The notes under the pieces: generated by a model
The model's input: only the letters and a program-made list of their open reading frames with translations
The model's database searches: none
What the model was told of the DNA's origin: nothing
From: Bacillota bacterium
GTDB taxonomy: Bacteria; Bacillota; Bacilli; Bacillales; Cytobacillaceae
Assembly: GCA_023387295.1 (NCBI GenBank)
Contig: JAEWIG010000054.1
Span: 12,510-44,509, forward strand
DNA: 32,000 nt
Reading direction: 5' to 3'
Program-made: the position numbers and the translations under genes
Shown here: positions 1 to 32,000 of the stretch, piece after piece
How the letters are laid out: every line of letters begins with the position of its first letter
Numbering within the stretch: position 1 is the first letter of the stretch

Positions 1-2028
1 CTGATCACGAATGATATCTTGTACTGATTTTGGTAGTTGACTTACATTACGTTGTTTTACATATTTACGAATCTTCATTGCACTTTCTAAATCTTCATAA
101 TAGGAGCTATCATTTAAAACAACAATAGCTTGACCTGACGATTCGTTCAGTAATCGTAGTTCCAATTTATCAACTGCATCCGTTGCTACAGTTAAGAATT
201 TTAGTTTCATACCTCCTGTAGCAGCCCCTACCGTAATCCCATCTACCATTTGGTCAAATGCAAAGTCATATTTTCCATAACGATATTTCTTAGTTATATA
301 TATATCTCCATAAATCATATGTGCAATTTTTTCTACAATTGCTGCGGTATCAACATTGGTATCTTTTATTTCTTTTTGGATATCTTGCTCTTCATCTGTT
401 AAGAAATTATAAGTATCTCCTGTTCGCGCAATATAATTTTGGCTCATTAAACGATTAAGAGAATCTCGAACTGCTTCTCTCATTGTAATCTTGTCCATGC
501 GTATATCATCTGCCATAAGAATTGCTATATTATCGATATTCGCCTTGATATCATCAATGTATCGAATGAGATATAATAATTTCAATACATCAACATCTTG
601 TTCTTCTATTCCATTGCCATCAGCTGCTGCACGAGAACATCTCTCAATAACACGACGAATGCTACCATCTAAGAATGTATGCACAGTATCATAAAAATGG
701 AAAAATGGAACTAGGGCAAACTCATCTTTATCTTGTATCTTTTGCACTGCTTCCTGGAAGCCCGAAAGCATAGAACGCTCTCCACCAGATAAATGCTTAC
801 CAGAGTTACCATGTTTTCTGATTTCAGCAAATACTTTCTGCATAATAATAAATTGATATGGTACAAATGGGAAGTTAACAACAAATTCGCTTGGTCCAGT
901 ATATCCTTTTATGTCTAAAATTGAATCTGAAAAGCTAAATAAATTTCTAAGTACGGAATCATTATTGTTATATACCTGTTCTAAATCACTCATTACCTCA
1001 GGTTTTTTCTTAAGAATACGCTTTTGTATCACTTCATCTACGGAAGAAGAAGACAAACTGAGTCTAGTTTTGAAACGTGCCTGAATTCTTGAGAATTCAT
1101 CCGCGCGTACTTTGATTATCTCATCAATTGCTTCCTGTCCGGTACACATAACCCATACTTTTCCTTTACATTCACTACCTATTTTTTCAGTTAATGATTG
1201 AAGATTTAATAACATATCTGTATCTGTACCAACATATTGTCCAACCTCGTCAATCATGAATAGCAGACGGAAATTATCTGGTTTTGCATTAACATATTCT
1301 TCCATCTCGGAAACTAATTGAGCAATACTCATTTCCGTCGTTTCCGTACCATCAAACCAGTTACGAGCAGCTGTTTCACTCATCCCAAGCACTTCCATTA
1401 ATGTTTCCACAACATCATCTTCAAAAAAAGCAAAAGCATCTCGTGTCTCTAACCAGCTAGATCCATTCTTATCTTCAAAAACACGACGGAATTCTTCTGT
1501 CTTGCCACGCTTTTGAATAAACTGTTCTAATTTTGCTACTTTTAAGTTCTCACCATAAAAGCCAAGATGATTATAAAACATCTTGGCAAAGACACGAAGT
1601 ACTGCTGTCTTATCTTTATTAATTGGGCCTTCAATATCTATATTGAAAAGAATCGTCTCTGTCTCTCCCTTTGTTGCTTTATCAATCAACATAAAAGTTG
1701 CCGGATCATCTTCGAATTTCTTACGGAAACGTTCTACTGTCTTCACACCATTTACATCTTTATTTTTTAATGTATAAGAAAGCATCTTAAGGAAATGAGA
1801 TTTACCGCTTCCAAAGAATCCCGAAATCCATACCCCAATATCAGCAGTGGCTTCATCAAATGAATCACTATAATAGTTAAAGAAGGTAATAAAATGCTTC
1901 TTTAGTTCTTTGGTGATTACATATTCATTTAATTCTTGTTCCAGCACATCATCAGCAGATTGATCCACCTTAATAACACCATTAATTTTACGGTTAATAT
2001 CATCTGTAAACATCTCACGTATAATCAT
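1..2028 (-). CDS. brxC: BREX P-loop ATPase BrxC/PglY, N-terminal 676 codons (3' end beyond the left window edge)
   Basis: Absent from the ORF track because it has no stop inside the window. The minus strand from ATG 2026-2028 (SD GGGAGGAAA, 13 nt after the brxB stop) stays open to position 1. The translation reads MIIREMFTDDINRKINGVIKVDQSADDV ... GVWISGFFGSGKSHFLKML (Walker A) ... FRLLFMIDEVGQYVG (Walker B-like). The N-terminal INGVIKV motif, the P-loop and the position after brxA-brxB fit BrxC. Confidence 0.85.
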   Translation of the reverse strand, partial: MIIREMFTDDINRKINGVIKVDQSADDVLEQELNEYVITKELKKHFITFFNYYSDSFDEATADIGVWISGFFGSGKSHFLKMLSYTLKNKDVNGVKTVERFRKKFEDDPATFMLIDKATKGETETILFNIDIEGPINKDKTAVLRVFAKMFYNHLGFYGENLKVAKLEQFIQKRGKTEEFRRVFEDKNGSSWLETRDAFAFFEDDVVETLMEVLGMSETAARNWFDGTETTEMSIAQLVSEMEEYVNAKPDNFRLLFMIDEVGQYVGTDTDMLLNLQSLTEKIGSECKGKVWVMCTGQEAIDEIIKVRADEFSRIQARFKTRLSLSSSSVDEVIQKRILKKKPEVMSDLEQVYNNNDSVLRNLFSFSDSILDIKGYTGPSEFVVNFPFVPYQFIIMQKVFAEIRKHGNSGKHLSGGERSMLSGFQEAVQKIQDKDEFALVPFFHFYDTVHTFLDGSIRRVIERCSRAAADGNGIEEQDVDVLKLLYLIRYIDDIKANIDNIAILMADDIRMDKITMREAVRDSLNRLMSQNYIARTGDTYNFLTDEEQDIQKEIKDTNVDTAAIVEKIAHMIYGDIYITKKYRYGKYDFAFDQMVDGITVGAATGGMKLKFLTVATDAVDKLELRLLNESSGQAIVVLNDSSYYEDLESAMKIRKYVKQRNVSQLPKSVQDIIRDQ

Positions 2029-2041
2029 CTAAATTTCCTCC

Positions 2042-2599
2042 CTAAATCACATTAAAAGCTCTATAATAATCATTTGGCTTCAATTTATCAAATAATTTTG
2101 TATGATGTCCATCAAATACCCCTGGATAGAAAACTAATACTGGAATATCTGAAAAATGTGGTTGTAATGCTTCTAGTAAAGAGTGCACTCTCATAAAAGG
2201 ATATACTTCCCCTACGCCTGTAAGTACTAATACATCACCCATTTCGTGTGGATCATACTGCATCTTATCTATAAAAGCTTGTTCTGTTGCAATGGAATGC
2301 ATTTGATTCAATAAATACTCTTTACCCTTTTTCTCTTCCATCTTTGGAATACTTTTTGTAATACGTTTATCATCACATATGGTAATAAAGGTTTCATATA
2401 AGTTAACAATTCTTAAGTGGCATGTTAAAGAATGATCTGTTTTTATCTGTTCTATGAAATGCCTAATGATCATTTCTTCATTTGGTTCGTAACAAAAGAA
2501 TTGTATATTAACTTCATTACTTAAGCCCTTACCTTCTAAGAAATCTTTACTTTGTATTAATTCTCTTACTTTATCTAAACGAGATTTTATATTCTCCAT
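2042..2599 (-). CDS. brxB: BREX protein BrxB (DUF1788-like)
   Basis: 185 aa. ATG with a GGAGG SD 6 nt upstream. It sits 12 nt after the brxA stop and 13 nt before the brxC start. Size and synteny (brxA-brxB-brxC) fit BrxB. The assignment rests on gene order plus recollection of the family. Confidence 0.75.
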   Translation of the reverse strand: MENIKSRLDKVRELIQSKDFLEGKGLSNEVNIQFFCYEPNEEMIIRHFIEQIKTDHSLTCHLRIVNLYETFITICDDKRITKSIPKMEEKKGKEYLLNQMHSIATEQAFIDKMQYDPHEMGDVLVLTGVGEVYPFMRVHSLLEALQPHFSDIPVLVFYPGVFDGHHTKLFDKLKPNDYYRAFNVI

Positions 2600-2611
2600 C
2601 TCTTACCTCCA

Positions 2612-3217
2612 TCATAGAAAACAATTAAATGCCGGCAATGTTATTTCATCATTATTGCATCTAATTGCATTCTCCAGTGCATTATTGATCAGTACCGGAT
2701 TTAATTGTTGTGCCTTCCCAGAGTCAAGATAATCATTTTCTATCAATATTCTTTTAATCACTGATTTCATTTTTTTGATCGTAGACTCTTTCCACTCTGC
2801 AACAAGATCATCCTGTTCTTGTAAACGCATGAAAAATACATTAATATCCCTATCACTGAAAGCGAAATCCATTTGTCTAAACTTTTCTCCTATCACTGTA
2901 ATCATGAATTCCCACATGATACGATTTTGCTTCATTATTGCATACAAGCATACTTGCTTAGAAACCTCAACGGGTGAATCAGCAACAACCTTTATTAAGT
3001 CCCTATCATCCATTGCATGTAAGCGTTTCAAACATACACTAGCTATATTTTTAAGCATTCTTTCTGTGGGATATTGAAACAAATTTTCACTAAAAACTTT
3101 TAAGATGATTTCTTCATCTGTAAGTCCTTCTGCAATTAATTTTGCAACCGTCCTTGTTTCATAAAACAGAAACTGCTCTCTTGTTAAAGATCCATTATAA
3201 GGTACTGAACTATCCAT
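2612..3217 (-). CDS. brxA: BREX protein BrxA (DUF1819-like)
   Basis: 201 aa, all-helical-looking. It is the first structural gene of the brxA-brxB-brxC series, and its start overlaps the stop of the upstream HTH gene by 8 nt. Size and position fit BrxA. Confidence 0.7.
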   Translation of the reverse strand: MDSSVPYNGSLTREQFLFYETRTVAKLIAEGLTDEEIILKVFSENLFQYPTERMLKNIASVCLKRLHAMDDRDLIKVVADSPVEVSKQVCLYAIMKQNRIMWEFMITVIGEKFRQMDFAFSDRDINVFFMRLQEQDDLVAEWKESTIKKMKSVIKRILIENDYLDSGKAQQLNPVLINNALENAIRCNNDEITLPAFNCFL

Positions 3218-3467
3218 TTTTACGCTTCCCTTCGATGCTTAATTTCATTTGCACTACCTCTTTAGTTTCAGGTAAGATTTCAACTATCTCATCTAAGGTA
3301 CAGTCCATCTTCCTGCATATCCTCACTAGTATTTCCATTGAAACAAATTCGTTATGTGAAAGTTTAGCAAGTGTGTTTTGGCTAATTCCTACAAACGTAG
3401 CAAACTCTGTTTTCTTTAGGTTTTTATCTATTAATAACTTAAATAGTTTGTTGTAGCATACATCCAT
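3210..3467 (-). CDS. Small XRE/Cro-CI-type HTH transcriptional regulator, translationally coupled to brxA
   Basis: 85 aa. LFKLLIDKNLKKTEFATFVGISQNTLAKLSHNEFVSMEILVRICRKMDCTLDEIVE is a classic XRE helix-turn-helix layout. AAGGAGG SD upstream. 8-nt overlap with brxA. Confidence 0.8.
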   Translation of the reverse strand: MDVCYNKLFKLLIDKNLKKTEFATFVGISQNTLAKLSHNEFVSMEILVRICRKMDCTLDEIVEILPETKEVVQMKLSIEGKRKNG

Positions 3468-3497
3468 AATAGTTTGTCCTCCTTATGTTCTTCGGGC

Positions 3498-3521
3498 AAT
3501 ACACTTAATAAGTGTATTATA
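3498..3521 (-). promoter_or_regulatory. Candidate BREX operon promoter -10 box overlapping a 21-bp perfect palindrome (putative operator)
   Basis: AATACACTTA-A-TAAGTGTATT has 10-bp perfect arms (3498-3507 and 3509-3518). On the minus strand an extended -10 (TGATATAAT; TATAAT = 3516-3521) overlaps the right arm. The site lies about 30-50 nt upstream of the HTH gene start. Confidence 0.5.
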
Positions 3522-3799
3522 TCATAGTTAGATGTGAGAATAAAATTATTTTCTTTGTATTTGCAAAGTTTTTTAATATGTATGCGGTGATTTTGTGTTA
3601 ATCTGTTCTGTCATGTTAAGCTATATCTTATCTCATTCTTATTAATTCAACTTTATAAAAAATATGATAATCATCCATTTCAGCAATAAAAAAGAACCAA
3701 AATAGAGAATTACTCCCCCATCTTGATTCATATTGTATTCATCTAATAACACGACGTTTATCATTCTTCTCCCAATCCAAATAAAGGATCCTCAATAAA

Positions 3800-5083
3800 T
3801 TAGTAGAAATCATCCATATTTGCCCGATATTCTGCATCCATCTCTGCCTTAAATTCATGCATTTGATTTAAGCAAGCATCTATATCATCCAGAGCATTAT
3901 TAATAGACTCAAAAAAATTTCCAACATGAATAAAATCAAATCGTTTATTGCTTTTAAAGTAATGTTCCATATTTTTAGAAACTGGATAACGAAACTTACT
4001 AGCATCTGAATCGATATTATGAACTTGCCTACAGTAATCTTCTATAATTCCAAGATATTCTTTATCATCTTCAGATTGAGCATATTCTAATAGAAAAGGC
4101 TCTATCTCATTCCACATACCAGAAATACTATGTTTCCTGTCTAGTAATACTTTACATCTATTTTGAAAATTCTCACCTGTCTCTTCGAACCAAATTGTCT
4201 TCAAACTTAACTCTACACAATTCCGATATAAATAACACATGGGCATAAACAGAAGATTCTTTATTTCATTATTCCCAGCTTCCGTCTTTTTTTTCATATA
4301 CCATTTTAGATAATTTGCTGTCTCATGATAAGCTTTGGTATATGGGTAAAAATCTTCCCTCAGATAGCCATATCCAACTACAGATTGGCTATAATAATAC
4401 CCACCTTCCTCTATAAACATTGGATGTAATTTCTTCCATTCTTCTGCTTCATTTTCGTCTTGTACATACCACTTATCAATAATTTCAAACGCAGCTTCAA
4501 ATTTATTTGCAAACTTCACCAAATCAATATGGGTCTGTTTTTCAAACACTCTTTTTATGTTAAATTGTCCACCTAACCCCCACTCATCCTCTTCCCAATA
4601 GATATGAAATGGATATCGGAAAGAATCCGATTCCTTATCCATAACAGATATATCAGTAAAATATTGTTGTAACCATTCTAACTCTTCCATTGGTCTCAAA
4701 TAGGATGCAACTTGTTCAACTGCTGATAGAATTTTTGATAAATCATGGAAAGTTTCCTTGAGAAATTCCTTACGTTCTTCCCTATCTAGTATATATTTAA
4801 ATCCTAGTGCTTTTAATCCCAACTCAATACTGTGCCTATATAAAAAGGCTAATGAAAAGAAATATGTATCTAGCTGAGCAATGTTTGAATTATCCGTTTC
4901 AAGAAGATAGGATGTAACTAAATGTGCCGCATATTTAAAGTTTCTAGCATATGAATAACATTCTGAGGAAATCTCAGTTGACGCTATAATTCGAACCAAA
5001 TACTCTGAGTGTCTATCAAACTTATCTAATATAGTATCCTTTTCTGGATACATATTAGATAATAATCTTTCTGGTGTGTTCAT
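3800..5083 (-). CDS. Hypothetical 427-aa helical protein made of two tandem homologous domains (unknown family)
   Basis: The track ORF is 464 aa, but ATG 5081-5083 (MNTPERLL...) has a good SD (AGGAGAG) and the upstream extension has none. The two halves align: aa ~40-205 versus ~245-405. Shared motifs are LYRHSIELGLK/LYRNCVELSLK, FHDLSKIL/KHSISGMW and DSFRYP/SKFRYP. Confidence 0.7.
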   Translation of the reverse strand: MNTPERLLSNMYPEKDTILDKFDRHSEYLVRIIASTEISSECYSYARNFKYAAHLVTSYLLETDNSNIAQLDTYFFSLAFLYRHSIELGLKALGFKYILDREERKEFLKETFHDLSKILSAVEQVASYLRPMEELEWLQQYFTDISVMDKESDSFRYPFHIYWEEDEWGLGGQFNIKRVFEKQTHIDLVKFANKFEAAFEIIDKWYVQDENEAEEWKKLHPMFIEEGGYYYSQSVVGYGYLREDFYPYTKAYHETANYLKWYMKKKTEAGNNEIKNLLFMPMCYLYRNCVELSLKTIWFEETGENFQNRCKVLLDRKHSISGMWNEIEPFLLEYAQSEDDKEYLGIIEDYCRQVHNIDSDASKFRYPVSKNMEHYFKSNKRFDFIHVGNFFESINNALDDIDACLNQMHEFKAEMDAEYRANMDDFY

Positions 5084-5240
5084 TGTATTCTCTCCTAATA
5101 TATTCTTATTTAGCAAGCAGGGCAAGGTTGTACACACCTTGCAATTTTGTGCTTGTTGGGGAAGCCCCCAATTCCCTCTATTACCCCAATACATGCATTG
5201 CCATATATCTAAAATATAGTATGTATCACATTAAAATCAT

Positions 5241-8180
5241 TTACAATCTTCTATTTTTTCGAGCACACTCCGTACATACACCAGTATTAACTTTATTAAT
5301 CCCGCCATAACTATTAAAATAATCTACCAATTTTATACCATCACACTCTTTACATTTAACCCAACGTTGTCCACTAGAATCAATGATACATTGTTGTTGC
5401 TGAGTGAACTGGTCTTTCACTTCATTATAACACCTTCTCAGATGTTCTTCTTTGGCCAATTGTCGCTCTCGTTTCTTTTGTTCTTGTGCATCTTGCTCTT
5501 CTCGAATTTTTTCTTCTATCTCTTTCTTAATATCCATTTGTCTATTAATTTCTATTCCAAAGCGTTCACGGTATTCTATTTCCTGCTCATTCAAAATCAC
5601 TGGTGCACTACTAATTATGTAGTTACCAGCTTTATCACTTGATAATACTTGTCTTTCAATAGGTACTATCTCATCGACAAAAGTTGTTTGCTTTTTATCA
5701 TTTGTAAGAACATATAATTTATTTTTAGCTCTTGTCATTGCTACATAAAACAGTCTACGTTCCTCCCGATACTTATCCATAGCACCAGCCGAATCATGAA
5801 TAGTGTTTATATTAACAGATGGGAATACACCATCATATACATCCATTATATAAACTGTATCATATTCTAATCCCTTACTTGAATGAACTGTGGATAAAAT
5901 AATAGTAGCATTTTTTGACGTAGCATTTTTTTCTATCATTTTAGGTAGTTGTTCCAACCGTTTTAAAAATGCAAGTTGTTTTGGCTCTTGTTCTGCTAAT
6001 ATACGTAATAATTCAATTTTACTTTCATCCATAGAATTCTTTTGTAGGTACTGTCCATAACCTTCAGAACAAATATAATTAATTGCAGAAATAGAATTCT
6101 TTCCTTTTAACCTATTTAAAAAAATTTCAAAATCTTCAGCCTTATCTAATAAACTCGGCCAACGTTCTAGTTGCTTTTTCAAAGCATCTGTTACAGAAAT
6201 CCGATTCCAACGGCTATTTTTACATGTCCACTCTGCTGTTTTTTTATTAAAACCATATCCACATTTATAATATATCTTCATAAAAGACTCTGTATCAAAA
6301 GGATCTATAGCAAGCTTCATAAAAGCTTTGATATCATCAACTATTTTATAAGTAAAAAAATTTGTTTTTATTTGTAATACTTTAAATTGAATTTGATTGC
6401 GAATTAATAAATCCATTAAAGGAATCGCAAGATCATTATCACGATATAAAATTGCTGTTTTCTCCTTGTTGTTATAAGCGACATCTAACAAATACTTATA
6501 CTGTTCATAACGATTGGAGAAAGAAACTCTTTCCACTGACTCTCCATGACCTCGATTTGCAACCATCGTCTTCTTATTACGCTTTAAATCATTTTCAATA
6601 AATTTCTGTGCTGTATTAACTATTTCTTCCGTAGAACGATAGTTACACTCCATCATTAGTACAAATGGATTCCTATATTTGTTTTTGAAATTGAGCAATG
6701 CCTTTGGATAAGCACCACGAAATCCATAAATACTTTGATCCTCATCTCCAACCATAAAGATATTGTTATTTCCAGTAAGCATATGGATTATCTTATGTTG
6801 AATTTTAGACGTATCCTGTGCTTCATCAACACAGATATACTTATACTGATTTTGAAATTCGTGAAGTATATCAGGATGTTTCAACAGTATTTGATGGGCA
6901 TATACCATTTGATCATCAAAATCCATAACTTTCTTCTGTCTCAAAGTTTCTTTATATATCTGAAATATTCTCGCAACATTTGGAACAGATGTATCTAACA
7001 TAGTAATTTCATCGTTATTCAACATCATATTTTTTATGTAACCAATTGCAACCTCTGTTTCAATCACATCGCTTTCTGTTGGATATTCATCATTCACTTG
7101 TTTATAAATATTTTTGATAATTTTTGTTCTTTCCTTATTATCAAGCTGATTAAATGGATTACGTGAATACCGGTAGATAATACTGTTACTGATACTATTG
7201 ATAGTCCTAAACTGAACTCTATTTGCAAGTTCTGGACCAAATAGGCTTGAGAAGCGTTTTTTCATATCTTCCGCTGCTGCTGTTGTATAGGTCATTGCCA
7301 AGATGTTATCTGGTGAAATCCCTTTACAAATAATCATGTATCCAAGTCTTACTACAAGCACTGTAGTTTTCCCACTCCCCGGAACTGCAAGCAACAGATT
7401 TGCTCCCTCTACTGCTTGTACCGCTCGTTCCTGTTGCTTATTTAGTGTAATCCAAAATTTCTCAGCAAACATTTTATACATTTGATTTTCGTAGATATCT
7501 TCACGATCCGGGCCTTCACAAATTCCATTTACCAGTCCTAGATACTGCATAAATTCTTCTTTACTAAATCTTTTCGATGTTTTAAATCTTTCAAATCCTT
7601 CGGGTGAAACGTCAACTATCTTCGCAAGACAATCTTCCTCATTATCACGTATCTGAAAAAATAATTCAACCTGCCCACCCAGAAAATCAAAGTTATTAAA
7701 TGTTTTTCGTGGATGTGTCCACTGATAAGATCTACCCTCTTCTCCATCTGTACGTATTAGTTGCCCATTCATATATGCATCAATCTGATCAAATACCCAG
7801 ATTACTTTGTAACCCAGTGATTGATAAAAATTATTTCGATTATTAAACTGTGTAATAGATAAGGAACTATGTTGAAACTCAACGACTGTCCGACCAATCA
7901 ATATATCTGCACGATGTCTTGTTTCCCCCCAATTAAGAATTACTTCCTGATTATTTTTAGGAAATCTACTTTGCCATTCGAAATGCCATGCTGACATATC
8001 ATATTCTCGTTCCCAACTATCAGTACATAAATAGGATGGTTGATGTGAAAAATGATGTTGACGTACCTCACCTTTTCTTTGTATTAAGGGTGCTCCACAA
8101 GATGGGCAGTAATAGTCACGCTTGGTGATTGTATCATCAATAAATATTCTATTGTGATTTTCATCTAATGCTATTAACAT
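5241..8180 (-). CDS. Fusion protein: N-terminal CoiA-like (PD-(D/E)xK-type) nuclease with CxxC finger, UvrD/Rep/PcrA-type SF1 helicase, K/E-rich coiled coil, C-terminal CxxC...CxxC zinc ribbon
   Basis: 979 aa, GGAGG SD. N-terminus: YYCPSCGAPL...HHFSH...HRADILIGRTVVEFQHSSLS...GYKVIWVFD (CoiA-like pattern). Helicase motifs: AVPGSGKTT (I), ICVDEAQD (II), MVGDEDQSIYGFRGA (III), NYRS (IV), TVHSSKGLEYDTVYI (V), LFYVAMTRAKNKLYV (VI). C-terminus: CKECDG...(21 aa)...CTECARK. Confidence 0.85.
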   Translation of the reverse strand: MLIALDENHNRIFIDDTITKRDYYCPSCGAPLIQRKGEVRQHHFSHQPSYLCTDSWEREYDMSAWHFEWQSRFPKNNQEVILNWGETRHRADILIGRTVVEFQHSSLSITQFNNRNNFYQSLGYKVIWVFDQIDAYMNGQLIRTDGEEGRSYQWTHPRKTFNNFDFLGGQVELFFQIRDNEEDCLAKIVDVSPEGFERFKTSKRFSKEEFMQYLGLVNGICEGPDREDIYENQMYKMFAEKFWITLNKQQERAVQAVEGANLLLAVPGSGKTTVLVVRLGYMIICKGISPDNILAMTYTTAAAEDMKKRFSSLFGPELANRVQFRTINSISNSIIYRYSRNPFNQLDNKERTKIIKNIYKQVNDEYPTESDVIETEVAIGYIKNMMLNNDEITMLDTSVPNVARIFQIYKETLRQKKVMDFDDQMVYAHQILLKHPDILHEFQNQYKYICVDEAQDTSKIQHKIIHMLTGNNNIFMVGDEDQSIYGFRGAYPKALLNFKNKYRNPFVLMMECNYRSTEEIVNTAQKFIENDLKRNKKTMVANRGHGESVERVSFSNRYEQYKYLLDVAYNNKEKTAILYRDNDLAIPLMDLLIRNQIQFKVLQIKTNFFTYKIVDDIKAFMKLAIDPFDTESFMKIYYKCGYGFNKKTAEWTCKNSRWNRISVTDALKKQLERWPSLLDKAEDFEIFLNRLKGKNSISAINYICSEGYGQYLQKNSMDESKIELLRILAEQEPKQLAFLKRLEQLPKMIEKNATSKNATIILSTVHSSKGLEYDTVYIMDVYDGVFPSVNINTIHDSAGAMDKYREERRLFYVAMTRAKNKLYVLTNDKKQTTFVDEIVPIERQVLSSDKAGNYIISSAPVILNEQEIEYRERFGIEINRQMDIKKEIEEKIREEQDAQEQKKRERQLAKEEHLRRCYNEVKDQFTQQQQCIIDSSGQRWVKCKECDGIKLVDYFNSYGGINKVNTGVCTECARKNRRL

Positions 8181-8256
8181 TTAGTACCTCCATAAAAAGC
8201 AAAATCTAATCGTCGTAAAATATAATTCTCATATTTATTTGTATGATTTTCATCAA

Positions 8257-8862
8257 TTATCGTTCAATATCTATATTAAATAAGGGTAGGAGTTCCCCTA
8301 TCGCTCTATCTTCTAAATAAAATCGATTTGCCGATTCTAAATCACTATCCAACATTACATAGGACAACCCAACATTATGTAAAATTAAGTTTCTACTATC
8401 AGCTTCTTCTAAAAACATTCTTTCAATACGGTCTCTCATCTGATTACTACTGGTTTTTCTATTATCAGAAAGCGCATTTTTACCCATACTTAATCCTCGT
8501 TTTGTTTTCAATTGAAGATGTAGACCTAATCTATTCTTTAGGCTATCTGCTGTCTTTCCAACATACAGAGGTATATTCCCATTTACTTGAATTTGTTGAA
8601 TCCATTCATCGGTAAACTCAATTTCAACAATTCTTCCATTTGGCCCTTTAAAACTAATAACTCGATTCACCTTATTATTCATAAAATCACTTAATGTTCC
8701 CGTCCACCAAAAAATATAAACACCCCCTGAATTAGGTATTATATTTGGTTTCAATCTGTAATCACCATTAGATAGATGATCGACAATATCTAAAAGATTC
8801 TTATGTTTAAGTTCCGTAAGGCATCTCATTCCATCATTAATAGTAGCTATATCTAGTTTCAA
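8257..8862 (-). CDS. GIY-YIG superfamily nuclease-like protein with a ~40-aa insertion between the GIY and YIG strands
   Basis: Motifs: GGVYIFWW ... PLYVGKTADSLKNRLGLHL ... RFYLEDRAIGELLPLFN (UvrC-type GIY / YVGK..L..R / E....P.FN pattern). The likely start is TTG 8860-8862, preceded by GGGAGG at 8-nt spacing. The track's ATG 8886 lies upstream of that SD. A TATAAT -10 lies at 8904-8909 (minus). Confidence 0.7.
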   Translation of the reverse strand: MKLDIATINDGMRCLTELKHKNLLDIVDHLSNGDYRLKPNIIPNSGGVYIFWWTGTLSDFMNNKVNRVISFKGPNGRIVEIEFTDEWIQQIQVNGNIPLYVGKTADSLKNRLGLHLQLKTKRGLSMGKNALSDNRKTSSNQMRDRIERMFLEEADSRNLILHNVGLSYVMLDSDLESANRFYLEDRAIGELLPLFNIDIER

Positions 8863-9043
8863 CTTGATTACCTCCCTTGTGTACAATTGTATTTCTAATC
8901 AATATTATACTAATAAACGCTTGTTAATACCATATTTTTCATGTAACATCATGTTATTTCTACATAAAAATATGTTTAGTGCTATTCAATTTTGCGTTCT
9001 ATTCCATTCCATAAGCTTCACTGTACTCGTATCCATAGAGGAG

Positions 9044-10432
9044 TTATCTATTAATTTTTTCAGTTATATACTTTTTATCTGTCACTATTAAGGTCTTAAC
9101 ATTTGCCTTAATAACTCCGATTTCTTTACTTTCTTGCTTCAAACTTTTATGTTTATTATAAACGTTACTCTTTTCTTCTCCTAGCTTTGTATACTCCTCC
9201 CTTAATTCCTTCACCTTCGGTATATTCTTTCCTACCTCCACAATTTTCTCTTTAGCCGCCTTATGCAATAACAGTTCCTCCACATGTTCCTCATAAAACT
9301 CCTTATTAAACCCAGACTCCCGATACTCCAGATAAACCTCCCTAGTCTTTGCATAATTTACAATATGCTTCTGCAACTCCCTATTCTCCTTCATCTCTTT
9401 CTCAATCTCCTTAAGCCTACCAGACACCTCATGAAACTCTCGATTCACTTCCTGTACCTTCTCCTCCAACTCTTCCAAACTAGTAATATGATTCTCCTCC
9501 AGATAATTTAATGTCTTAGCCATCTGCTTTAGATTAAACACCTTCGCCCATCTCTCATATCCAGGTCCCTTACCCGCCTGTAATTTTGCCTGAATATCTA
9601 CGATCAGATTAACCTTCTTCTCAACCCTAACACATTTCTTACCAGTCCTTTTAATGCTCTTTTCTCCACAAATTATGGCCCTAATATCTTCTTCACTAAA
9701 CCCATCCCGTAATGATCGTAACCGAATGAATTTCTTCTGCTCTGCATCCTTAAACGAAACATACTTTCCTCGTTTCACTTCATACCCATTCAGCTCCATC
9801 CGATATAAAAACTCGTCAAAATCTTTTAGTCTACTTTTTAATACCTCTTCTATCACATACCGCAACTTCTCCGAATAACTAACTGTCTTCTTATCTCCCA
9901 ACCACTTCCCATAATGCTTACTACTCTGCTTTGGATTCTCAATTATCGATAACCCATTTTCCAAACAAATAATATCCGATACTCTCCTTACTGCCTTCCC
10001 AGAACCTAAAAAATCTCTGAACTTTTTAGTACAGTTCAGAGATGTAGAATTAAATATAATATGATTATGTATGTGTGCCTTATCCACATGTGTTGCTACA
10101 ATAAATGCATGATTTCCTTTTGTAAATCGCATGGCAAGTTCATATCCCACCTTATTCGCTAGCTCAGGGGTAACTTCCCCTGGCTTAAAGGATTGTCGTA
10201 TTTGATAAGCAATCACGTTATTTTCCTGTTCACGGCCAGTAATATGGGTGTATTGTCGTTTGGATAGGAGGAATTCTGACTGCACTGTCTTTGGATCACA
10301 CGCATAGGAACTAATGTATTTTCCCTCCGATGTCTTATCTGGATTTTTTGCATACTCCGTCCGATCCTCAATACAAGAAGCAATGGATTTCCCTTTGTTT
10401 TGATGCATTGCAATAAAACGTGTGGTTGCCAC
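9044..10432 (-). CDS. MobA/VirD2-family conjugative relaxase with C-terminal coiled-coil region
   Basis: 462 aa. GTG start with AGGAGGG SD 6 nt upstream. The N-terminal relaxase fold motifs include the histidine triad THVDKAHIHNHIIFN. Confidence 0.9.
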   Translation of the reverse strand: MATTRFIAMHQNKGKSIASCIEDRTEYAKNPDKTSEGKYISSYACDPKTVQSEFLLSKRQYTHITGREQENNVIAYQIRQSFKPGEVTPELANKVGYELAMRFTKGNHAFIVATHVDKAHIHNHIIFNSTSLNCTKKFRDFLGSGKAVRRVSDIICLENGLSIIENPKQSSKHYGKWLGDKKTVSYSEKLRYVIEEVLKSRLKDFDEFLYRMELNGYEVKRGKYVSFKDAEQKKFIRLRSLRDGFSEEDIRAIICGEKSIKRTGKKCVRVEKKVNLIVDIQAKLQAGKGPGYERWAKVFNLKQMAKTLNYLEENHITSLEELEEKVQEVNREFHEVSGRLKEIEKEMKENRELQKHIVNYAKTREVYLEYRESGFNKEFYEEHVEELLLHKAAKEKIVEVGKNIPKVKELREEYTKLGEEKSNVYNKHKSLKQESKEIGVIKANVKTLIVTDKKYITEKINR

Positions 10433-10461
10433 ACAAATCCCTCCTATCCTATTATAATTTC

Positions 10462-10746
10462 TTAGATTAACCGTATCCGTTCCCTTATTCCATCAACCAC
10501 TCCAATCAACCAACTTGCTACCATTGGGATACCATATGGGCTGATCAGAAAAGCTAGAAACATCATTTTAAAACCTTCGCCCGTTTCTCCAAAGAATAGC
10601 ATTGTTAACAATGCGACTGTAAAGATTACAAACGATATTATCGACAACAACATCGTCCAAAAAAGACACACAAACTTACATGGTAGTAGCAATAAAGTCA
10701 ATGCAAGTGACACTGGAAATAAGATGATTTTTAATATGATTCGCAT
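10462..10746 (-). CDS. Small multi-pass membrane protein (CD1845-like mobile-element protein)
   Basis: Hydrophobic 94-aa product starting MRIILKIILFPVSLALTLLLL. ATG 10744-10746 sits 6 nt after GGAGGA. The longer TTG-initiated 114-aa version in the track lacks an SD. Confidence 0.6.
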   Translation of the reverse strand: MRIILKIILFPVSLALTLLLLPCKFVCLFWTMLLSIISFVIFTVALLTMLFFGETGEGFKMMFLAFLISPYGIPMVASWLIGVVDGIRERIRLI

Positions 10747-10815
10747 AGACATCCTCCACGTTAAACTTCTTTTCTTCAACCTATCAGATCTAAATTTCGT
10801 TGTCAATGATATGAA

Positions 10816-11151
10816 TTATATGGCTGCTAATCGTTTTATAATCTCATTGGCTGCATCCCATAGTTTATCAAAGTGCTGTTGTAAATACACTAAATCCCCT
10901 TTATATATGTTTCCTGTCTCATGTGCTTTTTTTGTTATCTGATTTAAATTGTTGCTCGTATACCGAAGTAGAGAAGTTAATTCTCGAAGATCCATTAGGT
11001 CTAATTGTATGACATACCCATCAATAGCCATCTTCCGAAGATATGCTCCCATATTCTTCGTTCCTGCTTGTTGCATACGTTCTAAAATCAGTTTTTGTTC
11101 TTTCTCTGATACCATAAAATGTAGCTGAATATCACGTTTTCGATGTACCAT
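10816..11151 (-). CDS. mobC: MobC-type relaxosome accessory protein
   Basis: HRKRDIQLHFMVSEKEQKLILERMQQAG...YLRKMAIDG...LRYTSNNLNQITKKAHETG matches the MobC ribbon-helix-helix pattern. Start ATG 11149-11151 follows AAGGAGAGG; the track start at 11184 has no SD. Confidence 0.85.
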   Translation of the reverse strand: MVHRKRDIQLHFMVSEKEQKLILERMQQAGTKNMGAYLRKMAIDGYVIQLDLMDLRELTSLLRYTSNNLNQITKKAHETGNIYKGDLVYLQQHFDKLWDAANEIIKRLAAI

Positions 11152-11188
11152 TACACCTCTCCTTACTCGGTAACTACGCCTCATTTCA

Positions 11189-11398
11189 TTAAAAGTCTGG
11201 ATAAAGATCTAGTGATAAAAACTCCTCCTCTGTCATAGCCTTTAATTTTACAATGGTTGTATTCGTTAACTTTCTTAATTCCACTTCATCCTCTTTTAGA
11301 TACTCTTTCATTTCATTAAGGTTCTGAATTGCTTCCTTCTTTGTGTATGCTGCATAGATGCATATCAAATTTCCTTCTTCAAAGGTGAATTGGCTCAT
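11189..11398 (-). CDS. Transposon-transfer assisting (TTRAP) family small protein
   Basis: 69 aa: MSQFTFEEGNLICIYAAYTKKEAIQNLNEMKEYL...LKAMTEEEFLSLDLYPDF. ATG 11396-11398 is preceded by GGGAGGAAAG. It overlaps the end of the ArdC-like gene by 20 nt. Confidence 0.7.
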   Translation of the reverse strand: MSQFTFEEGNLICIYAAYTKKEAIQNLNEMKEYLKEDEVELRKLTNTTIVKLKAMTEEEFLSLDLYPDF

Positions 11399-13187
11399 TT
11401 TCTTTCCTCCCAGCGATGAGTTCGATCGACTTCTTGGGTGTTTGCACATTAACAGAGGGTTGTAGTTTTTCACGAATTGATTTCTTCTTTTCCTTTTGTT
11501 CTATGTCATCCTTTTTCATTTGCTCCTGCATCAGAAGAGTTTGACTTTGCTCTATACTAACTTCCATTACCGTCATTGTTGGTAAGTTATTAATGATTCC
11601 ATTCAGATTGTTATCGTTTTGCTCTACACTATCTTCCAAATTAAAAAGCGGATTAATCTTTGCATGGAATCCTAAAAGTTTCTGAAAACCAATGCTATCT
11701 ACGTAATAATACGATACAACTTTATGCTCTTGTAAAGCAATGATATCACTTACTGATAAACAATGTCCTGTAAACTCTTTTGGGGGATTGAAATTAAATT
11801 GTTGGTAAATGGCATGTAGTCGCTCATTCGTTGTTGCCTCATCATGAAAGATTCCTTCATATACTTCATGATAATTCATCTCATCTACTTGCAGCCCCAT
11901 CTCTTCTAATCGTTCCAAAGACTCAAATCGATAGTTTCGTAAATTCTCTTCTCGATTTAACTGTAAGATCCGATAAGAATCTGCCCTACTAATTATCTCA
12001 TTCGCTGTTTCCATATCTTCTAATAGTTTATAATTCACTTCTTCCATTCGTTCTGGAGACAGTTCATGGAATGCTAGTATTTCCTCTCTAGCTTCAAGAA
12101 TCGTAAGAGATGGATCATCTAATTGGCCACCATCTAGTTCATGTTTGCTTTCCTTTTCAAAAAATGTATAATCATATCCATCATCTGATTGTTGAATTTG
12201 CAAATAGATAATGTCATCTAGAACATATAATGCCTCCCTTTGATCCATCATTTCCTTTTGCATTTCAACTAAATAGGTATCCACCTCGGTAATAAGCTGA
12301 TTCGCTGTTTGATTAATTAGTTCTAACGATGCTTTCAATTCTAGCAGTTCCTTATCCTTACTCCATGAAGCAATATAACCAAAACTATTTTCATTAGTTT
12401 CAATGCCATAGTAGGCACATACGGTATAAGAAACACTTTCCGCTTCTACTTCCTTGGTTCGTTGATTCTTTATTAACACTTTTATTTGCTCATGGTCCAA
12501 CGTCTGAGCTGGTTCCAAATTTTTATTATGCAATAGGGAGTGTGCAATCTCATGAATCGTAGCAGAGATTGTTTGAACCTCACTCATCCCACTTCGAATT
12601 GCAATTCTTTGTTCAAGCGGACTAAAGTAACCATCCGTACTAGCTTTCATTTCTTCAAATGCAATGGGAACTGGAGATGTTCTCCTTAATGCCTCTATTA
12701 ATTTGGGATAATTATAGACATTCCCCTCTAAGCTAGACACTAACTCAGGCAGAGGTTTTCCTTCTGTTTGACTAACATCAAAAACGGTCACTGGTTTAAA
12801 CATCGGGATTTTTAATTCTACTTCTTCGGTCAAAACTTTTCCTGTGATATCTTTTATTGGCATTCTTGTTACTGGATCTAGTTTTTCTATATCCTTCTTC
12901 GTCTTGTAAGGCGTAGGTGCGATAATCTTGATTCCTTTCTCTCCTTTTCTAACATGCCGTTCAAACTCTTCTTGCCATCTCTGAAATCCAGCAACAAGCG
13001 TTGCATTGGGATTTTGTAAGAAAATCAGGATAGTATTATTCAGCGAATACCTTGGAAACCTTGACATGGTTCTTAGATACTGTTTGTATTTTTCACTTTC
13101 AAATAACTCCTGGATTCCTTTTTCTATTCCATCGGTGATTGCTTTTAAATGTTCCTTTTGTGACTGTCTCCTCTCTTCCAACTTCAT
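11379..13187 (-). CDS. ArdC-like anti-restriction protein: N-terminal ssDNA-binding domain, HExxH metallopeptidase, YodL-like and C-terminal K/E-rich regions
   Basis: 602 aa, AAGAGGTGA SD. RFPRYSLNNTILIFLQNPNATLVAGFQRWQ is the ArdC N-domain signature. HEIAHSLLH is a zincin motif. SYRILQLNREENLRNYRFESLERLEE resembles the YodL-like domain. Confidence 0.8.
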   Translation of the reverse strand: MKLEERRQSQKEHLKAITDGIEKGIQELFESEKYKQYLRTMSRFPRYSLNNTILIFLQNPNATLVAGFQRWQEEFERHVRKGEKGIKIIAPTPYKTKKDIEKLDPVTRMPIKDITGKVLTEEVELKIPMFKPVTVFDVSQTEGKPLPELVSSLEGNVYNYPKLIEALRRTSPVPIAFEEMKASTDGYFSPLEQRIAIRSGMSEVQTISATIHEIAHSLLHNKNLEPAQTLDHEQIKVLIKNQRTKEVEAESVSYTVCAYYGIETNENSFGYIASWSKDKELLELKASLELINQTANQLITEVDTYLVEMQKEMMDQREALYVLDDIIYLQIQQSDDGYDYTFFEKESKHELDGGQLDDPSLTILEAREEILAFHELSPERMEEVNYKLLEDMETANEIISRADSYRILQLNREENLRNYRFESLERLEEMGLQVDEMNYHEVYEGIFHDEATTNERLHAIYQQFNFNPPKEFTGHCLSVSDIIALQEHKVVSYYYVDSIGFQKLLGFHAKINPLFNLEDSVEQNDNNLNGIINNLPTMTVMEVSIEQSQTLLMQEQMKKDDIEQKEKKKSIREKLQPSVNVQTPKKSIELIAGRKENEPIHL

Positions 13188-13481
13188 TCACCTCTTTTTC
13201 ATGAGTCATGAATCTCTTACCTCTAGGTTCATTGACTAAAAATGTTATTACTTTCTTTTCTTATTTTTTATTCCTGTTCACAATCCTCTAATTGCATACC
13301 AAATGTTACTTCACATTAATATTATTCTGATTGAATGCTAATACTTTCTTCTTAGCTATTAACAACCAATCCTAAGGTTTGAGTCATAACACGACCAATG
13401 TTTAATGTTAACGATGGCAAAGGGGAAATAGTTGCATTGATTCCTGCCAAGCATAAGCTTTGCCCTACATAACGCAGATAA

Positions 13482-13504
13482 GTGCAGACCAACATAGTCT
13501 GCAC
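13482..13504. other. Perfect 8-bp stem / 7-nt loop hairpin inside a 593-bp non-coding region (candidate oriT or leader structure)
   Basis: GTGCAGAC-caacata-GTCTGCAC. There is no flanking U/T tract on either strand, so it is not a terminator. It lies upstream of the ArdC-TTRAP-MobC-relaxase operon. Confidence 0.35.
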
Positions 13505-13780
13505 CCTCTCTTAATGAAGTAACACCTTAATGATTTGTAACTCTTCCTTGAGATTACTTCCGACTGTGAACCTCCATTTAAAAGGTCCAATCAGAAGGTC
13601 CTCATATTTCATTTTACGTATCTTTCGTTATAGACCTCTGCATTTTCTAATTAAACCAAATGCCCATAACACCAACTTACCAAGTAACCATTTACATATA
13701 AATAACCTTTCGGTTAGTTGCCCCAAATACCTCTGCAATTGATTTTCTCTGCAATAATTAAGCGTATACACCTCACCATC

Positions 13781-14839
13781 TTACCGTTCCAAACTCGCCT
13801 TTAACTTCTCTTGCTTCGGCATCGATATCACCTTCTTTTGCTCCTCCTTTGCCCTCTGCAATGTTTCTTTCACCGATGGCTTCAGCTCCTTTTGTTTTTC
13901 CTCTGCCTTAAGAAATGCCATTAACTCCTTGGTATCCTTGTCATAATGATATACATTATTTGTTAAGACTTCATTTGGTTGCACCTGTGTTTCATTAATT
14001 TCCTTTACCATGGCTGCTAACTCCTGCTGCGACATCGTCCCATTGTCTGGCACAATCAGAACCTCATGAATCGATGACGGCAGCACAAAATAATCACATG
14101 CCAACGTTTCTGCTATCTTTTCCTGCAAATTTGGGTAGAACAACGAGGCTGCCCCATTGATTCCCATAGAATTAGACAGCACATACATAGTATCCTCTGG
14201 AAGTTCACGCCCAAGCTCACCTACTTCTTGTGCATTCCCATACATGATTTCTCCCACAACTTCCGACATGCTCTTTAACATGGGCGGATACATTCGCAGT
14301 GTATTATCCAGTGCAAGTGATTTTAATTCCACCTCATCTAGTCCCATTTGTTTCATCAAGGAATCCGTAATTCGAATGCTTCCAAATCCATCTTCATTCT
14401 GAGTGGCAATAAGATGGTAGGTCATGGCCATATCCCCTACTTGCTCATGTGGCATGGTTTCTAAAAGTTCCTTATTTGCCTCATAACCACACACACGAAA
14501 CGTAATTAATTCCTTCCCTTTCTCCGAAAACAATTTCTCTTCCACATCTATATTTCCCAGTTCCTTGGATTGCTCCATCGCATCCACATAGATTTCCGCA
14601 ACTTTTGATAACATACCGTTTAAGTCACCGTTTTCTTGATACTCTGTATACACATCATTTAAATAGATGTTTGGGGAGATTGTATGCATTTCTTCATGAA
14701 TTGTTAACCCATCTAATACAATGCCATTATTTTTCACTATTGGATGAACATCCACCTCTGCTGTTTCATACTTCTCTGGTAATTTGGATTTTATATTCTC
14801 TTTGATATAATCTTTAAATTCCTCATAATTTAATTCCAT
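13781..14839 (-). CDS. DUF5688-like ICE protein (function unknown)
   Basis: 352 aa, GAGAGGAGAG SD. The N-terminus MELNYEEFKDYIKENIKSKLPEKYE... and the position after DUF4366 fit the conserved ICE family as I recall it. Confidence 0.65.
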   Translation of the reverse strand: MELNYEEFKDYIKENIKSKLPEKYETAEVDVHPIVKNNGIVLDGLTIHEEMHTISPNIYLNDVYTEYQENGDLNGMLSKVAEIYVDAMEQSKELGNIDVEEKLFSEKGKELITFRVCGYEANKELLETMPHEQVGDMAMTYHLIATQNEDGFGSIRITDSLMKQMGLDEVELKSLALDNTLRMYPPMLKSMSEVVGEIMYGNAQEVGELGRELPEDTMYVLSNSMGINGAASLFYPNLQEKIAETLACDYFVLPSSIHEVLIVPDNGTMSQQELAAMVKEINETQVQPNEVLTNNVYHYDKDTKELMAFLKAEEKQKELKPSVKETLQRAKEEQKKVISMPKQEKLKASLER

Positions 14840-14856
14840 GGAACATCTCTCCTCTC

Positions 14857-15678
14857 TTATTCATCCTCTTCTTCTACTACCACATCTAGTTCATCTTCCT
14901 CGTCCATTTCATCACTTTCTATTTCTTCTTCCTCGTCCGCAAACTCATAATCATCTAGGGAATTCGGTGCCTTTGCCCTCTTTTTCCTTGATCTATATTT
15001 AAGATAAGCAAATACACCTCCACCTACTAGTAAAAGTAAGCATAGAATCACCACATAGATAGCAGAGGATTCCTTTGTTTCTACCATCGTTTGTGACTCT
15101 GTCATCACTGGTTCCGTCGATGGGGTTACTGTTTGGGCCGCCTCTTTTCCTACGCAGTTATTAATATCTTGGGAACATAATGAACACTCTGCCTTTACCG
15201 CTCCTAGTTCGCATTTCTCAGTACAAGAGCATACAATGGGTGTACTTTCCATATCCTCTTTCAGAAGATCTTGCAAGTCCCGTTCATCCACTAAATTTAG
15301 AAAATATGTTTGATACTGCTCTTCGTTCTCATCCAATGGCTTATCGTAATCAATAACGATATAAAAGACGTTTCCATTTCTCGTTTGAATGGTAATAAAC
15401 TGTTTATTCGTTGCTGCATCGTATAGCAAATCTCTAGTGATACTATTTCCGTCTTGTGAAAATGGGGTACCTTCTGTGCTTTCTATCATCGGTTGCGGTG
15501 TCTCCTGGATAACTGGTTCTTCTGTTGGTTCTATGGTTGGTTCTACAGTCACTTGTGGCTCTTGTATAGTTTTGATTTCTATTTCTTTCTCACCACCACC
15601 TGCATATACGATACTGGTACCCATCATGACACAAAAAAAGACTGCCAATAAGCAGCCGATCCATTTACACTTCCTCAT
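14857..15678 (-). CDS. DUF4366-like secreted/membrane-anchored mobile-element protein with acidic C-terminal tail
   Basis: Signal peptide MRKCKWIGCLLAVFFCVMMGTSIVYA. Conserved core NKQFITIQTRNGNVFYIVIDYDKP. C-terminal TM segment (IYVVILCLLLLVGGGVFAYL) followed by a D/E-rich tail. GGAGG SD. Confidence 0.75.
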   Translation of the reverse strand: MRKCKWIGCLLAVFFCVMMGTSIVYAGGGEKEIEIKTIQEPQVTVEPTIEPTEEPVIQETPQPMIESTEGTPFSQDGNSITRDLLYDAATNKQFITIQTRNGNVFYIVIDYDKPLDENEEQYQTYFLNLVDERDLQDLLKEDMESTPIVCSCTEKCELGAVKAECSLCSQDINNCVGKEAAQTVTPSTEPVMTESQTMVETKESSAIYVVILCLLLLVGGGVFAYLKYRSRKKRAKAPNSLDDYEFADEEEEIESDEMDEEDELDVVVEEEDE

Positions 15679-15913
15679 GTTGAATTTCCTCCTTCTTCTC
15701 TTGCATTAGCATCACCGGATTATGTTTCATTTCCTGAAATAACTCTGCAAGCTGTTTGATCGTTAATTTTTGTTCTTTTACAAGACCAATAATTTCTAGG
15801 TTCTCAAGTTCTTTCACCTGATCCGTTATCTCCTTATTTCTTTCTTGTAAACGGGTGATTTTTGTGTTATTTTTCTCAAATTCTAATTTCAATCGTTCCA
15901 TCTTTGCATTCAT
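15665..15913 (-). CDS. DUF4315-like small coiled-coil protein
   Basis: 82 aa: MNAKMERLKLEFEKNNTKITRLQERNKEITDQVKELEN... AAGGAGA SD. 14-nt overlap with the downstream gene. Confidence 0.7.
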   Translation of the reverse strand: MNAKMERLKLEFEKNNTKITRLQERNKEITDQVKELENLEIIGLVKEQKLTIKQLAELFQEMKHNPVMLMQEKKEEIQHEEV

Positions 15914-15931
15914 GTTATTGTCTCCTTTTTC

Positions 15932-17653
15932 TTAATTTCCTGGCAATCGTCCAAAACAATAAAAATACTCCTGCCAATACGTCGTATTAATACTTGCATA
16001 GGAGATGGGATCTCCGCAGTGAATCATCATCCCACCACCTACATAAATCCCTACATGGGAAGCCCCTGGTGTTTTATAGGTTGCTTTAAAGAAAATCAAA
16101 TCTCCTGGTTTCACGTTACTCATTGCTACTGGTGTACAGATATCTAACAATCCTTGCGCGGTGCGTCTTCCCACATTCCATCCACTATGATTAATAACCC
16201 AAGATACAAATCCAGAGCAATCAAAGGAGGTACTTGGGCTAGCACCACCCCAAACATAAGGAAATCCTAGATACTTTTCTGCCTCACGAATCATTGCTGC
16301 AAAGGTGGCGTCATCTAAAGCATCCGATGGAATCTCATAATCGGTATACTCTCCTGGTACCACTGCGTTTGGATAGTCTTCCGTAGGAAATAAATCTGGT
16401 CTATTCCCTAATGTTTTCATATATACAGCAAAAAAACTAAGTTGCTCCTCATTCATAATCTCAACTGGTAGATGAGACAAATCTCGATTTTCTAGTGTTA
16501 TCGTACAAATCTTGTAATCATAGCACACTTGAAAGGTTTCTGTCTGCATGATACCCATTTCATCCACCCAAGTTATAGTCTCTTCTCGATACCTTACTTC
16601 TATAGTGACTTCCTCCATCAAAATATATTGTAAATTAAATAATAGTTCTAACGTATCTTGTACGTCCGCTATAATAAATTCTTGATGTAGTACAGTTAAT
16701 ATCGAAATTAAAACATATGGATTATGAGAAATCGTATCCAGTTCATAATGATATTCATCATATCCTTGGTGCTCTTCTTCATAGTAATCCAATTCAGATT
16801 GTATGTTCGCCTCCATCTGTGCATAGGCTGATTCGGCCGCTAACATATCTGCATCTTTCGAGGGATACGTGGTAGTTGCAATGTAGGAACTTCCACCTTG
16901 AAACAGCATCATAACGGAGGAAAAAAAACTGAGTAACACCATTATAATTACAATGATAATGCCCATCACAAGAATCACTTTTGAATTCGCTGCTACAAAG
17001 GTCGTTACTTTACTTACTATTCTTGCGGTTGCCTTTACCACTGTTTTCGTTGCCTTTGTGGCTTGCGAAGATTCCTTTCTCATCCATTCTGACCGCATCC
17101 TTACATATTGTTTCTTTAAGGCTTGTTTCTGCTGATATCTTGACATTGGATTCGTATGAAGGGTAGGATTCTCTCTTCGGTACTTTTGATATAAGGCATT
17201 TACATTAGCTTTTTCAAGTTTCTTCTCCGCTACCCTTGCTCTTTTATAGGGTCGTAACTTTCTGCTTCGATTGGCTGAACTTACAATGCGTACACTACGC
17301 TCCCCCACTTCTTCTAGTTTATGTGCACTTTCTACTCCCACATTGTCTTCTTCCGTTTCTCGTATCTGACGATGGATATTGGCATGTAACGCACCAACTG
17401 GTACCTTTTTCACTGCATGCTCTAATTTGCTAGGCAGCTTATTCTTCTCTACCTCCTCAAAATGCAAACGCACCACTTGTTTTCCTGTTTTGGAATCCGT
17501 GGTGCGCTCTTTTTTCACTATCTTCTTTTTTGTAATTTTCTTTTGTGCTTTTTCTGCCTTGTCTGCCGCTATATCAGCTTTATAAATTGCCTTCTTTAAA
17601 TGTGGATCTGCTCTTTCTTCCTTTGTAAAACGAAGTCTTAGATTTTTCTGCAA
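15932..17653 (-). CDS. Conjugative cell-wall hydrolase with C-terminal NlpC/P60 (C40) peptidase domain
   Basis: C-terminus: FDCSGFVSWV (catalytic Cys) ... SHVGIYVGGGMMIHCG (His). Basic N-terminal region plus one TM segment. The probable start is TTG 17651-17653, just after GGAGGTGAGGAAG; the track start at 17668 lies inside that SD. Confidence 0.85.
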   Translation of the reverse strand: MQKNLRLRFTKEERADPHLKKAIYKADIAADKAEKAQKKITKKKIVKKERTTDSKTGKQVVRLHFEEVEKNKLPSKLEHAVKKVPVGALHANIHRQIRETEEDNVGVESAHKLEEVGERSVRIVSSANRSRKLRPYKRARVAEKKLEKANVNALYQKYRRENPTLHTNPMSRYQQKQALKKQYVRMRSEWMRKESSQATKATKTVVKATARIVSKVTTFVAANSKVILVMGIIIVIIMVLLSFFSSVMMLFQGGSSYIATTTYPSKDADMLAAESAYAQMEANIQSELDYYEEEHQGYDEYHYELDTISHNPYVLISILTVLHQEFIIADVQDTLELLFNLQYILMEEVTIEVRYREETITWVDEMGIMQTETFQVCYDYKICTITLENRDLSHLPVEIMNEEQLSFFAVYMKTLGNRPDLFPTEDYPNAVVPGEYTDYEIPSDALDDATFAAMIREAEKYLGFPYVWGGASPSTSFDCSGFVSWVINHSGWNVGRRTAQGLLDICTPVAMSNVKPGDLIFFKATYKTPGASHVGIYVGGGMMIHCGDPISYASINTTYWQEYFYCFGRLPGN

Positions 17654-17680
17654 CTTCCTCACCTCCAATTCTATGCTAGC

Positions 17681-20092
17681 CTATTCATTTGCTACCTCGC
17701 TTGGTTTGGTCGTCATCACACGGTATAACTCCGTATCTTTCGGAAACTGGTCTGTAAATGGTAAAATCACATTTCCATAGAATAGCAATCCTTCCCCTTC
17801 TCCAGAATGAGTCACATAGGATAATTGATGTGGGGAAATATTTAATTGTTTTGCTAAGATTTGACGATCCCCACCCGCTTGATTAAGCATATACACGAAA
17901 TCCGAGTTTTCGAAAATATTCTCAACCTCTCGGCTAGAAAGAAGATCCTTTACATTTTGTGTAATACCCGTTGGAATCCCACCCCATTTACGGAATCTCT
18001 TCCAGATTTCTACCGTATAGGCTGCCGTCTGTTCATCTTTTAGAAGTAAATGCATTTCATCCATGTAATAACGAGTTGCCTTTCCTATGGAACGATTCTG
18101 CGTTACACGGCCCCATACCTGATCTTGCACAATTAACATTCCAAGTTTCTTTAATTGCTTTCCTAGTTCTTTGATATCGTAACATACAATTCGATTATTG
18201 ATATCCACATTCGTCCGATGATTAAATACATTCAAGGAACCTTTTACATAAATTTCAAGTGCCGTTGCAATATGCTTTGCTTCCTTTTCTTCCTGCTGTA
18301 ATAAAGCCTGATACAAATCTTCTAGTATTGGGATATGTTCTGGCACTGGTTCATTTAAAAAAGGTTGATAAATCTCTCTTACACAACGGTCAACAACCGT
18401 CTTTTCAATAGGCTGTAGACCTTCTCTTCCTCCTACAATAAGTTCACATAAGGATAAGATAAGGTCAGATTTTAAAGATAAGGGATTCTCATCATCGGAA
18501 TAATTTAAGTTAATGTCCATAGGATTGATGTAATCCTCACTGACTTGGGAAATTCGAATCACCTGCCCTCCCAATCGTTTTACTAGTGGATAATACTCTC
18601 CTTCTGGATCACAGATGGCAATATCATCGGTGGTAAGTAAAAAAGCATTTGTCATTTCTCTTTTTGCACTAAAGGACTTACCAGAACCAGGCGTTCCAAG
18701 AATCAAACCATTGGGGTTTTTTAATTTCTTTCGATCTACCATAATCAAGTTATTCGATAGCGCATTTAATCCATAATAGAGTGCTTCCTTACCTGTTTGG
18801 TATAGTTCTTGCGTGGTAAATGGAATAAAGATGGCGGTGCTAGATGTAGTTAGACTACGTTTGATTTCTATTTGATTCAGACCCAGTGGCAGGCTACTCA
18901 TTAAGCCTTCTTCCTGTTGGTAGTCCAGTCGAACTAACGCACAGTTGTACTTTTGAGCAATGCTCGATGTCTGAAATAAATTGTTCTCTAACTCTTGTTT
19001 GTCATCAGCGGTATTAACGATTAAAAAGGTCACTAAAAACATTCTCTCATTTCTACTCTGTAGATCTTGTAACAGTTTCTTTGCTTCTCCTCCATAGGTG
19101 GCAAGGTCCGATGGAATGATATCCATATCATATCCAGCACGAACGGCTTTCTTCTGTTCTTCAATTTTCATTCGATCAAGGTCAGTAATCTTTCGTTTAA
19201 TCGTTTTGATAGCAGCTACTTGGTCAACCGATTGAATGTGAAGATTTAAAATCAAGCTACTTTCCATATCTAGAAAATCTGCAAGCATACGATCATTGAT
19301 TTCCGGTGCTAATATGGAAACAAAGGAGGCTGCTCCAAGTTTTCCTCCCATCTGAAAGGTCGTTCCACTTCTAAATTCAAAGGAAGATGGAGCAATAAAA
19401 TCCTTGGTCGATAATCCACTAGGCACAAGCCAATCCCAGGAGAATTGAAAATTCTCTATTTGATCCATATGAAAGATACGATGCATCAGGTGTAATCGTT
19501 CTTTCCCATTTAGTGGATAAGCTAAAACACCTAGTCGTTTTAAATGATTTAAGATATCATTTTCGATTCGTTCCAGTCTTGCTTTTGCAACTTTAATGCC
19601 GTCGGCATCTATTCCAAAGGTAATGTATTTGGTTTTGGTAAGGCCGTTGTTTCCTTTGGCAAGTTGATTTTGTAGCATGTTCGCATACTCTAAGCGAATC
19701 TCATTAAACGCATCGTCTTGTAATGGAATAGAGATACTTTGCTCAAAGCTTTCTAGACCAGTTGCAAGGTTAAAAAAAGACAGCTGAATGTAAACCCCGC
19801 TGTCAAAGTAATTCAAGAAATCACTCCAACTTTCAAAGATTGCTGTCTTATCTTCATTCTGTGAAAGTTGGTAATTGATATCATGAAATTGTATTGTTTT
19901 AGTGTACCTGGTGCTAGTGACACGACAGATACCATCGGTCCACATTCTCTCATAGGGAATACTATCTTGTGCCGACTTTTCTTTCGTTCTCTTACTTGGA
20001 TTTGCTCGTTCCATAGCTAGGGCAATTTGATTTCGTTCTGCTCTGGTTAACTTCCTTTTTTGTGGAACTGATTCTTTACTTTTTGTTGACAA
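17681..20092 (-). CDS. virB4: VirB4-family T4SS ATPase
   Basis: 803 aa. Walker A LILGTPGSGKSFSAKRE, Walker B-like RYYMDEMHLL. Size and position fit a Gram-positive VirB4 (TcpF/PrgJ class). Confidence 0.9.
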   Translation of the reverse strand: MSTKSKESVPQKRKLTRAERNQIALAMERANPSKRTKEKSAQDSIPYERMWTDGICRVTSTRYTKTIQFHDINYQLSQNEDKTAIFESWSDFLNYFDSGVYIQLSFFNLATGLESFEQSISIPLQDDAFNEIRLEYANMLQNQLAKGNNGLTKTKYITFGIDADGIKVAKARLERIENDILNHLKRLGVLAYPLNGKERLHLMHRIFHMDQIENFQFSWDWLVPSGLSTKDFIAPSSFEFRSGTTFQMGGKLGAASFVSILAPEINDRMLADFLDMESSLILNLHIQSVDQVAAIKTIKRKITDLDRMKIEEQKKAVRAGYDMDIIPSDLATYGGEAKKLLQDLQSRNERMFLVTFLIVNTADDKQELENNLFQTSSIAQKYNCALVRLDYQQEEGLMSSLPLGLNQIEIKRSLTTSSTAIFIPFTTQELYQTGKEALYYGLNALSNNLIMVDRKKLKNPNGLILGTPGSGKSFSAKREMTNAFLLTTDDIAICDPEGEYYPLVKRLGGQVIRISQVSEDYINPMDINLNYSDDENPLSLKSDLILSLCELIVGGREGLQPIEKTVVDRCVREIYQPFLNEPVPEHIPILEDLYQALLQQEEKEAKHIATALEIYVKGSLNVFNHRTNVDINNRIVCYDIKELGKQLKKLGMLIVQDQVWGRVTQNRSIGKATRYYMDEMHLLLKDEQTAAYTVEIWKRFRKWGGIPTGITQNVKDLLSSREVENIFENSDFVYMLNQAGGDRQILAKQLNISPHQLSYVTHSGEGEGLLFYGNVILPFTDQFPKDTELYRVMTTKPSEVANE

Positions 20093-20444
20093 TGCTTTTT
20101 ACCTCCTTGTCAAGTTGATATTGTCGTTCTACAACTGAATAGAAGTTGTTAGTACGATATGGTCGTTTCTTTGGACGAAGAAAACGTACTCGGATGTACT
20201 GCTTTGCTAGTACTTCTAGTGGTTGGCCGTTCTTTTCATATACGGCTAATAAAAATAGTGGTAAGACTAGCAAGATCATTACAAGTGATGCTGCACTGAC
20301 TCCAATGGAGTCCCGTAATAAAAAATACTCTGGTATTCCAACCAGTGCAGCGAGGGTGAAACAGATTAACTGTCTCTTTGTTAAATTGAACATTACTTTG
20401 TTTTTTATACGGGATAGGTCTTTGGGGACTTCTACGTAGGCCAT
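20076..20444 (-). CDS. PrgI/TcpE-like small T4SS membrane protein
   Basis: 122 aa with two TM segments. The N-terminus MAYVEVPKDLSRIKNKVMFNLTKRQLICF is typical of the family. 17-nt overlap with virB4. Confidence 0.7.
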   Translation of the reverse strand: MAYVEVPKDLSRIKNKVMFNLTKRQLICFTLAALVGIPEYFLLRDSIGVSAASLVMILLVLPLFLLAVYEKNGQPLEVLAKQYIRVRFLRPKKRPYRTNNFYSVVERQYQLDKEVKSIVNKK

Positions 20445-20492
20445 AGGTGGACCTCCTTTCTTGGATTAACTATAGTTGTAGTTTTTGTAATC

Positions 20493-21083
20493 TTATCGTT
20501 CCATTGTATCCCTATTCCTTCTGCTATCTTTATTTTCATATCTTCCAATCTTTTCATCCTTTTCCGCAACTACAGAATGTTCAAACTCAATCGCATGATA
20601 ATCCACCTTATACGAAGCCATCGGATTTGTCATAATCCCTTTTTCCTTAAAGCTAAAATACTTCCCATTATCTCCACTCACAATGATATGATCCAATAAT
20701 GGTATTCCAATCAAATTACAAACCTGAATCATCCGATCTGTCAACATAGTATCTTCTCTCGAAGGTTCCAAGGTTCCAGAGGGATGATTATGCATTAAAA
20801 TTATATTAGCGGCATTGGATAATATACTAGTCTTCAACATTTCCCTAGGATGTGCGATTGTCTGATTAATGGCACCAATACTAACAATGCTGCAATTGAT
20901 TGGTGTACTATCTGATTTTAAATTAATCACACACACAACTTCTCGATCCATTTCACAAAGCAAATCCCCCATTACATCAACAGCAGCCTCGGGACTTACA
21001 ATACGATGATCCGAATACACCGGAGCATCCTTTACTAGCCGTACCGAAACCATATTAAGCTTGAATTCATTCTTTTTGGGCAT
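20493..21083 (-). CDS. radC: RadC-like JAB/MPN domain protein
   Basis: JAMM motif HNHPSGTLEPSREDTMLTDR. Start ATG 21081-21083 (MPKKNEFKLNMVS...) follows GGAGAGGGGGAAA; the longer track ORF has no SD. Confidence 0.85.
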   Translation of the reverse strand: MPKKNEFKLNMVSVRLVKDAPVYSDHRIVSPEAAVDVMGDLLCEMDREVVCVINLKSDSTPINCSIVSIGAINQTIAHPREMLKTSILSNAANIILMHNHPSGTLEPSREDTMLTDRMIQVCNLIGIPLLDHIIVSGDNGKYFSFKEKGIMTNPMASYKVDYHAIEFEHSVVAEKDEKIGRYENKDSRRNRDTMER

Positions 21084-21224
21084 CTTCAATTTCCCCCTCT
21101 CCAAACTCAACACAAATAATAAAATCATTTTCACTTTCATTCACTAATCGAACCAATTCTTCTTTACTTAACTGTATCTCCATGGTACTTGGTCCTTTCT
21201 TCAATACGTTAACCTCCTCTTTTC

Positions 21225-22094
21225 CTAATGTGCACTAAATATTGACTTTGCCAGACTCCCCGTCTTAAACAACGTAAAACAAAGCAAGACTGTATACCCA
21301 ACACAAGTCCAAATTGCCCCACTAATATCCTCTGCCGTTGGAATCGTATGAATCAATACCGCATAAATGGCCACACATACAATAATCAAGAATGCCTGAA
21401 ACCCAAGTGCCAACAACGACCTCAAATAATTCTGCCCCATTCCTCCAAACTCTTTTCCAAGCATGGTGGCCATTGGAATTGGGGCCACCGATGTTACCAT
21501 ATAAATCTCAATCATTCTTCCATAAATAATAATAAAAATAGCGATATTTAAAATCCACATGGTAATCCCGATAAATGCACTTTGAAACCACAGGCCTAAC
21601 AGCGGGCCTACATCCATCGCCTGAAGTCTCGTTTCCAAGTCTGGTAATATATCAGTCATGTTAATACTCGTATCTTCAATAATCAATCCAGAAGCTTGCG
21701 AAACAACACCATTCGCCACATCAAATACTCCCATGACTATGTTCCATGTATTCGTTACAATCAAGATGGCACATGCTGTTTTAAATATCCATTTGAAAAA
21801 CATCCAAGTATCCACATCATGAAGATTATTTCGATCCACCAACATCTGAATCAAATCCAATGTCATAACAAATGCAAGGATCAAGCCTGCAATCGGGATA
21901 ATTACTGTCTCCGCTAGATTTTGTATCATTGTAAATATATTTACATTCCATGCTTGTGGTGTTAATCCCACCTGCCCTGAAATATCCGCTACCTTTTCAT
22001 TTACAAAGTCAAATAATCCAGATAGATTGCTAATAATACCACTAACTAGAATTTCTTTCATCCATTCCGTAATGTTATCCCAGATGAATCCCAT
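21225..22094 (-). CDS. VirB6/TrbL-like polytopic T4SS channel protein
   Basis: 289 aa with multiple TM helices. AAGGAGGG SD. Located between Maff2 and RadC/PrgI as in related ICEs. Confidence 0.75.
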   Translation of the reverse strand: MGFIWDNITEWMKEILVSGIISNLSGLFDFVNEKVADISGQVGLTPQAWNVNIFTMIQNLAETVIIPIAGLILAFVMTLDLIQMLVDRNNLHDVDTWMFFKWIFKTACAILIVTNTWNIVMGVFDVANGVVSQASGLIIEDTSINMTDILPDLETRLQAMDVGPLLGLWFQSAFIGITMWILNIAIFIIIYGRMIEIYMVTSVAPIPMATMLGKEFGGMGQNYLRSLLALGFQAFLIIVCVAIYAVLIHTIPTAEDISGAIWTCVGYTVLLCFTLFKTGSLAKSIFSAH

Positions 22095-22112
22095 TTATAG
22101 CCCTCCTTCCAA

Positions 22113-22138
22113 ACTTCCTCCCCACACGGAGAGGAAGT
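22113..22138 (-). other. Intercistronic stem-loop between the Maff2 and VirB6-like genes
   Basis: ACTTCCTC ... GAGGAAGT form an 8-bp perfect stem that can extend by 2 bp across one mismatch. Only UU follows on the minus strand, so it is more likely an RNA stability or processing element than a terminator. Confidence 0.4.
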
Positions 22139-22158
22139 CGGATATCTTTCTTCTGGAA

Positions 22159-22374
22159 TTAACTAAATAATCCGGTTAATAATGGGATTAACATAGCTCC
22201 TACTAATGCAACACCACCACCTGCCATCAATTGTTTCATTCCTTGTGATTTTGCACCAGGGTTATCATTACCGTAACCTTCTAACAAGTTGATTACACCC
22301 CACACACCAAGACCTGCACCAAGTGCAATTACTAAAGTTTGCAATACTCCTACTGCTGAGTTAAAAAATGCCAT
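22159..22374 (-). CDS. Maff2-family small membrane protein
   Basis: 71 aa: MAFFNSAVGVLQTLVIALGAGLGVWGVINLLEGYGNDNPGAKSQGMKQLMAGGG... Characteristic Maff2 sequence. TAGGAGGAA SD. Confidence 0.75.
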   Translation of the reverse strand: MAFFNSAVGVLQTLVIALGAGLGVWGVINLLEGYGNDNPGAKSQGMKQLMAGGGVALVGAMLIPLLTGLFS

Positions 22375-22408
22375 ACTAAATTCCTCCTATTTTTTGATTT
22401 TTCACATA

Positions 22409-22433
22409 GAAAAAGCCACCATATAAGGTGACT
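22409..22433 (-). terminator. Candidate Rho-independent attenuator after virD4
   Basis: Minus-strand RNA AGUCACC-UUAUAU-GGUGGCU (7 bp including one G-U pair) followed by UUUUUCUAU. It lies between the virD4 stop and the Maff2 SD, so partial read-through is required. Confidence 0.45.
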
Positions 22434-22454
22434 ACTCTGCTCCAATTTCCTTCT

Positions 22455-24221
22455 TTATAACTCTACATCTGTTATGCTCATCTCATACACTTCATACTCT
22501 TCCTCTTCATTAAGCTTCAATCTTTTAGATAAATACTTCTCGATATCAAATGCATTTCGTTCATCTGCATCCTTAAGATATTGATACCTTGGGTGCTTTG
22601 TAATATCGTATTTGTCGGATAAAAAAGGCCTTACCCCTCGAAGCTGTAGAATGCATTTTCCACCATCCAATACCGCCAGTTCATCCACACTCATGAGTTC
22701 TTTCCCTAACTTCTGAAAGTTCTGTCCATGAGACTCTTGCGTTCCTTTCGTAATACTGGTGTTATACATATCAATAGTCTCTTTCCCAAGTGCAGCACTT
22801 AATTCTTTTAATGTCGTTGGCTCCGAACCACCAAGAAAAATACGACTATCCATATTTCCAATAATCGTATCACAGTGATCCTTATAAAGTGCCTTTAACT
22901 GACTCTGTGCTTGTAGTAGCAAACAACAAGAAATCTCACGACTTCGAATCGTTGCCACCAATTTCTCAAGCTTTGGTATCTGACCAATGTTTGCTGCCTC
23001 ATCAATCAAACACCTTACATGTACCGGTAATCTACCACCATACACATCATCTGCCTTCTCACACAAAAGGTTAAATAACTGCGTATAACACATGGATACC
23101 AAAAAGTTAAAGGTATCATCTGTATCGGAGATAATAATAAACAATGCTGTCTTTTGATCTCCTAACGTATCTAGTTCTAACTCATCATAAGCTGTCACCT
23201 CCCGTAATTCCTCTATATCAAATGGAGCAAGTCTAGCCCCACAGGATATCAAAATCGACTTTGCAGTTTTCCCCGCTGCTAACTTGTATTTCTTATACTG
23301 CCTTACTGCAAAATGATTTGGATTCTTAAATTCTAGTTCCTCAAACATATAATCCACTGGATTCTTAAATTCCTCATCATCCTCCCTCACTTCCATGGCA
23401 TTGATAAATTCAAGAAGTGTAGTAAAATTCTGTTCCTCCTCCGGTGCTTCATAATGGATATATCCAATCAAAGCCGTATATAGTAGTGTTTCTGCTTTGG
23501 TCCAAAATTCGTCTCCTGCCTTCCCATCCCCCTTGGTATTTGCTATCAAGGTCGTAACCATTTTTAGAATATCCTTTTCCGAATGAATATAGGCAAACGG
23601 ATTATACTTCATAGATTTCTTGAAGTTAATAGTATTGAAAATCTTGATTTTATATCCTTCCCTTAAAAGCATATTCCCACATTCCACGGCCACCGTTCCT
23701 TTGGGGTCTGTGACTACATAAGAACTATGACACTGCATCAAATTTGGTTTCAGCCAAAACCTTGTCTTACCTGATCCAGAGCCACCAACCACTAATACAT
23801 TCTTATTTCTAGCATACTTGGGTTGCTTGGGTCTGCTGGCCATGGTAAGACTTTCTGTCTTCGTTAGAATCACATTATTATCTGGCGTCTCATCCAAAAA
23901 AGGCTTAATATCTACTGCATTTCCCCATCGTGCAGATCCGTATTCAGTATCTTTACGATACTTTTTTCTGTTCTTCCCCCGAATCCATACTACCAATCGT
24001 AACAAAACTCCACACATAATTCCAAAGAGTAAATCCTCACTTACAAAGCTAGGAAATGGATTGTCAAATGCCCTACTAACCCCTTCTCCCAAATGAAATA
24101 TCTTTGTTATAAAGTCCACTCCTTCTGCTAATCGATACGCCTGCATCAGTTTCGTTGCATAAAGTCCAAGGATTAGGTATGGAAGATTCTGAATACATTT
24201 CTTTTTCATTCTGTCATTCAT
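22455..24221 (-). CDS. virD4: VirD4/TraG-family type IV coupling protein
   Basis: 588 aa. N-terminal TM helices. Walker A VVGGSGSGKTRF, Walker B-like RCLIDEAANIG. The start overlaps the pcfB stop (TAATG). Confidence 0.9.
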   Translation of the reverse strand: MNDRMKKKCIQNLPYLILGLYATKLMQAYRLAEGVDFITKIFHLGEGVSRAFDNPFPSFVSEDLLFGIMCGVLLRLVVWIRGKNRKKYRKDTEYGSARWGNAVDIKPFLDETPDNNVILTKTESLTMASRPKQPKYARNKNVLVVGGSGSGKTRFWLKPNLMQCHSSYVVTDPKGTVAVECGNMLLREGYKIKIFNTINFKKSMKYNPFAYIHSEKDILKMVTTLIANTKGDGKAGDEFWTKAETLLYTALIGYIHYEAPEEEQNFTTLLEFINAMEVREDDEEFKNPVDYMFEELEFKNPNHFAVRQYKKYKLAAGKTAKSILISCGARLAPFDIEELREVTAYDELELDTLGDQKTALFIIISDTDDTFNFLVSMCYTQLFNLLCEKADDVYGGRLPVHVRCLIDEAANIGQIPKLEKLVATIRSREISCCLLLQAQSQLKALYKDHCDTIIGNMDSRIFLGGSEPTTLKELSAALGKETIDMYNTSITKGTQESHGQNFQKLGKELMSVDELAVLDGGKCILQLRGVRPFLSDKYDITKHPRYQYLKDADERNAFDIEKYLSKRLKLNEEEEYEVYEMSITDVEL

Positions 24222-24700
24222 TAACGTTCCAACTCCTTTTTTCTGGTTCGATTGGCTACCGTATTTTTCACAATTTCTTTAAAATACTCTAACTTCTTAA
24301 GTACCGACTCTTTATTCTCTTTCTTTAAATTCTTTGCTGTAAACTCTTTAAATGCCGCTGTCAGTGCATCCGCATCCCTTGCCTTAAAAAATACCAAATA
24401 CTTTGGTGGAGTTATACTTTTATCCTTCTTTACTGCAAAATCCACTCCATATTTTCTTGCTACCTTTTCAAATGACTTGATATTTTTCTTTGTTACTTCA
24501 ATATTAGCAACGCCTTGATTCTGTCCTAATAATTGCTTAACCGTTTGCTTCCCATGTAAAATCTGTGGTAGATCTTTTGTTTCTTGTCGCTTTTTCATTT
24601 CAGCTAAAGCTTTAAGAATGGCATCCTTTAGAACTCTCGTTGTTAATTTGGTTGAATTGATGGCTAGCATAACAGTTCGGTCCTCGACTTCTTCTTGCAT
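24221..24700 (-). CDS. PcfB-family (DUF3801-like) conjugation protein
   Basis: 159 aa, AAGGAGG SD, directly upstream of and overlapping virD4, as PcfB is in enterococcal and clostridial elements. Confidence 0.7.
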   Translation of the reverse strand: MQEEVEDRTVMLAINSTKLTTRVLKDAILKALAEMKKRQETKDLPQILHGKQTVKQLLGQNQGVANIEVTKKNIKSFEKVARKYGVDFAVKKDKSITPPKYLVFFKARDADALTAAFKEFTAKNLKKENKESVLKKLEYFKEIVKNTVANRTRKKELER

Positions 24701-24732
24701 GTAAAAACCTCCTTTCGTAGTTGATGTTTGGG

Positions 24733-24768
24733 TAAAGAAAAACCGCTATCCCATTTTGAGGATAACGG
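24733..24768 (-). terminator. Rho-independent terminator downstream of the 240-aa cassette gene
   Basis: Minus-strand RNA CCGUUAUCC-UCAAAAUG-GGAUAGCGG (9 bp, one G-U pair) followed by UUUUUCUUU. On the plus strand the same position is a C-A mismatch, so the structure is strand-biased. Confidence 0.6.
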
Positions 24769-24928
24769 CTTTTTTAATTTTTTTATTTTAATTTATTACT
24801 TGCACAAAATAAAATTAATATAATGTGCTCAATGATTATTTTGGTGATTCGATGGATTTGCTTATATAACGCAACGGCAACTGGAAGTTGAGCTCTAAAG
24901 ATAAAGCTCCTATACAAACTGTAATATT

Positions 24929-25651
24929 CTAATCTTTGAACCTTCCTTCTATAAGACTAATTGCTTCCTTAACAAACTCTTTTAATGCTGATAACTTATC
25001 ATCATTATATCCATAGTATTCATCAACATTATACGGCGACTTTAAACTATACATAGCCTTTATCTTATATTTTTCCATATTTTCTTCTAACCATTTTTTG
25101 TTTGCCTCACGATTATAGATTGAAGATGTTTCATCATTAAGATTTTGCAAGTACAATGACGGGTAATCTTTATTTAGATCCCAACTCCCCTTACCTTTAA
25201 TTTCTTTACTTCCATTGAAATAATGCGGCACTGGCATGAAATTAGAAAAAGAATACATTAAATCAAAGTATTTATCAAATAAGTTTCGTAAATCTTCATA
25301 TCCTTTAAAAATATCATCTAAATATAAATATATTAATTCATTTAAATCATTTCTGTACTTCCCATTTCTAAGCGGTTGATAACAGTTGTCTTTACGTGCA
25401 AGTATTAGCAACTTTGCCACACAAAAGTCTCTAAATGGTATAAAAGCATTAAAAATTGTATCTGCACTAACTGGAATTGGAACGTTATAACATAGTCGAT
25501 ATGCTTCTTTTACTAAATCAGATGAATCTATTTGCTTACAAGGAAGAATTCTATATAGTAAGGCAGCCTCAATTCCACTTTTTCCTTTCAATCCTGGATT
25601 AATGATTGGTATAAGATTCTTTAATTTATTTTCTATTGCACAATTGTTCAT
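24929..25651 (-). CDS. Hypothetical 240-aa protein, no recognisable family (AT-rich cargo cassette)
   Basis: Open frame with ATG 25649-25651 placed 8 nt after AGGAG; the track's GTG 25660 overlaps the SD. It is flanked by roughly 200-bp non-coding regions and has its own terminator. The sequence is visibly more AT-rich than its neighbours. Confidence 0.65.
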   Translation of the reverse strand: MNNCAIENKLKNLIPIINPGLKGKSGIEAALLYRILPCKQIDSSDLVKEAYRLCYNVPIPVSADTIFNAFIPFRDFCVAKLLILARKDNCYQPLRNGKYRNDLNELIYLYLDDIFKGYEDLRNLFDKYFDLMYSFSNFMPVPHYFNGSKEIKGKGSWDLNKDYPSLYLQNLNDETSSIYNREANKKWLEENMEKYKIKAMYSLKSPYNVDEYYGYNDDKLSALKEFVKEAISLIEGRFKD

Positions 25652-25864
25652 TAATTTCACTCCTAACGACTAAAATAAATCTCTACAAATTCAAATTCGT
25701 CTTTCTTATGTATATTAAACACTCAATGCAACCTATTTTCTATTTTTGTACCAGTTAGTTTTTTTGGCCTGAAGTAATTATAAACTGTTTTATCATCATT
25801 TTTAACATAGCTGTATAAAAATATACCTATCCATCAGATATACCTCCACCCAAAAAGCTCCCAC

Positions 25865-26209
25865 TTACTCATCTAATCCCTGCCCTCTTATCCGCAAAAT
25901 GCCATCTAGAGTAGTTGCTGTTATCCGTAACCGCTCTGCAATGGCAATATCATTTTTCATCTCTTGATTTAAGTTGTCTCCGCACACTACCAAAACCCTA
26001 GATCTTCGCAATAATTCTCTTGCCATATCAAGACTGTCTTTATGCTCCTTCGGTACTCTATCGTTTAGAAACAATGGCAATATTAGAACAGGACAAATCG
26101 GTATAAATCCTGCATCATAAATATCCCTACAATATTCTGCCGCTTTTTCTGTATTCTCAAATTCATTGTCACCCCACGGTGCTGTAATATATGCTAATGA
26201 TCGCTTCAT
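25865..26209 (-). CDS. DUF4406-like small protein (nucleoside 2-deoxyribosyltransferase-like fold family), function unknown
   Basis: 114 aa: MKRSLAYITAPWGDNEFENTEKAAEYCRDIYDAGFIPICPV...VLVVCGDNLNQEMKNDIAIAE. The pattern resembles the DUF4406 proteins common on ICEs. Family assignment is from memory only. Confidence 0.5.
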   Translation of the reverse strand: MKRSLAYITAPWGDNEFENTEKAAEYCRDIYDAGFIPICPVLILPLFLNDRVPKEHKDSLDMARELLRRSRVLVVCGDNLNQEMKNDIAIAERLRITATTLDGILRIRGQGLDE

Positions 26210-26221
26210 TTCACTTTACTC

Positions 26222-26818
26222 CTATCTTTCATTTTTCAAAATTTTTGTTCCTACGATTTTCCCTTCTCCCACTTCCATCGGACATACAATGATATTTCCA
26301 CCCAATTCAAAGAATTCCTCTGGCTTTTCAAATATCGCTTTATACTTCTCCATCAATTCATCCGAAAGGCTTTCAATATCTTCCTCCCCATCTCCACAAA
26401 TGAGAAAGTTCCCTGCCATAATATCTTTGATTCCACCATCTACACCACGGATAGCTCGGTTAAATGGTAGCCCCTTTAACTTTCCTTCTTCATCGCAAAG
26501 AATAACCACTGGATCATTATAATAATATGCCAGTTCAATATGCCCACCGATAACTTCTTGTAAATCTTCTAGATCACCACCAATGGTTATCTTTTTCGGC
26601 TCCTTTCCTGGTTCTACAAGTAATACCTGCAACTGATTTTCTTCTAGTCGCTCATCTTCTACATCAAACTTTGCTCCTGTGAAATCATCTGCTCCTAATA
26701 TGTACTTCTCATCTTCCCATTGCTCCTGAACTAATCGTTTTGCTTCCTCCTTATTCTCTGCTTTGATAGTAACCATCTTTTCCAACGTTTCTGAGATCGT
26801 AACTTGAAACTCTTTCAT
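26222..26818 (-). CDS. DpnD/PcfM-like N-terminal domain fused to a DUF3846-like domain
   Basis: 198 aa. The N-terminus MKEFQVTISETLEKMVTIKAENKEEAKRLVQEQWEDEKYILGADDF is DpnD/PcfM-like. It is followed by LQVLLVEPGKEPKKITIGGDLEDLQEVIGGHIE...LKGLPFNRAI, which is DUF3846-like. Confidence 0.6.
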   Translation of the reverse strand: MKEFQVTISETLEKMVTIKAENKEEAKRLVQEQWEDEKYILGADDFTGAKFDVEDERLEENQLQVLLVEPGKEPKKITIGGDLEDLQEVIGGHIELAYYYNDPVVILCDEEGKLKGLPFNRAIRGVDGGIKDIMAGNFLICGDGEEDIESLSDELMEKYKAIFEKPEEFFELGGNIIVCPMEVGEGKIVGTKILKNER

Positions 26819-26906
26819 TACCTCATATCCTCCTTTACTTAAAACCGAACATTTTTACTCCGATTAACTATTTTCTCTAACCTAAACCATCCCTATGGTG
26901 ATATGT

Positions 26907-27728
26907 CTAAATTCCATATCTGTCATGGTTCACTAGCATCGTATAATGATTTCCAATCGATGATGGAGCATTAAATAATGCCGCCATAATGTAAGCCTTT
27001 GTATTCCATACTCTCGTTTTATTTTCTTTGATCCCTTCTAACACCTTTTCAATATGTGAAGAATCCAATTGTTTAAAACGCTCCTGTACAAATGCAACTG
27101 GATACTCTAAGTCTCGACCAATCTTTATAATGCTACCTTTACTCACTGCAACTTCCATCATGATTTCAACAAATTCATCTACCTGACTTTTGTTATAAAT
27201 GGATACAATATGTTCATAATCAATCTGCTGTTTCATTTGCTCTCTCAGTGTGTGTATTTCCTTCCTTCCGTCTTCTTTATTATCCGAAGGAAGGAAGGAA
27301 TGATTATTTAATTCATAAATATTTAATTGATTTGTATTTTGTATATTAGTATTTAATTGTGCGGTATTTTCCATATCCGAACTATCCATATACGGGTTTT
27401 CCGTATGTGGTAAAACCGTATCTGGTTGAACCATTCTTGGCTTTTCATAAATAACATACTCCGTATCGCTTATACGTCCATCACTACCCCGAATTCGATT
27501 CCGAATAATATAGCCACAATTCTCTAATTCCTTAAGCCCGCTGCCAATGCTATCGACTCCCTCTTTACAAATCGATGCCAATCCCCTTGTGGTGTAATTC
27601 CAATCATTCGGAAGAGACAACATCATCGATAACAAGCCTTTGGACTTCAATGATAAGTTCGTATCCTTTAAATGATAATTACTCATTACCGTATAATCTT
27701 TTGTCCTCTCAACTCGGTATACAGCCAA
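26907..27728 (-). CDS. Winged-helix DNA-binding protein with DUF6017-like C-terminus (putative ICE replication/maintenance initiator)
   Basis: 273 aa. TTG start 7 nt after GGGAGGTG. The N-terminus (M)AVYRVERTKDYTVMSNYHLKDTNLSLKSKGLLSMMLSLPNDWNYT is the conserved HTH_36-type motif seen next to parAB on these elements. Confidence 0.7.
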   Translation of the reverse strand: MAVYRVERTKDYTVMSNYHLKDTNLSLKSKGLLSMMLSLPNDWNYTTRGLASICKEGVDSIGSGLKELENCGYIIRNRIRGSDGRISDTEYVIYEKPRMVQPDTVLPHTENPYMDSSDMENTAQLNTNIQNTNQLNIYELNNHSFLPSDNKEDGRKEIHTLREQMKQQIDYEHIVSIYNKSQVDEFVEIMMEVAVSKGSIIKIGRDLEYPVAFVQERFKQLDSSHIEKVLEGIKENKTRVWNTKAYIMAALFNAPSSIGNHYTMLVNHDRYGI

Positions 27729-27804
27729 CCATTGCCACCTCCCTATCTTGATTTTGACACAAAAATAGCACAGCTACTTGACTCTATGAGTTTTGACCGT
27801 GCTA

Positions 27805-28734
27805 TTAACGTTCGATATTTTGTTGTCGTTTCTTTTGCCATTGATCCAGTAATTTGATAATGGTTTCCTCCATCTTCTGTGGTGTATAATTCCCAGGAAA
27901 ATACTTTCGTAAAGTATCGTTACTTATCGTAACTTTGATTTGTTCACTTTTCTTTTCCTCTGACATAATCGCTCGCACCACATCGATGGAGAGAGTACCT
28001 TCTTGACTAAACTTCTTAAGTCGTTGTGCCTGAGAGAGTGATGGCGTTGCTTGCTCACTGTCCATGGCATCTAGAAGTTGTTCTTGTTCGTCTTTTTTTA
28101 AGAAGGATAGTTCGTAAGCTGGATTGAAGGCTATCTTCTTGGTGTCTACCATATCAAGGAGGTCATGGATGAGTTCGGTTAGTCTTATGAAACGTTGTAC
28201 TTGATTCCTGCTTGAACCAGATTGTTCCGCAACTATCTCATCTGCACGTAACAACTTCGTCCCAACTTGGGACGAAGTCAAATCATTTCTAATCCCTTGA
28301 TGTTTTAATGCATCAACCTTCATTTTAAAAGCAAATGCCCTCTCACTAGGCAACAAATTCTCTCTCTGCAAATTCGAATCCACCATAATTATGGTAGCTG
28401 CGTCATCATCCAAATCCCGTACAATCACAGGCATTGTCTCTAACCCTGCTAATTCACTTGCCCGATGTCTACGATGACCTGCAATTAATTCATATCCTCC
28501 TTCTTCTCTTGGCCTTGCGATTGCAGGGACCAACACGCCATACTGCTTAACACTTTCTGCTGTATCAAGCATAGATTCATCATCAATCACTTTAAATGGA
28601 TGTTCCCTAAACGGAAATAACTCTGTCAAAGATATCTCCATCACCTTTTCTCGTGTAGCATCGATTCTATTTTCCTCGGTTGTAAATAAGTCATCTACAG
28701 TATTCAACTTTATGTTTTTGACAGAGCTTTTCAC
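27805..28734 (-). CDS. parB: ParB/Spo0J-family partition protein
   Basis: 309 aa. GTG start 7 nt after AAGGAGGTG. ParB box GVLVPAIARPREEGGYELIAGHRRHRASELAG. HTH region after it. Confidence 0.9.
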   Translation of the reverse strand: MKSSVKNIKLNTVDDLFTTEENRIDATREKVMEISLTELFPFREHPFKVIDDESMLDTAESVKQYGVLVPAIARPREEGGYELIAGHRRHRASELAGLETMPVIVRDLDDDAATIIMVDSNLQRENLLPSERAFAFKMKVDALKHQGIRNDLTSSQVGTKLLRADEIVAEQSGSSRNQVQRFIRLTELIHDLLDMVDTKKIAFNPAYELSFLKKDEQEQLLDAMDSEQATPSLSQAQRLKKFSQEGTLSIDVVRAIMSEEKKSEQIKVTISNDTLRKYFPGNYTPQKMEETIIKLLDQWQKKRQQNIER

Positions 28735-29512
28735 CTTGTAACACCTCCTTCGTTAGATTTCTATATGCATCTGCCACCTTTCCTTTAGGATCATGAGCAA
28801 AGATACTTTTCCCAACTGCACTAATTTCAGCTGCTCTTACGGAATGTGGGATATCCGTTTGAAATAATTTAATTGTATTCCCATAAGTTTCTCTAAGAAG
28901 TGTACTAATATCCTTTGCAAAATTAGTCCTATTATCCATCATTGTAATTAGTATACCCTCAATCTTTAGATTCGGATTGATTTGCTTTCTTACTTTACTG
29001 ATTGTCTGTAGCAACTGTTCTAATCCTTTAGCGGACAAGTACTGTGCTTGTACCGGTATTAATATACTATCCGATGCAGCTAACGCATTTACAGTTAACA
29101 TTCCAAGAGATGGCATACAATCTAATAAAATATAATCATACTGACTTCGAACGGTATCAATGTACTGCTTTAAAATTGTTTCCCTACTCATTGTATTTAT
29201 TAGCGATATCTCTGTTCCAGATAGTTCAATGTTAGCCGGTAGTAAGTCAATCCCTTCTTCAAGAGATAAAACACCTTCTCTTCTACCTACTGACATATCA
29301 ACTATTATCTTACCCATAATTGAAGAAAGCGTTGTTTGTAATGTATCTGGCTGTACAAATCCTAAACTAATCGATAAACTACCTTGTGGATCTGTGTCAA
29401 CTAATAAAACTTTCTTCCCTTCCTTAGCTAGTCCAATACCAAGATTGGCACAAGTGGTTGTTTTGCCTACACCACCTTTTTGATTGGCAATGGCGATTAC
29501 TTTTGCATTCAA
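28691..29512 (-). CDS. parA: ParA/Soj-family partition ATPase
   Basis: Deviant Walker A IANQKGGVGKTTT. The start is best placed at TTG 29510-29512, 4-5 nt after GGAGGGAG, giving MNAKVIAIANQKGG... (273 aa). The 329-aa track ORF extends through a terminator and into the upstream gene. Confidence 0.9.
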   Translation of the reverse strand: MNAKVIAIANQKGGVGKTTTCANLGIGLAKEGKKVLLVDTDPQGSLSISLGFVQPDTLQTTLSSIMGKIIVDMSVGRREGVLSLEEGIDLLPANIELSGTEISLINTMSRETILKQYIDTVRSQYDYILLDCMPSLGMLTVNALAASDSILIPVQAQYLSAKGLEQLLQTISKVRKQINPNLKIEGILITMMDNRTNFAKDISTLLRETYGNTIKLFQTDIPHSVRAAEISAVGKSIFAHDPKGKVADAYRNLTKEVLQGEKLCQKHKVEYCR

Positions 29513-29533
29513 TTTACTCCCTCCTCTTTTCAT

Positions 29534-29563
29534 AAAAAAAGAAGCTAACCAATGGCTAACTTC
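29534..29563 (-). terminator. Strong Rho-independent terminator closing the HTH + 375-aa cassette, immediately upstream of the parA SD
   Basis: Minus-strand RNA GAAGUUAGCC-AUU-GGUUAGCUUC (10 bp, two G-U pairs) followed by UUUUUUU. It starts 37 nt after the stop of the 375-aa gene. Confidence 0.65.
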
Positions 29564-29600
29564 AATCTTTTGCTCTAACAAATTATTACTACTTATAGTA

Positions 29601-30728
29601 TTACATCTGTTTTTCATTTTCCAAAAAGTGTAACATAGCTTTTTTATTTTGCTTGGTGAACTCACGTAGATTTTCATCACTAGTTAACTCTATAATTTTA
29701 TTATAGTATTCTATTGTTAGTTCATATTCTTCATTACGGCTATGGGCATCAATTATTATCGAATACAACTCACATATCGTTTCTGTTGCATCTTCATAAA
29801 ACTTCATTAACTTTTTTGCTGTTTCGATTGCTTTATCATTTTCATTAACAGCTGCATACTGATATACTATTGCTTCCAATATATCTTGTACATCACCTTC
29901 TCGTTTTAAAAGTTCCTCAAACACTTTTATTGATTCATCAAAACAGTTTAATTCTCTTAATATAATTCCTCTAGAATACATAAAATCATTACAATTTTTT
30001 TTCTTAATAGCAGTATTAATTAAACACAGTGCTTGATAAACTTCCTCTTCCGATATACTATTTTCAAGTACAGTACTTGCTTTCTTCTCTAAAATGTTTT
30101 CAGACTCATCACAGTCTAATGATTTTGTTAATTTATCCTGATCATATATTGTATTAATGAACCCATTTTCATATTTCTCAATATATTTTACAACCTTTGG
30201 AACAATCTCCATTTTTGCATATTCTGAATCTGCATACCAAAGATTAGATTGTCCCATTCCTCTTCCTTGTCCCTCAACTGATGCTCTTGAGATTACAAAT
30301 GTTCTCTCAACTTCTGGTAATAAGTAAGTATCATCTGCTTTCGCTTTTACTCTGTAATAAAGATTTCTTCCTATTGTAGGAATTGCATCTATCTCTTGTG
30401 CATAACGATAAACAGTAGCATTCTTATACCACCCTACAATAACATGGTTTTCTGAATCATCCGCTTTTGCACACCATACAACTAGAACATTATCTACAAC
30501 TTCAGCACTACCCCTAACTTTCTCAAACCTTTCAATATGGATTTGTCCATCTATATGTACAAATCCATAACAATTATGATTATAATCTTGAAAATTGTAG
30601 ATTTCTCCTACATCTCTTCCATCATTATGCTCTTTTATCCAAGCCCCTCCATATTTACTAACGGTGTCATCATTATCAACACCGCAATAATTAGTCATGT
30701 ATGTAATATTACAAAATAAAATTTTCAT
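29601..30728 (-). CDS. Hypothetical 375-aa protein: beta-rich N-terminal domain (~190 aa) plus helical TPR-like C-terminal repeats; no catalytic motif recognised
   Basis: ATG 30726-30728 (MKILFCNITYMTNYCG...) is preceded by AAAGGA, which overlaps the stop of the upstream HTH gene (5-nt gap). The C-terminal ~150 aa show roughly 34-aa helical repeats (FMYSRGIILRELNCFDESIKVFEELL..., AIVYQYAAVNENDKAIETAKKLM..., LYSIIIDAHSRNEEYELTIEYYNKII...). Confidence 0.7.
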   Translation of the reverse strand: MKILFCNITYMTNYCGVDNDDTVSKYGGAWIKEHNDGRDVGEIYNFQDYNHNCYGFVHIDGQIHIERFEKVRGSAEVVDNVLVVWCAKADDSENHVIVGWYKNATVYRYAQEIDAIPTIGRNLYYRVKAKADDTYLLPEVERTFVISRASVEGQGRGMGQSNLWYADSEYAKMEIVPKVVKYIEKYENGFINTIYDQDKLTKSLDCDESENILEKKASTVLENSISEEEVYQALCLINTAIKKKNCNDFMYSRGIILRELNCFDESIKVFEELLKREGDVQDILEAIVYQYAAVNENDKAIETAKKLMKFYEDATETICELYSIIIDAHSRNEEYELTIEYYNKIIELTSDENLREFTKQNKKAMLHFLENEKQM

Positions 30729-30733
30729 AGTTC

Positions 30734-31282
30734 TCATCCTTTCAATATTCCTGTTATTAAACAAGATAACATATTTGTTCCCTTTTCGAGCGGTGGATGT
30801 TTCATTGGATTATTTTCACTCCACGGTAATTGCACATAAACTACTTCACGACTTCTTTCTTTCACAATGGTTATACAATATGTTTCATCTAATAATACAT
30901 CCAGTATATAAAACAAACTTCCATGTGTAGCTAGTAATTCCTTTTTTATTTCGATAACAGTTCCACATCCTTCTGAAACACAACGGTTCATTGATTCCAA
31001 TAGAAATCCATACTCTTGTTCTCGATACATCTTACTCATCCGCTTTATTCCTTTTCTCTCAAAAACATTAGCTGACTTTGTGTAGCCCAAAGCGCCTTTC
31101 ATCCATTCCAAATCAATATCTAAAATAATCGATATTTTAAAAAGTTCTTCCGTGGAAATCCTGTTATTTTGCAATTTATCATATAATGTCTTAACTGGAA
31201 TATTTAAATCTTTTGCTAGTTGCTCATTACTCTTACCCCGTAATTTTATGTGCTTTTTAATAATTTCTGCTACGTTAAACAA
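30734..31282 (-). CDS. XRE-type HTH protein with an uncharacterised ~110-aa C-terminal domain
   Basis: 182 aa. TTG start 7 nt after AGGAGGTGA. N-terminus IKLRGKSNEQLAKDLNIPVKTLYDKLQNNRISTEELFKISIILDIDLEWM is an HTH. The C-terminal part has no motif I recognise. Confidence 0.75.
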   Translation of the reverse strand: MFNVAEIIKKHIKLRGKSNEQLAKDLNIPVKTLYDKLQNNRISTEELFKISIILDIDLEWMKGALGYTKSANVFERKGIKRMSKMYREQEYGFLLESMNRCVSEGCGTVIEIKKELLATHGSLFYILDVLLDETYCITIVKERSREVVYVQLPWSENNPMKHPPLEKGTNMLSCLITGILKG

Positions 31283-31324
31283 TTCATCACCTCCTGGTAA
31301 ATATATGATAACAAGTAGAGAGAA

Positions 31325-31558
31325 TCACAGCAATCTATAATATTCTGAATTTGTCAGAATATCTACGTTGAAATATTTTGTACAATATAAATAATTTGAT
31401 TCAGTCTCTTTCAAATCATGAATATCCCTCATTGTTGTTCTATTCGAAATCCCGTATTTATCCATAATATCTTGTAATTGAAATTCTCTTCCTTTTTTTT
31501 ATATATACAAGCATTCCGATAATCGTTCTTTCCTTGTTATTTCCTCACTCCCATGCAT
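31325..31558 (-). pseudogene. Possible remnant of a DeoR/HTH_11-type (WYL-regulator-like) N-terminus with an in-frame TAA
   Basis: The minus-strand frame reads MHGSEEITRKERLSECLYI-stop-KKGREFQLQDIMDKYGISNRTTMRDIHDLKETES...RLL-stop. The ERL...ISNRTTMRDI layout is HTH_11-like. The stop (plus 31499-31501) sits at the junction of a TATATAT tract and an A8 tract. There is no SD before the ATG, and no sensor domain follows. Confidence 0.35.
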
Positions 31559-31582
31559 TTTTTAACCCAAATTACTATCCTC

Positions 31583-31612
31583 AGTATACGATACCAAAAG
31601 AACATTGTACAA
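31583..31612 (-). promoter_or_regulatory. Candidate sigma-A promoter facing the HTH cassette
   Basis: On the minus strand: TTGTAC (31607-31612), an 18-nt spacer, then TATACT (31583-31588). Confidence 0.3.
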
Positions 31613-31684
31613 GTTTGGCCCCAATTTTTCATTTTTCATCCCACTTAAACTTCTAAAACCCCTTATAAATCAAGGCTTTCAGTC

Positions 31685-31723
31685 TGGCTCCAGCACCTCC
31701 AATTTGGCTCCAATTTGGCTCCA
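31685..31723. repeat. Cluster of three direct TGGCTCCA motifs including a perfect 11-bp tandem (AATTTGGCTCC x2, 31701-31722)
   Basis: TGGCTCCA occurs at 31685-31692, 31705-31712 and 31716-31723. The last two are spaced exactly one helical turn apart. Confidence 0.7.
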
Positions 31724-31801
31724 AACCCCTATCTAAAACCCCATTTTTACCCCATATTTTATGATATTTTACGATACTTTACAGTAACCAATCTGAAAAC
31801 T

Positions 31802-31840
31802 AAAAAAGCCGCAACCCCTTATAAATACTGGGCTCACGGC
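31802..31840 (-). terminator. Candidate Rho-independent terminator for transcription entering from the right edge
   Basis: Minus-strand RNA GCCGUGAGCCC-AGUAUUUAUAA-GGGGUUGCGGC (7 bp including two G-U pairs, one mismatch, then 3 G-C pairs) followed by UUUUUU. The plus-strand version has C-A mismatches instead. Confidence 0.5.
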
Positions 31841-31947
31841 ACTTTTTTTAAAGTTCATAAGGTGTAACTTGATAAACATAATAAGCGGAATGTGGGGAAA
31901 TTGGAGTTGTGAGGAGCCCTATATTTATCGTACTTTCAGAAGTTTCT

Positions 31948-31987
31948 TGGCTCCAAATTTTCCATTTTGGCTCCAAAACTGGCTCCA
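31948..31987. repeat. Second cluster of three direct TGGCTCCA motifs
   Basis: TGGCTCCA occurs at 31948-31955, 31968-31975 and 31980-31987. An inverted core (GGAGCC) lies at 31913-31918. Separately, AACCCCTTATAAAT repeats at 31657-31670 and 31813-31826, and TCTAAAACCCC repeats at 31652-31662 and 31732-31742. Confidence 0.7.
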
Positions 31988-32000
31988 TTTTTAATTTGAC

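Follow-up and report, generated by a model that had tools for sequence, protein, structure and literature searches.

The gene examined here lies on the minus strand at 3800..5083 of the 32-kb window (the whole stretch of DNA that was analysed), as do all of the features given below, with its stop codon at 3800-3802, and its translation is 427 aa plus stop. The start at 5083 is preferred to an ATG at 5194, which gives the 464-aa mechanical open reading frame, because the two closest homologues (P0001 and P0002) begin at the counterpart of the 5083 start (MNTPER...), and a Shine-Dalgarno-like AGGAGA can be read directly at 5091..5096, 7 nt before the ATG. A pair made up of a 209-aa protein and a CoiA-nuclease/UvrD helicase is encoded upstream on the same strand, and HTH-BrxA-BrxB-BrxC genes lie downstream; the position between the nuclease-helicase pair and BREX and the 157-nt gap to the helicase gene (5084-5240) are as originally described. 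No strong terminator was found in this gap after the helicase gene. The gap contains a promoter-like site, TTGCCC-17-TATATT (5097..5125), which is a weak match to consensus (9/12) in a region where such sites are no more frequent than in shuffled sequence, and which is possibly the promoter of the gene. A terminator-like hairpin with a T-run (3684..3729) is located 3' of the gene, between it and the HTH-brxABC operon.

The original prediction proposed that the protein arose by internal tandem duplication, and the three motif pairs that it cited are present where it placed them, at offsets of 204-209 residues: LYRHSIELGLK (aa 81-91) and LYRNCVELSLK (aa 285-295) are 204 residues apart, FHDLSKIL (112-119) and KHSISGMW (317-324) 205, and DSFRYP (153-158) and SKFRYP (362-367) 209. 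BLASTP aligns the N-terminal and C-terminal halves over 184 columns with 21% identity and an E value of 2e-9, and the Smith-Waterman score of 121 between the halves was reached by none of 2000 shuffles (35.7 +/- 6.1, maximum 67; z 13.9). When each half is represented by its family profile, hhalign aligns the two over 155 columns with a probability of 97.5% and an E value of 5.3e-12. These comparisons confirm, far beyond chance, that the 427-aa protein consists of two homologous helical modules of about 165 aa. In the full-length AF2 model (pLDDT 88.7, pTM 0.89) the same order of elements, five helices, a beta element and a last helix, occurs twice, in agreement with the prediction; the pTM value indicates that the two modelled domains have a defined packing against one another.

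Repeat 1 (aa 36-210; 4454..4978) is a HEPN-T-like helical domain supported by the BLASTP and hhalign self-matches, a match to Pfam family PF05168 and predicted secondary structure. Its FRYP motif is followed by a 29-residue segment with a beta-hairpin, the length of which is bimodal across the family, at either 15-16 or 23-33 aa. The inter-repeat linker (aa 211-243; 4355..4453) is recognised by conservation and contains a conserved FIEEGGYYYSQSVVGYGY beta segment, with which the single-domain relatives described below also start. Repeat 2 (aa 244-408; 3860..4354), a HEPN-T-like helical domain by self-match and by Foldseek comparison of the repeat model, is followed by an acidic helical tail (HEFKAEMDAEYRANMDDFY; 3803..3859), assigned from AF2 secondary structure and common to the single-domain relatives. 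A 24-nt small tandem repeat is detected by TRF within the region coding for this tail. The mean pairwise identity within the family is 0.30 for one repeat and 0.28 for the other, consistent with a similar constraint on both copies.

Conservation was assessed among 73 diverse tandem relatives extending down to about 20% identity, and the R/E/K, His and FRYP residues, which the prediction expected to be retained, show little or no variation in either repeat. In the helix-2 motif of repeat 1, R83-H-S-I-E87-L-G-L-K91 (4811..4837; R-x3-E-x3-K, which contains Ex3[KR]), R83, E87, L88 and K91 are invariant; in that of repeat 2, R287-N-C-V-E291-L-S-L-K295 (4199..4225), E291 is invariant, R287 is Arg in 68/73 relatives, K295 is Lys in 72/73, and N288 is Asn in 65/73. 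Each copy has an invariant histidine N-terminal to its Arg motif: H113 (4745..4747), a candidate alternative catalytic residue, is 43 residues upstream of R156, and H318 (4130..4132) is 47 residues upstream of R365. The Arg motif itself, in which we take the arginine as the equivalent of that in Rx4-6H, is F155-R156-Y157-P158 (4610..4621) in repeat 1, with F155 and R156 invariant, Y157 present as Tyr (63/73) or Phe (10/73), and P158 conserved in at least 90%; in repeat 2 it is F364-R365-Y366-P367 (3983..3994), with R365, Y366 and P367 invariant and F364 conserved in at least 90%. A canonical Rx4-6H motif is missing, as had been noted from the single sequence, and this is now seen across the family: the position four residues after R156 (H160 here) varies between S, K, N, H, G and others, and there is no conserved histidine after R365 in the 73 relatives.

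The suggestion that the modules are HEPN-like finds agreement in several comparisons, and no well-characterised family of unrelated function, the outcome that would have told against the prediction, matches the protein. PF05168 scores 25.0-25.6 bits against the 427-aa protein, a marginal match with a whole-protein cut-off of 22 in which no single stretch passes alone; it is located at aa 78-146, in repeat 1. The same model matches 10/35 single-domain relatives as well as 22/73 of the diverse tandem set, at E<=0.05-0.1, and is the sole Pfam family to recur. A HEPN fold is an up-down bundle of helices with an insert after helix 2 and before helix 3. With an AF2 model of repeat 2 (aa 240-412; pLDDT 84.8), HEPN structures account for nine of the top 50 Foldseek matches in the PDB, including ranks 1, 2, 3, 5 and 6 (2hsb, 4nqf, 3o10, 1ufb, 7bxo_D, 1wol and 6m6w_H), none of them with E<0.1. 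The top match, 2hsb, has an E value of 0.14 and a probability of 0.91 and is not significant alone, and target-normalised TM-scores of the HEPN matches range from 0.4 to 0.6, with 1wol at 0.60. The full-length model gave only spurious long helical alignments in the PDB and BFVD (TM <0.2), and no HEPN entry was found among PDB sequences by phmmer or hmmsearch with the protein, the family profile or a merged two-repeat domain profile. The PADLOC-DB v2 system HMMs, which include PD-T7-3/DARNA, PD-T4-2, ApeA and the Abi families, returned no family at E<=0.01, which places the protein outside the families that they model, and neither NCBIfam nor PHROGs matches the 427-aa protein.

The arrangement of the conserved residues corresponds to a configuration that has been described previously. 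The published account of HEPN families includes an Ex3[KR] motif, and in AF0298/AbiV-type proteins an alternative active site has been proposed in which the Rx4-6H arginine is kept, the histidine is missing, and an upstream histidine substitutes for it (PMC3710099, section 6). Both elements are present in each copy here: an Ex3[KR] upstream of the Arg motif (E87-x3-K91 and E291-x3-K295), invariant or nearly so, and a motif arginine lacking its own histidine with a strongly conserved second histidine upstream. The published configuration explains why Rx4-6H is missing from both repeats. Helix order is likewise similar to that of the HEPN-T clade (PF05168; A. fulgidus AF0298, 2hsb; T. thermophilus TT1696, 1ufb; the sacsin HEPN domain, 3o10), with which the protein shares the helix-2 Ex3[KR], a conserved histidine that precedes the Arg motif, and the lack of a histidine within that motif, although similarity is at the detection limit. 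There are also differences, as members of the clade are single domains of about 120-150 aa, often paired or fused with MNT, whereas here two copies of about 165 aa are fused and there is no MNT partner; the protein also has an additional conserved arginine four residues before the glutamate and a D-x-x-S-D-x-F-R-Y-P loop. Weak but independent signals converge, and support the assignment of the protein to the HEPN-T (AF0298-type) variant.

We identified 344 close homologues and 2749 cluster representatives at E<=1e-3. The tandem family is found mainly in gut Clostridia and Bacilli, and single-domain cousins of about 215 aa occur across phyla; the hhalign alignment of the single-domain profile with the tandem family starts at aa 215 (E 3e-42). 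Single-domain relatives are found beside AbiH/AbiU2 as Tn7 cargo, beside Mrr and inside a prophage, and one has a HicB-like antitoxin domain fused in the same chain. All of the named records examined carry the label 'hypothetical protein', except for one single-domain relative that is a HEPN domain-containing protein in UniRef. The family is present in none of 50,697 phage records and in one of 2.9 million viral contigs, and this near-absence makes a phage-borne anti-defence gene unlikely.

The contexts of about 36 homologue loci were sampled, and homologues lie in defence islands, as the prediction led us to expect, and on mobile elements. BREX adjoins the gene in the window, and elsewhere homologues adjoin TIR or SIR2 genes (one or the other being an immediate neighbour in 3 loci), Wadjet with a TerB/BrxD-like module, radical SAM, Lamassu-like and Hachiman genes, type I R-M, and prophage or integrase edges, with PADLOC families among the flanking ORFs. 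Homologues are carried on ICEs, plasmids and prophage ends, toxin-antitoxin (TA) modules such as ParE/Phd and Gp49/HTH are frequent nearby, and some of the sampled loci have housekeeping neighbours. There is no conserved partner gene, with the neighbours of 16 loci being mutually non-homologous by BLASTP and no flanking Pfam family recurring in more than 3 loci among 115 flanking ORFs of 23 further loci. No conserved upstream DNA was found among 8 loci, searches for an RNA antitoxin or regulatory RNA gave no Rfam match and no repeats, and no MNT nucleotidyltransferase (NTP_transf-type) gene neighbours the gene in the window or in the approximately 36 homologue loci. The tandem-HEPN gene is autonomous and stands alone, because its neighbours differ across loci, there is no conserved partner, RNA or upstream DNA, and it has its own ribosome binding site and a downstream terminator-like hairpin. 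Of the two roles first proposed, that of a single-gene factor is supported by the absence of a conserved partner across the loci; the neighbours differ in every other locus, which leaves no support for a third component of the nuclease-helicase pair. The gene neighbourhoods suggest a role in defence, and in the window a conjugative element is best read as carrying this gene among its three defence cargos.

The active site of a HEPN RNase is usually single, works without metal and is formed between the two subunits of a homodimer. The interpretation that we favour, at somewhat better than even confidence, is that the protein is a single-chain HEPN pseudo-dimer of the HEPN-T (AF0298/sacsin/AbiV-like) type and a putative stand-alone abortive-infection RNase. 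In each copy the R-x3-E-x3-K residues would form a stripe along one face of helix 2, the invariant histidine would open the helix after the insert and stand in for the missing motif histidine, and the F-R-Y-P arginine would be the counterpart of the canonical Rx4-6H arginine. With the two halves fused, a single polypeptide would provide both parts of a composite, intramolecular active site, while the stand-alone relatives of about 215 aa presumably still homodimerise. By analogy with HepS, Tha, ApeA and DARNA, the protein may be kept inactive until an infection cue, either a phage protein or nucleic acid, is encountered, at which point it would cut cellular RNA (tRNA, rRNA or mRNA), so that translation is halted and the infection aborted.

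An unlikely though credible alternative is that the fold is the same but not catalytic. By binding an RNA or nucleotide ligand, the tandem HEPN-T protein would then serve as a sensor, an adaptor or a regulator; it might regulate a neighbouring system, for instance, or sequester phage RNA. TIR and SIR2 in other defence systems make or consume nucleotide signals, and the presence of one or the other as an immediate neighbour in 3 loci would be in keeping with this, as would the missing Rx4-6H histidine. Moreover, HEPN-T domains fused to nucleotidyltransferases and the human sacsin HEPN domain are regarded as binding modules (PMC3710099). However, an active site is the more usual reason for a set of R/E/K/H/R-Y residues to be invariant in both copies down to about 20% identity, the label 'inactive' is reserved in the same source for HEPNs lacking conserved charged or polar residues, and there is no conserved partner to regulate.

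The two copies could also differ in function, although we consider this a doubtful reading. The C-terminal copy is nearly equivalent to the stand-alone protein, and the N-terminal copy is diverged, with a post-FRYP beta insertion of 23-33 residues in half of the family. In such an asymmetric sensor-effector, the diverged N-terminal copy would be the trigger-recognition half of a composite site built from the non-canonical R-E-K/H/R-Y set. The chemistry might also not be bulk RNA cleavage but, for instance, the cutting or binding of a nucleotide signal, with TIR or SIR2 genes directly beside the gene in three loci. If so, the protein would be a minimal immune protein with two HEPN domains, no guide and a novel mode of activation.

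The occurrence of the family on ICEs, plasmids, Tn7 cargo and prophage ends raises the improbable alternative that it is an addiction or stabilisation toxin of mobile elements with an unrecognised antitoxin, be it a small protein, an RNA or autoinhibition in cis. The HicB-like antitoxin domain fused to one single-domain relative and the frequency of TA modules (ParE/Phd, Gp49/HTH) as neighbours point in the same direction, but there is no conserved adjoining small ORF or non-coding element and no MNT partner, and most of the neighbours are systems dedicated to defence. The mechanisms of an addiction toxin and of a defence factor overlap in practice.

It is very improbable that the protein is an unrelated duplicated helical bundle with a convergent or chance likeness to PF05168. 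Each HEPN signal is weak when taken singly (Foldseek E of at least 0.14, 25 bits in Pfam, no match in PDB sequences), and the best PDB-sequence match of the domain profile, FusB/Far1, is equally weak (E 0.09); we rejected FusB/Far1 as noise, its motif residues not being conserved. Against this, the weak signals agree while coming from different parts of the protein, Pfam from repeat 1 and Foldseek from repeat 2, the order of Ex3K, His and R-Y-P together with the helix topology fits HEPN-T specifically, and PF05168 recurs in relatives as no other family does. A third subunit of the 209-aa protein and CoiA-nuclease/UvrD-helicase pair, or a BREX accessory, as might be supposed from their adjacency on the same strand, the 157-nt gap without a strong terminator, and the UvrD-like helicase beside the homologue in L016/L017, is largely refuted by comparative context and hardly to be entertained, as none of the other approximately 35 loci examined has a homologue of the 209-aa protein, of the window helicase or of BREX beside the gene. 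In L016, neither the helicase nor the 217-aa protein next to it has BLASTP similarity to the window pair; in the window, a terminator-like hairpin stands between the gene and the HTH-brx operon, and the single-domain relatives likewise occur alone.

The favoured reading, a single-chain HEPN pseudo-dimer with RNase activity, has a counterpart in AbiV of Lactococcus, a proven RNase and defence protein, the nearest structural neighbours of which (2HSB, 1UFB and 3O10) are the same PDB entries as those matched by the repeat-2 model. The Pfam HEPN_AbiV model does not match the 427-aa protein, however, and where the type III TA-like AbiF/AbiV use an RNA antitoxin, no conserved repeat or non-coding RNA adjoins the gene here (upstream DNA of 8 loci, Rfam and repeat searches). 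HepS, ApeA, Tha and DARNA (PD-T7-3) are each encoded by a single HEPN gene within a prophage or defence island, and are inactive until a phage cue, whereupon they cleave tRNA or other RNA to give abortive infection; these have one HEPN domain per chain rather than two, and HepS and DARNA have canonical Rx4-6H motifs and form homo-oligomers (a tetramer and a dodecamer, respectively), in contrast to the non-canonical motifs here. We rejected identity with DARNA, a 456-aa HEPN protein, on account of its Pds5-like C-domain and canonical R117x4H122, and because no PADLOC model matches the protein here. HepT/MntA requires an adjacent MNT nucleotidyltransferase antitoxin and has an Rx4HxY motif with an AMPylated tyrosine; it is similar in being a HEPN protein of mobile and defence contexts, but differs in that no MNT gene is present in any examined locus. 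Cas13 (type VI CRISPR) has two HEPN domains per chain, which together make up a single composite site for RNA cleavage. Cas13 proteins are about 800-1200 aa, crRNA-guided, associated with a CRISPR array and have canonical R-N-x3-H motifs, whereas the protein here is 427 aa, has non-canonical motifs and no guide, and there is no CRISPR array in the window. Among tandem, dual or double HEPN defence proteins in the literature, we found only Cas13, Las1 and Swt1-type cases.

Few effectors are commoner in prokaryotic immunity than HEPN RNases. The characterised stand-alone examples (HepS, ApeA, Tha, DARNA and AbiV) have one domain per chain, with HepS, DARNA and AbiV being homo-oligomeric, and this defence repertoire would be extended by a compact protein with two HEPN domains in one chain and a putative catalytic set that departs from the canonical one. 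There is also a gain for annotation, as the family comprises thousands of cluster representatives with no PADLOC, NCBIfam or PHROGs model and only a marginal Pfam match. The single-domain and fused forms constitute a natural matched pair for study of how HEPN active sites are assembled and gated, and the family bears on the possible origin of two-HEPN effectors such as Cas13 from Abi-type ancestors.

The 427-aa protein is encoded by an intact reading frame of 427 codons at window 3800–5083 on the minus strand. The mechanical ORF starts at an upstream ATG at 5194, but the coordinates first proposed (3800–5083) are right because the closest homologues begin with MNTPERL, matching the ATG at 5083, and because AGGAGA lies 7 nt 5' of that codon. 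A terminator-like hairpin with a T-run (3729–3684, minus strand) lies 3' of the gene and 5' of the HTH-brx promoter region. In the 157 nt that separate the tandem-HEPN gene from the helicase gene there is a hairpin with a 7 bp stem (GCAAGGT...ACCTTGC, 5122–5142) that has no T-run on the coding (minus) strand, and comparison of upstream DNA showed no conservation at the other homologue loci. A 24-nt tandem repeat of 2.1 copies (3811–3862) falls inside the gene, in the part that encodes the acidic C-terminal tail (AEMDAEY / ANMDDFY).

The window carries a conjugative element with a Clostridia-type backbone (9044–31282). Its genes include ParA/ParB, a T4 coupling protein, a VirB4/TraG-like ATPase, VirB6/TrbL, an NlpC/P60 hydrolase, DUF5688, an ArdC-like polyprotein (ArdC-N/LPD16/YodL) and a MobA/VirD2 relaxase, which makes the defence genes cargo of an ICE. 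At one end of the element are three cargo units, each on the minus strand, with a GC content of 0.32 compared with 0.37 for the backbone, and the tandem-HEPN gene (3800–5083) lies, as first noted, between a nuclease-helicase pair (5241–8886) and BREX (1–3467). The former encodes a 209-aa protein and a 979-aa CoiA-nuclease/UvrD helicase and is possibly an uncatalogued defence pair. The 209-aa protein (8257–8886) has no match in Pfam, PADLOC, NCBIfam or PHROGs, and its GGVYIFWW...LYVGKT segment is GIY-YIG-like by eye; the 979-aa protein combines a CoiA N-terminal and nuclease domain with a helicase core of the UvrD/GajB-like kind and a C-terminus rich in Cys. The BREX unit starts with an 85-aa, VanU-like Xre/HTH_26 regulator whose gene overlaps the start of brxA; BrxA and BrxB come next and then BrxC, of which the N-terminal 676 aa are in the window and the remainder past its edge; a promoter-like TATAAT region is located at ~3515–3530.

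The internal duplication described in the original prediction is statistically solid. The three motif pairs are present at offsets of 204, 205 and 209 residues, and the N- and C-terminal halves match by BLASTP with E 2e-9 over 184 columns (21% identity), have a Smith-Waterman score of 121 compared with 35.7 ± 6.1 in shuffles (none of 2000 reached 121), and align in a profile-profile comparison using 60 homologues with 97.5% probability and E 5e-12 over 155 columns. A confident AlphaFold2 model made from the family alignment (pLDDT 88.7, pTM 0.89) has the same succession of elements twice over: two long helices, two short helices, a helix, a loop with a beta element and a last helix.

There are 344 close relatives in a 90%-clustered database, nearly all of ~425–435 aa, from Clostridia such as Hungatella, Blautia and Desulfitobacterium, and all those with a name are labelled 'hypothetical protein'. 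Searched exhaustively with an HMM, 1.84 billion cluster representatives yielded 2749 matches at E≤1e-3, of which 562 reach E≤1e-10, and the two-repeat architecture (~385–430 aa) is kept down to ~20% identity. Among 73 diverse full-length tandem relatives, D72, R83, E87, L88, K91, H113, D149, F155 and R156 of repeat 1 (the N-terminal copy) are invariant, as are E291, H318, R365, Y366 and P367 of repeat 2 (the C-terminal copy), with R287, K295, D358 and F364 present in at least 90%. When many members are jointly aligned over both repeats, E, K, H and F-R are invariant and R, L, D, Y and P reach at least 90%, such that the R/H/RY positions first noticed in the single protein are retained in both copies. 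Mean pairwise identity is 0.30 for repeat 1 and 0.28 for repeat 2, and the repeats are thus equally constrained, with neither copy decaying.

The same motifs occur in a family of separate single-domain proteins of ~200–230 aa that extends well past Bacillota (Planctomycetota, Chloroflexota, Pseudomonas, Eremiobacterota and Bacillaceae), and whose stand-alone form presumably homodimerises. This family aligns only to residues 215–427 of the tandem protein (hhalign probability 100%, E 3e-42), which makes the tandem protein look like a diverged copy fused onto a stand-alone domain. One single-domain relative, in a Candidatus Bipolaricaulis MAG (L062:4822–5703), has an in-frame N-terminal HicB-like antitoxin domain (PF15919, 28.1 bits, cut-off 27), and a 352-aa relative (P0305) contains TPR repeats; these fusions may hint at regulation.

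Two lines of evidence support the suggestion that the domains are HEPN-like. The one Pfam match is to HEPN PF05168 (residues 78–146, in repeat 1), which is marginal at 25.0–25.6 bits against a gathering score of 22, with no single stretch passing alone; it is also the only Pfam family recurring in relatives, with matches in 22 of the 73 diverse tandem relatives, in 10 of 35 proteins of the single-domain family and in 1 of 7 very distant relatives. The full-length model has no Foldseek match in PDB or BFVD. With repeat 2 modelled alone (aa 240–412, pLDDT 84.8), the best PDB matches are HEPN structures, none significant individually: 2hsb (AF_0298; E 0.14, probability 0.91), 4nqf, 3o10 (sacsin HEPN; target-normalised TM-score 0.56), 1ufb, the HepT chains 7bxo_D and 6m6w_H, and 1wol (target-normalised TM-score 0.60). 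HEPN structures make up nine of the top 50, including ranks 1, 2, 3, 5 and 6. Repeat 1, by its Pfam signal, and repeat 2, by its fold signal, indicate the same clade. The merged two-repeat profile also has sub-threshold similarity (E 0.09–0.4) to the N-terminal helical domain of FusB/Far1 fusidic-acid-resistance proteins (2mzw, 4adn), and the motif residues are not conserved in that alignment.

The absence of a canonical Rx4-6H, correctly noted at the outset, is explained by the AF0298-type variant (HEPN-T), which keeps the Arg of that motif and not its His; at position +4 after R156 there is a His in this protein, but the position is variable in the family. The retained Arg would be R156 and R365, in F-R-Y-P. 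According to Anantharaman et al. (PMC3710099, section 6), an Ex3[KR] motif precedes Rx4-6H in many HEPN families, and in the AF0298 type an alternative active site could be formed by a second strongly conserved, more N-terminal His. Here the Ex3K motif is E87-x3-K91 and E291-x3-K295, and the upstream His is H113 and H318. A family-specific Arg, followed by H/Q or N, lies four residues before the Glu (R83, R287), and helical periodicity would place R, E and K on one face of helix 2. These motifs fit the published description of the HEPN-T clade, to which the protein probably belongs by sequence and fold affinity: it has two HEPN-T-like domains in one chain, and in both of them the conserved polar set is intact.

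There is no conserved neighbour at the homologue loci. Homologues adjoin a TIR protein in a Hungatella ICE-like region; an SNF2 helicase, a SEC-C protein and serine recombinases at a prophage end; radical SAM, CTD7/MC3/LmuB_C and HamA-helicase genes in a defence island; SIR2 plus helicases (L016, L017); Wadjet JetABCD with a TerB/BrxD-like/helicase module in Desulfitobacterium; and, on plasmids, three TIR genes (Priestia), type I R-M (Mesobacillus) and an AAA ATPase pair (Peribacillus). At L018 and L019 an AAA5-VWA pair lies upstream, with a 220-aa ORF lacking annotation and then a Gp49/HTH TA pair downstream. In integrase-bounded islands on three separate contigs (L009:9372–13712, L010 and L011), with a tyrosine integrase upstream, a 1446–1453-aa Metallophos giant follows the homologue by 58–79 nt together with a 439–470-aa protein, and in this subclade the three may be a locally linked module. 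BLASTP among all immediate neighbours at these loci revealed no similarity. Proteins of the NADase type (TIR or SIR2) directly adjoin the homologue at three independent loci (L001:11359–12402, L021:5688–7748 and L016:4783–7761), and since they have no detectable homology to each other this is probably defence-island co-location and not a module.

Among 115 flanking ORFs in 23 further species-representative genomes, no Pfam family occurs in more than three loci; PADLOC families represented include MADS, PARIS AriA, AbiLi, Septu PtuA, SspC, AbiEii and several PDC candidates, and some of the flanking genes are housekeeping genes. Single-domain relatives lie in Tn7 cargo beside AbiH and AbiU2, beside Mrr and a caspase-like protease, and in a prophage just before terminase. 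For this gene we found neither conserved DNA upstream nor an Rfam match, a repeat or a CRISPR array, and no MNT gene in any locus examined; it is almost absent from phage genomes, with no copy in 50,697 records and one in 2.9 million viral contigs. With no shared neighbour, RNA, repeat or MNT gene, it is thus an independent unit that travels between defence islands and the cargo regions of mobile elements. A role as a third component of the helicase pair is not borne out, a BREX accessory role is rejected on the same grounds, and the single-gene defence reading gains support from this autonomy and habitat.

HEPN proteins are established as forming composite active sites across dimers and cleaving without metal (PMC3710099). 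By extension, repeats 1 and 2 would pack as an intramolecular pseudo-dimer with one RNase site, the enzyme would stay latent until an infection cue switched it on, in the manner of HepS, Tha, ApeA and DARNA, and RNA cleavage would arrest translation and abort infection. We favour this scheme as a whole with moderate confidence. AbiV, a proven RNase and defence protein in the same structural neighbourhood, comes from a family that likewise departs from the canonical motif, and it shows that activity is compatible with such departures. That the protein is instead a non-catalytic binder or sensor is unlikely. The reading as an addiction toxin of mobile elements, paired with an antitoxin not yet recognised, finds a point in its favour in the one HicB-like fusion, and we regard it as quite improbable. 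That the domains are not HEPN at all seems very improbable, and a subunit of neighbouring systems, given neighbours that change from locus to locus, is scarcely credible.

A single-chain, infection-triggered RNase would work most like the single-gene HEPN Abi proteins. The tandem protein has no match in PADLOC, NCBIfam or PHROGs and is thus outside the catalogued defence families. HepT/MntA is defined by an MNT partner and an Rx4HxY motif, both absent here; compared with Cas13 the protein is much smaller, with non-canonical motifs and no CRISPR array; the type III TA-like AbiF/AbiV systems have a conserved RNA element, whereas none was found for this gene; and DARNA/PD-T7-3 is similar in size but differs in architecture. 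The effector class is familiar, the function of the tandem protein being read from context only, and what is new is the predicted fused, guide-less two-HEPN protein with an AF0298-type alternative catalytic set. The tandem proteins constitute a large unannotated family beside a widespread single-domain sister family. As a candidate defence gene, the tandem family is clean and testable, and the two families together are a natural system in which to study HEPN site assembly.

Follow-up and report, generated by a model that had tools for sequence, protein, structure and literature searches.

In Gabija, an OLD-type ATPase-TOPRIM nuclease (GajA) is combined with a UvrD-like helicase (GajB), and in Bacillota, RadA and CoiA provide the helicase and the D-loop resolvase of transformation. 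CoiA, a D-loop resolvase that cuts single-stranded DNA as a structure-specific endonuclease, works synergistically with a helicase (bioRxiv 10.1101/2024.02.06.579203); the pneumococcal protein has a C2H2 finger and catalytic residues D95 and E105. The defence proteins Nhi, from Staphylococcus, and Hna, each a nuclease and helicase in a single polypeptide, reportedly respond to SSB and replication complexes of phages (PMC10732053), and a functional selection in E. coli showed that antiphage defence can involve a CoiA domain or a GIY-YIG nuclease (Vassallo et al. 2022; PMC9519451).

Here we describe two adjacent genes, referred to as gene 1 and gene 2, in the window, by which we mean the whole 32,000-nucleotide stretch of DNA that was analysed. 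Gene 1 encodes a GIY-YIG nuclease and gene 2 a fusion of a CoiA-type nuclease to a UvrD-type helicase. The original prediction had taken them to be a two-gene nuclease-helicase immunity module.

Gene content of the cargo slot

The window carries an ICE, with a relaxase, a coupling protein, VirB4- and VirB6-like genes and ParAB, and BrxA and BrxB lie downstream of the cargo genes, as expected for the predicted cargo slot beside BREX. The gene arrangement of the ICE is identical in four independent samples (L042-L045); L042 and L043 are full-length copies, in which BrxC and PglX are the next BREX genes. An ORF check showed that genes 1 and 2 are both real and intact and, as had been claimed, they are co-directional, with strong SDs and a short gap between them. 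The features, all on the minus strand, are as follows.

9044..10432, minus strand: MobA/VirD2-type relaxase of the ICE, bounding the cargo slot on its upstream side (Pfam Relaxase, E 1.3e-33; same gene order in L042-L045)
8863..9043, minus strand: 181-nt intergenic region 5' of gene 1, with a TATAAT-like box and the SD AAGGGAGG (8870-8877), read from the sequence as the likely candidate promoter region for genes 1-3
8257..8862, minus strand: gene 1, starting with TTG and encoding a stand-alone Eco29kI-like GIY-YIG endonuclease of 201 aa (family alignments, AF2, Foldseek, profile match)
8181..8256, minus strand: 76-nt spacer between genes 1 and 2, carrying the gene 2 SD (GGAGG) and no terminator-like hairpin (sequence and terminator scan)
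5241..8180, minus strand: gene 2, a 979-aa CoiA-nuclease/UvrD-helicase/zinc-ribbon fusion (Pfam, NCBIfam, alignment of 25 homologues)
7461..8180, minus strand: gene 2 residues 1-240, a complete CoiA-like module (CoiA_N 41.8 bits, CoiA_nuc 40.2 bits, both above cut-off)
8022-8129, minus strand: zinc finger of gene 2, C25, C28, H43, H46 and C52 (invariant in the alignment)
7785-7925, minus strand: PD-(D/E)xK core of gene 2, D92, E101-x-Q103 and K125 (invariant), followed by a C-terminal extension
5673..7448, minus strand: gene 2 residues 245-836, a UvrD/PcrA/Rep-type SF1 helicase core (UvrD-helicase E 2.8e-61, UvrD_C E 2.5e-44)
5265..5603, minus strand: gene 2 residues about 860-972, a K/E/R-rich stretch of low conservation and then a zinc ribbon (alignment of homologues)
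5265-5354, minus strand: the CxxC-x22-CxxC zinc ribbon of gene 2, C943, C946, C969 and C972 (alignment of homologues)
3800..5083, minus strand: gene 3, encoding a protein of 427 aa in which two stretches weakly resemble HEPN (Pfam HEPN, 25 bits, two stretches)
3694..3729, minus strand: terminator-like hairpin and T-run 3' of gene 3 (consensus scan only)
2042..3467, minus strand: start of a type 1 BREX operon, with an HTH gene (3210..3467), BrxA (2612..3217) and BrxB (2042..2599) (Pfam, PADLOC)

The start codon of gene 1 is TTG (8862-8860) rather than ATG, with AAGGGAGG 7 nt upstream; the mechanical ORF reaches 8886, and all homologues begin at the 201-aa position. Gene 2 starts with ATG. The mechanical ORF of gene 3 runs to 5194, and its homologues are about 430 aa long. 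The consensus scan found no terminator-like site between genes 1, 2 and 3, which are probably cotranscribed in this ICE, and the hairpin beyond gene 3 probably marks the end of their transcript. Because the gaps are short and lack an internal terminator, the three genes may be coregulated or may cooperate in this element.

The gene 1 and gene 2 proteins

Although the single gene 1 sequence matched Pfam GIY-YIG below threshold (E 0.017), distant family members reached the cut-off, and a profile of 55 family members matched the UvrC GIY-YIG domain (E 6e-5). An AF2 model of gene 1 (pLDDT 94.7) had the restriction enzyme R.Eco29kI as its sole Foldseek match in the PDB (prob 0.96-1.0), in agreement with its assignment as a GIY-YIG nuclease. 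Comparison with the active-site residues of Eco29kI (PMC1952068) gave a complete catalytic hexad, in which Y49, Y100, R111, E184 and N196 are invariant in family alignments and H115 is at least 90% conserved. The GIY and YIG strands are indeed separated by the predicted insertion, with 51 residues from Y49 to Y100 compared with 27 in Eco29kI; the insertion was modelled as two helices and a β-hairpin.

Gene 2 is a widespread, uncharacterised CoiA-nuclease/UvrD-helicase fusion, and its predicted modules were all recovered: CoiA_N (residues 18-53), CoiA_nuc (86-132), UvrD-helicase (246-502) and UvrD_C (509-827) score above their gathering thresholds. In an alignment of 25 homologues the SF1 motifs (GSGKT, DEAQD, VGDEDQSIYGFRGA, NYRST, HSSKGLE and EERRLFYVAMTRAK) are intact and invariant, as are catalytic residues D92 and E101. 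The four ribbon cysteines are nearly invariant, and the C-terminal tail is wholly missing from some homologues (e.g., L048 and L049, 861-862 aa). Gene 2 scores far below the NCBIfam equivalog cut-offs for PcrA, UvrD, Rep and AddA. PADLOC GajB models match the helicase core with an E value of 1e-76, but the PcrA and Rep models score as well or better. In line with the prediction, PADLOC v2 has no model that covers gene 1 or the CoiA and C-terminal parts of gene 2, the CoiA part giving only a weak match to the N terminus of DruB. Neither gene is phage-borne: neither had a full-length match in the phage or plasmid collections searched (one IMG/VR locus for gene 1 and none for gene 2).

Distribution of the genes and alternative readings

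Genes 1 and 2 are each an independently mobile cargo cassette. No CoiA or UvrD-like gene was found in the flanks of 35 non-self gene 1 loci, 27 of which have at least 3 kb of downstream sequence, and neither gene 1 nor gene 3 was found at any of 22 non-self CoiA-UvrD loci, a result that contradicts the proposed two-gene module. The closest relative of gene 1 (L140, 91% identity) lies intact beside a broken gene 2, a remnant of 48 codons truncated after 36 homologous codons; the relaxase is reduced to its last 100 nt, so that a 1.09-kb segment bearing gene 1 is flanked by truncated genes. The gene 1-gene 2 junction has a common ancestor with that of L140, at about 84% nucleotide identity, implying that the juxtaposition persisted for some time. 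At L037, which lies on an ICE with no relaxase nearby, gene 2 is found upstream of BREX, but genes 1 and 3 are absent. Gene 3 is a third, independent cargo gene, with homologues on other mobile elements that lack genes 1 and 2.

Clostridial relatives of gene 1 lie in defence islands, adjoining McrBC, WYL regulators and CBASS-like genes; most of the distant homologues have housekeeping rather than defence genes around them. In Clostridia, gene 1 also recurs with an ADP-ribosylglycohydrolase (ARH)-DUF6508 gene and an HD-domain gene; the order ARH-gene 1-HD is found with varying flanks in L001, L002 and L141-145, where the ARH proteins are 73-92% identical and the HD proteins 75-85% identical. 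No neighbour family is conserved across 32 gene 1 loci.

For gene 2 we compared about 14 contexts, a small sample in which counts refer to the loci listed. Eight of them adjoin known defence genes (BREX, restriction, McrBC or Dnd-type). The fusion adjoins BREX in the window, L037 and L049 (PglZ-BrxL-AraC-fusion), McrBC in L052, type I and LlaJI restriction-modification systems in L053 and L038, DndB and an SLFN helicase in L130, and AAA_21 and HNH genes in L129; L039, L046 and L127 are metabolic neighbourhoods. The gene 2 proteins of L038 and L039 are 89% identical, and similarity between these loci is limited to the gene and about 330 nt, with unrelated flanks. Together with the defence contexts, this makes a foreign-DNA role more likely than housekeeping, as had been proposed, for gene 2. 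One gene 2 cluster at 90% identity has 1,425 members on large chromosomal contigs, and the gene may be near-core in some species. Helicase-only relatives (41-46% identical; 64 neighbours scanned) are surrounded by housekeeping genes, and none of their 25 commonest neighbour families is of the restriction, BREX or McrBC kind.

The explanation that we consider fairly probable is that genes 1 and 2 are two separate single-gene cassettes stacked in the ICE cargo slot and followed by a third (tandem-HEPN), brought together by accretion, with no obligate system. Such assembly would have taken place between the relaxase and the type 1 BREX operon, in the style of a defence island. Defence roles for genes 1 and 2 are plausible, and we infer their substrates, their strand polarity and any defence phenotype. 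Gene 2 would work alone as a nuclease-helicase. Its UvrD-type motor would engage DNA that is single-stranded or branched, for example the intermediates formed when incoming phage or plasmid DNA replicates, recombines or is transferred, and would unwind it; the displaced strand would then be cut, at the junction of single- and double-stranded DNA, by the fused structure-specific endonuclease of the CoiA type, and the zinc finger and C-terminal ribbon would help to hold the DNA. Gene 1 would also work alone, as a one-metal DNA endonuclease of the Eco29kI structural type, and with no cognate methyltransferase, discrimination of self from non-self could be served by DNA modification, DNA structure or regulation. 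The CoiA-UvrD fusion is the more interesting lead of the two.

It is exceedingly improbable that genes 1 and 2 form an obligate immunity system of the Gabija or OLD-plus-UvrD kind, with mutual dependence of the small nuclease and the helicase fusion. Their spacing, shared direction and lack of an intervening terminator, their constant arrangement in the four samples of the ICE and the GajB-like helicase core would fit such a system, but the two genes are neighbours in this conjugative element alone, and L140 and L037 each retain one gene without the other. Moreover, the recurrent partners of gene 1 elsewhere are the ARH-DUF6508 and HD genes rather than a helicase, gene 2 already has its own nuclease, and a GajA or OLD-type ATPase-TOPRIM gene is absent; the two-gene reading is largely refuted. 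The recurrent ARH-gene 1-HD order also bears on gene 1 itself, which might be a stranded piece of that cassette or a selfish orphan endonuclease of the restriction or homing type instead of a free-standing immune nuclease. The isolated segment in L140, the occurrence of distant homologues as single insertions without a conserved partner and the rarity of the family (321 clusters among 1.84 billion representatives) are consistent with this. However, we regard it as unlikely: intact gene 1 keeps every catalytic residue across phyla, which argues for a selected activity of gene 1 alone, and neither boundaries of an intron, intein or repeat nor phage copies were found.

Gene 2 could instead be a DNA maintenance enzyme, either AddA/RecB-like in recombination and repair or an ICE helper that assists rolling-circle replication or processes transferred DNA. 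CoiA acts in recombination with a helicase, the helicase-only relatives look housekeeping, some fusion homologues have metabolic neighbours, one cluster is very abundant on chromosomal contigs, and in the window gene 2 is two genes from the relaxase. Yet outside the L042-L045 lineage no relaxase or replication gene is among the close neighbours of the fusion loci examined, and the defence contexts, the near-identical copies in unrelated flanks and the low equivalog scores make this reading unlikely. A role as a BREX accessory effector, belonging to the downstream operon rather than with gene 1 and supplying a nuclease/helicase that BREX lacks, would account for the three independent adjacencies. 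The gene 2 proteins of the window and L037 are 74% identical compared with 26-34% for the adjacent BREX proteins, suggesting that the cassette was recruited twice beside divergent BREX loci. This role is nevertheless very unlikely: no BREX lies within 7-8 kb of most gene 2 homologues, the place of gene 2 relative to the operon is not fixed (upstream of BrxA twice, downstream of BrxL once), and an unrelated gene separates gene 2 from the BREX operon (gene 3 in the window and, in L037, a 106-aa ORF). McrBC and restriction systems are neighbours as often as BREX is, and the association is therefore explained by generic clustering in defence islands.

Comparison with described systems

R.Eco29kI, the only significant structural match for gene 1, is similar in size and shares its six active-site residues, with equal R-to-H (4) and E-to-N (12) spacings and a local motif, LPIYVGKA, that resembles IPLYVGKT of gene 1. 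However, the TM-scores are just 0.40-0.44, gene 1 has extra insertions (in addition to that between the tyrosines, 69 rather than 34 residues from His to Glu), a Pfam scan with E up to 10 gave the generic GIY-YIG family alone, and no methyltransferase adjoins gene 1 in 35 other loci.

The analogy with Gabija holds for the helicase core and for the presence of a nuclease gene upstream. It fails for the partner, which is of the GIY-YIG and not the OLD/TOPRIM type and does not accompany the helicase elsewhere; gene 2 also has a nuclease of its own, and its similarity to GajB is one that UvrD-family helicases share in general. Residues 1-240 of gene 2 form a full CoiA module, with D92 and E101 equivalent to D95 and E105, but the helicase is covalently fused and of the UvrD type rather than RadA, and the gene is mobile and belongs not to a competence regulon but to an ICE and to defence islands in gut Clostridia. 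Like AddA and RecB, whose models match its helicase core at scores far below the equivalog cut-offs, gene 2 joins an SF1 UvrD-like motor and a PD-(D/E)xK nuclease in one chain, but its nuclease is N-terminal and of the CoiA family whereas theirs is C-terminal and of the RecB family, and it lacks an AddB or RecC/RecD partner.

The systems of Vassallo et al. have no detectable sequence relationship to genes 1 and 2 (in PADLOC v2, gene 1 gave no match and the CoiA part the weak DruB match). Nhi and Hna differ from gene 2 in domain families and order, gene 2 having an N-terminal CoiA-type nuclease with a zinc finger, a UvrD/PcrA-type SF1 motor and a C-terminal zinc ribbon. They resemble it in that a helicase motor and a nuclease are combined in one protein, encoded by a lone gene in defence islands and mobile elements.

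Organization of the cargo region

The conjugation-type gene content of the window (a coupling protein, VirB6-like and VirB4-like proteins, an NlpC/P60 hydrolase, an ArdC-N protein, RadC and ParAB) identifies it as an ICE, and every gene in it lies on the minus strand. The GC content is 30-35% at the cargo end (2-9 kb) versus 35-40% in the conjugation module. The element is also present, with identical gene order, in four independent metagenome assemblies (L042-L045). The original prediction was that two adjacent cargo genes, gene 1 and gene 2, form a two-gene nuclease-helicase immunity module, and its description of both genes, their coordinates, the 76-nt gap between them and their Shine-Dalgarno sites was confirmed from the sequence. 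The features of the region and two backbone genes are as follows.

9044..10432, minus strand: relaxase gene, MobA/VirD2 (Pfam), with its stop codon 181 nt from gene 1
8257..8862, minus strand: gene 1, 201 aa, TTG start codon with AAGGGAGG 7 nt upstream
5241..8180, minus strand: gene 2, 979 aa, ATG start codon after GGAGG, 76 nt past the end of gene 1
3800..5194, minus strand: gene 3 as a mechanical ORF, 46 nt past gene 2; 427 aa when read from the ATG at 5083
3729..3694, minus strand: terminator-like hairpin downstream of gene 3
beyond the hairpin, minus strand: an HTH gene, BrxA and BrxB, in that order (Pfam and PADLOC)
11379..13187, minus strand: ICE backbone gene for a 602-aa ArdC-N/LPD16/YodL protein of anti-restriction type
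20493..21140, minus strand: ICE backbone gene for a RadC-like JAB protein

The 427-aa version of gene 3 is the one that fits the lengths of its homologues. A scan of the region found no terminator-like site between genes 1, 2 and 3, such that the three are probably carried on one transcript in this ICE; Rfam and repeat scans of the region returned nothing relevant. BrxA, BrxB, BrxC and PglX are encoded by separate genes downstream of gene 2, which matches none of them, and gene 2 did not correspond to any canonical BREX gene (BrxA, BrxB, BrxC, PglX, PglZ or BrxL).

Domains and active sites of the gene 1 and gene 2 proteins

On its own, the gene 1 protein gave a sub-threshold match to Pfam GIY-YIG (PF01541; 15.8 bits, E 0.017), and single-sequence searches of NCBIfam, PADLOC, PHROGs and the PDB (phmmer) gave no match, its identity being settled only by family profiles and structure prediction. 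A word-indexed search recovered 157 relatives, and when 1.84 billion cluster representatives were searched with a profile, 321 clusters scored at E 1e-3 or better. The family is therefore small; nearly all of its members are ~200 aa long and carry no annotation, and they are spread over Bacillota, Desulfobacterota, Planctomycetota, Bacteroidota, Ignavibacteriota, Proteobacteria, NC10 and other groups. In 55 family sequences, down to 26% identity, residues Y49, Y100, G102, R111, R180, F181, E184, N196 and R201 never change, and conservation of H115 is at least 90%. Gene 1 carries the full GIY-YIG catalytic set of Tyr (GIY), Tyr (YIG), Arg, His/Tyr, Glu and Asn. The family profile matched the GIY-YIG domain of Thermotoga maritima UvrC (E 6.2e-5) and T4 EndoII (E 0.088), and the alignment with UvrC placed Y100, R111, H115, E184 and N196 on UvrC catalytic positions. 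Two distant family members pass the PF01541 cut-off in their own right (P0486, 23.4 bits; P0500, 22.6 bits). By its profile similarity to the UvrC domain and its catalytic residues, gene 1 is predicted to encode a nuclease of the GIY-YIG superfamily.

The AlphaFold model of the protein (pLDDT 94.7, pTM 0.91) has a helix (57-61), two strands (68-72 and 78-82) and a second helix (85-90) between the GIY and YIG strands, and the insertion originally noted at this position is thus real. In distant relatives (P0482 and P0394), domains of the gene 1 type also occur in rare fusions, one with RusA, a Holliday-junction resolvase, and another with DUF7380 and DUF4209.

When the model was compared with the PDB by Foldseek, the top 10 matches were all chains of R.Eco29kI, a GIY-YIG type II restriction enzyme (probability 0.96-1.0, best E 7e-4, TM 0.40-0.44), and the next match had a probability of 0.04. 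The experimentally defined active site of Eco29kI consists of Y49, Y76, R104, H108, E142 and N154 (PMC1952068). Residues Y49, Y100, R111, H115, E184 and N196 of gene 1 correspond to this set, with equal R-to-H and E-to-N spacings, and the local motifs, those of Eco29kI being taken from the mutagenic primers in the same paper, are also alike (LPIYVGKA in Eco29kI versus IPLYVGKT in gene 1, NRIxxH versus NRLxxH, and PLWN versus PLFN). This likeness raises the alternative that gene 1 belongs to a restriction-modification system with a nearby methylase. We rejected it: there was no conserved neighbor, methyltransferase or other, across 32 gene 1 loci, a DNA methylase (N6_N4_Mtase) accounted for only 1 of the 103 ORFs neighboring gene 1 homologues, and there is no methylase between the relaxase gene and BREX in the window. 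Nor did a Pfam scan of gene 1 at E up to 10 give an Eco29kI-specific family, returning generic GIY-YIG alone, and PDB sequence and profile searches with gene 1 at E up to 10 did not retrieve Eco29kI. Lacking both a methylase and a sequence match to the Eco29kI family, gene 1 does not qualify as a restriction-modification enzyme and is a solitary restriction-type nuclease.

In gene 2, Pfam identified CoiA_N (residues 18-53; 41.8 bits, cut-off 26.3), CoiA_nuc (86-132; 40.2 bits, cut-off 20.3), UvrD-helicase (246-502; E 2.8e-61) and UvrD_C (509-827; E 2.5e-44), all above their gathering scores. We aligned 25 gene 2 homologues at 45-74% identity and found that the zinc-finger ligands C25, C28, H43, H46 and C52 are invariant or nearly so (C25, C28, H43 and H46 invariant), as are the nuclease residues D92, E101-F-Q103 and K125 (D92 and E101 invariant) and the cysteines C943, C946, C969 and C972 of the C-terminal ribbon. 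The SF1 helicase motifs are all intact and invariant, and the K/E-rich stretch between them and the ribbon is poorly conserved. Some fusion proteins among L048, L049 and L050 have no C-terminal zinc ribbon (861-862 aa), and some have a longer, different tail (1,054 aa). AF2 modeling of the first 245 residues with an alignment of 15 sequences gave a poor model (pLDDT 62) that had no meaningful Foldseek match (best E 0.16), such that the CoiA assignment relies on Pfam and the conserved residues.

In pneumococcal CoiA, a C2H2 finger lies at the N terminus and the catalytic residues are D95 and E105, the D95A and E105A variants being inactive; the enzyme acts as a structure-specific endonuclease on 5'-tailed single-strand/double-strand junctions and D-loops and synergizes with the RadA helicase (bioRxiv 10.1101/2024.02.06.579203). 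Since CoiA works with a separate helicase in transformation, gene 2 appears to unite in one chain two activities that are there split between proteins. The best match of gene 2 among NCBIfam equivalogs was PcrA, at 311 bits versus a cut-off of 911, with UvrD, Rep, HelD and AddA also far below their cut-offs. Judged by its domains, the protein belongs to the CoiA family and equally to the UvrD family; judged by these scores, its helicase is neither an orthologue of PcrA, UvrD, Rep, HelD or AddA nor a housekeeping helicase.

Genes 1, 2 and 3 at other loci

When species were each represented by a single genome, 36 gene 1 loci were found, and at none of them did the flanks, up to 10 kb on both sides, contain a coding sequence of CoiA or UvrD-like type. 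In the pooled counts, which set the window's own element aside, CoiA or UvrD was present at 0 of 35 gene 1 loci, 27 of which have at least 3 kb of downstream sequence. From the other side, we screened 80 metagenome loci and 15 looked-up loci of gene 2 and found gene 1 beside it solely in the element of the window; at 22 nonself CoiA-UvrD loci, neither gene 1 nor gene 3 was present. Two intermediate cases were decisive. At L140, a 1,086-nt segment (L140:306-1372) is 84% identical to window positions 9147..8069 and contains the final 100 nt of the relaxase gene, gene 1 in intact form (91% amino acid identity) and gene 2 only as far as codon 36; beyond the breakpoint the sequence, which holds a helicase fragment, is unrelated. 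The L037 locus, which belongs to another ICE, has a 74% identical gene 2 upstream of BREX and lacks gene 1 as well as gene 3. These cases, together with the absence of nonself co-occurrence, refute the idea of a conserved gene 1-gene 2 module, while the domains and the ICE and BREX context described in the original prediction stand. Full-length copies of genes 1 and 2 were not found on phages or sequenced plasmids, from which the two genes are essentially absent.

Two weak HEPN-like stretches are present in gene 3, which has no match in PADLOC. Members of its family are ~430 aa long and occur alone on other Clostridial mobile elements (L132-L138); one homologue is followed by a TIR_2 gene, and another comes after SNF2 and SEC-C genes, close to serine recombinases and prophage lysis genes. 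Gene 3 is thus as independent of genes 1 and 2 as those genes are of each other.

To look for partners of gene 1, we clustered the neighboring ORFs all against all. Antisense artifacts aside, no family was common to gene 1 loci across phyla, and the neighbors were mainly housekeeping genes. The recurrent partners, in Clostridia only, were ADP-ribosylglycohydrolase (ARH) and HD genes. At L001, L002 and L141-145, the order is a gene for ARH plus DUF6508 (~450 aa), a gene 1 homologue 70-74% identical to gene 1 and a gene for an HD-domain protein (191-198 aa). This cassette lies in Clostridial defense islands (L001:8624-12612, L002:8625-11318 and L141:6623-9316), and at L002 the ARH gene and the gene 1 homologue overlap at their stop and start codons. 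The flanks of the cassette differ, including a WYL-WCX regulator, McrBC, CBASS-like cyclase and ThiF genes and an LEM-3-type GIY-YIG gene. It is possible that the ARH-DUF6508, GIY-YIG and HD genes constitute an unrecognized three-gene system.

The gene 2 search returned at least 8,000 candidates, and the family is therefore large; all 120 matches listed (44-97% identity to gene 2) have the CoiA-UvrD architecture. We saw ~14 distinct contexts of the fusion, three of which placed it beside BREX (the window, L037 and L049); at L049 the order is PglZ-BrxL-AraC-fusion, such that BREX adjacency is downstream of BrxL. Elsewhere its neighbors are McrBC (L052), type I R-M (L053), LlaJI R-M with two C5 methylases (L038), Dam, DndB, an SLFN helicase and RNase T (L130), and AAA_21, HNH and radical-SAM genes (L129). 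One copy lies in an MGE-like region (L126), and three are in metabolic surroundings (L039, L046 and L127). Gene 2 neighborhoods are enriched for defense genes. At three loci, each a different defense-island setting, an AraC-type HTH gene (252-287 aa) that is absent from the window lies directly upstream of the fusion (L049:7122-7982, L052:7117-7980 and L130:6224-6982); it may be a dedicated regulator.

Two comparisons bear on mobility. The fusion proteins of L038 and L039 are 89% identical, and similarity between the loci extends only from ~20 nt upstream to ~330 nt downstream of the gene. The gene 2 proteins of the window and of L037 (8001-10940) are 74% identical, whereas the adjoining BrxA, BrxB and BrxC proteins are 26-34% and the T4SS proteins 25-42% identical, implying that the fusion was placed independently beside two divergent BREX systems. 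On this evidence, gene 2 is a mobile cassette. Helicase-fused, located on ICEs or in defense islands and moving as such a cassette, it is not a competence CoiA. A 45-aa ORF, not found in the window, is conserved ~115-130 nt downstream of the fusion at both loci of the first comparison (L038:11085-11222 and L039:11058-11195), within the ~3.3-kb block that is their sole similarity.

Helicase-only relatives (L056-L125), which are 690-830 aa long, 41-46% identical to the gene 2 core and abundant in gut metagenomes, offered another way to a two-gene architecture, namely, through a separate nuclease beside the helicase. They adjoin housekeeping genes (asparaginase, MatE, antiporters, topoisomerase and permeases), and we rejected this arrangement, as the 25 commonest families of the 64 helicase-only neighbors included no restriction, BREX, McrBC or nuclease family.

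Proposed functions and relation to known defense systems

Genes 1 and 2, as read from the alignments and locus comparisons, are intact genes for putative enzymes with conserved catalytic residues, and they are independently mobile. We suggest that gene 2 would be self-sufficient. UvrD and PcrA are 3'-to-5' SF1A motors that load on single-stranded DNA adjoining a duplex. By unwinding, such a motor in gene 2 would displace a 5'-tailed strand, the geometry that CoiA cuts; from this loading and geometry, foreign replication forks, D-loops, rolling-circle intermediates and incoming conjugative single-stranded DNA could be unwound and nicked or cut. Gene 1 would cleave DNA through the one-metal mechanism of GIY-YIG nucleases and, having no methylase partner, would have to discriminate its targets in some other way. 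The ARH and HD partners and the RusA and DUF7380-DUF4209 fusions hint at modified or branched DNA, although this is speculation. The three cassettes and BREX would probably act as layered cargo, shielding the host of the ICE from competing phages and mobile elements.

A further-reaching joint proposal is one that we regard as plausible but on balance somewhat doubtful. The fusion would be a hitherto undescribed immune system against MGEs that consists of one protein, is abundant in gut Clostridia and in some cases has an AraC-type regulator beside it; it would unwind branched or single-stranded replication or transfer intermediates, cut them with a D-loop-resolvase-type nuclease and have been repeatedly recruited beside BREX and restriction systems. 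Separately, gene 1 would be a possible effector of an unrecognized ARH-DUF6508/GIY-YIG/HD system. If the fusion is immune in function, a common and so far unlisted nuclease-helicase defense would be added to the gut Firmicute repertoire, and immunity would be tied to what has recently been established for CoiA, namely, that it cleaves D-loops and 5'-tailed junctions in concert with a helicase. BREX is not known to have a nuclease, and the repeated placement of the fusion beside it is a lead on cooperation between BREX and a nucleolytic effector. The leads that remain are the CoiA-UvrD family, recruited more than once beside BREX, and, second, the ARH/GIY-YIG/HD cassette. There is also a caution for annotation: tight, cotranscribed pairs in ICE cargo slots can be independent cassettes that have accreted, and a co-occurrence check should precede naming.

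The suggested echo of Gabija and of OLD-plus-UvrD arrangements did not hold, the defining partner genes being absent and only the generic helicase core matching in PADLOC. Gene 2 resembles GajB in that core only, GajA (the OLD-family ATPase-TOPRIM nuclease) is absent, and genes 1 and 3 have no PADLOC match. The top PADLOC match of gene 2 was to a DRT system with helicase (RTasHel), restricted to helicase residues 245-638, and none of the window ORFs scanned has a reverse-transcriptase domain. The best 25 of the 46 matches of the whole protein were all GajB or RTasHel. With defining partners absent and the generic helicase core alone matching, the pair is not Gabija, OLD-plus-UvrD or DRT-helicase. 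The N-terminal 238 aa and C-terminal 140 aa of gene 2 gave no PADLOC match other than a weak one to Druantia, in which residues 3-51 of the zinc-finger region (module 7461..8180, minus strand) aligned with the DruB N terminus (E 3.3e-4, 17.5 bits).

Among Escherichia coli defense systems obtained by experimental selection, there is one instance each of a CoiA domain and of a GIY-YIG nuclease (PMC9519451), components with no detectable relation to genes 1 and 2. Our literature searches for a CoiA-UvrD fusion or CoiA-helicase defense gene found no description in the papers covered. The fusion is a credible and apparently undescribed candidate for single-protein nuclease-helicase defense. Nhi and Hna are single-protein defense helicase-nucleases that are reported to sense phage SSB and replication complexes (PMC10732053). 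Gene 2 differs from both in architecture, by its domain content, and the logic that we propose for it would match that of Nhi and Hna and of AddAB/RecBCD.

Follow-up and report, generated by a model that had tools for sequence, protein, structure and literature searches.

It was concluded that the two-gene cassette found upstream of parA in the window (the whole 32-kb stretch of DNA that was analysed) is probably a nuclease-free anti-invader sensor and not partition machinery. The cassette has a defined anatomy, it moves as a unit, it possesses an operator-like site and a dedicated partner protein, it occupies a cargo hotspot of an ICE, and its larger protein belongs to a network of domain architectures. 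Taken as a whole, it was read, with a confidence falling slightly short of even, as a mobile and self-regulated cargo module in which a repressor and a TPR protein homologous to Type IV readers would sense the nucleic acid of invaders.

Anatomy of the cassette

The features that the first-pass annotation had listed for the cassette were all found in place on inspection of the sequence (Table 1). The two genes form a translationally coupled operon on the minus strand, where an Xre-type HTH gene is followed by the gene of a 375-aa protein (29601-30728). The TTG at 31282, preceded by a strong Shine-Dalgarno sequence, was the sole usable in-frame start of the HTH gene; ATG 31287 and GTG 31290 were rejected as starts, as they belong to another frame and run into a stop. 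The gene ends with a TGA at 30734-30736, against which the AAAGGA ribosome-binding site of the second gene is placed, and the ATG of the latter (30728) follows after a gap of 5 nt.

The mechanical ORF of the second gene, starting at TTG 30764, comprised 387 aa. Because all homologues start at MKILFCN, the product was taken to be 375 aa (30728..29601). The public call of 365 aa (P0001) is 10 aa too short. No third ORF was found within the cassette boundaries 31364..29658. The repeat array reported next to the cassette was confirmed on its upstream side as six exact copies of TGGAGCCA within 31685-31987, against 0.61 expected.

Table 1. Features of the cassette and its boundary with parA (positions in the window)
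Feature	Position	Strand	Remarks
Operator-like perfect inverted repeat ATATTCTGA-N5-TCAGAATAT	31340..31362	.	58 nt upstream of HTH-gene start
Candidate sigma-70 promoter, TTGCTG (31328-31333), 17-nt spacer, TATCAT (31305-31310)	31305..31333	-	consensus match only
Shine-Dalgarno AGGAGGTGA of HTH gene	31287..31295	-	identical in L006
HTH partner gene	30734..31282	-	182 aa, TTG start, pI 8.8
AAAGGA ribosome-binding site of gene 2	30737..30742	-	abuts HTH-gene stop codon
N-terminal beta-rich domain of 375-aa protein (aa 1-195)	30144..30728	-	model pLDDT 89-95; unannotated family
C-terminal TPR array (aa 196-375, nine helices) and stop codon	29601..30143	-	net charge -16
Intrinsic-terminator-like hairpin, 10-bp stem, 3-nt loop, and T7	29534..29563	-	boundary of cargo and parA leader
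parA (273 aa, TTG start 29512)	28691..29512	-	AAA_31 E 1e-60; first backbone gene downstream; context only

The HTH protein and its putative operator

In Pfam, the HTH protein matched HTH_3 over residues 8-60 (24.8 bits against a cut-off of 23) and Phage_CI_repr (24.6 bits against a cut-off of 22, E 3e-5). Judged from its sequence, it may be assigned to the Xre/cI-type regulators, as it combines an HTH_3-type domain with a conserved and covarying operator-like palindrome. Its family comprised 136 clusters, every one of 150-216 aa. The extra domain that had been noticed on this protein was recovered as a family-specific C-terminal part of ~120 residues beyond the HTH, for which the Pfam and PDB searches gave no match. 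A weak PADLOC match covered the HTH region only (RmrA, E 3.6e-4). A PD-(D/E)xK-like motif (LLDVL...ER.K; D...ExK) in the C-terminal domain was rejected because its acidic and lysine positions were not conserved, the window protein included.

The operator-like palindrome of the cassette was conserved in the loci L006 and L001. Perfect inverted repeats with arms of at least 8 bp were present in 21 of the 27 HTH-partner loci, compared with 4% of shuffles, and the equivalent palindromes mostly preceded the start by about 58-94 nt, with a sequence that changed by clade. Even when 2 mismatches were allowed, the palindrome was found as a single copy in the 32-kb window, at the cassette's own promoter.

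The candidate sigma-70 promoter given in Table 1 was conserved in L006 as TTGTTA-17-TATCAT. An overlapping match of the promoter scan, TAGATA-17-TATTAT (31365-31337), scored 9/12; promoter-like sites in the region numbered 14, compared with 16.8 expected from shuffles. The promoter proposed previously at 31583-31612 was discarded: it is a 9/12 consensus match of a kind no commoner than in shuffles, and the conserved unit (31364..29658) does not extend to it.

Mobility of the pair

The first-pass annotation had regarded the cassette as an autonomous inserted module, and this was borne out. DNA homology with L006, a copy of the pair in unrelated surroundings, was limited to window positions 31364..29658, the GC content of the cassette was 0.28-0.33 compared with 0.35-0.42 in the par and T4SS backbone, and the unit includes a conserved candidate promoter and operator-like site of its own. 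The flanking genes of the pair were unrelated among loci (glutamine synthetase, GLF, a WYL regulator, D5 primase, GNAT). Other copies adjoined RloB/AAA_21, Mrr_cat and AAA_13, and most copies were chromosomal or in defence islands, not on conjugative elements.

Among 80 genome loci, 22 were of the HTH type, and the HTH partner directly preceded the 375-aa type in 22/22, with junctions of -20 to +5 nt. Sampling from the partner side gave the same picture, as 3/3 HTH partners had the 375-aa type immediately downstream, and no HTH partner lacking the 375-aa type was seen in the loci sampled. The HTH protein is a dedicated partner of the 375-aa type. The 375-aa type was also encountered solo, in Clostridium genomes with no antitoxin-like neighbour, or with a helicase, hence it does not need the HTH partner in order to function. 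Independent occurrence of the two genes, which had been held to speak against a unit, was found for the 375-aa type and not for its partner.

The distances of the two proteins were correlated (r = 0.935, Mantel 0/5000), a covariation that may reflect co-inheritance alone.

An addiction (toxin-antitoxin-like) module was considered as well and was judged unlikely; its toxin would be the 375-aa protein and its antitoxin the HTH protein, which would repress its own expression, and the carrier, here the ICE, would be stabilised. The layout resembles that of type II systems such as HipBA, with the HTH gene first, a coupled stop and start, a palindrome at the own promoter and strict co-inheritance. 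HipB was also the best, non-significant, PDB sequence match of the HTH protein, the pair is mobile between unrelated contexts, and the cassette adjoins the par genes, which likewise serve maintenance. However, the 375-aa protein showed no known toxin fold and no match to a toxin family in Pfam, NCBIfam or PADLOC, which argues against placing the cassette among the type II toxin-antitoxin systems. The solo occurrence of the 375-aa type in Clostridium is hard to square with toxicity, and the other contexts of the N-domain are restriction enzymes, not toxins.

The cargo slot upstream of parA

The cassette lies between the integrase and the parAB-T4SS genes of a Clostridia-type ICE, all on one strand. 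The hairpin with a U-run reported just before parA was observed there: its stem, GAAGTTAGCC-ATT-GGTTAGCTTC, occupies 29563-29541, the T7 occupies 29540-29534, and parA starts 21 nt past the T-run. The z-score of its folding energy was -2.2 to -2.9. It was the only terminator-like site in 28600-32000, where shuffles gave 1.2 expected. Since one such site matches the shuffle expectation, the significance of the hairpin lies in its position and in its conservation in sister elements. Among 11 sister par loci that were folded, the 10 with parA 73-78% identical had a hairpin and U-run in the same position, whatever their cargo, and the hairpin of the window lies outside the DNA homology with L006. 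The hairpin belongs to the ICE backbone and not to the mobile cassette, of which it had been taken to be a part.

The survey of sister par loci covered 80 loci with ParA 65-78% identical. The HTH partner was found in none of the 80, and an N-domain gene in one (L106), as a nuclease fusion on the opposite strand. The region upstream of parA was variable, so the cassette is not a conserved companion of parA/parB of the kind that would make it a part of ParABS; nor was it present in the par region of all related ICEs, as had been contemplated. The proposal of a regulator and sensor pair for the par operon was likewise abandoned, in view of these counts and of the single operator-like copy at the cassette's own promoter. 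The cassette is probably neither a component nor a regulator of partition.

A broader version, in which the cassette would be the ICE's own regulator and sensor, the HTH protein repressing par or transfer genes and the TPR protein relieving this on a signal as in RRNPP or ImmR/ImmA systems, was considered very unlikely. It would suit the location of the cassette between the integrase and the parAB-T4SS genes on one strand, the pairing of a cI-type HTH (Phage_CI_repr) with a TPR protein, and the lack of room for a promoter of parA after the hairpin. It is contradicted by the survey of the sister par loci and by the confinement of the operator-like site, within 32 kb, to the cassette itself. Moreover, the pair adjoins housekeeping genes outside ICEs, between it and parA stands a terminator-like hairpin that is also present in sister ICEs whose cargo is unrelated, and no ImmA-like peptidase or signalling-peptide gene accompanies it.

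Defence-cargo hotspots are established for SXT-type ICEs. As in those hotspots, which have been surveyed (PMC10201445), the cargo varies at a fixed position of the backbone, here from integrase to parA. In sister elements, this slot was occupied by TOTE, GmrSD, UvrD with an N6-MTase, AAA with an S8 protease, or a transposase. The present slot differs in that it belongs to a Clostridia-type ICE family and is bounded by the conserved hairpin and U-run right before the parA ribosome-binding site. The window ICE further carries BrxA/BrxB, a HEPN protein, a UvrD-CoiA nuclease-helicase and an ArdC-like anti-restriction protein.

The 375-aa protein

The 375-aa protein was modelled as a beta-rich N-domain of ~190 aa joined to an acidic TPR array (AF2 pLDDT 95). 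Nine helices were predicted in residues 210-374 (pLDDT about 98), and Foldseek matched this part to consensus TPR (CTPR) and MamA (E 2e-5, TM to target 0.7). The TPR-like repeats suggested in the first-pass annotation are confirmed by both, while the Pfam TPR matches were all below the curated cut-offs. The protein counts as a tetratricopeptide-repeat protein, with tandem repeats of ~34 aa forming a superhelix.

The median charge of the TPR part was -15 across 153 family members, and the full-length protein is likewise very acidic, at about -23. The median charge of the N-domain was -4 in the TPR type compared with +1.3 in nuclease fusions, a difference that may reflect a reduced or lost ability of the former to bind nucleic acid. 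Many of the family signature residues kept in the window protein are aromatic (Y14, F46, Y54, W85, W100, Y101, W164), and the conserved polar residues of the family are N7, D21, E42, N45, R108 and R142.

The two cassette proteins gave no match to a nuclease or to any other effector domain in Pfam, NCBIfam or PADLOC. Type IV restriction systems have an endonuclease in the specificity protein itself or in a partner that they cannot do without, and none was recognised here. The defence models of PADLOC-DB v2 gave 0 matches to the 375-aa protein. As reported earlier, the protein could be assigned to no characterised family in Pfam, NCBIfam, PADLOC or PDB sequences.

The N-domain family

Profile searches with the N-domain gave no match in Pfam, NCBIfam, PADLOC or PDB sequences, and even with E values as high as 10 allowed, neither PDB sequences nor Pfam gave anything consistent. 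A profile retaining the TPR columns was swamped by TPR matches. The family comprised at least 1617 representative clusters at 50% identity. In the Foldseek fold search the best E was 0.8, which is non-significant, with YTH and EVE as the top weak matches; no enzyme fold was recovered.

Elsewhere, the N-domain was fused to HNH, NOV_C/DUF3883 or HSDR_N, or stood in tandem with EVE or SRA. The 75 members of other architectures included 22 with NOV_C, 8 with HNH_2, 8 with HNH, 2 with HNH_5 and 2 with SRA. One protein (P0255) consisted of EVE, the N-domain and AAA_5/McrB_lid and was followed by an McrC gene, another (P0210) of a weakly matched HSDR_N and the N-domain, and in L106 GmrSD adjoined an N-domain-NOV_C gene. 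A protein with SRA and the N-domain and no nuclease (P0205) was dismissed as a counter-example, as its gene runs up to the edge of a contig of 1.6 kb and is probably incomplete. A phage origin of the family was rejected, with only 14 matches in 2.9 million viral contigs. A relation to the END nucleases was also rejected because their sensor differs, being an inactive EndoIII (PMC12191111).

Known layouts of Type IV enzymes include EVE-HNH (VcaM4I), SRA-HNH and McrBC with N-terminal specificity domains. The modular enzymes McaZI and YenY4I combine DUF3427 with DUF3883/NOV_C, the latter being the catalytic PD-(D/E)XK domain in these tested enzymes (PMC6765204), and by definition a Type IV enzyme has a specificity domain devoted to recognising modified DNA (PMC11090510). 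Judged from domain architecture, the N-domain occupies the reader (specificity) position of such enzymes: it is combined with HNH, with NOV_C/DUF3883, with a preceding HSDR_N, or with EVE and the McrB GTPase beside McrC, and a sister ICE holds GmrSD and an N-domain-NOV_C protein in the same slot as the cassette. Unlike in Type IV enzymes, a TPR array takes the place of the nuclease in the window protein, its partner is a repressor and not a nuclease or GTPase, and the N-domain has neither a sequence match to a described reader family nor a significant fold match. The impression that the N-domain resembles PUA-like reader modules of modification-dependent nucleases held with respect to domain architecture; for a PUA-like fold, no significant match was found.

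It was also considered that the N-domain may be catalytic or an effector, such as an enzyme acting on modified bases, with the TPR array as the sensor of an invader protein. The conserved polar residues beside aromatic ones would fit an enzyme, stand-alone N-domain proteins were found (L036, L042, L070), and TPR arrays sense in other conflict systems, a TPR-S model having matched 2 members of the family. We regard this as distinctly unlikely: no enzyme fold was recovered, and the domain takes the place of EVE, SRA or DUF3427 in HNH, NOV_C and McrB fusions that have a separate catalytic domain (PMC6765204), where a second catalytic domain would be unusual.

The least probable of the explanations weighed is an anti-restriction decoy, in which a nuclease-less reader with an acidic, DNA-like TPR tail would shield the modified DNA of the ICE from the Type IV enzymes of recipients, or titrate them. 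In favour of a decoy, BrxA/BrxB and an ArdC-like anti-restriction protein are encoded on the ICE, and BREX methylates DNA; further, the 375-aa protein shows homology to reader modules with no nuclease attached, and its acidity is extreme and conserved. However, copies are mostly chromosomal or in defence islands and not on conjugative elements, an operon under tight autorepression at the end nearest the integrase is unlike the usual early-expressed leading-region arrangement, and the helicase-linked sister system looks active.

Comparison with other HTH-containing modules

The cassette resembles HipBA, CapH/CapP and ImmR/ImmA in having an Xre-type HTH gene first, a coupled second gene, a palindrome at its own promoter and strict co-inheritance. 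It differs from them in that kinase, toxin and metallopeptidase domains are all missing from its second protein and the C-terminal domain of its HTH protein is family-specific and unmatched. The cassette shares with RRNPP systems (Rap/PlcR/PrgX/AimR) that a self-contained module of a mobile element supplies both an HTH and a TPR. Unlike in RRNPP systems, they are on two polypeptides and the TPR is fused to a beta-rich domain of the restriction type; with no signalling-peptide gene and no operator-like site elsewhere in the 32-kb window, the cassette was not counted as a member of RRNPP.

The helicase-linked sister is a three-gene system consisting of an HTH-like protein (~165 aa), an SF2 helicase with a YgjP/DUF45-like C-terminal domain (~880 aa) and an N-domain-TPR protein. 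In PADLOC, this helicase showed generic similarity alone, to PbeA and to Type IV/Type I R subunits. Both systems have an HTH-containing gene first and the N-domain-TPR protein last and are self-contained in varied contexts, whereas the cassette has no helicase-peptidase-like protein. The upstream HTH proteins of the two aligned in the HTH alone, with an hhalign probability of 1.6%.

Proposed mechanism

Since no nuclease is present and the fold searches were non-significant, we infer the mechanism of the anti-invader sensor as regards the reading of nucleic acid, the contact between the TPR and HTH proteins, the defence role and the kind of output. The cassette would be horizontally mobile cargo in a variable integrase-parAB slot that holds other defence genes in sister elements. 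The product of the first gene would be an Xre-type repressor, presumably dimeric, acting on the palindrome at its own promoter, and its private C-terminal domain may contact the product of the second gene. The latter would be the working protein, carrying the N-domain on a very acidic TPR scaffold instead of a nuclease. The N-domain would recognise invading nucleic acid, probably modified, and the TPR array would link this recognition to partner proteins, which may be the basic HTH protein, a protein of the invader or the host, or a combination. The output would be nuclease-independent, the module being derepressed and amplified and the invader blocked or sequestered.

A more specific proposal, which appears possible but rather doubtful, is that the cassette is a nuclease-free offshoot of Type IV restriction. 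An undescribed reader of modified invader DNA would signal via its TPR array to a repressor, or would silence or sequester the DNA directly, and the same family would define N-domain-HNH, N-domain-NOV_C and N-domain-McrB modification-dependent nucleases. If true, the cassette would be an immune sensor whose transcriptional or steric output is triggered by an epigenetic mark of foreign origin, and the three kinds of nucleases would possibly have new specificities. To our knowledge, every new reader family so far has brought new modification specificities, and such specificities would be of value for the study of the phage-host arms race and as epigenetic tools.

Large and unannotated, the N-domain family stands in the specificity position of Type IV enzymes, and its HNH and NOV_C relatives are directly testable enzymes. 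The integrase-parA slot for defence cargo, bounded by a conserved hairpin, provides a practical handle for mining more systems. With a reader placed in a nuclease-free module that has a repressor of its own, the cassette would widen what the sensing of modifications can be coupled to.

Organization of the locus

The cassette consisted of a gene for a 182-aa HTH protein (gene 1) and a gene for a 375-aa protein (gene 2), in which a beta-rich N-terminal part (N-domain) was joined to a C-terminal TPR array. All the features named in the first-pass annotation were found. The Shine-Dalgarno sequence AGGAGGTGA was located 5 nt ahead of the TTG start codon of gene 1, while at the coupled junction AAAGGA adjoined the stop codon of gene 1 and a 5-nt gap separated the two genes from each other. 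The hairpin before parA had a 10-bp stem and a U7 tail, and 21 nt lay between the T-run and the parA start codon. As judged from the identical element L002, an integrase gene is situated just beyond position 32000.

Features of the cassette locus (in - strand order), the second cargo region, and the polyvalent ArdC-like protein
Feature	Window coordinates	Strand	Remark
Non-coding stretch with repeats		-	700 bp, upstream of the cassette
Perfect inverted repeat ATATTCTGA-N5-TCAGAATAT	31340-31362		within the conserved 82 bp
Candidate promoter TTGCTG-17-TATCAT	31333-31305		L006 counterpart TTGTTA-17-TATCAT
HTH gene	31282..30734	-	182 aa, TTG start
N-domain-TPR gene	30728..29601	-	375 aa, ATG start
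Hairpin and T7	29563..29534	-
parA	from 29512	-	then parB, DUF6017 protein, conjugation genes
BrxB	2042-2599
BrxA	2612-3217
HEPN-domain protein	3800-5194
UvrD helicase	5241-8180		979 aa, N-terminal CoiA-type nuclease domain
Polyvalent protein	11379-13187		602 aa; ArdC N-terminal domain, DUF6782 metallopeptidase, LPD16, YodL

The mechanical ORF of gene 2 comprised 387 aa, and 375 aa was accepted as the correct length because every homologue begins at MKILFCN. The NCBI/ENA call P0001 (window 29601-30698) begins 10 codons late, at MTNYCG, and is devoid of this conserved first beta strand; the 375-aa call is present in other sources (P0382).

Two further observations were made upstream of the cassette. 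A 46-aa ORF (31325-31465, - strand) resembles the relic of a WYL/DeoR-type regulator, with a weak match (E 0.047) to the latter half of an HTH_11 domain; some other copies of the pair have a complete WYL-WCX regulator upstream in divergent orientation (L018, L023). Six exact copies of TGGAGCCA (0.61 expected) were present on the - strand at 31685-31987, between the integrase gene and the cassette and outside the mobile unit. Three copies were clustered at 31685-31723 and three at 31948-31987, in part spaced by 11 bp, and they could serve as arm-type sites for a recombinase, as iterons or as parS-like sites.

The cassette as a mobile unit

The DNA homology with a 72% identical pair from another genome (L006) was limited to window positions 31364..29658, i.e., an 82 bp leader and the two genes. 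The flanks of the pair differed between genomes, where glutamine synthetase, UDP-galactopyranose mutase, a WYL regulator, D5 primase or GNAT genes were recorded, and other copies were flanked by the defence genes RloB/AAA_21, Mrr_cat or AAA_13. The GC content of the cassette was 0.28-0.33 versus 0.35-0.42 for the par and T4SS regions. The proposal that the cassette is an autonomous module was borne out by the unrelated flanks and the confined homology, and we regard it as very likely.

The 82 bp conserved with L006 included the inverted repeat, the candidate promoter and the Shine-Dalgarno sequence of gene 1. Perfect inverted repeats whose arms measured 8 bp or more were detected in 21 of 27 loci carrying the HTH partner, compared with 4% of shuffled sequences, mostly 58-94 nt ahead of the start codon; by eye, an imperfect repeat was recognized in five of the other six. 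The half-site varied by clade (ATTCTGA, AATCTTA, AATTCTTAA or AATCCAA). Such a pattern is characteristic of a dimeric repressor and an operator that have evolved together, and the HTH protein likely autoregulates the cassette. The operator occurred once in the 32-kb window with two mismatches allowed, therefore there was no sign that the HTH protein controls the par or transfer genes.

Among 80 genome loci encoding the N-domain-TPR protein, 22 had a gene homologous to that of the 182-aa HTH protein immediately upstream, at an intergenic distance of -20 to +5 nt. Approximately 20 loci encoded a ~165-aa HTH-like protein, then a ~880-aa SF2 helicase with a YgjP/DUF45-like C-terminal domain, and then the N-domain-TPR protein; in the remainder, the N-domain-TPR gene was solo or truncated. 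The HTH partner family comprised 136 clusters, all of 150-216 aa, and all three members sampled on long contigs were followed immediately 3' by an N-domain-TPR gene. The N-domain-TPR tree grouped by partner type, and the pairwise distances of the two proteins were correlated (r = 0.935, Mantel 0/5000). Based on the strict co-occurrence, the tree and the distance correlation, it was concluded that the HTH partner is dedicated to the N-domain-TPR protein, which itself appears able to work with other partners or alone. A toxin-antitoxin-like addiction module would agree with the operon layout, but not with the solo occurrences of the N-domain-TPR protein or with the lack of a toxin fold.

The helicase-linked three-gene unit was observed in ~20 genomes, including Selenomonas, Phascolarctobacterium, Ruminococcus and Jutongia (L026, L027, L041, L043, L049, L051-L053, L057, L062-L069, L074, L077, L078). 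In L067 the HTH-like protein was fused to the SF2 helicase, and in L081 the N-domain was fused to a helicase. Comparison of this unit with PADLOC returned generic helicase similarity and nothing beyond.

The setting within the conjugative element

The conjugative element (ICE) was compared with 80 metagenomic loci whose ParA was 65-78% identical to that of the window. None of these sister loci contained the HTH partner, and one (L106) contained another kind of N-domain gene. Upstream of parA were a TOTE conflict system (L111), an AAA ATPase with an S8 protease (L097), a UvrD helicase with an N6 methylase (L093), a transposase (L087), or a 561-aa GmrSD Type IV enzyme adjoining a 329-aa N-domain-NOV_C protein (L106:603-3305, - strand). 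Owing to this varied cargo, the slot upstream of parA is a hotspot for cargo in which defence genes abound. Control by the cassette of par, suggested earlier as the role of a regulator/sensor pair, or of transfer was contradicted by the absence of the pair from sister ICEs, the single operator copy and the occurrence of the pair in non-ICE contexts.

A second cargo region was located at the opposite end of the window (2042-8180). The 602-aa ArdC-like protein likely serves the ICE in anti-restriction or establishment. A low-GC patch (0.28-0.29) at 24800-25800, the second in the window, spans a functionally unassigned ORF (24929-25660) and possibly represents one more small insert in the backbone.

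Eleven sister par loci were folded. A hairpin and U-run just ahead of the parA ribosome-binding site were found in ten of them whatever their cargo, all with ParA 73-78% identical; in these loci (L086-L094 and L097) the distance to the parA start was 20-35 nt. The stems of L093 and L097 were homologous to the window stem, with paired changes, and the window hairpin falls outside the mobile unit as delimited by the L006 homology. By this comparison, the hairpin is a feature of the ICE backbone, which would insulate the par operon or attenuate entry into it. The terminator assigned to the cassette is thus present and serves it here, but is not its own, since sister ICEs with other cargo share it. 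A weak TTGGAA-18-TACTAT (29624-29595) overlaps the end of gene 2; candidate routes of parA transcription are read-through, attenuation or an upstream promoter.

The 375-aa protein and the N-domain family

The AlphaFold2 model of the 375-aa protein, built with 112 homologues (pLDDT 95, pTM 0.91), consisted of a beta-rich domain (residues 1-~190) and nine TPR-type helices (197-375), the latter confirmed by Foldseek matches to consensus TPR and MamA (E 2e-5). The N-domain had no match in Pfam, NCBIfam or PADLOC, and its profile had none among PDB sequences and Pfam at E up to 10. Modelled separately (pLDDT 89), it gave no significant structural match by Foldseek; the top weak ones were YTH and EVE domains (E 0.8-1, TM 0.2-0.3), and weak viral matches included EVE, SRA and ASCH proteins. 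The earlier impression of a PUA-like domain found an echo in these non-significant matches, which amount to a hint of a possible PUA-like barrel.

A scan of 1.84 billion representative proteins yielded 1617 clusters for the N-domain alone (E <= 1e-3). Among 75 members differing from the TPR type in length or layout, 22 contained NOV_C/DUF3883, 18 HNH-type domains (8 HNH_2, 8 HNH, 2 HNH_5) and 2 a bacterial SRA domain. DUF3883 serves as the PD-(D/E)XK catalytic domain in YenY4I and McaZI, two modification-dependent enzymes that have been tested (PMC6765204). Single architectures were X + N-domain + HNH_2, DUF4268 + N-domain + HNH, HSDR_N + N-domain, and EVE + N-domain + McrB-type AAA_5, the last followed by an McrC gene and itself adjoining cas9. 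Therefore, the N-domain holds the place of EVE, SRA, DUF3427 or McrB-N in Type IV restriction enzymes. Its signature residues, many of them aromatic (Y14, F46, Y54, W85, G99-W100-Y101, R142, W164), were kept in TPR-type and nuclease-type members, including the window protein. The domain was termed reader-like because of these residues and architectures, that is, by association, and nucleic-acid recognition is its probable role. A catalytic N-domain with the TPR array as a sensor is a less probable alternative.

The TPR array of the window protein (29601-30143) had a net charge of -16 (family median -15, 153 proteins), and the HTH partner was basic (pI 8.8). The median N-domain charge was -4 in the TPR type versus +1.3 in nuclease fusions.

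Proposed function

The cassette emerged as a mobile, self-contained operon with a dedicated repressor and operator, and with a restriction-type recognition domain joined to a TPR array. We propose that the N-domain recognizes invading, probably modified, nucleic acid, and that the TPR array probably binds protein partners, most plausibly the private C-terminal domain of the HTH protein. The outcome would be nuclease-independent: a co-repressor might be titrated and expression boosted, or the DNA or proteins of the invader might be occupied or sequestered. A role in defence is about an even bet, and the output in this specific form is unlikely. Several points speak against this reading: no effector domain was found in the cassette proteins, the N-domain had no significant fold match, the acidity is unusual for a DNA-binding protein, and TPR-type N-domains are more acidic than nuclease-fused ones. 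An anti-restriction decoy is attractive in view of the acidity, the lack of a nuclease and the presence of BREX genes on this ICE, but most copies of the pair reside off conjugative elements.

The closest known kind to the proposed defence cassette is the modular Type IV restriction enzyme, defined by a specificity domain and an endonuclease (PMC11090510); the cassette was not classed as such because it lacks the endonuclease. The HTH-first autoregulated pairs HipBA and CapH/CapP are alike in layout and the RRNPP regulators have a similar parts list, but the defining features of both are missing in the cassette. The libraries and literature searched held no description of the N-domain family, the HTH/375-aa pair or the helicase-linked sister system. 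The interest of the cassette lies mainly in the fact that a large unnamed reader family and its nuclease-free derivative are now open to direct testing.
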